A stretch of DNA of 37,622 bases, taken from a bacterium (GTDB taxonomy: Bacteria > Electryoneota > RPQS01 > DYHQ01). Location: contig JAZDIW010000044.1 in assembly GCA_043804575.1 (NCBI GenBank), positions 1 through 37,622 on the forward strand, given 5' to 3'. Position numbers and translations under genes: made by a program. The notes beneath the pieces were generated by a model that was not told where the DNA came from, made no database searches, and saw only the letters and a program-made list of their open reading frames with translations. This document shows, piece by piece, positions 1 through 37,622 of the stretch (the first letter of the stretch is position 1; the number at the start of each line of letters is the position of its first letter).

Positions 1-1
1 G

Positions 2-193
2 TGGTACAAGGCTCAGCAATTGGCCGATACTTATTGGCTTTCCGTGGTCTGGGATCCGACTGGTTCGGATCCCGAGCATGTGGCTATCAAGAACCCGGCG
101 GCCACCTTAGATCACGCCAAGCGCGAGATTATGGCCGCACGATTCTACGAAATTCCGGCGGAAGCGATTCTCAGGGCTGGTTCCTCATCATGA
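2..193 (+). CDS. 3' end (last 63 codons plus TGA) of an upstream gene running off the left edge. The tail resembles the end of a restriction-endonuclease-fold (PD-(D/E)xK / DUF3883-type) domain.
   Basis: Frame 2 is open from the window edge to TGA 191-193. It translates to WYKAQQLADTYWLSVVWDPTGSDPEHVAIKNPAATLDHAKREIMAARFYEIPAEAILRAGSSS*. It is absent from the ORF track because it has no in-window start codon. I associate 'YWLxVV....IxNP' with C-termini of nuclease-fold domains (recollection, not a search). The stop overlaps the darT ATG (ATGA at 190-193). Confidence 0.45.
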   Translation, partial: WYKAQQLADTYWLSVVWDPTGSDPEHVAIKNPAATLDHAKREIMAARFYEIPAEAILRAGSSS

Positions 194-795
194 TGCGAAC
201 CGACCTGAAAGAGTTGCACTACATCACGGCCATCGGGAATGTCCCCTCCATTCTCCAGCATGGTATTCTGTCGCACAAGCGCGCGGACAAGGTAATCCAC
301 AAGTCTGTGGCTATGCAGGAGATTCAAGACCGACGCAAGTCCGTCGTTGTACCTAATGGAAGGCCACTTCATGAATACGCTAATCTTTATTTCAACGCGC
401 GAAATCCGATGCTGTTCAAAGACGTGTGGGGCGGTATTTTCTCTGACGAAGATCTCTGTGTACTTATTGTAACACCAGACGTAATTGATTTGCCGGATGT
501 TGTGATCACGGATCGCAACGCATCGAGTAACTACACTCGGTTTCGCCCGTCACCGAGCGGGCTGTTACTTATAGACGAGGACACATTTGCCGAGTCGTGG
601 AAGCATCCGGAAAGTGAAGTGGCCGAATGGGAGCACAAGTCAAAGATGTGCGCCGAGGTTTTGGTTCCAAATGTCGTTCCAAATCGTTACATTATGGGAG
701 CCTACGTGTCATGCGCGGCCGCGAAGCGGAAGCTCAGGGCAGTCGCGCCCTCGCTCACCGTCACCATCAACAAGAAGATGTTTTTCAAAAAATAG
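190..795 (+). CDS. darT: DarT, DUF4433-family ssDNA thymidine ADP-ribosyltransferase toxin (201 aa)
   Basis: MMRTDLKELHYITAIGNVPSILQHGILSH..., YANLYFNARNPML, and a C-terminal KMCAEVLVPNVVP (putative catalytic Glu) match the DUF4433/DarT pattern. It is followed directly by a macrodomain gene. I prefer ATG 190 over the track's GTG at 1, because residues 1-63 of the frame-1 ORF look non-coding and frame 2 carries a better ORF there. Confidence 0.85.
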   Translation: MMRTDLKELHYITAIGNVPSILQHGILSHKRADKVIHKSVAMQEIQDRRKSVVVPNGRPLHEYANLYFNARNPMLFKDVWGGIFSDEDLCVLIVTPDVIDLPDVVITDRNASSNYTRFRPSPSGLLLIDEDTFAESWKHPESEVAEWEHKSKMCAEVLVPNVVPNRYIMGAYVSCAAAKRKLRAVAPSLTVTINKKMFFKK

Positions 796-804
796 GAGAG
801 TGCA

Positions 805-1911
805 ATGGAGGTCAAAGTACTAACGGGTGATCTGTTCAACTCCAAAGCTCAGACTCTCGTCAACACTGTGAACTGCGTGGGTGTAATGGGTAAGGGTGTC
901 GCTTTGGAGTTCAAAAATCGCTTTCCTGATATGTTCGAGGACTATCTCGCGCGTTGCAGGCGGCATGAGGTCAAGCTCGGTTGGCCGTACCTTTATAAGA
1001 TCCATGCCAACCAATGGATCCTGAACTTCCCGACGAAGGATCACTGGAGATCCTTGTCGCGGGTTGAGGACATCGTGGCGGGATTGAACTACCTGCTGCA
1101 GCACTACAAAGAATGGGGGATCAAATCCTTGGCAGTGCCTCCTCTTGGAAGCGGGCAAGGCGGCTTGGAATGGCGGATTGTTGGTCCCATTCTCCATCGC
1201 TACCTTGGTCAGATGGACATTCCGGTCGAACTCTATGCTCCGCACGACACGCCAACTGAGGAACTCCAACTTAGCTTCTTGCAGAAAGAAGGCAAAATAC
1301 TTGCCAGACCTGAAAAGGAGCGCATGAATCCTGCGTGGGTCGCGCTGGTTGAGATTCTGAGGCGGATCGAGAGTGAACCTTATCATTGGCCCGTAGGACG
1401 CACGACATTTCAGAAGATTGCCTTCGTGGCCACGTCGGAGGGCCTGCCCACGGGTTTGAATTTCCAGCGAGGTAGCTATGGGCCATATGCAGCGGAGCTG
1501 AAGAACTTGACGGCTCGGCTCTTGAACCACCATCTCATTTTAGAGAGGCAGTCGGGCAAGATGTTCGCCGTTTCGGTCGGCCCATCATACGAAGTCGCCA
1601 AAAAAGAGTACGCCGGCGAGCTTGCGAAGTGGCACGAGCAGATGGATCGAGTCGCTGATTTGTTTGTGCGTCTCCGGACGAATCAGGCTGAGATCGTCGC
1701 TACGGTGTTGTGTGCAAGTCAAGAACTCTCCAAGACCGAAAAAGGCATTCCCAGCGAAAAAGATGTTCTGTCTGAAGTGATGGCATGGAAGCAGAAGCGT
1801 CGCCCGCCCCTTGATGAAGGTGAAGTCGCTTCGACCATTCGGAACTTGGCAATGCTGGGGTGGCTGAAGGTGAAAGCGAGCACCGATCTTCCCATAGCTG
1901 AGGTTGCTTAA
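805..1911 (+). CDS. darG: DarG, macrodomain DNA ADP-ribosylglycohydrolase antitoxin with a C-terminal toxin-binding domain (368 aa)
   Basis: The N-terminal macrodomain carries TLVNTVNCVGVMGKGVALEFKNRFP, NFPTKDHWR (catalytic-Lys context) and AVPPLGSGQGGL. An AGGAG RBS sits 6-10 nt upstream of ATG 805. The gene lies 9 nt after the darT stop. Confidence 0.85.
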   Translation: MEVKVLTGDLFNSKAQTLVNTVNCVGVMGKGVALEFKNRFPDMFEDYLARCRRHEVKLGWPYLYKIHANQWILNFPTKDHWRSLSRVEDIVAGLNYLLQHYKEWGIKSLAVPPLGSGQGGLEWRIVGPILHRYLGQMDIPVELYAPHDTPTEELQLSFLQKEGKILARPEKERMNPAWVALVEILRRIESEPYHWPVGRTTFQKIAFVATSEGLPTGLNFQRGSYGPYAAELKNLTARLLNHHLILERQSGKMFAVSVGPSYEVAKKEYAGELAKWHEQMDRVADLFVRLRTNQAEIVATVLCASQELSKTEKGIPSEKDVLSEVMAWKQKRRPPLDEGEVASTIRNLAMLGWLKVKASTDLPIAEVA

Positions 1912-1915
1912 CCCA

Positions 1916-4900
1916 ATGTCGCAATCCCCCCGCTTAATCGAAGATTACCTGCCCATTGAGGCCATCAGTAAGGAAGCCTCGCGGGAGAAGCGCCATATCT
2001 CAGGGATTCACTTGTGGTGGGCGAGGCGGCCGCTGGTGGCGTGCCGGGCGGCGGTGTATGGCGCGCTCGTGCCTGCGTCGCGGTTCGAGCCAAAGAACGG
2101 ACCCGAGGAGAAGCGCAGAAGCCTGGGGCGGGCGAATGCGGCGAAGTTTGTCGAACGGCTCTGCAAGTATCCCGGTGATCCGAAAGTGATCAAAGAAGCC
2201 GAGCAGCATATTCTGGAGGCTCATGCCGAACGGCTTTCGGCGGAGCAGGGCAAGACGATCACGGTCGAGGATATTCGTGAAGGGCGTGCGCCGAGGCCGA
2301 AAGTGCTCGACATGTTCGCGGGCGGTGGAGCGATTCCGCTCGAAGCTCTGCGGCTCGGCTGCGAGGCGTACGCCATGGATTTAAATCCTGTGGCGTATAT
2401 CATCGAACTATGCACGCTCGTCTATCCGCAGAAGTACGGCAAGCCGGATCCAAATGCGCGCGGAATGACCGGGCCGAAAAACGCGAAAGGCGAAACCACA
2501 TGGGGCGGCCTTGCGGACGAAGTGCGCCATTGGGGCAATTGGGTGCTCGAACGGGTGAAGGCAGAGATTGGCGACCTCTATCCGCCGATTCCTGATCCGG
2601 CCGCGTCGAAAACCAAGGTGGATCTTGGCAAGAACCAAGTGGAAATGGCCTCGGGCGGGTTTCAGCAGAAGGGGCAGCAGGTGCTCGCCGAAGAATCATC
2701 GACCGGATTTCTGACTCCCGTAGCCTATCTGTGGACGCGGACGGTGGCGTGCAAGAATCCGGCGTGCGGGGCAACGGTGCCGCTCGTACGACAGACATGG
2801 CTCTGCAAGAAAGAGAAGCGCTACGCGGCACTGCGGATGATCGCGCCCAAGGGTGAGAGGCGCGTGCGTTTTGAAGTAGTTGAGGCAGCCACAGAGGCGG
2901 GCTTGGGCTTTGATCCGGCGGCCTTCAGCAAAGGTGGAAATGCGACCTGTCCGTTCTGCGGTACGGTGGCGGACAGCGCGCATGTGAAGGCCGAGGGCTG
3001 TGCCGGGCGCATGGCCCAACAGATGATGGCGATTGTGTGCACTCGGCCCACCGCGCGCGGCAAAATCTATCTCTCTGCCGACGACTACCGCGATCATATC
3101 CCAGATGACGAAGCAATCCGAAAACAAATCGAAGTGCTGTGTCACATCTCAGGCTTGACAATACCCAACGAACAAATCGCAGGGCTGTCTCCTAAACAAT
3201 TCGAAAATACTCTTGGAATTGGTATCCGGCCCTATGGATACCAAACCTTCGCTGACCTATTTTCAGATCGACAGAAGGCGTGCCTAATCGCTTTCGCGTA
3301 CGCGATTCGTCAATCCTCATTGGAAATCAAATCACGGATGTTTGTATCGGAAATACGCAATGTGGCTGTCGGGGATACTGACCCAAACAGAATCGTCGCG
3401 ATATCCACCTATCTGGCGGCAGTTCTCGATAAGGTTGCAGACTACAGTTCGCTACTCTGTTCTTGGCACAGCGGGAATCAACAAATCAGGAACACTTTTG
3501 GAATGCAGGCCCTACCAATGGTATGGGACTCGGCTGAAACCAATCCCCTCGGTGGATCGAGCGGCAGTTGGCAAAGCATGATTGACAGCACAATTGAAGG
3601 AATGGGAGTCTGTTTAGATTCATCCGACCGAACGGCGCAAGCATCCCGTGGAACAGCCTCACATCTTCCGTATATCGAACATTTCTTCGAAGCAGTAGTT
3701 ACGGATCCGCCATATTATGATAACGTTCCGTATTCCGACATTTCTGACTACTTCTACGTGTGGTTGAAAAGGTCTATCGGTCCTGCGTACCCTGAACATT
3801 TCGTTGGCGATTTAACCCCTAAAAGGACTGAGGCGATAGCTGACCCCCAGCGTCATGGCGGGTCCAAGCCGAGAGCACGTGCGGCTTATGAAAGCATGAT
3901 GCTGGGAGTATTTTCGGAAGCGAGGCGAGTTCTCGCAGACAGCGGCCTGTTAGTCGTTATTTATGCGCACAAGACTACCATCGGTTGGGCGACCCTGATT
4001 GACGCCCTACGACGCGCTGGTTTTATCATCATGGAAGCGTGGCCTCTTGACACCGAGATGAAATCTCGGCTCAGGTTTACAGACTCCTCAGCTCTTGCCT
4101 CCAATATTTTCCTCGTTGCGCGCAAGCAAGAGGGGGCGCGGACGGGGTCGTATGAGACGGAGGTGCGGCCACAGCTTGAGGAGATTGTGCGCGAGCGCGT
4201 AGAGACGCTGTGGGAGATGGGGATTGCGGGTGCGGACCTCGTGATTGCCGCCGTGGGCGCGGGGCTGAAGGCGTACACGCAGTTCGCGCGCGTGGAGAAG
4301 GCGAACGGCGAGGAGATGCCCGCCGAAGGATTCCTCGCCGAAGTGGAAGGGGTCGTGTTGAGCTACTTGCTCGAGAAGATTTTCAAAGTCAGCCGCTCGG
4401 GAGTCGAAGCGCTGGACGGCCCGACACGCTTCTATGTGCTGTGGCGCTACGCCTACGGCAACGCGACGCTCGACGCGGGCGAAGCGATTGTGATGAGCTA
4501 TGGACAACCTGTGGAACTGGACGGCCCGCGCGGACTCTCGGCGGGGTCGAATGGCCTGCTCGAAAAGAAGAAGGGGAGCTACCGCCTGCGCGACTTCACC
4601 GAGCGCGGCAAGGACGAAGGACTGGGCCTATCCGACGGCAACAACTCCGCCTCGCTGATTGATATTCTGCATCGCGTGCTCTGGCTTGTGGAGAACCACC
4701 CACGCGCGCTGAAATCATACCTTGATCAAGCCACGCCGAATACGGAGCACCTCCGCCTTGTCGCCCAGGCCTTGGCTGGCCCCGCACTAAAGGGGAATGT
4801 GGAATCTGCCGACGCGCTAATCACCACTACCACCGCCGAGCAATCCGCCTTGGGCAAGCTCCTCGCGAACTGGAGATCGCTGGTGGAGACGGGGTTGTTC

Positions 4901-4942
4901 AGCGGAACAACTACACCTCCGCAGGGCAATTTAGGGGTGTAG
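1916..4942 (+). CDS. DUF1156-family Zn-ribbon DNA methyltransferase (N6-adenine/N4-cytosine type), 1008 aa
   Basis: N-terminus IEDYLPIEAISKEASREK...IHLWWARRPLVACRA is the DUF1156 signature. SAM motif I is VLDMFAGGGAIPLEA and motif IV is VVTDPPYYDN. A Cys4 ribbon is present (CKNPACG...CPFCG). ATG 1916 has GAGG 13 nt upstream. The track's TTG 1904 start would overlap darG by 8 nt. Confidence 0.85.
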   Translation: MSQSPRLIEDYLPIEAISKEASREKRHISGIHLWWARRPLVACRAAVYGALVPASRFEPKNGPEEKRRSLGRANAAKFVERLCKYPGDPKVIKEAEQHILEAHAERLSAEQGKTITVEDIREGRAPRPKVLDMFAGGGAIPLEALRLGCEAYAMDLNPVAYIIELCTLVYPQKYGKPDPNARGMTGPKNAKGETTWGGLADEVRHWGNWVLERVKAEIGDLYPPIPDPAASKTKVDLGKNQVEMASGGFQQKGQQVLAEESSTGFLTPVAYLWTRTVACKNPACGATVPLVRQTWLCKKEKRYAALRMIAPKGERRVRFEVVEAATEAGLGFDPAAFSKGGNATCPFCGTVADSAHVKAEGCAGRMAQQMMAIVCTRPTARGKIYLSADDYRDHIPDDEAIRKQIEVLCHISGLTIPNEQIAGLSPKQFENTLGIGIRPYGYQTFADLFSDRQKACLIAFAYAIRQSSLEIKSRMFVSEIRNVAVGDTDPNRIVAISTYLAAVLDKVADYSSLLCSWHSGNQQIRNTFGMQALPMVWDSAETNPLGGSSGSWQSMIDSTIEGMGVCLDSSDRTAQASRGTASHLPYIEHFFEAVVTDPPYYDNVPYSDISDYFYVWLKRSIGPAYPEHFVGDLTPKRTEAIADPQRHGGSKPRARAAYESMMLGVFSEARRVLADSGLLVVIYAHKTTIGWATLIDALRRAGFIIMEAWPLDTEMKSRLRFTDSSALASNIFLVARKQEGARTGSYETEVRPQLEEIVRERVETLWEMGIAGADLVIAAVGAGLKAYTQFARVEKANGEEMPAEGFLAEVEGVVLSYLLEKIFKVSRSGVEALDGPTRFYVLWRYAYGNATLDAGEAIVMSYGQPVELDGPRGLSAGSNGLLEKKKGSYRLRDFTERGKDEGLGLSDGNNSASLIDILHRVLWLVENHPRALKSYLDQATPNTEHLRLVAQALAGPALKGNVESADALITTTTAEQSALGKLLANWRSLVETGLFSGTTTPPQGNLGV

Positions 4943-4992
4943 GCAAATCAGACCGTAATGAAGCACAGGAAAAATACAACGGACTCAATTAC

Positions 4993-5877
4993 ATGGACTT
5001 CAAAGCCGAGAACTTCTACGATGAGCTGAGCCGCAAGTGCAAGGAGGTGAACAACACGATCAGCGGCATGGTATCGGGATCCTACTACACTGGGACACAC
5101 GCGGAAGAAGAGCACGACCGCTACGAGATGCTCCTCAAATACCAAGTGCAGGACCTGTACAGGTCGACTTTTGTCGCGCTTGACGCGCTGGGACTTCATG
5201 CATCACGAGATGCACTCAAAGATGAATATTGCCAATTCTCTCACAGGCCGACATCCCTTGAGTATATTCCCTCTGTCGGAACGATGACGAACCCAGCGAC
5301 TGATTGCATTAGCTCCTATGTCGAGGCGATAGGTGCCGGGCTCAGCGGCGAGTCAGTCAGGCAGTCACAGCAGGAAACCGAGCGAGGAAAGCTCGAAAGA
5401 ATACTGGTGTCGACACCAACGATCATATATGATCAGAAGTTGGAGCCTAAGAATGAAGCAGAGGTCAGGCGCGTGATGTTCAACCTCCTCAAGATCAGCT
5501 ACCCAGACACGATTAGAGAATTCTCTATCGGCCAAGAACTAAAATCCTTCAAGCCGGATTTCGGCATTCGTTCTCTGAAGACCGCCATAGAGTACAAATA
5601 TGCGGCGACTGAGCAGGAAGCAAAGATCTGCGTTGACGGGATATTTGCGGACATGCACGGTTACAGTGGTTCACAGGACTGGCAGTGGTTTTATGCAGTT
5701 ATCTATCAGACAGAAGCCTTTGTCACGCAGGCGCAGGTGAACGCCCAATTTGCGGCGGTCGAAAAACAAGGAAACTGGAAGTGCTTCGTGGTGACTGGCA
5801 AGGGCACACGCGCGGTGCGTAAAGCCTCCTCTAAAAAGGGCAAGCCGACGAAACCCAAAAAGGGGCCGGAGAAGTAA
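4993..5877 (+). CDS. Hypothetical protein, 294 aa. The C-terminal half has a PD-(D/E)xK-like nuclease motif, followed by a Lys-rich tail.
   Basis: ...NEAEVRRVMFNLL...FKPDFGIRSLKTAIEYKY... gives E156 / D189 / E200-x-K202 in the spacing typical of the restriction-endonuclease fold. The tail RKASSKKGKPTKPKKGPEK has 9 basic residues of 19. The gene sits between the DUF1156 and DUF499 genes on the same strand, with gaps of 50 and 44 nt. Confidence 0.5.
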   Translation: MDFKAENFYDELSRKCKEVNNTISGMVSGSYYTGTHAEEEHDRYEMLLKYQVQDLYRSTFVALDALGLHASRDALKDEYCQFSHRPTSLEYIPSVGTMTNPATDCISSYVEAIGAGLSGESVRQSQQETERGKLERILVSTPTIIYDQKLEPKNEAEVRRVMFNLLKISYPDTIREFSIGQELKSFKPDFGIRSLKTAIEYKYAATEQEAKICVDGIFADMHGYSGSQDWQWFYAVIYQTEAFVTQAQVNAQFAAVEKQGNWKCFVVTGKGTRAVRKASSKKGKPTKPKKGPEK

Positions 5878-5921
5878 CGCTGCTCTCAGCATGGCGCAAA
5901 AACAGATGGAGATATGAATAA

Positions 5922-8801
5922 ATGAGCTCAAGCACCCTACGTCCGTGGACTGAAGTTGTCCGCTTGCATCCTGATGTGGAAGCGGGAGCGCTCACGGAGG
6001 CTTTGTTCGCCATAGACCTTGGCGCTATCGCCGAGGGAAGCACAACCGTGCCTGTGGTCAACCGCGACCCGCAGGAGTTCTTCCGCGCGACCTATCTGAC
6101 TGCTGATTTGTCCAAACTGCTGAACGAGGTGTTGGCGTCACTTGCGGGAAAGGAGAATTACAATCGCGTACTCAAGCTGCGCACACCCTTCGGCGGAGGC
6201 AAGTCTCACACCCTCGCGGCGCTCTACCACGCGTCCAAGTCGCGGGCAGTGCTCGATCACTTCCCCGAACTGAAAGGATTCGCCAATCCGGGCTCTGTGG
6301 CCGTGGCTGTGTTCGACGGCGAGAAATTCGATGCACTTAGCGGCAAGGATGTGGGCGGAGGCCGAACAGTCAAGACCATGTGGGGATGGCTCGCGTGGCA
6401 GATTGACCCCAAGAAGGCATACCCCATCGTGGAAGAACACGACCAGAAGCGTGTTTCGCCGGGCGGCGACACGATTCGCAAGCTGTTCACGGAAGGTGCG
6501 GGTGGGCGACCGGTGCTGATCCTGATTGACGAGCTGTTGCAGTATGTGGAGCGTGCCGGATCGGTGTCCGTTTTGGATTCGACATTGCAACGGCAGGCCA
6601 AGGATTTCTTCCACAATCTGACTGTGGAGGTTGCCAACAGCCGGAATTGGGCGCTCGTGTACTCGCTTCAGTGGAGCAAGAGCAAAGAAGCGCTGGCACA
6701 CCTTGCGCTACTCGAAGAGCTTGACCACATTGCGGCCCGCGTGGATCAGATGCGCGAGCCTGTTCAGGGCGATGAGGTGTTGCCCGTTGTTCAACGGCGA
6801 CTGCTCGGTGAGTTCCCTCCAGCCGACAGAACACAGGATGTGGCAGAGGTGTACAGTGGCCTGGTCAGCGGGATGCAACGATCCTTTGCCGAATCCGAAA
6901 GCGGTCGCCGACAAGCGGAAGAAGAAGGTCTGCTTCTGCGCGACCGCATACAAAAGGCGTATCCGTTTCATCCTGCGCTGATTGATGCCATGCGGGATCG
7001 GTGGGCATCTATTGACGCCTATCAACGCACACGCGGTGCCCTGCGTTTCCTCGGCAAGGTGCTTCATGCGCTGAAAAAGGAGGGCACATCCACGGCTCTC
7101 GTCGGACCGGGGGACATTCCAATCCGAACACCAGAAGTCCGACTTCAGATGCTCAAAGAACTCGGCGCACAGAACGACTATGATCCGGTCATCTCCGAGG
7201 ACATTACCGGCCCCAATGCTCGAGCCAAGAGAATTGACGAGCGCCTCGCGCGGGAGACACCGGCGCTGGCCAATGTGCGGCCGGCCACACGACTGGCGAC
7301 AGCCATCCTTGTCTATTCTTTCGGTGGTCTCAAGAAGGAGGGCAAAGGCGAGATGGAGCTCTTGCCACCCGGGATTTCCGAACGTGAGTTGCTGGCCGCG
7401 TGTGTCAGCCCTGATCTCGACAACATCACCGCGATGGCGGTGCTTGCCGAACTTCGGAACATGTGCGTCTATCTCCACTACGATGGTGTGCGATACTGTT
7501 TCAAAAAGGATCCTAATGTCATCAAGTTGATCGAGGAAGAGGAAAAGCATGTCACTGCCAAAGATGTGATGGGTCGTGTCCGCGACCTACTTGGAAAGAA
7601 GTTGGCCGGCAGTCCCAACACATTTGTGTGGCCGGACAATTCGTCGGATCTGCCGGACGGCGAGCCGCAGTTTATCCTCGGCTATCTGCCTTTGGATTTT
7701 GCCGTTCTGCCGAGTAAAGAGCAGGATACCAAGGCGTGGGAGATGTTGTATCAATACGGGAACCGACCGCGACGGTACCGGAATGGCATCGGCGTCGTAG
7801 TGCCTGATAAGAAAGCGGCGGAAGCCGTCAAGCGCGCGGTGGGCACGATGATTGCCATAGAGCGCGTCGAAGGGAAGAAGCGACAACTGAGGCTTTCCGA
7901 CAGTCAGTTGGACGAGCTGAAGGAGCGGCGGCGGACGGAAGAGGCAGCATCAGATTCAGCTTTCAAAGACCTGTACACGGCCGTGTGGTTGCCCAGGATG
8001 GAAGAGGATGCTGATGGTCAGCGGAAGGAGGGCATCGAGCGCGTAGATAAGGCCACTCGCACGCTTCAGGCGACGGAAATCAACAAGCGGGTTATGGAAT
8101 TGCTCACCGTGGCCGGCGTTCAGCGGTTGTACCCTACAGTAACGCCTCGCAAACTCACGGAGCGGGTTAAACTCGGAGAATCCACCGCTGAAGGAGAATC
8201 CCTTCGATTGGGCGTCCGTGTAAGCGATATTGTGGATGCTTTCTATAGCTTCCTTGAACCGCCACGGCTCGAGTCAGCCGGAGCCATACGAAAGGCCATA
8301 GTGAAGGGCGTTCAGGAGGGGATGTTTGGCTACACGAGCGGTCTCGTACCTGCTTTAGGTGCAGACGGGAAATTCGCTGTCAATCCTGACAAGGTGGTCA
8401 TGGGTCGATCCATTGACGAAGACGAGGTGGACTTTGACTCCGGATTCCTGATGGTGCCGTCGGCGATTCCTCTCCCTGAACCCAAGCCGCCCATTGTTGG
8501 CACGCCACCTGTCGAGCCTCCCGTCGCACCAGTCCCAACGGTCGGCGCAATACCTCCACAGCCGCCGGATAAGCCGCGACTGGACCGTCATCCCTATGTT
8601 CGCATCCGATTCCGTGCTGACCGCGAGCAGGTCTTCAAGGTATTCAAGGCCGTGGCCAACCTGGCAGACAAGTCGGACGAGGGCAAGGTGACCGTCTGCG
8701 TTGAAGGAAAGTCATCAGCGGGGTACGACTCGTCTTGGCTGCGGAATGCGGTAGAAGAACCGCTGGACGAGGCGGACGTTGAGCGTATGCCGGAAGGTTA
8801 G
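5922..8801 (+). CDS. DUF499-family (BrxC/PglY-like) P-loop ATPase, 959 aa
   Basis: Walker A is RTPFGGGKSHTLAAL and Walker B is PVLILIDELLQYVE. The block AYPFHPALIDAMRDRWASIDAYQRTRGALRFLGKVLHAL is conserved in DUF499 proteins. A Pro-rich linker (PLPEPKPPIVGTPPVEPPVAPVP) precedes a small C-terminal domain. Confidence 0.85.
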   Translation: MSSSTLRPWTEVVRLHPDVEAGALTEALFAIDLGAIAEGSTTVPVVNRDPQEFFRATYLTADLSKLLNEVLASLAGKENYNRVLKLRTPFGGGKSHTLAALYHASKSRAVLDHFPELKGFANPGSVAVAVFDGEKFDALSGKDVGGGRTVKTMWGWLAWQIDPKKAYPIVEEHDQKRVSPGGDTIRKLFTEGAGGRPVLILIDELLQYVERAGSVSVLDSTLQRQAKDFFHNLTVEVANSRNWALVYSLQWSKSKEALAHLALLEELDHIAARVDQMREPVQGDEVLPVVQRRLLGEFPPADRTQDVAEVYSGLVSGMQRSFAESESGRRQAEEEGLLLRDRIQKAYPFHPALIDAMRDRWASIDAYQRTRGALRFLGKVLHALKKEGTSTALVGPGDIPIRTPEVRLQMLKELGAQNDYDPVISEDITGPNARAKRIDERLARETPALANVRPATRLATAILVYSFGGLKKEGKGEMELLPPGISERELLAACVSPDLDNITAMAVLAELRNMCVYLHYDGVRYCFKKDPNVIKLIEEEEKHVTAKDVMGRVRDLLGKKLAGSPNTFVWPDNSSDLPDGEPQFILGYLPLDFAVLPSKEQDTKAWEMLYQYGNRPRRYRNGIGVVVPDKKAAEAVKRAVGTMIAIERVEGKKRQLRLSDSQLDELKERRRTEEAASDSAFKDLYTAVWLPRMEEDADGQRKEGIERVDKATRTLQATEINKRVMELLTVAGVQRLYPTVTPRKLTERVKLGESTAEGESLRLGVRVSDIVDAFYSFLEPPRLESAGAIRKAIVKGVQEGMFGYTSGLVPALGADGKFAVNPDKVVMGRSIDEDEVDFDSGFLMVPSAIPLPEPKPPIVGTPPVEPPVAPVPTVGAIPPQPPDKPRLDRHPYVRIRFRADREQVFKVFKAVANLADKSDEGKVTVCVEGKSSAGYDSSWLRNAVEEPLDEADVERMPEG

Positions 8802-8893
8802 CCGGAGCAACGGTGTGTGGGCCTCAAGAGATTGAGGAATCAGGGCTGAGGTCTGGAACAAGCCATCAACTGGCAATGCTGAGAACAAAGAAA

Positions 8894-8930
8894 CAGGCTC
8901 AGAAGAAAACATCTGGGCCTGTATTTTTGT
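8894..8930 (+). terminator. Rho-independent terminator of the defence operon
   Basis: A 10-bp stem, caggctcaga (8894-8903) / tctgggcctg (8912-8921, one G-U pair), has an 8-nt loop and is followed by tatttttgt. Confidence 0.55.
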
Positions 8931-9126
8931 GCAAAAATTCACCGATATACTATCTGGTCCGCAAGAGTTCCCTCACCCGAGCAAACCGTTCAGCCTCCCC
9001 ATGGCAGACGCAAATTCCTGATGACAGGTTCGGGGCATGCCAGACGATCGTGCAGGCATAGTCTGTGGGAAAAAGCCGTTGAAGGTTGGAAATACGGTTG
9101 GAAATTCGATTTGGAGGAGAACGAAA

Positions 9127-9154
9127 AAGGACTTAGAGTAGCTTCTAAGTCCTT
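9127..9154 (-). terminator. Hairpin terminator downstream of tRNA-fMet. It is T-rich on both sides and so potentially bidirectional.
   Basis: A perfect 11-bp stem, aaggacttaga (9127-9137) / tctaagtcctt (9144-9154), has a 6-nt loop. The minus strand reads hairpin + TTTTTCGTT, and the plus strand reads hairpin + cttttcttctttgtt. Confidence 0.55.
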
Positions 9155-9168
9155 CTTTTTCTTCTTTG

Positions 9169-9242
<74 letters not shown>

Positions 9243-9250
9243 ATAGTTTC

Positions 9251-9279
9251 AATATAACGACTCAAACTCCGAAAGTCAA
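9251..9279 (-). promoter_or_regulatory. Sigma70-like promoter for tRNA-fMet
   Basis: The minus strand has TTGACT (9279-9274), a 17-nt spacer and TATATT (9256-9251). The -10 element ends 8 nt before tRNA position 1. Confidence 0.5.
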
Positions 9280-9573
9280 GCTCTGTGTTTTGGCTGCGGG
9301 CAGGTCAGGCGACCACGGCTGTCTTCCTGCATTCGCCAGCGCAACAATCGTCTTCGCGTGCCCAGCTTGTGGCAGAGATCCAAGTCAAACATCGAGCAAA
9401 TGGCGTCATAGGTTTGGCAGAATGTCGAGGGTTGGCACATTTCCTTTAACTGCAGCCATAGACATGCTGGCGGTCGCAATGTATCTCACTAATTTACAGT
9501 TACATACATTAAAACAATCGTGGCGAGGACACCCGCCTCGGCGCGAATTGACGCGAAAGTCAAGTACAACGGG

Positions 9574-10809
9574 CTATTTATCAGATTTTTCTTGACTTAC
9601 GGGACATATGAGGATGGCGATGACTCGTCGGGCATCCGCCATCAAGATGCGGTATCGTCTCTCCCCGTGAGTGATTTCTTCTCCCACTTGTGGGATTCGG
9701 CCCAGAAGTGTCAGGAGGAAGCCGCTCAGCGTGGAATAATCCCCTGGCGGAAACTCAATACCCGCAATCGTTTTCACCAAGTCGAGTTCCGCCCGCCCCG
9801 ATACAAGAAAGCGATTGGCTCCTATCCGCCTGCAAATCGGTCCGGCCTTGTCAAACTCATCTTCCACCGGCCCCAACAGCTCCTCGAGAATGTCCTCCAA
9901 AGTAACGATGCCGTCGGTGCCGCCATGTTCATCCACGACGACGGCGATGTGACGCCGGTCCGCGCGGAACTCCTCCAAGAGCTCGCGCACCGGCTTGGTT
10001 TCGGGAACGGCTTCGATAGGACGGATCACTTCGTCAAGAGCCTCAACGGGCCCCAGGAAATCGCGCGCGGAGATGTAGCCGACGATATGGTCAAGGTTGC
10101 TTTCAAACACAGGGAGTTTCGTGTGTCCGGACTCGATGAAGAGGCGCCGGGCTTTCGACACATCGTCGCCTTTGGAAATCGCCACGACCTGGGTGCGCGG
10201 CGTCATGACCTCACGCACTTTTCGATCGCGCAGAACAAAAAAACGGGAGAGAAAAGTTCCCTCTTCCGAGGAAACCATTCCGAATTTGTGGGCTTCGAGC
10301 AAGAGAAGCTGGAGTTCCTCGGCTTCGTAGAAGCGGTGGCCGGGCTTGCGGGTTTGCTGCGCCTCTCTTTTGGGGATCAAAGCGCGGCTCACGAGGCGCA
10401 CCAAAGTGAAGATGGGAAAGAATAGAACGAAGCTGAGAGCGAGCGGCAACGCAGCGAATCTCACAGCGGAATTCGCCAGTCCGAAAAAAACGGCCTTGGG
10501 AAGAATCTCTCCAACAATCAAGATGAGAAAAGGAGCGGTGACGACAATCCAGAATGGAGCCAGCCCTTGCTTGGCGGCAAAGAGCGCGAAGACGGTCGAA
10601 TAGGCGACATTGACGAGGTTGTTTCCGACCAAAGTCGTGCCCAGAAAACGCGCAGGATGACTTGCGAAGAACCTCACGAGCCTGGCGGTCAGCCGTTTCC
10701 GCCTCATCCAGACTTCCAAGAGAATGCGATCGAAGGAAGTATAGGCCGTTTCGCTTCCTGCATAGAACGCCGAAAGCAGTAGGAAGCAGACAATCAGGAC
10801 GAGGTCCAC
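9574..10809 (-). CDS. CNNM/HlyC-CorC family transporter (DUF21 + CBS pair + CorC_HlyC), CorB/TlyC-like
   Basis: An N-terminal multi-TM DUF21 domain (YAGSETAYTS) is followed by a CBS region (VREVMTPRTQVVAI...) and a C-terminal EELLGPVEDEFD...GRAELD segment. Confidence 0.85.
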   Translation of the reverse strand: MDLVLIVCFLLLSAFYAGSETAYTSFDRILLEVWMRRKRLTARLVRFFASHPARFLGTTLVGNNLVNVAYSTVFALFAAKQGLAPFWIVVTAPFLILIVGEILPKAVFFGLANSAVRFAALPLALSFVLFFPIFTLVRLVSRALIPKREAQQTRKPGHRFYEAEELQLLLLEAHKFGMVSSEEGTFLSRFFVLRDRKVREVMTPRTQVVAISKGDDVSKARRLFIESGHTKLPVFESNLDHIVGYISARDFLGPVEALDEVIRPIEAVPETKPVRELLEEFRADRRHIAVVVDEHGGTDGIVTLEDILEELLGPVEDEFDKAGPICRRIGANRFLVSGRAELDLVKTIAGIEFPPGDYSTLSGFLLTLLGRIPQVGEEITHGERRYRILMADARRVIAILICPVSQEKSDK

Positions 10810-11438
10810 AACCCATCCTCCATAACTTCTGCCCGTCCTGCCAAGGCATCCAAAATGTCCTGAGATGCACGCTCGCTATCAAAAAACGGAATTCTTACTT
10901 CGAAACATGTCTCGCCTTTGGACTCTCTCGAAGCAATTTCCCAACCCGCGCGATGTGCCACAGCGTAGAGCTTGCCGGTTTCTGCCCGAGGTATCTTCAC
11001 GAGGAGTTTTCGTCCCTGCCGAATCGTTTTCTTGGGAGCCGCGCTCAGAGCCTCGCCGGCGCATGTGCCGTAGGCTCTGGCCAAATTACCCTTGCCAAGC
11101 TTCTTTCCTCCGAAGTAGCGAGTCACGATGACGAGCGTGTTCGTGAGTTTCGCCGCCTCAATCGCTCGCAGAATCGGCAGTCCGGCGGTTCCGCGAGGTT
11201 CGCCGGCGTCGCTGCTTTGCTCGCGCCTATCCGGCCCCAGAATGGAAGCGAAGCAGTGATGTGTCGCATCATGATATTCGCGCTCGCGCCGTGAAATACG
11301 CTGCGCCACTTCCTGCTCGGATACTATGGGCTGTGCCAATGCCAAAAAGCGCGAGCCCAGCACGCGCAGCTGCGCCGTGCCAGGCCCTGCCAAAGTCACA
11401 AGCTCGCTACTTCTATCCGGTATGGAATCCGCGCTCAT
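10794..11438 (-). CDS. yigZ: YigZ/IMPACT (UPF0029) family protein
   Basis: SRFLALAQP...YHDATHHCFA...DAGEPRGTAGLPIL...LVIVTRYFGGKKLGKGNLARAYG is the family signature. The stop overlaps the downstream transporter start by 16 nt. Confidence 0.8.
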   Translation of the reverse strand: MSADSIPDRSSELVTLAGPGTAQLRVLGSRFLALAQPIVSEQEVAQRISRREREYHDATHHCFASILGPDRREQSSDAGEPRGTAGLPILRAIEAAKLTNTLVIVTRYFGGKKLGKGNLARAYGTCAGEALSAAPKKTIRQGRKLLVKIPRAETGKLYAVAHRAGWEIASRESKGETCFEVRIPFFDSERASQDILDALAGRAEVMEDGLWTSS

Positions 11439-11461
11439 TTGCGATAGTCAAGGGAACAAGG

Positions 11462-12121
11462 CTATAGCTTCACTGCCGACCGCGGAACCATACGCACCGT
11501 AATTTCAATTCGCTCCAAAGGATTGTCGCGCTCGTCGCGAGCCTGGCTGACAATCGAATCGGCGGCTTCGATTCCCTTAATCACCTGCCCAAAGACCGTG
11601 TAGTTGTTGTTCAGATGCTGAGCACGCTTGGCGCAGATGAAGAACTGAGAACCGGCTGAGTTCGGATCCTTGGATCGCGCCATCGAGAGCGTTCCACGAT
11701 TGTGATCCCTGGCGTTGAATTCCGCATCCACCGTCCAACCCGGGCCGCCCATCCCGTCGTTGGCGCGAATCGTGTCTTTCGAATTCGGATCACCGGCTTG
11801 GATCATGAAATTGGGAATGACGCGATGGAAAGTGCAACCATTGTAGAAACCGCTATTGGCCAGATACTTGAAGTTGCGCACATGATTCGGCGCGACATCG
11901 GGGAAGAATTCCAGAACGATGTCGCCGAACTTCGTCGAAATGATGGCTACGCTATCGCCCGTGACAGGATAGTTCGCCGGGAATTTTTCGAGCTTGCCTG
12001 TCGGTTCCGCTTTCTTTCCCACGGCCGTTTCGGACGACTTGCCCGCCTCGCTCTTTGGACCTGACTTGCAGGCCGTTACAACAATTAGGGCACTGAGCGC
12101 CAAGATAATCGGTGTTCTCAT
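11462..12121 (-). CDS. Cyclophilin-type peptidyl-prolyl cis-trans isomerase, lipoprotein
   Basis: A lipobox is present (LIVVTAC). Cyclophilin motifs are FHRVIPNFMIQAGDP, GTLSMARS and SQFFI. Confidence 0.9.
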   Translation of the reverse strand: MRTPIILALSALIVVTACKSGPKSEAGKSSETAVGKKAEPTGKLEKFPANYPVTGDSVAIISTKFGDIVLEFFPDVAPNHVRNFKYLANSGFYNGCTFHRVIPNFMIQAGDPNSKDTIRANDGMGGPGWTVDAEFNARDHNRGTLSMARSKDPNSAGSQFFICAKRAQHLNNNYTVFGQVIKGIEAADSIVSQARDERDNPLERIEITVRMVPRSAVKL

Positions 12122-12212
12122 GGGAGTCTCCTCTGAATTTCTGATTCTATTGTTTCTTCGCTTGATGTTCTTCTATAGGGTCGCAATTACTCCGGGTAGG
12201 CCGCGAGGACCC

Positions 12213-13886
12213 TCACTTCTTTTGCGGAGGCGTAGGACAGGTTTCGCCTGTGCCAGCGCGATTTGATCCCAGTGACTCCGGTGTTCCCACAAGCGGACTC
12301 CATTCGCCGACTGTCTCCACATGGACTTTTACAGGCCCTTTTGAGGTCCATTTCTCATTGGCGTTGTAGCCCCAGCCCAGATATTCGGAAGCGCCTCCGC
12401 CTTCGGTGGTGATTAGGAAGCGGGCCTCGACATGGCCGAAATATTGCGCCACCTCCGCTGGAGTCGGCCGGTCTCCACCGGAGGGATCCACCGGTACCCA
12501 GCCATATCCGGGCAGGAAGCACTCGCACCAGCGGTGGAAGACATCGTCCGTCGAAGCATCATCGCCGCGAATGACAACCGACCCGACGAACCTTGTCGGC
12601 AGTCCCGCGGCACGGCACATCGCGATGAAGACGAAGCTATATTCGCTGCACGAGCCGTTTCCGCGCTTCAGCACCGCCGGAGCCACATTCCAGCCTCCTG
12701 CGAGTTCGTAGGTCATGTGGTCGCGGACATACTTATAGATTTTACGCATGAGCCAGTAGGGATGTTTCTCGTCGCCCACCGCTTCCTTCACGGCCTGCGT
12801 TATCACGGGATCATGAATGCAATACTTCTCCTCATCCACAAGATACTTCTCGCGAATCTCTTTGTCAATCTTCTCTAAGCTGCCGACTTTTTCGGGAAAG
12901 ACGAACCAGCGAACATCCGAGAGTTCTACATGGATGGTCATCGCAATCTGTTGGCGTGCGGCAAGCGGCAGATTCGTCAAATGGAAATGAGCGATTTCTT
13001 GTCCCCACCGGTCTTGAATCATCTCGGTTGGCTTCGGATCGAGAGAAATCTCGGCGAGGATTTTCTGCCCCGGACGGTCTTTGGGCAGAGCCAAATAGAC
13101 ATCGAGAGTTTGGACTTCGCCGGGGCCATAATTGCGAGCCTCATGAGTGAGGAGCAATTTTTCCGCTTTCGTGTTGCTGAGCTTAAAAGGCACGCCATCA
13201 TCAACAATCAGCTCGTAGAGGCGGTCATCCTGGTAATCTGTTACCCACAGCTTCCCATCTCGCCACGCCAGTCCTCGGGCATATTTTCCGGGAGCATCAA
13301 GACTGAGCAGCACATCGCCGTCTATGGTTTCCACCATGTAAATCCGGTCTTGGATCCGGTCGGCGCACCATAGATATTTGCCGTCCCATGTCAGTCCTTG
13401 CGGCGAACTCGATGGCGAGGGGAATGAGACGATGGTGGTGCCATCATCGGTGGAAATCTTCGCTATGATGTCTTGTGTATCGTCGGAGAGCCACAGAGAT
13501 TTGCCGTCCCACGCCAGTCCTTGAGGTTTTGCTGTTGGCGCCTCAAAGCTCTTCAGAGTGATACCTGACCGAATATCCAGTTGCCAAATTCGATTTTGCT
13601 CGCCGTCGATGCCCCAAAGAGTTTCGCCATCCCAAGCAAGTCCGAGTGGAATGAATCCCGGAGCGGGGAGGACCTTCTTCACCTTGCCTGATGTCGGGTC
13701 TATCGCATAGAGAGAATCACTCAGACGATCCGCGAGCCAAAGATGTTGACCGTCATAGGCAAGGCCGGTCGGACATGGACCGGGCGTTGGGAAACTTCGG
13801 ATGGTGTCTCCCGGAGTCGCCCACAGAGCGCGGGAGGCGACAAGAACAACGAACGCAAAACAAATGGCGCATCGAATATTTTTCAT
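12213..13886 (-). CDS. Secreted beta-propeller (glutamine-cyclotransferase-like repeats) plus transglutaminase-core protein, 557 aa
   Basis: The signal peptide MKNIRCAICFAFVVLVASRALWA has a GGGAGGG RBS upstream of ATG 13886. The unit 'GLAWDGxxLW' repeats. The C-terminal transglutaminase Cys-His-Asp core reads GNGSCSEYSFVF...FHRWCECF...WVPVDPS. The track's longer start (13970) would run into the REP and the RayT gene. Confidence 0.8.
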   Translation of the reverse strand: MKNIRCAICFAFVVLVASRALWATPGDTIRSFPTPGPCPTGLAYDGQHLWLADRLSDSLYAIDPTSGKVKKVLPAPGFIPLGLAWDGETLWGIDGEQNRIWQLDIRSGITLKSFEAPTAKPQGLAWDGKSLWLSDDTQDIIAKISTDDGTTIVSFPSPSSSPQGLTWDGKYLWCADRIQDRIYMVETIDGDVLLSLDAPGKYARGLAWRDGKLWVTDYQDDRLYELIVDDGVPFKLSNTKAEKLLLTHEARNYGPGEVQTLDVYLALPKDRPGQKILAEISLDPKPTEMIQDRWGQEIAHFHLTNLPLAARQQIAMTIHVELSDVRWFVFPEKVGSLEKIDKEIREKYLVDEEKYCIHDPVITQAVKEAVGDEKHPYWLMRKIYKYVRDHMTYELAGGWNVAPAVLKRGNGSCSEYSFVFIAMCRAAGLPTRFVGSVVIRGDDASTDDVFHRWCECFLPGYGWVPVDPSGGDRPTPAEVAQYFGHVEARFLITTEGGGASEYLGWGYNANEKWTSKGPVKVHVETVGEWSPLVGTPESLGSNRAGTGETCPTPPQKK

Positions 13887-13903
13887 ATTTCCCTCCCAAT
13901 AGG

Positions 13904-13933
13904 CAACGGGCACGGTGCGCCGTGCCCCTACGG
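13904..13933 (+). repeat. REP-like palindromic unit, copy A
   Basis: The sequence is caacGGGCACGGtgcgCCGTGCCCctacgg, with an 8-bp stem and a 4-nt loop. It matches copy C at 28 of 30 positions, differing only in the loop. It contains the RayT stop codon and lies 17 nt upstream of the transglutaminase ATG. Confidence 0.8.
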
Positions 13934-14467
13934 CATTATACGATATGGATTCTCGCGATCCAAGTCCCATTGTGCGGGGTTGTTGAGGATATATTCACGA
14001 ACCTGCTCGAGATCTCTTTCGTCTCGGATGACATGCTCGTAGTAGTTTCGCTGCCATACTGGCGCACCAGGTGTTCCACGGAGTTCATTGATGCGGCGAC
14101 TTACCGCCGACTTAAAGGAACCAACGACGGAAGCCAGTGAGTTCGAGACAGGCCGTGCAAAGGTATGCACCGTAGGGGCACGGCGTGCCGTGCCCTCATC
14201 CATATCCGTGAACAGGATGATTCCGTGAAAATGATTCGGCATCACGATAGCTGCGTCAACCACGACACAAGGACGCAACTGTGCTGTCCTTAGCCACTCC
14301 TCTTCTGCCACCTTGCCCAGAGAGTTCTTCGCCATCAGGCCCTCAACAATTTCGCCGAATAGACATTCCTTCTCGTGAGTGCAGACGGTGACAAAATACG
14401 CCGCAGGGCTTCGATAGTCGAAGTGCTTCAGGCGAACAGAGCGGCGTTTCTTGAGTTCATCGTTCAT
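13928..14467 (-). CDS. IS200/IS605-like Y1 (HUH) transposase homologue, RayT-like (REP-associated tyrosine transposase), 179 aa
   Basis: YFVTVCTHEKECLFG, the HUH motif MPNHFHGIILF, and the catalytic-Tyr region WQRNYYEHVIRDERDL..YILNNP are present. I prefer the MNDELKKRRS start at 14467, because the track's GTG start at 14491 lies inside REP copy C. Confidence 0.75.
   Translation of the reverse strand: MNDELKKRRSVRLKHFDYRSPAAYFVTVCTHEKECLFGEIVEGLMAKNSLGKVAEEEWLRTAQLRPCVVVDAAIVMPNHFHGIILFTDMDEGTARRAPTVHTFARPVSNSLASVVGSFKSAVSRRINELRGTPGAPVWQRNYYEHVIRDERDLEQVREYILNNPAQWDLDRENPYRIMP
14170..14195 (-). repeat. REP-like palindromic unit, copy B (inverted, inside the RayT-like CDS)
   Basis: ccgtaggggcacggcgtgccgtgccc is the exact reverse complement (26/26) of 14481-14506. 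It is read in frame as DEGTARRAPTVH. Confidence 0.8.
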
Positions 14468-14476
14468 GGTTATTGC

Positions 14477-14506
14477 CAACGGGCACGGCACGCCGTGCCC
14501 CTACGG
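14477..14506 (+). repeat. REP-like palindromic unit, copy C
   Basis: The sequence is caacGGGCACGGcacgCCGTGCCCctacgg. It lies 10 nt upstream of the RayT-like ATG and downstream of the MBL gene stop. Confidence 0.8.
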
Positions 14507-14563
14507 TAATTCCGGAATTGCGCAGCGTGCACGGAGAAGCCATCTTCCGTTGAGGACTCCCCG

Positions 14564-15337
14564 CTACGACACCTCCAAGAAGGGTCCGATTTCATAATGG
14601 CCCGTCAAGTGAACGAGTGGCCCATTTCCCGAGAAAGCGGCTGCTACGGTGTCGCGGGCCAAGAAGGGATCGTTGTTTTCTCGCGAGAGATGAGCCAAGA
14701 CGACATGTCGAAGATCATCGTGGCAAGCTTCTTCCAAGGCGCGTGCGGATTGGCGATTCGAGAGATGTCCGTGGCGCGACCGAATGCGCTCTTTCAAGTA
14801 CTCAGGATAGGGCCCGTTTGCCAGCATGGCCTCATCATGATTGGCCTCCAAGATGATGACCTGGCATCCGGACAAAGCCTTTTTGACTTCTCGCGTGACA
14901 TATCCCAAATCCGTCGCAATGGCCACACGCGCGCCATTGTGCTCGAACAGAAAGCCCGCGGGCTCCACCGCATCATGCGGCACAGGGAAATGGCGCACGC
15001 GAAGCGGGCCGAATTGTGTTCCTTCGGATGCCAGAGTGCGAATTGTCAGGCCCTCCGGAAGCATCAGCGCAAGCCGGTCGGCGGTGCCGTGGTTGGCATA
15101 AATTGGCAACCCATATTTCTTCGCCAAAATCGCCGCTCCGCGCACATGGTCGGCATGTTCATGGGTAATCAGAATGCCTTGAATATCGCTGACGGCCACA
15201 TTCAGGGTTACGAGACCTTGCGCAATCACCTGCGCCGGCAGACCGGCATCTATCAGCAGGCAGGTATTTGCGGCACTCAGAAACAGGGAATTGCCCGAAC
15301 TGCCTGAGCCCAGAGGACACAGTCGCATCGCACTCAT
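14564..15337 (-). CDS. MBL-fold metallo-hydrolase (YycJ/VicX-like)
   Basis: The sequence shows GSGSSGNS, the HxHxDH motif ITHEHADHVRG, and SRHGHLSN. Its ATG overlaps the pyrE TGA (ATGA at 15334-15337). Confidence 0.85.
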   Translation of the reverse strand: MSAMRLCPLGSGSSGNSLFLSAANTCLLIDAGLPAQVIAQGLVTLNVAVSDIQGILITHEHADHVRGAAILAKKYGLPIYANHGTADRLALMLPEGLTIRTLASEGTQFGPLRVRHFPVPHDAVEPAGFLFEHNGARVAIATDLGYVTREVKKALSGCQVIILEANHDEAMLANGPYPEYLKERIRSRHGHLSNRQSARALEEACHDDLRHVVLAHLSRENNDPFLARDTVAAAFSGNGPLVHLTGHYEIGPFLEVS

Positions 15338-15912
15338 GCGGGCTTCTCCAATTGCCGACTCCCGCGCTTTTCAAGAGGTACTCCACGAGCGCAGAGAGGA
15401 CAATCGTCAGGCAGATAGGATTTCAGAAAGAGTTTGATGACGGCAAACAGAGGAATCTCCAATCGTGGCTTGCCCCTCTGAACCAAACAAGCCGCGCCGA
15501 CAATATGTGCGCCCGTTTCTCGCAGCATCGTCATCAATTCTTGAATCGAGGCGCCCGTTGTAAGAACATCTTCGACAAGAAGTACGCGCATCCCGGGCTC
15601 CACATGAAATCCGCGCCTCAAGACCATTTTTCCGGAAACGCGCTCGGGGAACAGGAAATGGCATCGCAAGGCTTTCGCCACCTCATGAGCCACAAGCACG
15701 CCGCCCGTGAGAGGTCCGGCCACGATGTCCACCTTCTCGTCACGAAATCTCTGTGCGATCTCGCCGGCCAAACGCTCTGTGAGCGAAGGCTGCTCCAAGA
15801 TGCGGAATTTCTCGATATAGGCATCGCTGTGCCGGCCGCTCGAGAGAAGAAAATGTCCCTCAAGAAGTGCCCCACAATTGCGTAGAAGCGCTTGTCCTTC
15901 GGCATCGTTCAT
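15334..15912 (-). CDS. pyrE: Orotate phosphoribosyltransferase, 192 aa
   Basis: The PRPP loop is VLLVEDVLTTGAS, and GHFLLSSGRHSDAYI is present. I chose the MNDAEGQ start, which forms an ATGA overlap with the pyrF stop (15909-15912). The 91 extra N-terminal residues in the track overlap pyrF. Confidence 0.9.
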   Translation of the reverse strand: MNDAEGQALLRNCGALLEGHFLLSSGRHSDAYIEKFRILEQPSLTERLAGEIAQRFRDEKVDIVAGPLTGGVLVAHEVAKALRCHFLFPERVSGKMVLRRGFHVEPGMRVLLVEDVLTTGASIQELMTMLRETGAHIVGAACLVQRGKPRLEIPLFAVIKLFLKSYLPDDCPLCARGVPLEKRGSRQLEKPA

Positions 15913-16706
15913 GCGATTTCTTCCCGGCATTTCAGCGCCGCTTCGCGCGCGGCGGCCGCAAATTCTTTCCCCGACGAAGCGTAGAGAATCTGGCGCGCCC
16001 AAACGAATAGAGCGCGACTTTGAGGATTTTTCGCCAAGAGTCTCGTGGCCTCCTTTGCTGAGCCTCCCTGTGTCCCGGAACCGGGAAGAAGCAGAGGAAG
16101 CTCGGGTGCAAGGTGCTGAATGCGCTCGAGCGACGCAAGGCGCGTTGTGCCGACGACAAGGCCGACATTGCCCTGTCGGTTCCACTCACGGGCCCTAAGA
16201 GCGACCTCCTCGAAAAGTACTCGCCCTTGAGTTGGTAGCTCTTGAATTTCCTCGGCCCCGGGATTGGAAGTCGCGCACAGAATAAAGACACCTCGAGTCG
16301 GATTATCCAGAAAAGGAGTTAGCGATTGACCGCCAAGGTAGGGATTCACAGTGAGGGCATGAGCGTGCAGTCGCTCGAAAACTGCCTTGGCATGCCGCTC
16401 ATTCGTGCTTGGAATATCACCAAATTTCCCGTCGGCGATGAGAAGCGCATGAGGCGGAAGAAGCGGAGGCAGCTTTTCGAGCATTTCCCAGCCGGCGCTG
16501 CCCAAGGCCTGGAAGAAGGCAAGATTGGGTTTGTAGGCCGCCGCAAGGTCTGCCGTTGCCTGCACAATCTCTTGAAGGAAGAGCCAGATGCCCTCGGGGG
16601 AGTGACCAAGATGAGACGGAAGTCTCTCCGGCATTGGGTCCAGGCCGATGCAAAGGGGTGCCCCCGCCTCTGCAATCGCTTGCTCCAATCGCTGCAGAAA
16701 TGTCAT
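15909..16706 (-). CDS. pyrF: Orotidine-5'-phosphate decarboxylase, 265 aa
   Basis: PLCIGLDP, LLIADGKFGDIPSTN and LLLPGSGTQGG are present. I prefer the start at MTFLQRLEQ. Confidence 0.85.
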   Translation of the reverse strand: MTFLQRLEQAIAEAGAPLCIGLDPMPERLPSHLGHSPEGIWLFLQEIVQATADLAAAYKPNLAFFQALGSAGWEMLEKLPPLLPPHALLIADGKFGDIPSTNERHAKAVFERLHAHALTVNPYLGGQSLTPFLDNPTRGVFILCATSNPGAEEIQELPTQGRVLFEEVALRAREWNRQGNVGLVVGTTRLASLERIQHLAPELPLLLPGSGTQGGSAKEATRLLAKNPQSRALFVWARQILYASSGKEFAAAAREAALKCREEIA

Positions 16707-16854
16707 TTCCTGATGTAAAACCACTCCAAAATAATACCGAAAAAAAAGAAAAAGCGCAAGCCATGAGGTCACAGCGGTTCCGCGTGAGACGGCCTACGCT
16801 GATCCTTGGAGGATGGCCCGAAGCCTATTTGCCGGGAGAAGCCGCGTTCGTTGC

Positions 16855-16888
16855 AGAGAAAAGAGAAAACCAGCCTTGATGGGCTGGT
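16855..16888 (-). terminator. Rho-independent terminator after the histidine kinase gene
   Basis: The minus strand reads ACCAGCC-catcaa-GGCTGGT (7-bp stem, 16869-16888), followed by TTTCTCTTTTCTC. It lies about 35 nt after the stop at 16922. Confidence 0.5.
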
Positions 16889-16921
16889 GGAAGGAGAAGC
16901 AAGTCCACTGTCGGAATCCCT

Positions 16922-18616
16922 CTATTCGGTCGAGGGGGGAGGCGAAAGGGGGAATCGAACGGTGAAAGTGGAGCCTTTTTGCCAAGTACTCTCCACGAGG
17001 ATTTCCGCACCATAACGCGCCAGAAGAGAGCGGCTTGTTGCCAGGCCGAGTCCCGTTCCCGTCGGCTGATCCGCGGTTCCCATTCCCACCATCGGCTTCG
17101 TGGTGAAGAAGGGCTTGAACAGACTGGCCATATCTTCCGGTGTGATGCCTACGCCGGTGTCTTCGATTTCTACAAGCAGGAATCGCTCATTGCGGCGGGT
17201 GCGCACCACGAGCCGTCTTTCCTCGCACTCCTGAAGGGCGTCAATGGCGTTGCGCAATAGATTGCCAATCGCCTGGGATAGATCCGAATAGACCGCCCAA
17301 ATCGCAGGTAAGGTTTCATCGAGTTCGAGGCGCTTTTCCACATCATGTTTGAAGAAGAGATTCGCGTGAAGGAACTTCCATTCGGTTTCAATCAGCTCGT
17401 TGATGGAGATCTCTTGGGGTTCCGGGTTCTGCTCTTGGCGACTCTTCCGCATGAGAGTCTCGATGATCTCTTTCATGGCCAGGGCTTGACCGCGGATGCG
17501 CTCGACATCGGGACTCGTTCCTTGGGTCAAGGCGATCAGATCACAGGAACCCAAGACGCTCGTCAAAGGGCCGTTCAGATTATGAGCGATGCCGGCGGCC
17601 AGAGCGCCAAACTCGGCGAGTTTCGATTCTCTCAAGAGCTCCATCTCCAGTTGATGCCCCTTTTCCTGGAGGAGTTTCAGTTCTGTGATGTCTTTGGCAA
17701 TCATCATGACCGATGCCGCACCCCTTCCTTCAAAGAGAAACGAGCGGGTCACCAAGAAAGTGCGACCATCATTCAAAGGCAGCTCGAGCGTCTGTCCTTC
17801 ATACGGGGAGCTGAATCCCAGAATTCCCGCTTGGTCATAGGCGGTGAATTGCTTCATCCATGTGCGGCAAATTTGGGGCAGATTCTCCCTCCCGAACATC
17901 TCTTCAACGGCCGGATTCGCGAAGAGAATGTCCCCTTTCTTCGAGAGCAGCACGAGTCCATCCCGCAGGCTTCGAACGAGCGCGTTCAAGCGATCCCGCT
18001 CCGCGCGCAAGGCGCTTTCCAAATCCAATTCCTGTGGTCCGAGGTCTCGCCCGGAGAGAAAGACCCAGCTCTCCTCGGCTTGTGCGATCAGAGCACTTCG
18101 AAATTCAATCGTGCGGTGCGCTGGATTCAGGTAGGGGATGCCGAGGGTCAACGCGGCTCCTTGGCAATGGCTGGGTTCCTGCCAAAGCCTCGTGGCCATG
18201 CTGTTTTCGCTATGCGGAAAAAGGGAGGCGAAGTCGCGTCCGACGAGCGCTTCGCGCTGCTCCCCTGTCCAGTTCGCGCCCGTTTGATTGCAGAAATGGA
18301 TCTGCCCATCCAAACCGTTTACGATGAAGAGGGCATCCGGGCTTTGGTCGAATATTTCCAATAGAACTTCAACGGCGAAGGCTTGCGGCGGAACGCTCGA
18401 GGAATCGTCTTCCCTTTCACCGGAAAGGGCAGAGCGAGAGAAAATCTTCCCCGTCAGCAGGCTGTCAATGCTGTTTGCCAGAGCCCGAACGAGAGAGGAC
18501 GGAGGGGTGGCTCTTTCCGGTGCAGCAGGCTTCGGCTGTCCCGTAGAGGAATTGGTGACTTCAGCCGGTTTTGAAGGCACCGTTGGAAGCGTCGAGTGCG
18601 GGGGAGATTGGCTCAT
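16922..18616 (-). CDS. Cytoplasmic PAS-PAS sensor histidine kinase (orphan)
   Basis: The H-box is AAGIAHNLNGPLTSV, the N-box is LLRNAIDAL, G1 is EDTGVGI and G2 is GTGLGLATS. No TM segments are obvious. The N-terminal ~90 aa are Pro/Ser-rich. There is no adjacent response regulator. Confidence 0.85.
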   Translation of the reverse strand: MSQSPPHSTLPTVPSKPAEVTNSSTGQPKPAAPERATPPSSLVRALANSIDSLLTGKIFSRSALSGEREDDSSSVPPQAFAVEVLLEIFDQSPDALFIVNGLDGQIHFCNQTGANWTGEQREALVGRDFASLFPHSENSMATRLWQEPSHCQGAALTLGIPYLNPAHRTIEFRSALIAQAEESWVFLSGRDLGPQELDLESALRAERDRLNALVRSLRDGLVLLSKKGDILFANPAVEEMFGRENLPQICRTWMKQFTAYDQAGILGFSSPYEGQTLELPLNDGRTFLVTRSFLFEGRGAASVMMIAKDITELKLLQEKGHQLEMELLRESKLAEFGALAAGIAHNLNGPLTSVLGSCDLIALTQGTSPDVERIRGQALAMKEIIETLMRKSRQEQNPEPQEISINELIETEWKFLHANLFFKHDVEKRLELDETLPAIWAVYSDLSQAIGNLLRNAIDALQECEERRLVVRTRRNERFLLVEIEDTGVGITPEDMASLFKPFFTTKPMVGMGTADQPTGTGLGLATSRSLLARYGAEILVESTWQKGSTFTVRFPLSPPPSTE

Positions 18617-18816
18617 AATGCTCTATGTTTCGTCTTGGGGCAAAAGTTTCTTGTTTGCGCGACCTCTGGGAGGTTTTTGCCTGATACGAACTTGGCCAAG
18701 TCTCTGTATATTAGATAATAAACGCCGAGGTACGACCCATATGACTCGTCCTTCATAAGTAGGGCAAATGTCATTCCCAATTGCCCAGTCCCGCGAATTT
18801 GCTCAGGCCTTTGCGC

Positions 18817-18845
18817 TTGACATTCATGGGGAATTTCGGTATGTT
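18817..18845 (+). promoter_or_regulatory. Sigma70-like promoter upstream of tRNA-Ala (and possibly ffs)
   Basis: TTGACA (18817-18822), a 17-nt spacer and TATGTT (18840-18845) lie 15 nt before the tRNA 5' end. Confidence 0.5.
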
Positions 18846-18860
18846 ATTTCCGTCAAAAAT

Positions 18861-18933
18861 GGGGCAGTAGCTCAGCTGGGAGAGCAATGCGTTCGCAACG
18901 CATAGGTCGGCGGTTCGAATCCGCTCTGCTCCA
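18861..18933 (+). tRNA. tRNA-Ala (anticodon CGC)
   Basis: The sequence is GGGGCAGTAGCTCAGCTGGGAGAGCAATGCGTTCGCAACGCATAGGTCGGCGGTTCGAATCCGCTCTGCTCCA. It folds as a cloverleaf with the G3:U70 alanine identity pair and the loop TTCGCAA. CCA is not fully encoded (CCG follows). Confidence 0.9.
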
Positions 18934-19056
18934 CCGGGCCAAATACCCCACCGATGGAACCGGGAAGTAGGTGGCTTCTCGAATCTCAGTTCCGGCAATC
19001 TGAAAATTCGCTGCTTGGGTTGGAAAATCAAGGCAAAACCGGATTTTTGTGTGACT

Positions 19057-19172
19057 GAAAAGGCGCCTGTGAGTCCCGTGCAAGGAATGTCGGCCCAATC
19101 CCGCCAGGACCGGAAGGTAGCAACGGTCAGCCGATGGTTCTTGTGCCGCGGGAGTGCTTCGGGCGCCTTTTC
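19057..19172 (+). ncRNA. ffs: Small (4.5S-type) signal recognition particle RNA
   Basis: The conserved domain IV core is CCAGGACCGGAAGGTAGCAACGG, with a GGAA tetraloop and an AGCA symmetric-loop motif. The termini pair perfectly: gaaaaggcgcc (19057-19067) with ggcgccttttc (19162-19172). Position just upstream of dnaX is a common synteny. Confidence 0.8.
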
Positions 19173-19218
19173 AGAGTTCTTTGATGAAATATCTTTCTGA
19201 ATAAACCCTACGCAAATC

Positions 19219-20610
19219 GTGACCTACACTGTTTTAGCCAGGCGCTGGCGACCCACAAGATTCGCCGATGTGATCGGACAGGAACACATCACCATTACGC
19301 TCCAGAATGCATTGACATCGGGGCGGGTGGCGCACGCCTATATCTTGACCGGCCCTCGCGGCATTGGCAAAACCTCCACGGCTCGCATTTTGGCTCGTGC
19401 GGTTAATTGTCTAAACGGTCCCGCGCAGGAACCCTGCAACGAGTGCGAAATCTGCCGGCAGATTCTCGATGACCGCTGCTTGGATGTCGTCGAAATTGAT
19501 GGAGCTTCGAATAACTCGGTGGAAGATGTGCGCCGCTTGCGCGAGACCGTGCGGCTCTCACCCGTCTCGGCTCGCAAGAAGGTCTATGTCATTGACGAAG
19601 TGCACATGCTGACAGGCCCAGCCTTCAATGCCCTTCTGAAGACCTTAGAGGAGCCGCCCGAACATATACTTTTCATTTTTGCGACGACGGAGGTTCACAA
19701 AGTCCCGTTTACGATTCTTTCCCGGTGTCAGCGTTTTGATTTCCATCGCATCCCGCCCGAAGTGATGGCCGCACACTTGCGAAAAATCTGCCGGCAGGAG
19801 CCTATCACGATTTCTGACGAGGCGCTGGAGATTATGGCCCGGCGAGCCGAAGGCTCTCTGCGGGATGCCGAGGGACTCCTTGACCAACTCGTTGCCTACG
19901 CGGGAGCCGACATCCCCTTCGAAGCCGTGCGCCAGGTACTCGGAATTCTTCCGCGAGAGCTGATGGAGCGGACAACGGAAATCATCGCCCGCCATGATTT
20001 CGCTGCGGCTCTGCCGCATTTGGCGCAGCTTGCCAATGACGGAGTTGACTATGGCGAGCTTCTGCGAGGCTTGCAGCACTATTGGATGGAGCTGCTCTTC
20101 TTGAAAGTCGGCCAGACGACTGCCGCCTCGGGCGCGAGCGGGGAGACTCCGGGCGCTTGGGCGGACGAGTTTGTCTCGGAAGACCTGCTGCGGCTGATGA
20201 AACTTGCCTCCGAAACCGAGTCCGAGCTGCGCCGAAGTCTGAATCCGCGCGTGCGTTTTGAAGTGGCGTTCCTGCGCTGGGTCGGGCTGGACCGCAGCGT
20301 CCAGATCGCCGATATTCTGTCCAAGCTGCGAGGAACGGGCACACCATCCACCTCACCCTTGCCCGCTGTTCCCAGCACTCCCGTTGTGACGACGATTGCG
20401 CCCGATGAGACTCCTGCGGCAAGCAAACCCGAAAAGAAAAGCCCGAGTCCGCCTCAGGAATCCCCGAAAGCTGCCCCGGCGGAGAAGGCTCCATCGAAAG
20501 GAAAATCCGCGAAAACGGGGGAAAGCACGATTGACATGCTCGTAGAGAAGTTTGGGGGTGAAGTCATGGAAGTGAAAGACACTTCGAAGGTATCTCCAAA
20601 GAAAGAATAG
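19219..20610 (+). CDS. dnaX: DNA polymerase III subunit gamma/tau (short form, 463 aa)
   Basis: RWRPTRFADVIGQEHI, Walker A GPRGIGKTS, the Zn module CxxCxxC, DEVHML and SRCQRFDF are present. It has a GTG start and a Pro/Ser/Lys-rich C-terminal tail. Confidence 0.9.
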   Translation: MTYTVLARRWRPTRFADVIGQEHITITLQNALTSGRVAHAYILTGPRGIGKTSTARILARAVNCLNGPAQEPCNECEICRQILDDRCLDVVEIDGASNNSVEDVRRLRETVRLSPVSARKKVYVIDEVHMLTGPAFNALLKTLEEPPEHILFIFATTEVHKVPFTILSRCQRFDFHRIPPEVMAAHLRKICRQEPITISDEALEIMARRAEGSLRDAEGLLDQLVAYAGADIPFEAVRQVLGILPRELMERTTEIIARHDFAAALPHLAQLANDGVDYGELLRGLQHYWMELLFLKVGQTTAASGASGETPGAWADEFVSEDLLRLMKLASETESELRRSLNPRVRFEVAFLRWVGLDRSVQIADILSKLRGTGTPSTSPLPAVPSTPVVTTIAPDETPAASKPEKKSPSPPQESPKAAPAEKAPSKGKSAKTGESTIDMLVEKFGGEVMEVKDTSKVSPKKE

Positions 20611-20635
20611 TCGCTTCATTATCGGAGGATTTTGT

Positions 20636-20962
20636 GTGAAGGGTGGAATGAACAAGCTGCTACAGCAGGCGCAAATGTTGCAGGAAATGCTGGCCAAAGC
20701 GCAGGAAGAGTTGGAGACGCTCGAGGTGGAAGCGAGCGCAGGGGGAGGTGCGGTGAAAGTGGTGGCGAACGGAAAAGGAGACATTCTCTCCATTCGTATT
20801 GCTCACGAAGCCATTACTCCCGATGACCCGGAGACGCTTGAGGACCTCGTGCTTGCGGGTGTTACGGCGGCCATTGAAAAATCTCGCGCCGCCGCCCAGG
20901 AGCATATGGCTCAGGCGACGGGAGGATTGCTTCCTCCGGGGATGAGTCTGTCGGGGATGTAG
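20636..20962 (+). CDS. ybaB: YbaB/EbfC nucleoid-associated protein
   Basis: MNKLLQQAQMLQEMLAKAQEEL...VEASAGGGAVKVVANGKGDILSIRI is present. GGAGG ends 7 nt before GTG 20636. ATG 20648 is an alternative start. Confidence 0.9.
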   Translation: MKGGMNKLLQQAQMLQEMLAKAQEELETLEVEASAGGGAVKVVANGKGDILSIRIAHEAITPDDPETLEDLVLAGVTAAIEKSRAAAQEHMAQATGGLLPPGMSLSGM

Positions 20963-20963
20963 C

Positions 20964-21563
20964 ATGTTCGAGTTTTCGCCCGCACTCGAAAGGCTCACCG
21001 GACTGCTGGCAAAGCTTCCCGGTCTGGGGCCGAAATCGGCGGCTCGCATCGCCCTTCATGTGATGCGTGCACCCAAGACCGAGGTGGATGCACTCTCGGA
21101 GGCCCTAACAGAGGTCAAGAAGCGAATCAAGTTTTGCTCGATATGCTTCAATTTGACGGAGGAAGATCCCTGTTCCATTTGCCGAAATCCGAAGCGGGAC
21201 CGCAGCCTGATTTGTGTTGTGGAGACACCGAGTGATGTCTTGATGATTGAGAAGACGAAAGGCTATCGAGGTCTCTTTCATGTCTTAGGTGGGGCGCTTT
21301 CCCCTTTGGACGGTGTCTCGCCTGAAGACTTGCGGATACAGGAACTCATTCGGCGCATGGATGCTTCGACCCATGAAGTCATTCTTGCCACCAATCCAAC
21401 CACCGAGGGTGATGCCACCGCACTCTATCTTGCGCAGGTCTTGAAACCGAAGGGGGTACGGGTTACTCGCATTGCGTGCGGAGTGCCCGTGGGCTCGGAT
21501 CTGGAACATGTGGATGAAGTGACCCTTGCCAAGGCCCTTGAAGGGCGCTCGGAGATCCTCTGA
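20964..21563 (+). CDS. recR: Recombination protein RecR
   Basis: The sequence shows HhH LPGLGPKSAARIA, the Zn finger CSICFNLTEEDPCSIC, and the Toprim block VVETPSDVLMIEKT..Y.G.FHVLGG. Confidence 0.95.
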   Translation: MFEFSPALERLTGLLAKLPGLGPKSAARIALHVMRAPKTEVDALSEALTEVKKRIKFCSICFNLTEEDPCSICRNPKRDRSLICVVETPSDVLMIEKTKGYRGLFHVLGGALSPLDGVSPEDLRIQELIRRMDASTHEVILATNPTTEGDATALYLAQVLKPKGVRVTRIACGVPVGSDLEHVDEVTLAKALEGRSEIL

Positions 21564-21613
21564 GCCCGGACTGGTTGGGGTTATTGTGCTTGGTTGGGTA
21601 ATGGCACAGGAGT

Positions 21614-23173
21614 GTGAGACGATTGGGCAATAGGTTGAGACCTGAGCGATTACTGGTAGGGGTGACGATTGCCGTCATCCTCTACTTATATACAAACGGA
21701 ATATTTCTCTTCTTCTCTCCGAGCGAATTGCCCGAGTTACTTCGCTTCTTCGCCATCGGGGCCCCGTTTGCCATTCTCTTCTTTCTCTTCCCGCGCTTCG
21801 CATTGGTCATCTTGGCTTTCTCCTCGTACTTCTTTGACTGGCTGGCGTTCTGGGTGAAGATTGTTCCGCCCTCATTTACCTGGTTTATTGACTTCATCCT
21901 GATTATTTTTTTGGTGCGGTATTTCTTCCTGTTTCCGCACCTTCGCGCACGGCCTGCTCCGGCGGCGGAAATGTGGATTTGGGGTCTTCTCCTTTTCAGC
22001 CTCTTTTCCGCTCTGATTAACGAAACGCCCACCGCGGTCGCTTTTCTGGGTCTGCGGGTATCCCTGAAATATTTGATATTGTTCGTCGTTCTTTCTTCGA
22101 TAGACCTTAGCGAGAAGTTTGCCCGCCGCCTGCTCTATCTCCAATTTGCCATTGCACTGGTGCAGATTCCGATTGTTCTTTTGGAGTTTCAAGCGGCTCC
22201 GACGACCACCTGGGATCCTTGGGATCGCATGGGCGGGACTTTCGGGTTGAATGCCACGGGGGTTTTGGCCGTCTTTCTTCTGGGCTGGATTGCCTTTCTC
22301 ATTGCGACGATGGTCGAACAGCGTCGCTTGCGACTGAGGCTTCTGCTCCTGATTCTCTTTCTCCATATTCCACCGATTTTGGGAGAGGGAAAGGCATTCT
22401 TTATTGTATTGATTCCGCTGACGCTTTTCATGCTGCGGCGAGAATGGATACGGCGACCGGGCTTGGCCGTAGCGATCGGACTGTTCAGCTTCACTTTGTT
22501 TGTGGGCGTGGACTATGTTCTGGTCAAAACAGGCTATTGGATTTCGGGGCGTAATCCCATTACCTACATAACGAACATCGGGTCCGTGATCGAAAGAGAT
22601 TTGGAGACTTCCCGGCCTTGGGCTTCAGGCACGGGGGAGGCTCGCGCAGGGCGATTCTTTCAAGCCGAAAGCGGGTTCCGTCTTGCGACTTCCAGCTTGC
22701 AGGCTTTTGTCTTCGGTTTCGGTCCGGGAGCGGCTACGCGCAGTTTTTTCGCCGCTCAGCAATCTCCAACGGTTGCCTTCTTCCGAAAATGGGGAATCTC
22801 CTCGGATGCTCAGAGTCTTGCCTGGATGCTCGTGGAATATGGGGTCGTGGGGACATTGCTCTTTCTTGTGCCTCCGATCCTGCTCTACCGGCACGCGCGG
22901 ATTCTGCGTCGAAGTGAGCGAGAAAGCCACCGAATTTTGGCCGCGGCTTTTCAAGGATTGACTTTTCTCTATGTCATCAACTTGTTTGTCACCGCGTTGC
23001 TCCAATCGGATCAAATCGGCTATTTCTATTGGGTGACAGCGGCCATCGTGGTCCAGCTCGCCCACACCGTAAAGAGGGAAATGGAAGTAAAGGACGCTTC
23101 CCAAGTCGCTCTGGAACCTACAACCATAGCCCAGAACAGCTCCGTCGCTGTCGATGTCAGAACCCGAGGTTGA
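21614..23173 (+). CDS. Polytopic membrane protein, O-antigen ligase/polymerase (Wzy_C)-like
   Basis: About 10-12 predicted TM helices flank a hydrophilic loop (ETSRPWASGTGEARAGRFF...FGFGPGA), which is typical of O-antigen ligase-like proteins. The functional call is tentative. Confidence 0.55.
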   Translation: MRRLGNRLRPERLLVGVTIAVILYLYTNGIFLFFSPSELPELLRFFAIGAPFAILFFLFPRFALVILAFSSYFFDWLAFWVKIVPPSFTWFIDFILIIFLVRYFFLFPHLRARPAPAAEMWIWGLLLFSLFSALINETPTAVAFLGLRVSLKYLILFVVLSSIDLSEKFARRLLYLQFAIALVQIPIVLLEFQAAPTTTWDPWDRMGGTFGLNATGVLAVFLLGWIAFLIATMVEQRRLRLRLLLLILFLHIPPILGEGKAFFIVLIPLTLFMLRREWIRRPGLAVAIGLFSFTLFVGVDYVLVKTGYWISGRNPITYITNIGSVIERDLETSRPWASGTGEARAGRFFQAESGFRLATSSLQAFVFGFGPGAATRSFFAAQQSPTVAFFRKWGISSDAQSLAWMLVEYGVVGTLLFLVPPILLYRHARILRRSERESHRILAAAFQGLTFLYVINLFVTALLQSDQIGYFYWVTAAIVVQLAHTVKREMEVKDASQVALEPTTIAQNSSVAVDVRTRG

Positions 23174-23201
23174 TTTTGTGCACAAGCCTTCGAGTTCTCC
23201 G

Positions 23202-24686
23202 ATGAATGCACAAACGAATCGCCCGTGGATATGGCTGGCGCTGGTAATTCTTCTGGCACTTCTTCTTCGTCTGCCGAATCTCGGTGATAGCTTTTATGGA
23301 GATGAGGAGTTCACGCTCCTTCGAGACAGTGATCATTTTCTGACACGAAGCGACGACTGCCATCGTCCCGTTTTCTTTACGCTTCTTTTCCTGTGGCGCA
23401 CGATGGGCTTCGACGGCGAGATCGGTCTTCGGATGTTGCCCCTCCTCTTCGGATTGCTGTCGGTGCCTTTGGCGTGGGCTGTCGGAAAACATCTGGGTGG
23501 ACGGGGCTTTGCCTTGGGATTCAGCCTTCTCCTGGCGACCTCCCCCGTGCACATTGAATTTTCTCAAGAGCTGCGCATGTATTCTTTGCTCGTTCTCTTG
23601 GCCCTGGCGCAGCTTCTCTGTTATTTGGATTACCGGCAACGAAGGCGCATCTCCACGCTGGTTTTGGGAGCTCTCGTCGGCCTGGTGGGGATGTACACGC
23701 ACCTCTTCTATGGTTTCTGTCTTGGCGGATTTGCGCTCTTGGCCTTGCTGGACAGACAAGCTGTTCGGTGGAAACCCTTTTGGATCTCTCTGATAGCCGT
23801 CGCCCTCTTGTATCTGCCCAATCTTGGAAATATTCTTTGGTTCTACGATTTGCGCAATGTGAAATACAAAGTCCATCTTCCGAGTGCGTTGCCGAAACTT
23901 GCGGCCTCGTTCACCGTCGGATTCAATCTCTTCGACTTGCCGGAACTGGGACAGGGCAGAGGCATTGGCGGGCGGATTCTCATCGAAAATTGGCACTATG
24001 TGCTGCCTTGTCTTCTCATATTCGGATTGCTTCTGTTTGGTGCCGTTCGAACCTTGGCACAACGGAAAGAACGCTTCGCGCTTTTTCTGACGACGGCGTT
24101 GCTTATAGTTCCCGCTCTCTTGGCTTATGGATTCGCTCTGGCCACGAAAAAGAACATCATGGGGCCGAAATATCTCATTTTCCTGTTGCCCTTTGTTCTT
24201 CTCCTCTTTGCATGGGGGTTTCAAGGTCTGCGCACGCGCGCTCTTCAAGTGCTGATCGGACTGGGGTATGCGTTCCTTGTAGGAATCTCTCTTCTCCATT
24301 TCTATACCGACCCGGTTCACTACGGCCGTCGCGTGGACTGGCGCGGGGCGGCGGACTATCTGAAGGGTCGCGTGGGCGGCGAGGCTCCCTTGGTTCTTCT
24401 CAAGGGTTATGCGATGGGCATTCTGCAATACTATGGCTATGAGACTCGTCCCTATTGGATCCGTGTGGACGGCGCGGGAGATTCGGTCGCAGTTGCCGAG
24501 TATCTTCCCTATTTGCAGCCGCAGCTGACGCACGCCCGCAAGGCTTTTTATTTGCGGGAAGATGATCTGCAGAATGCCGTTGATCCAAACGATATTGTCT
24601 TGAAGTCCCTGAGAGTCCTGGGCACGGATGAAGTCTGCATTCCCTACAATCCCCGCCTTCGACTCTATGGATGGCGACTTCATTAG
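23202..24686 (+). CDS. GT-C fold glycosyltransferase, family 39 / ArnT-PMT-like
   Basis: A multi-TM protein whose first periplasmic loop carries the acidic motif LGDSFYGDEEF. I prefer the MNAQTNRPWIWLAL start. The track start at 23154 overlaps the upstream gene by 20 nt. Confidence 0.65.
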   Translation: MNAQTNRPWIWLALVILLALLLRLPNLGDSFYGDEEFTLLRDSDHFLTRSDDCHRPVFFTLLFLWRTMGFDGEIGLRMLPLLFGLLSVPLAWAVGKHLGGRGFALGFSLLLATSPVHIEFSQELRMYSLLVLLALAQLLCYLDYRQRRRISTLVLGALVGLVGMYTHLFYGFCLGGFALLALLDRQAVRWKPFWISLIAVALLYLPNLGNILWFYDLRNVKYKVHLPSALPKLAASFTVGFNLFDLPELGQGRGIGGRILIENWHYVLPCLLIFGLLLFGAVRTLAQRKERFALFLTTALLIVPALLAYGFALATKKNIMGPKYLIFLLPFVLLLFAWGFQGLRTRALQVLIGLGYAFLVGISLLHFYTDPVHYGRRVDWRGAADYLKGRVGGEAPLVLLKGYAMGILQYYGYETRPYWIRVDGAGDSVAVAEYLPYLQPQLTHARKAFYLREDDLQNAVDPNDIVLKSLRVLGTDEVCIPYNPRLRLYGWRLH

Positions 24687-24770
24687 CCTAAGACGAGGAA
24701 GGGGACCTTTCCCCGCAACGAACAGTAGGATTCTTATGTTCTCGTTGGTTTTCGTGCAACACAGTCTCCC

Positions 24771-25685
24771 GTGATGACAACAGACTCTCAAGTTACGGCC
24801 GAAGCCTGCCGCCGCTGTATTTTGGATGATCTTTCGGGAGCACTTCATCTTCTTCCGGATATTTCCGAGGAGAAGAAGCAGGAGATCCTCGCGAGTGCGC
24901 GCCAATTTCTTGACGGAGAATTCAATCTCTCCCGCGCTCCGTCCTACTATATTACAGGAGTTCACAGGAGACTGAAGCAAATCGCAGGGCTGCCGGTTCC
25001 CTTTGCAGAGCTGCGCCACGCATGCAACGAAGTCGGTCGAGTCCTCGCCGAAAAATTGCGGCGGAGATTAGAGGTTCTATCTCAGAAAGAAGGGTTTCGA
25101 CTCGCCGTCGAGTGGGCCATAGCGGCCAATCACCTCGATTTTCGCACGGTGGGGACAGGGTATGGCTTCTCCCCCGATGAAATCGAAGCAATGTTGGAGG
25201 CGAAACTTCGCAAAGGATTCGCTGTGGATGATTTCGACAGTCTGTGGGATCTTGTGCACGGCGCGCGGGAAATCCTCTACATTCCGGATAATGTGGGTGA
25301 GCTGGCGTTCGACAATATCGTCCTGGATTACTTGCGGGATTTCAGCTGTCACACGATTGTTCCTTATCGTGGCGGACCGATTACCTCCGATGCAACTCTG
25401 GAGGATTTCAATTTCCTGAACACGCAGGCGCACGCAGGCGATGTGATTTGCGCAGGACCGGACACGCTGGGCATTTCGCTCGAGGAAGCGAGCGATGAGC
25501 TCCATGCGGCGCTGCAGCGCGCCGAACTCATCATCACGAAAGGCCAGGCCAATTTCTATGCCATGCATGCTTCGCAGCACAAGCTCCCCGGGCGAATAGC
25601 CTGCCTGTTCACCTGCAAATGCGATGTGGTTGCCGGTCTCTTTGGCCTCAGCGGAAAAATCAATATCATGAAGGTTCTGAAGTGA
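24771..25685 (+). CDS. DUF89 / ARMT1-like damage-control phosphatase family protein
   Basis: The metal-site motif IPDNVGELAFDNIVLDYL and the motif ITKGQANFYA are present. Confidence 0.75.
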   Translation: MMTTDSQVTAEACRRCILDDLSGALHLLPDISEEKKQEILASARQFLDGEFNLSRAPSYYITGVHRRLKQIAGLPVPFAELRHACNEVGRVLAEKLRRRLEVLSQKEGFRLAVEWAIAANHLDFRTVGTGYGFSPDEIEAMLEAKLRKGFAVDDFDSLWDLVHGAREILYIPDNVGELAFDNIVLDYLRDFSCHTIVPYRGGPITSDATLEDFNFLNTQAHAGDVICAGPDTLGISLEEASDELHAALQRAELIITKGQANFYAMHASQHKLPGRIACLFTCKCDVVAGLFGLSGKINIMKVLK

Positions 25686-26254
25686 AAGCGCGCATAGGTC
25701 TTCCGAATAAAATCACGCTCTCTCGCCTGGCGCTTGGGCCACTCTTTCTCATCGTCTATTTATCAGATTGGCCGGGGGCCAAACTCGGCGGGCTTCTTAT
25801 TGCCGTCCTCGTCGAAGTGACGGACATCGCAGACGGTTGGATGGCGAGAGCTCGCGGAGAAACCTCCGAGGTCGGCAAATTGCTTGACCCTCTTGCAGAT
25901 GCCCTCGCGCGCATCTCCTGTTTCATCGGCTTTCTGGTCTACGGCTATGCGGCGGCATGGATGGTGGCAGTGCTGGTTTACCGCGATGTCGGCGTGGCCT
26001 ATGTGCGCACCTTGGCGGCTTTGCAGGGCGTCGCGGTCGGTGCGCGTCGAAGTGGGAAATGGAAGGGTGCGATTCAGGGAACCGCCGCTATCACCATTCT
26101 GGCACTCGACCTTCTGGATTTTCCCTGGCTTCTGCCCCATTTCCTGAAGATTGTCTTTTTCCTCATGCTTATCGTGACGCTTTACACGGGATTTACTCTC
26201 GTGGACTACATTTGGGGCAATCGCAAGATCCTGCGTGAGTTGCACTGGCGGTAG
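25682..26254 (+). CDS. pgsA: CDP-diacylglycerol--glycerol-3-phosphate 3-phosphatidyltransferase
   Basis: The CDP-alcohol phosphatidyltransferase motif DIADGWMAR...GKLLDPLADAL is preceded by PNKITLSRL. I chose GTG 25682, which forms a GTGA overlap with the DUF89 stop. The track start at 25619 overlaps that gene by 67 nt. Confidence 0.85.
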   Translation: MKARIGLPNKITLSRLALGPLFLIVYLSDWPGAKLGGLLIAVLVEVTDIADGWMARARGETSEVGKLLDPLADALARISCFIGFLVYGYAAAWMVAVLVYRDVGVAYVRTLAALQGVAVGARRSGKWKGAIQGTAAITILALDLLDFPWLLPHFLKIVFFLMLIVTLYTGFTLVDYIWGNRKILRELHWR

Positions 26255-26504
26255 GCGTCTTACCTGGCGGTTTTCGAGAGGATCCAATAGCCATCTTCGG
26301 CGGAGAATGGCAGACCCATCAAGCGATCACGGCTGGTCAAATGCCATTGATTGGAAACGAGTCACGAGCACGAGAGCCGTTTCAATCTTCCGATGGAAAG
26401 CATCACCATGTAGTGCCGCACGGCAGTGCGCCGGGTCGGCTGCAAGCGCAGACACCTCGAAAATTCCGGGCAGATCAGGGGATCTGCCTCGGCGAGAGTA
26501 TAGC

Positions 26505-26969
26505 ATGAAACGACTTCAGCTTTTCCTTGAAACGATTGTTACGACCGGACTCGGAACCGGATTTGCGCCCATTGCGCCAGCGACATTCGGGAGTGCGCTG
26601 GCCTGCGTCGTCTTATGGTTTCTGCCGGGTGTGCGATTTTGGCCCTCCTTGCTGCTTGTGGTCCCTTTTTTCTTCCTTGGGGTGTGGCTGGCTACGCGCG
26701 GCGAGCGCCGCTACGGTCACGACGGCAAACCCATTGTCATTGACGAGCTCACGGGGCAGTGGATTTCGCTCCTTTTCGCACAGCAATCCCTGAAGATATT
26801 TCTTGCGGCCTTTCTTCTCTTTCGGCTCTTTGATATTTGGAAACCGCTCGGGATTCGCCAAAGCCAAAAACTCCCCGTCGGATGGGGTGTAATGATAGAC
26901 GATGTGCTGGCCGGCGCGCTCTCCCTGTTATGTCTACACCTCTTGACTCTCTTGCCCTTTTTTTCGTAG
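26505..26969 (+). CDS. pgpA: Phosphatidylglycerophosphatase A, 154 aa
   Basis: TGLGTGFAPIAPATFGS, VIDELTGQW, FRLFDIWKP and MIDDVLAG are present. I chose the start at MKRLQLF. The 90 upstream codons in the track look non-coding. Confidence 0.85.
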   Translation: MKRLQLFLETIVTTGLGTGFAPIAPATFGSALACVVLWFLPGVRFWPSLLLVVPFFFLGVWLATRGERRYGHDGKPIVIDELTGQWISLLFAQQSLKIFLAAFLLFRLFDIWKPLGIRQSQKLPVGWGVMIDDVLAGALSLLCLHLLTLLPFFS

Positions 26970-27002
26970 TTTAATACTGTTTGGCGAAGGAAGTCAAAGT
27001 CA

Positions 27003-28265
27003 ATGTCCGAAAGCAGGCGCCACTCGGGGGAAATCATCACCATCGGCAATGAGCTGCTCTCGGGGCAGGTCGTCAATGGGAATGCGGCTTTTCTTGGACG
27101 GACTCTTGTTGAAATAGGCATCCCCGTCCGCTGGAGCTCTGTCGTTGCCGACGACATTGCCGAAATTCAGGCGGCGCTCAGTCAATCTCTGAAGCGAGCT
27201 TCCGTTGTCATCCTGTCGGGCGGTCTTGGCCCAACGCCCGATGATGTCACGAAGGAGGCGGTGGCGAATTTTTTCGGTCTCGAATTGGCGCTTCGGGAAG
27301 ATCTGTTGGAAGCCGTCAAAGCGCGCTTTGCATCTTTTGGCCGAACGATGCCGGAGGTCTCACGGAATCAAGCCGTCTTTCCACGCAGCGCTGAAGTCAT
27401 TGCCAATCCTCTCGGAACCGCGCCGGGAATGCACATCGCAAGAGAGGGACGCGAGATCTTCGTTCTGCCCGGTGTGCCCCACGAATTGGAAGCCATGATG
27501 GAAAGCCATGTCCTGCCTCGGTTGCAGGAGAATCTCCAAGCGACTCCTATTCCGTCGAAGATCCTTCAGACAACGGGCATCGGCGAATCGCTGATTCTGG
27601 AGCGCTTGCGAGACATGCCGCACATCCATGAACTCGTCGAGCTTGCATTCTTGCCGTCGCCCATGGGAGTCACGCTGCATCTAACAGCGAAATCAGATGA
27701 CCCCTACGAGGCGGAGGCACAACTTGCCGAAGCCGAAGGGCTTGTGCGAGAGGGCATCGGCGAGTTTGTCTATGCCGTCGGTCGGCAGAGTCTGGCAGAG
27801 GTTATCGCGCGCATTCTGAGGAATCGGCATAAGACGGTTGCGATCGCCGAATCCTGCACAGGCGGATTGGTTGCGCATACTTTCACGAATATTCCTGGGA
27901 GCTCCAATTTTTTCGAGCGTGCTTTTGTGACCTATTCGAACCGTTCGAAGACGGAATTGCTGGATGTACCGCAAGCACTGATTGAGGAGCACGGCGCCGT
28001 TTCGGAAGAAGTCGCGCGCGCGATGGCCGAAGGCGTGCAGCGAAAGGCGAAAACAGACTATGGGCTCGCCACGACCGGCATCGCGGGGCCCGATGGCGGC
28101 ACACTGGAAAAGCCGGTGGGAACCGTTTGGGTGGCCGTCGCAGACGCCCGAGAGACGGTTGCGCAGAGAACTCAAGCGGCCTATACACGCGAAATAAATA
28201 AGATGCGTTTTGCGCAGACGCTCCTTTTCTTGTTCTACAAGAAACTGATGCAAGAGAGCGAGTAA
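27003..28265 (+). CDS. cinA: CinA family protein (MoCF-binding domain plus nicotinamide-nucleotide amidohydrolase PncC domain)
   Basis: EIITIGNELLSGQVVNGNAAFL, SGGLGPTPDDVT, and the C-terminal AIAESCTGG...GLATTGIAGPDGG are present. Confidence 0.9.
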   Translation: MSESRRHSGEIITIGNELLSGQVVNGNAAFLGRTLVEIGIPVRWSSVVADDIAEIQAALSQSLKRASVVILSGGLGPTPDDVTKEAVANFFGLELALREDLLEAVKARFASFGRTMPEVSRNQAVFPRSAEVIANPLGTAPGMHIAREGREIFVLPGVPHELEAMMESHVLPRLQENLQATPIPSKILQTTGIGESLILERLRDMPHIHELVELAFLPSPMGVTLHLTAKSDDPYEAEAQLAEAEGLVREGIGEFVYAVGRQSLAEVIARILRNRHKTVAIAESCTGGLVAHTFTNIPGSSNFFERAFVTYSNRSKTELLDVPQALIEEHGAVSEEVARAMAEGVQRKAKTDYGLATTGIAGPDGGTLEKPVGTVWVAVADARETVAQRTQAAYTREINKMRFAQTLLFLFYKKLMQESE

Positions 28266-28294
28266 GTTCAATCTCGCAGGAATGAGCGATCCTA

Positions 28295-28849
28295 ATGAGA
28301 CTCTTCATTGCCATAGATTTGCCCGAGGAATGGAAAGAGAAGTTGGCCCAGTTGCAGAGTTCCATCGAATGGCTTGGGCGCGGGATAAGCTGGGCGAGGT
28401 CTGAGGGAATGCACCTGACGCTGAAATTCCTCGGTGAAGTTCCCGAAGAGAAAGTCGGTGAAATTGTCGCGGGACTTGAGCACGCCTGCGAAGGAGTCGT
28501 GCCGTTCGATATTCGCATGAGAGGAACGGGCTGTTTTCCGAACTCCAAGCGGCCGCGAGTCTATTGGGCCGGACTCGATGGGGGCAAATCGGTTCTTGAG
28601 TTGCAGGCGCAGGTCGAGAGTGAAATGGAAGGGTTGGGATTTCCTCGCGAGGAGCGCGCTTTCACGCCTCATCTGACGATTGCGCGCATCAAAGAGCCGA
28701 TGGGCAAGGAGCGGATGACGAGGGCACTCCTCGATTATAAGCTCGAAACCGATGCCGTGCAAATTCGTGAAGTCCTGCTGATGCAGAGTATTTTGAAGCC
28801 CACGGGTGCGGAATACCGGCCTCAATCCCGAATGGAGCTCAAGTCGTAA
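28295..28849 (+). CDS. thpR: RNA 2',3'-cyclic phosphodiesterase (2H family, LigT/ThpR)
   Basis: Two HxT/S motifs are present: MHLTLKFLGE and PHLTIARI. Confidence 0.85.
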   Translation: MRLFIAIDLPEEWKEKLAQLQSSIEWLGRGISWARSEGMHLTLKFLGEVPEEKVGEIVAGLEHACEGVVPFDIRMRGTGCFPNSKRPRVYWAGLDGGKSVLELQAQVESEMEGLGFPREERAFTPHLTIARIKEPMGKERMTRALLDYKLETDAVQIREVLLMQSILKPTGAEYRPQSRMELKS

Positions 28850-28854
28850 AAACT

Positions 28855-29328
28855 ATGCCGCGTGCCCAGGTAATCGTAGATATTCAGGCGACGAAAGAGA
28901 AGGTGTGGCATCTCCTCACCGATGCCAAAGAGATGGAGTTTTGGTGCCTGAATATCCGGGATCTGCTCTATGAGCCCGCAGGGCCGCTCCAGGTGGGAAC
29001 GATACGCAAAGCGCGCATCGAAGTCAATGGCAAGATTCATACGCTTCATACCGAGGTGACTCATTGCGAGCCGCCCAATTTCTTTAGTGAAACACCTTGC
29101 GGCGGCACAGCGGATTGGCTCAGGCAAGTGAAGTCCGCAAGATTGACCTATCGTCTCGAAGCCGAGCATGAGAGCGAGACGACTCTGATTCTCACCGGCG
29201 AATACGAGCTCGAAGGACTCTGGGCACATCTCTTTGACAGACTCATCGGCGAAGGAATGGTGCGAACAATGATGAAGCAGAACCTCGAGCGGCTCAAAAC
29301 CTACGCGGAAACGGGACGCGTTGTGTAG
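28855..29328 (+). CDS. SRPBCC (START/polyketide-cyclase-like) superfamily protein
   Basis: The size and the N-terminal pattern 'VDIQATKEKVWHLLTDAKEMEFW' are typical of the family. The call is weak. Confidence 0.55.
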   Translation: MPRAQVIVDIQATKEKVWHLLTDAKEMEFWCLNIRDLLYEPAGPLQVGTIRKARIEVNGKIHTLHTEVTHCEPPNFFSETPCGGTADWLRQVKSARLTYRLEAEHESETTLILTGEYELEGLWAHLFDRLIGEGMVRTMMKQNLERLKTYAETGRVV

Positions 29329-29392
29329 GAGATAACCTCCCGAAGCATAGGCGTTTCCCCATGAAAATATCCTATTGAAAAGGAGATAGAAT

Positions 29393-30451
29393 ATGGCGTC
29401 GGAAACAACCGAAAAAGCGCGCGCATTGGACATGGCGATTGGCCAGATTGAAAAGCAGTTTGGCAAGGGCTCCATCATGCGTCTGGGAGAGGAGGGCGCG
29501 CGAGTGCAGATCTCGGTGATTCCCACGGGCTCTTTGTCTTTGGACGCGGCCTTAGGGGTTGGCGGCGTGCCGCGAGGCCGTGTGACGGAAATCTACGGCC
29601 CGGAAGCTTCCGGCAAGACGACTTTGGCGCTCCACCTCATTGCTCAAGCTCAAAAGAGTGGAGGCTTTGCCGCCATTGTTGACGCCGAGCATGCGCTGGA
29701 CCCACAATATGCCAAAGCCTTGGGAGTGGACCTCGACAATCTGCTTATTTCGCAGCCCGATACAGGAGAGCAAGGGTTGGAGATTGCCGAGACTCTGATT
29801 CGCTCAGGAGCTCTCGATATTGTCGTGGTGGATAGCGTGGCCGCGCTCGTGCCCAGAGCGGAAATTGAAGGCGATATGGGCGACTCTCTGCCCGGACTTC
29901 AGGCGCGTCTAATGTCTCAGGCGCTGCGCAAACTCACCGCCACCGTTTCTCGTTCGCATACATCCCTTGTTTTTATTAATCAAATGCGCATGAGAATCGG
30001 CGTCATGTTCGGCAATCCGGAGACGACGACCGGCGGTCAAGCGCTGAAATTCTACTCCACAGTGCGGTTGGAAATTCGCCGAATCGCTTCCATCAAGGAC
30101 GGCGACAATGTCATCGGCAGCCGGACGCGAGTAAAAGTCGTAAAGAACAAAGTGGCTCCGCCGTTCAAGCAGGCGGAGTTCGATATTGTCTATGGAAAGG
30201 GGATTTCACGAGCAGGCGATGTTTTGGACCTCGCCGCCGAAAAAGACATCGTGAAGCGCACGGGAACATGGTATGCCTATGGGGATGAGCGTCTGGGGCA
30301 AGGTCGCGAGCGTGTTGTGGAGTTGCTTACAGAGAACGCCGACCTATTGAGCAAGATCGAGAGCGAGGTAAGAGAAAAGCTTGGCTTTGTTCCCCGCATT
30401 CCGAAAACAGCCGTCGAACCGGAAGCGAAAACCTCCCGGAGCAAGAAATAG
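29393..30451 (+). CDS. recA: Recombinase RecA
   Basis: [19 protein letters not shown], Walker [19 protein letters not shown] and [22 protein letters not shown] are present. Confidence 0.97.
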
Positions 30452-30452
30452 C

Positions 30453-31070
30453 ATGAGACTTGTGCGCACAGCTTTCCTACTTACGGCACTGTTTCTCCTC
30501 GCAGCCGATGGGATGGCGCATGACCTCGTTCTGACGACCGGCTATGCGGCCTCCAAGAAACCTCTTTTGGGACCGGCGGTTGATCCCCATGATTTTTCCA
30601 GTGGGGGAGGTTATGTCGTTGGGGCACGCCTTGATTTGGATGTCGCGCCGCATATCTGGATAGCACCCTCGGTGCTCTATTGGGATAACATCACCGGCGG
30701 ACAAAGCGGAACCTACGACAGCCATTATTCGCAGATGCAGTTTGGTGCCCGAGTGCTTTTTCACACTTGGACACTGCCGATGCTCTATTGCGGCGGCGGA
30801 GCCGATTTCGCGGCAACGCGCGGTGTCGTGAAAGCCGGACAGGTTGTTCCGGGCTACGGCAAGGGGAGTATTGTATCCGAGTTTGACGGGGAAGCACCCG
30901 TCGGCCTGGTTGCGTTCGGTTTCAAAGGCAAGGCTCCCCTTGGTCTTGGAGTGATGGCCGAAGTCGCTTATCATTTTGGATTGGACGAGCCTGTCGGACA
31001 GCGGCGTATCGGCCCGGCCTCCGTCGTCTTGCTTCAGATAGGAGTTTTCTTGCGTGGCGAGAGACCATAG
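30453..31070 (+). CDS. Signal-peptide protein, probably a small outer-membrane beta-barrel, 205 aa
   Basis: The signal peptide is MRLVRTAFLLTALFLLAADGMA. Alternating hydrophobic/aromatic strands are visible (YVVGARLDLDV, MQFGARVLFH, GVMAEVAYHFG). The ATG follows directly after the recA stop. Confidence 0.5.
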   Translation: MRLVRTAFLLTALFLLAADGMAHDLVLTTGYAASKKPLLGPAVDPHDFSSGGGYVVGARLDLDVAPHIWIAPSVLYWDNITGGQSGTYDSHYSQMQFGARVLFHTWTLPMLYCGGGADFAATRGVVKAGQVVPGYGKGSIVSEFDGEAPVGLVAFGFKGKAPLGLGVMAEVAYHFGLDEPVGQRRIGPASVVLLQIGVFLRGERP

Positions 31071-31566
31071 CGTTGACAAGGGAGATAAGGATGCGGCGCT
31101 CAAGGTTGCATTGAAATTACTGGCGCGCCGCGCTTATTCCGAACGCAGGCTATCGGAGAAGCTGCGAGACAAGGGATTCAACGAGACCGTCATTCGTGAA
31201 GTATTGGCTGCCTGTCGCCGGAAGAATTTCGTCAACGACCGAGACTTCGCGAAGAACTTCGTTGAGCGCCGCCTGGAAACGAGACCCCGAGCAGGGCATG
31301 TTCTCATCGGGGAACTTCTGAAACAAGGAATATCGCTCCGGCTTGCACGGGAAGTCGTTGAGGAACATGTCACGGGGGAAATCGAATCACAATCCGCCAA
31401 GGTAATGGCGATGAAAAAGTGGAAACAATTCTCTCCTTTGGGCGCAGATGTTTGTTTTCGGCGTGTCAGCTCGTATCTTGCGCGGCGCGGGTACAATTGG
31501 GATGCAATCAGCGAGGCCATAAAGCAGGCTCGGACGGCCTTGCAGAAGAGTGAGAAAGAAGAATAG
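31054..31566 (+). CDS. recX: Regulatory protein RecX
   Basis: ALKLLARRAYSERRLSEKLRDKGF..VIREVL..C....FVNDRDFAKNFVE shows the repeated three-helix units of RecX. It has a GTG start that overlaps the upstream gene by 17 nt, so the start is uncertain. Confidence 0.8.
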   Translation: MARDHSVDKGDKDAALKVALKLLARRAYSERRLSEKLRDKGFNETVIREVLAACRRKNFVNDRDFAKNFVERRLETRPRAGHVLIGELLKQGISLRLAREVVEEHVTGEIESQSAKVMAMKKWKQFSPLGADVCFRRVSSYLARRGYNWDAISEAIKQARTALQKSEKEE

Positions 31567-31570
31567 TGCG

Positions 31571-34222
31571 ATGACTTCTCGAGAGGTTCGCGAGAGCTTC
31601 ATTGAATTCTTTCGTCGGCAGGGGCATACCTTCGTGCCGTCGGCGCCGGTCGTGCCTCAGGATGACCCGACGCTGCTCTTCACGAATGCGGGCATGAATC
31701 AATTCAAGCCCATCTTTCTGGGCTTGGAAAGCCGAGACTACACGCGTGCGGCAAATACACAAAAATGTATTCGCGTTTCGGGCAAACATAACGATTTGGA
31801 GGAAGTCGGCCCAAGTCCCTATCATCATACCTTCTTTGAGATGCTGGGCAACTGGAGTTTCGGCGATTACTTCAAACGCGAGGCCATCCTGTGGGCGTGG
31901 GAGTTAATGACCGATATTTGGAGAATGCCCAAAGAAAGACTTTATGCCACCATTTACGAAGAAGATGATGAGGCGGAAAAGATATGGTTTTCCGAGACGG
32001 ATATTGCCCATGCTCATGTGCTGCGCTTCGGCAAGAAGGACAACTTCTGGGAGATGGGCGAAACCGGGCCTTGCGGACCCTGCTCGGAGATTCACATTGA
32101 CCGCGGCCCGGAATTCGACGACAATCCCAAGGCATTTGTCAATACCGGTTCGCCGCGCTTCATTGAGCTGTGGAATCTCGTCTTCATTCAATTCAATCGC
32201 CTCCCCGAGGGGAAATTGGAGCCTCTGCCCGCGAAACATGTGGACACAGGCGCGGGACTGGAGCGCATCACGGCGGTTCTGGGTGGCAAACGCTCCAACT
32301 ACGAAACGGATCTCTTCATGCCGCTGATGAGGAAGATCGAAGAAGTTTCGAAAAAGCCGTATGTCTCGGATGCAGGTGGTATCCCTCATCGTGTGATTGC
32401 GGATCATGTGCGATGCCTTACTTTCGCTATTTGTGACGGGGCCATGCCCGGAAACGAAGGGCGTGGCTATGTCTTGCGGCGTATTTTGCGGCGCGCGGCG
32501 CGATTCGGTCGCAAGCTGGATGTTCACGAGCCTTTCATCTACAAACTGGTGCCGATTCTGGTCAATCAGATGGCCGATGTCTTTCCTGAATTGAAAGCTC
32601 ATCATCATCACGCCTCTCTGGTAATCAAAGCCGAAGAAGAGCATTTCGGTAAAACACTTGATCGAGGCTTGGACATTTTCGACCAGATTGTCGAAACCGC
32701 CAAGAGAAATGGTCAGAATATCTTGCCGGGCGAAGAGGTCTTCCGGCTCTATGATACTTTTGGATTCCCTCTTGATTTGACCGAGCTCATGGCCCGCGAG
32801 CAAGGATTGCAGTTGGATGCAGTGGGATTTCAAGAGGCGATGGAGGCCCAGCGCGAACGTGCGCGGAAAGCGGGCCGATTCGCCTATGATACAGGTGGTG
32901 ACGAAAAGCGCGTCCTACTCGATCCTTCGGCTCCGGATGTTTTTGTCGGATATGACCGGCTTGAGATTGAAACGATAGTGAACGGCTATGCAGGTCAGCG
33001 GCTCTTCTTGCAGCAGACGCCTTTCTACGCGGAATCCGGCGGGCAAGTCGGAGATCGAGGCGCTATCTTGGCGGACAATTTGGAACTTCCGGTTGCGGAT
33101 GTCCAGTTCGACCGAGGTTTACGCGCTCACATCATCGTGGAAGATAAGGCGGGACTATTGCCTGAACTTGTCGGCAGAAGTGTTGTCGCTCGTGTTGCTC
33201 CGGAGCATCGCCTGCCCACGCAGTATAATCACACGGCGACGCATCTGTTACATCGCGCGCTGCGTGGAATTTTGGGCGATCATGTTCATCAGCAGGGCTC
33301 GCTCGTGGCGCCGGATTATTTTCGTTTCGACTATTCCCATTTCCAAAAACCGACAGCCGATGAGCTATCGCATATCGAGGAGCGTGTCAACGAAATGGTT
33401 CGTGAAAATCTTCTCGTTACGGCACACATGCTTTCTCTGAAGCGGGCTCAAGAGCTTGGCGCGATGGCTCTCTTTGGGGAGAAATATGCGGAAAAAGTGC
33501 GCATGATTCAAATCGGCACAACGGAGGAGTTGTTGCCGTGGGGCGATGTGCATATCCATTCGAGGGAGCTCTGCGGCGGGTGCCATGTGAAGCGAACCGG
33601 TGATATTGGTCTTCTTGTCATCCGCAACGAAACCGCCGCTGCCGCCGGCATTCGACGCATTGAAGCTCTGACGGGAGAGGCGGCTCGGCATTACCTCACA
33701 GAGCGTTCGCGCATTGTGGATGCTTTTGTTGAAGAGCTCGGAAGTCATGGCTCTGACTCGCTCGAAAAACTGCGCAAAATGCTCGATGAGAAAAAGACTC
33801 TGGAAAAGGAGCTGACAAAGCTAAAAGCAGAGACGGCGCGAGCCGAGATGCAGAAACTTGCCACGGGCGCGGCAATCGTAGACAATGTGAAGATTGCCTG
33901 CGGCGGTGTGGAGGCCGACTCTCTCGACCATCTGAAGGAGTTGGGAGACGCTCTGCGTGACGCGCTCGGCTCGGGCGTCGGCGTTTTGACAACATTCTTG
34001 GGAGGAAAGCCGCATATCCTCTGCGTTGTGACACCGGATCTTGTGGCGAAAGGCTTTGATGCGGTGCCGGTAGTCAAAGAACTCGGCAAGCATATCGGCG
34101 GGGGCGGCGGAGGGAAGCCCCATTTGGCGACCGCAGGCGGGCGAAATCCGGAAGGACTAAAAAAAGTCCTCGAGGAAGCTCCGAATGTTGTGCGGAATTT
34201 GATGCCGGACAGAAAGAAATAA
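31571..34222 (+). CDS. alaS: Alanine--tRNA ligase, 883 aa
   Basis: REVRESFIEFFRRQGHTFVPS, LFTNAGMNQFK, FFEMLGNWSFGDYFK, the editing-domain HTATHLLH and the C-terminal DHHA1 GGGGGGKP are present. I chose the start at MTSREV, just after the recX stop. Confidence 0.95.
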   Translation: MTSREVRESFIEFFRRQGHTFVPSAPVVPQDDPTLLFTNAGMNQFKPIFLGLESRDYTRAANTQKCIRVSGKHNDLEEVGPSPYHHTFFEMLGNWSFGDYFKREAILWAWELMTDIWRMPKERLYATIYEEDDEAEKIWFSETDIAHAHVLRFGKKDNFWEMGETGPCGPCSEIHIDRGPEFDDNPKAFVNTGSPRFIELWNLVFIQFNRLPEGKLEPLPAKHVDTGAGLERITAVLGGKRSNYETDLFMPLMRKIEEVSKKPYVSDAGGIPHRVIADHVRCLTFAICDGAMPGNEGRGYVLRRILRRAARFGRKLDVHEPFIYKLVPILVNQMADVFPELKAHHHHASLVIKAEEEHFGKTLDRGLDIFDQIVETAKRNGQNILPGEEVFRLYDTFGFPLDLTELMAREQGLQLDAVGFQEAMEAQRERARKAGRFAYDTGGDEKRVLLDPSAPDVFVGYDRLEIETIVNGYAGQRLFLQQTPFYAESGGQVGDRGAILADNLELPVADVQFDRGLRAHIIVEDKAGLLPELVGRSVVARVAPEHRLPTQYNHTATHLLHRALRGILGDHVHQQGSLVAPDYFRFDYSHFQKPTADELSHIEERVNEMVRENLLVTAHMLSLKRAQELGAMALFGEKYAEKVRMIQIGTTEELLPWGDVHIHSRELCGGCHVKRTGDIGLLVIRNETAAAAGIRRIEALTGEAARHYLTERSRIVDAFVEELGSHGSDSLEKLRKMLDEKKTLEKELTKLKAETARAEMQKLATGAAIVDNVKIACGGVEADSLDHLKELGDALRDALGSGVGVLTTFLGGKPHILCVVTPDLVAKGFDAVPVVKELGKHIGGGGGGKPHLATAGGRNPEGLKKVLEEAPNVVRNLMPDRKK

Positions 34223-34247
34223 ATCTCACAAAAAGAGGCCGAGAGGA

Positions 34248-34523
34248 ATGGCAGAAGAAGATTTTGAACAGCGGATGACAGTGCTCATCGAGCGCTTGGA
34301 AAAGAAGGTGGATAGTCTGGAGCAGCGCTTGTTTCTACTGTCAGAGAAAAAGCTGCCTGCCGCGCGCCGTCTGTTTGGCTACACCTTTTGGGGAGGAGTC
34401 CTTTTCATTCTGGGTGCTCTTTGGTTGGCCTACGAAGAAGACTGGATCGATTTCCGCGTCGAGCTTTGGCCTGTGGCGTTGATTGCGCTCGGCCTCTATC
34501 TGATTTTAGCCCCAAGAAAATGA
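34248..34523 (+). CDS. Small membrane protein (coiled-coil N-terminus plus two TM helices), unknown function
   Basis: The 91-aa ORF has two hydrophobic helices (FWGGVLFILGALWLA, WPVALIALGLYLIL). Its TGA overlaps the asd ATG (ATGA at 34520-34523). Confidence 0.5.
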   Translation: MAEEDFEQRMTVLIERLEKKVDSLEQRLFLLSEKKLPAARRLFGYTFWGGVLFILGALWLAYEEDWIDFRVELWPVALIALGLYLILAPRK

Positions 34524-35503
34524 AACGAGACATCTCTTTGGCCGTTGTAGGTGCAACGGGCCTGGTGGGACGCACAATGCTGCGCGTTTTGGAGGAGAGA
34601 GAGATTCCGATTCGTCATCTTTCTCTTTTCGCTTCGGCTCGCTCGAAAGGTCATCTGTTGAGCTTTCAAGGACGGGAGCATGAAATCCAAGAGCTCGGCG
34701 ACGGCTCACTCAAGGTCGACTATGCTCTGTTTGCATTAAGAAAGTCTCTGGCGTCCGAGTGGGTGCCGCGATTTCGCGAAGCGGGCACAGTCGTCATTGA
34801 CAATTCATCTTATTTCCGAATGAAAGCCGATGTGCCCCTCGTCGTGCCCGAAGCAAACGCTAACGAGCTGCGCCATCACCAAGGCCTCATCGCTAATCCC
34901 AATTGCACGGCGGCGATTGCGTGCGTAGCTCTGGCCCCTTTGCACAAAGCGTTTCATCTCTCTCGTCTCGTGATTTCAACCTACCAATCTGTTTCAGGTA
35001 CCGGCCAGAAAGCACTGGAAGAATTGGACGGACAAATTGCGAATCCTGACTTACCGCCTTCGGTTTATCCACATTCCATCGCCTTCAATCTCTTCCCTCA
35101 AATTGGCGATTTCGATGCCGAAGGTTTTTGCTTCGAAGAGCGGAAGATTGCCGAAGAAATTCCAAAGATTCTATCTGCACCAGGCCTCCTCGTGCATGTA
35201 ACGACGGTTCGCGTTCCGGTGCGTGTCGGCCACAGCGTCTCTATCTTCGCCGAATTTGAAAAAGAGATTTCCCTTGCGGAAGCGTATGAGCATTTGCGCA
35301 ACGCTCAAGGTCTGGTCATCATGGGCGGCCAAGACTATGTGACTCCGTTGGACTGCGCCGGTCGCGATGAGGTTTTTGTCGGCCGGTTGCGATGGAATCC
35401 ACGTCAACCGAAGGCACTGCAGCTATGGGTCGTTGGCGACAATTTGCGCAAAGGCGCCGCCACGAATGCCGTCCAAATTTTGGAACGGCTGATTGAGGAA
35501 TGA
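34520..35503 (+). CDS. asd: Aspartate-semialdehyde dehydrogenase, 327 aa
   Basis: The NAD motif VVGATGLVGRTM and the active-site IANPNCTA are present. I chose the start at MKRDISLAVVG. Confidence 0.9.
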   Translation: MKRDISLAVVGATGLVGRTMLRVLEEREIPIRHLSLFASARSKGHLLSFQGREHEIQELGDGSLKVDYALFALRKSLASEWVPRFREAGTVVIDNSSYFRMKADVPLVVPEANANELRHHQGLIANPNCTAAIACVALAPLHKAFHLSRLVISTYQSVSGTGQKALEELDGQIANPDLPPSVYPHSIAFNLFPQIGDFDAEGFCFEERKIAEEIPKILSAPGLLVHVTTVRVPVRVGHSVSIFAEFEKEISLAEAYEHLRNAQGLVIMGGQDYVTPLDCAGRDEVFVGRLRWNPRQPKALQLWVVGDNLRKGAATNAVQILERLIEE

Positions 35504-35506
35504 GAG

Positions 35507-37105
35507 ATGTACAGGCTCCTGCTTGGGGTGAGTTCCTGTTCCCTCACCACGATTCTCCTCGCTATTCCCTCCGCAAAAGAGAAAGTCGAACCCACCTTTC
35601 ATCTGATGATTGCTCCAGATGGCGATCCGCATCTGGACTGGGATTTCGACAGTATCATTTTTGGGACATCTCGCGATGAGGTTCATCCGGCTCTCTGCAC
35701 AACGCCGGATGGGCAATATCTCTATGCCTGCTGCTCCGTTTTGGACGATGAAGGCAACTTTGACTACCTGCGACTTCGCTGGTCTACCGATGGTGGTCTT
35801 TCATGGGGTCCAAGTGCGACCATTGCTGCGGACGACCCAATCGGAATGGGGAAGCTCGCTGCCGATAATGACTATGTCTATATGGTCTGTGAGTGCTTTC
35901 CTGCAGCGGATGATATAGACATATATCTTCTGCGATTACCAACGGGCTCAACGGATCCGCAGGAGCTGTCCAGTCTCCCCATTGCCACAACGCCTTCGAT
36001 TGAAAAATCGGCGGGGATTCACTCGGATAGTCGCGACGAGCCGGAAGACCCGTACATCTACATCACGCACGCCTGCCTGCGCGAGCCGGATTCTCTCGAA
36101 TACTTCTTTCATCTATCCATCAACCGAGGAAATAGCCTGCATCGCTCACTTCCTGTTGCCTCCTTCCTGCGAGATTCGATAGAGGGACGGTCGAGCTTAT
36201 CCACAGCGAAATATCAAGAAGGTTCTCGCATTTTCTTCGCGTGTGAAGCCGAGAGGTCCGGCGAGCGAGGCTCGATGATTTATTTGATGGCAAGCGACGA
36301 TTTCGGAGCCACTTGGACGCAGCCGCGTTCCCTTTCCAGTGACCATCGCGCTTTTGGCTCGCCCAGTCTTTGTGCGTACGGCGGCTTTGCGCTTATCGCC
36401 TACACCTATGAACCTGTTCCCCATGATCTGGATATTCTCTACAGCTTTTCGGAGGATTCGGGTCGAAGTTGGTCGGAGGGAATTCAAGTATCTCCGGGAG
36501 AGAGCTATGACATCGAGCCGCACGCTGTCATTGAATCCGATGGCAGCAACTTCCATCTAAGTTTTGCTCATTTCGGCTCTGAAGACTCGCTTGCGGGAAC
36601 CGTTTGGGCGTGCGAGGGGGCTTGTGGAAGCCCGGGTTCCACGGGCGTGGCGGCGGTCGTCGTAAATGACCATCAGGCCGCAGCGGGATTTCAAATCGGG
36701 ATGTGCGCGGGTCCCAATGTGCAGAATCTTCGTGGCGCGGCCATCGCGTGGACCTCGTATTTCGTCACGGGAGACTTGGATGTGAAGTTCGACGCGTCGT
36801 GGCGAGGGAATACAAGCGGGAGAATCTCCGCCTCAATTCCGTCACAAATAGAGTTGGCGCAGAACTGGCCGAATCCCTTCAACTCTTCTACGACCATTCG
36901 ATTCTTCCTGCCCACTTCGAACGCCGCAAAACTCATCGTCTTTGATTTGCTCGGCCGCGAAATCCTGCGGCTCGATTTCGGGATGATTGGACCCGGATTC
37001 CACAGCGCGACTGTCAACGGGCAATGTCTGCCTTCAGGAACCTACTTCTATACTCTCAACGCCGGGCAAGCGCAAGAAACGCGGAAGATGATTCTGCTAA
37101 AGTAG
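35507..37105 (+). CDS. Secreted BNR/Asp-box (sialidase-like beta-propeller) protein with a T9SS C-terminal sorting domain
   Basis: Asp-box repeats are STDGGLSWG, SDDFGATWT and SEDSGRSWS. The C-terminal LAQNWPNPFNSSTTIRFFLP...GTYFYTLNAG...RKMILLK is a type-A Por/T9SS sorting domain. Confidence 0.8.
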   Translation: MYRLLLGVSSCSLTTILLAIPSAKEKVEPTFHLMIAPDGDPHLDWDFDSIIFGTSRDEVHPALCTTPDGQYLYACCSVLDDEGNFDYLRLRWSTDGGLSWGPSATIAADDPIGMGKLAADNDYVYMVCECFPAADDIDIYLLRLPTGSTDPQELSSLPIATTPSIEKSAGIHSDSRDEPEDPYIYITHACLREPDSLEYFFHLSINRGNSLHRSLPVASFLRDSIEGRSSLSTAKYQEGSRIFFACEAERSGERGSMIYLMASDDFGATWTQPRSLSSDHRAFGSPSLCAYGGFALIAYTYEPVPHDLDILYSFSEDSGRSWSEGIQVSPGESYDIEPHAVIESDGSNFHLSFAHFGSEDSLAGTVWACEGACGSPGSTGVAAVVVNDHQAAAGFQIGMCAGPNVQNLRGAAIAWTSYFVTGDLDVKFDASWRGNTSGRISASIPSQIELAQNWPNPFNSSTTIRFFLPTSNAAKLIVFDLLGREILRLDFGMIGPGFHSATVNGQCLPSGTYFYTLNAGQAQETRKMILLK

Positions 37106-37185
37106 CGCCACAGCCTCTGTCCACTCCCCCTGTCGTGTACAGGCGATTTGGGCAACAAGCCCGGATGGAACCACTGGCTCGGGAT

Positions 37186-37622
37186 TCATCCTTTATCCTT
37201 TCTTAGCTCCTCCGGTACCTCCTGCTCCGTCATCTCCCTCCACGCCCTGTCAAACACCTCCGCGCCCCACTCTTGCCTGTAGGTGACAAGGTGTGACAGA
37301 ATCACTTTCACGCGCGGGTCGCCAATTTCCGAAAAGACCTGCAGCGCGACGAGTGAATGCCGAAGCGCCTCACTGTATTCCTGCTTTTCCCGATAGAGCA
37401 AACCCAACTGGCTGTGCGTTGTTGCCATCCCCTGCCGGTCCCCGATCTGCTCCTTGATTTCCAGACTGGCCCGATACTCCGAAAGCGCCGCCTCCCAGTC
37501 CCCCTGCAACTGATACACCGTCCCGATCTGATGACGGCTTTTTGCCATCCCCTGCCGGTCACCGTGCTGCTCAAAAGTTTTTAAACAGGCCCGATATTCC
37601 ACCAGCGCCGCCTTCCAATGCC
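37186..37622 (-). CDS. Tetratricopeptide-repeat protein, C-terminal part (N-terminus beyond the right edge)
   Basis: Repeated 40-aa units ...GDRQGMA...LG.VY...G.WE.AL..Y..SL.I.E.. are present. The reading frame stays open to the window end. Confidence 0.75.
   Translation of the reverse strand, partial: HWKAALVEYRACLKTFEQHGDRQGMAKSRHQIGTVYQLQGDWEAALSEYRASLEIKEQIGDRQGMATTHSQLGLLYREKQEYSEALRHSLVALQVFSEIGDPRVKVILSHLVTYRQEWGAEVFDRAWREMTEQEVPEELRKDKG

Follow-up and report, generated by a model that had tools for sequence, protein, structure and literature searches.

A DarTG pair and a small nuclease gene as embedded cargo of an Hma-type defence operon

The window analysed here comprises 37,622 nucleotides and is the entire public contig JAZDIW010000044.1, with no sequence preceding position 1. 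Positions 1-8930 form a single compact operon on the plus strand, confirming an observation of the preliminary description. This is probably an Hma operon with two embedded cargos, whose layers are co-regulated but mechanistically autonomous and which arose by recurrent cassette capture rather than by co-evolution of DarTG with Hma. The order of the elements from 5′ to 3′ is hmaA 3′ tail, darT, darG, hmaB, small PD-(D/E)xK gene, hmaC and terminator.

2..193, plus strand: hmaA 3′ end by similarity, 63 codons and TGA, gene cut by the contig end (tblastn to related loci)
190..795, plus strand: darT, DNA ADP-ribosyltransferase toxin, cargo of the hmaA/hmaB junction (A/B slot; PF14487 2.1e-39; PADLOC DarT 1.8e-37)
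805..1911, plus strand: darG, antitoxin, cargo of the A/B slot (Macro 2.6e-16; PADLOC DarG 1.7e-93)
1916..4942, plus strand: hmaB, DUF1156 N6-adenine DNA methyltransferase with Cys4 insert (DUF1156 1.8e-20; PADLOC HmaB 6.7e-135)
4993..5877, plus strand: PD-(D/E)xK nuclease-like gene (REase_DpnII-MboI), cargo of the hmaB/hmaC junction (B/C slot; PF18742 1e-10)
5922..8801, plus strand: hmaC, DUF499 ORC/Cdc6-type AAA+ ATPase (DUF499 5.5e-30; PADLOC HmaC 1.8e-98, aligned from residue 5)
8893..8932, plus strand: terminator-like hairpin and T-run closing the operon (stem 8893-8922, 11 pairs, 6 G-C, tail ATTTTTGTGC)
9168..9242, minus strand: tRNA-Met(CAT), context only (ARAGORN and Rfam)

The near-zero spacing of six plus strand ORFs described earlier, including the overlaps and the gaps of 50 and 44 nt, was reproduced from the ORF coordinates. 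The hmaA frame ends with a TGA at 191-193, which is overlapped by the darT ATG at 190-192, and a second ATG lies at 193-195. An AGGAG (794-798) overlaps the darT stop (793-795), and darG extends from the ATG at 805 to a TAA at 1909-1911, abutting hmaB (ATG at 1916, alternative TTG at 1904). DarTG is thus nested with coupling-type junctions, as had been stated. The GAGG ahead of hmaB is present as well, although at 1900-1903 and not at 1899-1902, one base away from the position first given. The hmaB stop at 4942 and the next ATG at 4993 are separated by 50 nt, and the small nuclease gene, which stops at 5877, is separated from the hmaC ATG at 5922 by 44 nt; hmaC stops at 8801. In a scan of positions 1-9600 the hairpin at 8893-8922 was the strongest terminator-like site, while sites within the operon were weak (stems of 5-7 pairs), in line with the claim that the only convincing terminator follows the last gene; the total of 13 sites does not exceed the shuffle expectation of 9.4 ± 3.3. 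Judging from gene spacing only, we infer co-transcription of the hma, darTG and nuclease genes; a promoter may lie within the hmaA 3′ end. The tRNA-Met(CAT) gene forms the right-hand border of the defence locus, with housekeeping genes beyond.

The 63-aa hmaA tail alone had no match in Pfam or PADLOC profile searches. In tblastn it aligned with the C-terminal end of whichever gene immediately precedes hmaB or the cargo slot in relatives, with a match upstream of hmaB in 22/80 genome loci and most of 80 metagenome loci and a best identity of 81–83% (loci L164 and L165). A full-length homolog in locus L159 is HmaA (PADLOC 2.7e-195; SNF2, Helicase_C and NOV_C). By these matches the gene cut at position 1 is identified as hmaA, encoding a predicted Snf2 helicase with a C-terminal PD-(D/E)xK (NOV_C) nuclease; it accounts for the helicase previously suspected upstream of position 1. 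HmaB has 7913 homologs at E ≤1e-30, and its motif I, motif IV (DPPYYDN) and four Cys residues are invariant across 20 homologs. The HmaC translation contains Walker A (PFGGGKSHT) and Walker B (VLILIDELL) motifs and lacks an N-terminal HEPN fusion. The HmaB and HmaC profile matches bear out the earlier recognition of the locus as PADLOC 'Hma'.

DarT reached 4e-31 against the NCBIfam model toxin_DarT, yet remained under the cut-off of that model. In alignment, the Glu of its AEVLVP motif falls on the catalytic residue that is changed from E to A in PDB 7OMU. DarG passed the cut-off of NCBIfam antitoxin_DarG (292 bits; cut-off 250 bits), and its PADLOC match spans profile positions 2-327 of 329. 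It consists of a macrodomain (approximately residues 1-160), which aligns with the DarG macrodomain structures 5M3I and 5M31, and a C-terminal DarG-specific domain (approximately residues 179-366). All catalytic motifs quoted in the preliminary description are present in the translations, and searches with Pfam, PADLOC and NCBIfam profiles support every one of the DUF1156, DUF499, DarT and DarG assignments.

From each of two collections (genomes and metagenomes), with more than 570 matches apiece, the best 80 related Hma loci were surveyed, and slot frequencies therefore describe close relatives alone. The underlying ORF calls, single-linkage clusters and neighbour-joining ordering are crude. 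At the hmaA/hmaB junction lies a hypervariable cargo slot: of 86 assessable loci, 59 have it filled and 26 have it empty (<150 bp). The slot contains at least 58 protein clusters (plus strand ORFs ≥100 aa), and all 84 ORFs of at least 150 aa have the same orientation as hma. Among the cargos are HEC-01, AbiU, PDC-S02/DUF1016, SIR2/ThsA-like proteins, MazF, an HD/dGTPase-like protein, AAA_21 ATPases and a DarT-like protein paired with an ADP-ribosylglycohydrolase. An intact DarT and DarG pair occupies the identical slot in L088, L092, L100, L110, L159 and L162, which is six of the roughly 68 close relatives from metagenomes; two further loci hold decayed remnants (a DarT::DarG-CTD fusion in L103 and a DarG-CTD-only ORF in L164). 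The nested pair, for which a neighbourhood survey had been suggested, is accordingly not a one-off.

The hmaB/hmaC junction, occupied in 70/130 loci, varies like the hmaA/hmaB junction, and the PD-(D/E)xK gene is therefore a second embedded cargo and not a core Hma component. Its product passed the gathering cut-off of PF18742 (41.8 bits; cut-off 27 bits), and P188-D189...E200-Y-K202 is invariant in its five known homologs. Among the surveyed relatives only L165 carries a homolog in this slot (48% identity); the remaining homologs adjoin BREX genes or are located in non-defence contexts.

By sequence identity, DarTG of the window is nearer to stand-alone pairs than to other embedded copies. 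Identities were 69–71% versus 58–62% for DarG and 61–69% versus 45–54% for DarT. The stand-alone relatives are found in non-Hma contexts, surrounded by housekeeping genes or inside a prophage, and a close one adjoins a transposase fragment. Within the surveyed set (top 80 of >570 matches per collection), the nearest Hma backbones carry different cargo or a DarG remnant alone, without DarT. This pattern points to at least two independent captures of DarTG into the Hma slot.

Embedded genes were reported in 62.7% of 1,485 Hma systems, and 22.8% of these genes belong to known defence systems (Payne et al. 2024; 10.1101/2024.01.29.577857). Taking Hma, BREX, DISARM and Type I R-M together, 96.7% of the embedded genes are oriented like the system that flanks them. 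The cargos named include Septu, HEC-01 to HEC-09, GmrSD-like proteins and BrxU; neither the text nor 11 supplementary files of that study list DarTG among Hma cargo. The window shares with these systems (Payne et al. 2021; 2024) the hmaA/hmaB/hmaC backbone, co-oriented nested genes and mostly known or candidate defence cargo, and the A/B occupancy found here (59/86) resembles the published value. It differs in carrying cargo in both internal junctions simultaneously. The locus can equally be termed a BR Type-1 system. Such systems, which are DUF499-centred and BREX-related (NAR 2026, PMC12839542), likewise combine a DUF499 ATPase, a DUF1156 N6-methyltransferase and a Snf2 helicase that ends in a PD-(D/E)xK domain; both they and the window lack a DUF3780 gene, and auxiliary or back-up nucleases are reported within such loci, as in the window. 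In contrast to HmaC, the ATPase of 1370/2446 BR Type-1 taxa carries an N-terminal HEPN fusion, and the paper is silent on DarT, DarG and macrodomain cargo.

In the EPEC RRDM island the hsdS and hsdR genes of a Type I R-M system enclose DarTG2, and darTG2 is present in 12/54 RptR-linked Type I R-M systems (NAR 2025, PMC12255303). Both loci show in-operon nesting of DarTG within a methylation-based restriction system, and the island junction was proposed to be a hotspot at which defence cargo recombines. The host system is Type I R-M rather than Hma, and the island contains the repressor RptR and an M48 peptidase, for which no equivalent is visible in the window because the 5′ end of the operon lies off the contig. 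The arrangement had been presented as a candidate composite defence system; it falls under an already named subtype, since embedding in Hma and DarTG2 in Type I R-M are both published. The statement that no mechanistic characterisation exists is outdated, as the sister BR Type-2 system MANTIS (Gao_RL) has been dissected (10.64898/2026.09.23.753747). In MANTIS asymmetric sites are hemimethylated in an ATPase-dependent manner and a helicase-nuclease restricts. Its DUF499 ATPase and methyltransferase are homologous to those of the window, and it is the only mechanistic model available. BR Type-2 has a small co-regulator gene, MtsB, and a PLD-type helicase-nuclease, whereas the window has neither and its helicase tail is of the NOV_C/PD-(D/E)xK type.

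Following MANTIS and the comparative analysis, HmaC would load or activate the HmaB adenine methyltransferase, by which host DNA would be marked, and the HmaA Snf2 helicase-nuclease would restrict incoming DNA without these marks. From what is known of the family, DarG would restrain DarT, its macrodomain removing ADP-ribose from DNA and its C-terminal domain binding the toxin. Infection would upset the DarG/DarT balance, and DarT would then ADP-ribosylate single-stranded DNA, leading to a replication block and abortive infection. The embedded genes are left with no promoter region or intergenic space to themselves and would thus depend on hma transcription and translation. Cassettes would be captured repeatedly into a slot bordered by conserved hma coding sequence.

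PrrC, which lacks an antitoxin of its own, is kept latent by the R-M complex and freed by a phage anti-restriction peptide. It is a suicide effector nested in the EcoprrI hsd operon, like DarT here, and the preliminary description proposed that DarTG is wired to Hma in a comparable way. In this guard model DarT would be released as a suicide back-up once a phage inhibits the methylase/ATPase/helicase complex or the complex is lost. Such a guard is consistent with the nesting, with an ATGA overlap at hmaA/darT in the window, L088 and L159, with an 8-nt overlap of darG stop and hmaB start in L088, L092, L110 and L159, with the recurrence in six further loci and with published back-up effectors embedded in BREX/Hma loci (10.1101/2024.01.29.577857; PMC12839542). 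Nevertheless, unlike PrrC, DarT is accompanied by a dedicated antitoxin that is complete in both domains. Its nearest relatives occur without Hma, the nearest Hma relatives lack DarT, at least 58 unrelated cargo clusters fill the same slot, and the captures appear to be independent. The wired two-layer composite is thus unsupported and we regard it as very unlikely. The recurrence of DarTG and the 8-nt overlaps could reflect a selected synergy beyond co-regulation.

A mobile toxin-antitoxin cassette in a recombination-permissive junction might also persist by addiction, guarding against its own loss and, as a side effect, that of the Hma locus, with no meaningful anti-phage function here. Fast cargo turnover, the decay products in L103 and L164 and the location of close stand-alone relatives next to a transposase fragment and within a prophage fit this explanation, and the conserved hmaA-tail and hmaB-head flanks could allow cassette exchange by homologous recombination. 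It is unlikely, however, as the identifiable slot cargo consists mostly of known or candidate defence genes rather than generic mobile-element genes; the published proportions are 22.8% known defence systems versus 3.1% mobility-associated proteins (10.1101/2024.01.29.577857). Furthermore, the catalytic motifs in the window are all intact, DarTG families protect against phage in experiments for which PMC12255303 cites earlier work, and the uniform orientation of the large slot ORFs argues for selection on expression.

Taken together, the interpretation as a composite system is only partly supported, and co-transcribed but mechanistically autonomous layers are most likely. Because dozens of different defence genes occupy the same junction in related operons, the locus represents a new example of the published pattern of embedded defence and not a new composite system.

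The first 8930 nt of the window carry a single string of + strand genes with nearly zero intergenic space, which confirms the tight operon with nested darTG that the preliminary description had proposed. The features of this region and of the adjoining housekeeping side are:

open from the contig edge to the TGA at 191-193, + strand, hmaA 3′ tail, last 63 codons present
190-795, + strand, darT; the ATG at 190 overlaps the hmaA TGA, second ATG at 193
805-1911, + strand, darG; 9-nt gap after the darT stop, AGGAG at 794-798 upstream
1916-4942, + strand, hmaB (DUF1156 methylase); ATG 4 nt past the darG TAA, GAGG at 1900-1903
4993-5877, + strand, PD-(D/E)xK gene of 294 codons; 50-nt gap after hmaB
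5922-8801, + strand, hmaC (DUF499 ATPase); 44-nt gap after the PD-(D/E)xK gene
8893-8922, + strand, terminator-like hairpin followed by a T-run, top-scoring site of the region
9168-9242, - strand, tRNA-Met(CAT), 367 bp beyond hmaC, with housekeeping genes next to it
18861-18935, tRNA-Ala(CGC)
19067-19166, small SRP RNA

No further + strand ORF was found in the operon region. The GAGG upstream of the methylase is indeed present, one base away from the position first given for it. A sigma-70 scan, whose consensus may not be that of the host, detected no + strand site in front of darT. Of hmaA, the window contains just the final 63 codons, on the same strand, and the regions for its helicase and nuclease cores are beyond the contig end. 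As the window represents the entire public contig, with no sequence left of position 1, the left flank of the operon is irrecoverable. Integration as a tRNA-linked island was considered, as tRNA-Met(CAT) abuts the operon, yet neither an integrase nor a repeat marking an attachment site is visible, and the other end of the operon lies off the contig. A 12-pair hairpin is located at 9127-9154, just past the 3′ end of the tRNA.

The gene assignments of the preliminary description (darT, darG, DUF1156 methylase, PD-(D/E)xK nuclease and DUF499 ATPase) were borne out by profile searches, and its identification of the module as Hma was likewise supported. HmaB matches the PADLOC HmaB profile (6.7e-135) and PF06634 (DUF1156, 1.8e-20), and its four Cys residues, motif I and DPPYYDN are invariant in 20 homologs. 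HmaC matches PADLOC HmaC (1.8e-98) and PF04465 (DUF499, 5.5e-30) and contains Walker A and B motifs. The 63-residue HmaA tail has no family match by itself; nevertheless, in related loci (e.g. L159 and L165) it is homologous to the C-terminal end of the gene located before hmaB or before the cargo. In L159 this gene encodes a full HmaA (PADLOC 2.7e-195; SNF2, Helicase_C and NOV_C domains). [quoted passage not shown] A DUF3780 gene, which would indicate BR Type-2 (MANTIS), is absent; the sole extra gene between hmaB and hmaC matches REase_DpnII-MboI. The NCBIfam models DUF1156_antiphage (182 bits for HmaB, cut-off 1000) and DUF499_antiphage (168 bits for HmaC, cut-off 1200) seem to be tuned to another subtype. 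Since both score far under their cut-offs, the NCBI pipeline would leave this Type-1 locus unnamed.

The product of darT matches PF14487 (2.1e-39, profile positions 1-190 of 201) and PADLOC DarT (1.8e-37), while its score of 108 bits against the NCBIfam equivalog is under the 150-bit cut-off. The catalytic Glu is kept: the E in AEVLVP occupies the alignment position of the Ala in an inactivated DarT (PDB 7OMU). DarG, encoded directly downstream, consists of an N-terminal macrodomain and a DarG C-terminal domain. It shows a Macro domain match, covers the whole PADLOC DarG profile (1.7e-93, positions 2-327 of 329) and scores 292 bits against NCBIfam antitoxin_DarG, over the 250-bit cut-off. In alignments, this macrodomain corresponds to the DarG macrodomains of the structures 5M3I and 5M31. 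An assignment of the C-terminal domain to Panacea/DUF4065 was dropped, as this domain has no Pfam family at E ≤0.01. With the expected domains and the Glu in place, the pair is classed by sequence as a macrodomain-type, DarTG2-like toxin-antitoxin system, for which thymidine-specific ADP-ribosylation of ssDNA, toxicity reversed by DarG, and phage defence would be predicted.

The 294-aa product of the gene between hmaB and hmaC matches REase_DpnII-MboI at 1e-10, over the gathering score, and its residues P188-D189...E200-x-K202 are invariant in all five known homologs. This family is very small, with only five proteins in a search of 5.8 billion proteins, and the N-terminal 147 residues of the window protein are without family match. 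One homolog, at L165:11053-11961, shows 48% identity and is the only one to share the position between hmaB and hmaC. Another, at L167:215-1102, lies directly upstream of a BREX cluster (BrxB-like protein, 1143-aa protein, PglX-like methylase). The remaining few homologs are found among housekeeping genes or in mixed context.

For comparison, loci with HmaB relatives were taken from genome and metagenome collections (80 each, the best 80 of about 600 pattern matches per collection), and the HmaA tail, DarT, DarG, HmaB, the small nuclease and HmaC were mapped onto these 160 loci; ORFs were called mechanically and cargo was clustered by single linkage. The hmaA/hmaB junction (A-B slot) was assessable in 86 loci of these best matches. 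Both genes are adjacent (<150 bp) in 26/86 loci, and 300-4500 bp of extra genes are present in 59/86. By sequence, at least 58 clusters can be distinguished among the inserts, and all 84 insert ORFs of ≥150 aa have the same orientation as hma. The cargo includes HEC-01-type ABC ATPase pairs, AbiU/AIPR, PDC-S02/DUF1016 nucleases, large SIR2/ThsA-like proteins, MazF, DUF4062-HATPase_c_4 proteins, an SLFN_AlbA_2/NB-ARC STAND protein, ParA-like ATPases, HD/dGTPase-like proteins with a DarG-C-terminal-like partner, and a DarT-family protein with an ADP-ribosylglycohydrolase. The hmaB/hmaC junction (B-C slot) behaves in the same way, with ≥300 bp in 70 of 130 loci, and by its position the PD-(D/E)xK gene of the window is one such B-C cargo. 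Some HmaB homologs from the protein search (P0007, P0058, P0090, P0107 and P0119) carry N-terminal fusions, to DprA/SLOG (PF02481, PF18306), GIY-YIG (PF01541) or a Y1 transposase domain; thus, cargo of the A-B junction can become a methylase fusion.

The neighbourhood survey for nested darTG, which had been proposed as a check, revealed an intact darT-darG pair at the identical position in six other loci (L088, L092, L100, L110, L159 and L162) out of about 68 assessable close relatives among the best 80 of about 600 matches. All six belong to the closer relatives from metagenomes (best 80 of about 600). Neither DarT nor DarG was found in the best 80 genome loci of about 600 matches, which comprise mostly distant HmaB relatives (30-60% identity). 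An ATGA overlap of hmaA and darT is present in the window, L088 and L159. The darG stop and the hmaB ATG overlap by 8 nt in L088, L092, L110 and L159; the window has a 4-nt gap instead. The recurrence of intact pairs with coupling-type junctions in several loci indicates that the arrangement is recurrent and integrated into the operon.

Nevertheless, the window pair resembles free-standing pairs more closely than it does the copies embedded in other loci. This applies to DarG (69-71% vs. 58-62% identity), to DarT (61-69% vs. 45-54%) and to the DarG C-terminal domain alone (66-68% vs. 51-60%). The free-standing pairs are located among housekeeping genes or in prophage, each with its own 160-330 bp of upstream intergenic DNA. 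The grouping of DarG and HmaB was based on identity matrices and a neighbour-joining ordering without support values, and in this unsupported HmaB ordering the DarTG-bearing loci are scattered. Furthermore, the nearest backbones carry other cargo. L165, with an HmaB 68-72% identical to that of the window, has a STAND protein in the A-B slot, and L164, the closest Hma backbone among the loci surveyed (HmaB 70-74% identical), holds at L164:249-2289 an ORF of 194 aa with 69% identity to the C-terminal domain of the window DarG only, followed by a 333-aa protein without family match and a PIN-domain protein. No darT and no macrodomain are present in this slot. Compared with the window DNA, bases 170-1344 (darT and macrodomain) are missing in L164 and about 1.5 kb are inserted before hmaB. 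The 194-aa ORF would represent either an eroded and overwritten DarTG or a re-used antitoxin domain; probably, the lineage of the window and L164 inherited one DarTG capture, which was later eroded and overwritten in L164. In L103, the A-B slot (L103:7582-8394) contains an in-frame fusion of a DarT N-terminus (about 115 aa, without the catalytic Glu region) to a DarG C-terminal domain, which we interpret as a deletion remnant of an embedded DarTG. Taken together, the sequence comparisons indicate at least two DarTG captures and fast cargo turnover, the number of captures resting mainly on the DarT, DarG and DarG C-terminal domain identities. Co-evolution of DarTG and Hma is disfavoured because free-standing pairs are closer, the nearest backbones bear other cargo and the DarTG loci are scattered.

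Locus L166 harbours a free-standing darTG (L166:5211-8960); its DarG and the one embedded in L092 share 82% identity. Immediately after the pair comes a relic of the HmaA C-terminal tail, 26 residues long, and further along are an AAA_21 ATPase and a weak match to DUF4276; a transposase fragment lies upstream. Judged from these genes, L166 resembles an Hma locus that has been rearranged or has decayed.

In the A-B slot of L101 (L101:465-2948) a DarT-family protein (PF14487, 1.7e-19) precedes a 493-aa ADP-ribosylglycohydrolase (ARH; PF03747, 5e-51), which stands where the macrodomain DarG would be and has no PADLOC match. This pair may combine a DarT-like toxin with an ARH-type antitoxin. In L005 (L005:8104-9985), L096, L123 and L134 an HD/dGTPase-like protein (436-509 aa) occurs together with a partner of about 185 aa; L003 also has the HD gene. 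The partner has no Pfam family, and its match to the PADLOC DarG profile (5.5e-12) is confined to the C-terminal half. BLAST of the window DarG C-terminal domain against the 190-aa partner was insignificant, so the link is at profile level only. These matches suggest that the C-terminal domain of DarG acts as a portable, antitoxin-like module that also accompanies other toxins.

By analogy to MANTIS and the BR analysis, HmaC-dependent adenine methylation by HmaB would mark self DNA, and the HmaA helicase-nuclease would restrict unmarked DNA. In MANTIS, the methyltransferase is loaded by the DUF499 ATPase together with a co-regulator and hemimethylates asymmetric 6-bp sites; DNA lacking the mark is restricted by a helicase-nuclease (10.64898/2026.09.23.753747). 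From what is known of the DarTG family, DarG would restrain DarT until infection tips the balance, and freed DarT would ADP-ribosylate ssDNA, aborting replication. The spacing of the genes suggests that the hma transcript also serves the expression of darTG and of the small nuclease; for this reason the layers are most likely co-regulated but mechanistically autonomous. The conserved hmaA 3′ and hmaB 5′ sequences may allow exchange of cassettes by recombination.

The preliminary description had gone further and regarded DarTG as wired into the module, in that loss or inhibition of the methylase/ATPase layer may release DarT, which recalls PrrC in the EcoprrI operon. Nesting is the sole point in favour of such a guard. 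However, a PrrC-type effector has no antitoxin of its own and owes its latency to the R-M complex, whereas the window DarT is adjoined by a complete, dedicated DarG. Close DarTG relatives also occur without Hma, and the cargo of the slot is interchangeable, so that the wired composite reading is only partly supported and a PrrC-like guard appears very unlikely. That DarTG is a self-stabilising addiction cassette residing in the slot agrees with its decay products and mobility; the abundance of defence genes among the cargo and their universal co-orientation fit less well, and we consider this explanation unlikely. It is quite doubtful, too, that DarTG has become a co-adapted second layer or guard in at least one Hma sub-lineage, for which L088, L092, L110 and L159 with their 8-nt overlap are the candidates. 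In that case, translation would lock the expression of darTG between its neighbours hmaA and hmaB. Phage shut-off, or anti-restriction directed at the expression or assembly of Hma, would deplete DarG and free DarT, which would be a true guard of a BREX-related system.

Embedding of defence systems in Hma is already described, and the locus does not represent a new kind of system. Embedded genes were reported in 931 of 1,485 Hma systems (62.7%), 22.8% of the Hma embedded genes being known defence systems, and 96.7% of embedded genes in Hma, BREX, DISARM and Type I R-M share the flanking orientation; 'guilt-by-embedding' led to the HEC and PDC candidates (Payne et al. 2024, 10.1101/2024.01.29.577857). 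The window darTG, a known defence system between the genes of another one and in the same orientation, corresponds to the definition of embedding used in that preprint. DarT and DarG are absent from its text and 11 supplementary files as well as from the BR-systems paper (PMC12839542), and our literature search found nothing else linking DarTG and Hma as nested. A comparable position is known from Type I R-M, where DarTG2 between hsdS and hsdR is part of a functional EPEC island; of 54 Type I systems linked to RptR, 12 carry darTG2, and the junction was proposed as a defence-cargo hotspot (PMC12255303).

DarTG and the rare solitary PD-(D/E)xK gene are thus additions to the cargo catalogue of Hma/BR Type-1. 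With regard to the evolution of the slots, the same junction would have captured DarTG at least twice, cargo appears to decay in place to products such as the DarT-DarG fusion and the ORF restricted to the DarG C-terminal domain, and the two internal junctions of a single operon can carry cargo simultaneously. For annotation, it is relevant that two overlapping systems would be reported at this locus by PADLOC or DefenseFinder. The locus offers natural constructs for distinguishing synergy of embedded systems from mere co-regulation.
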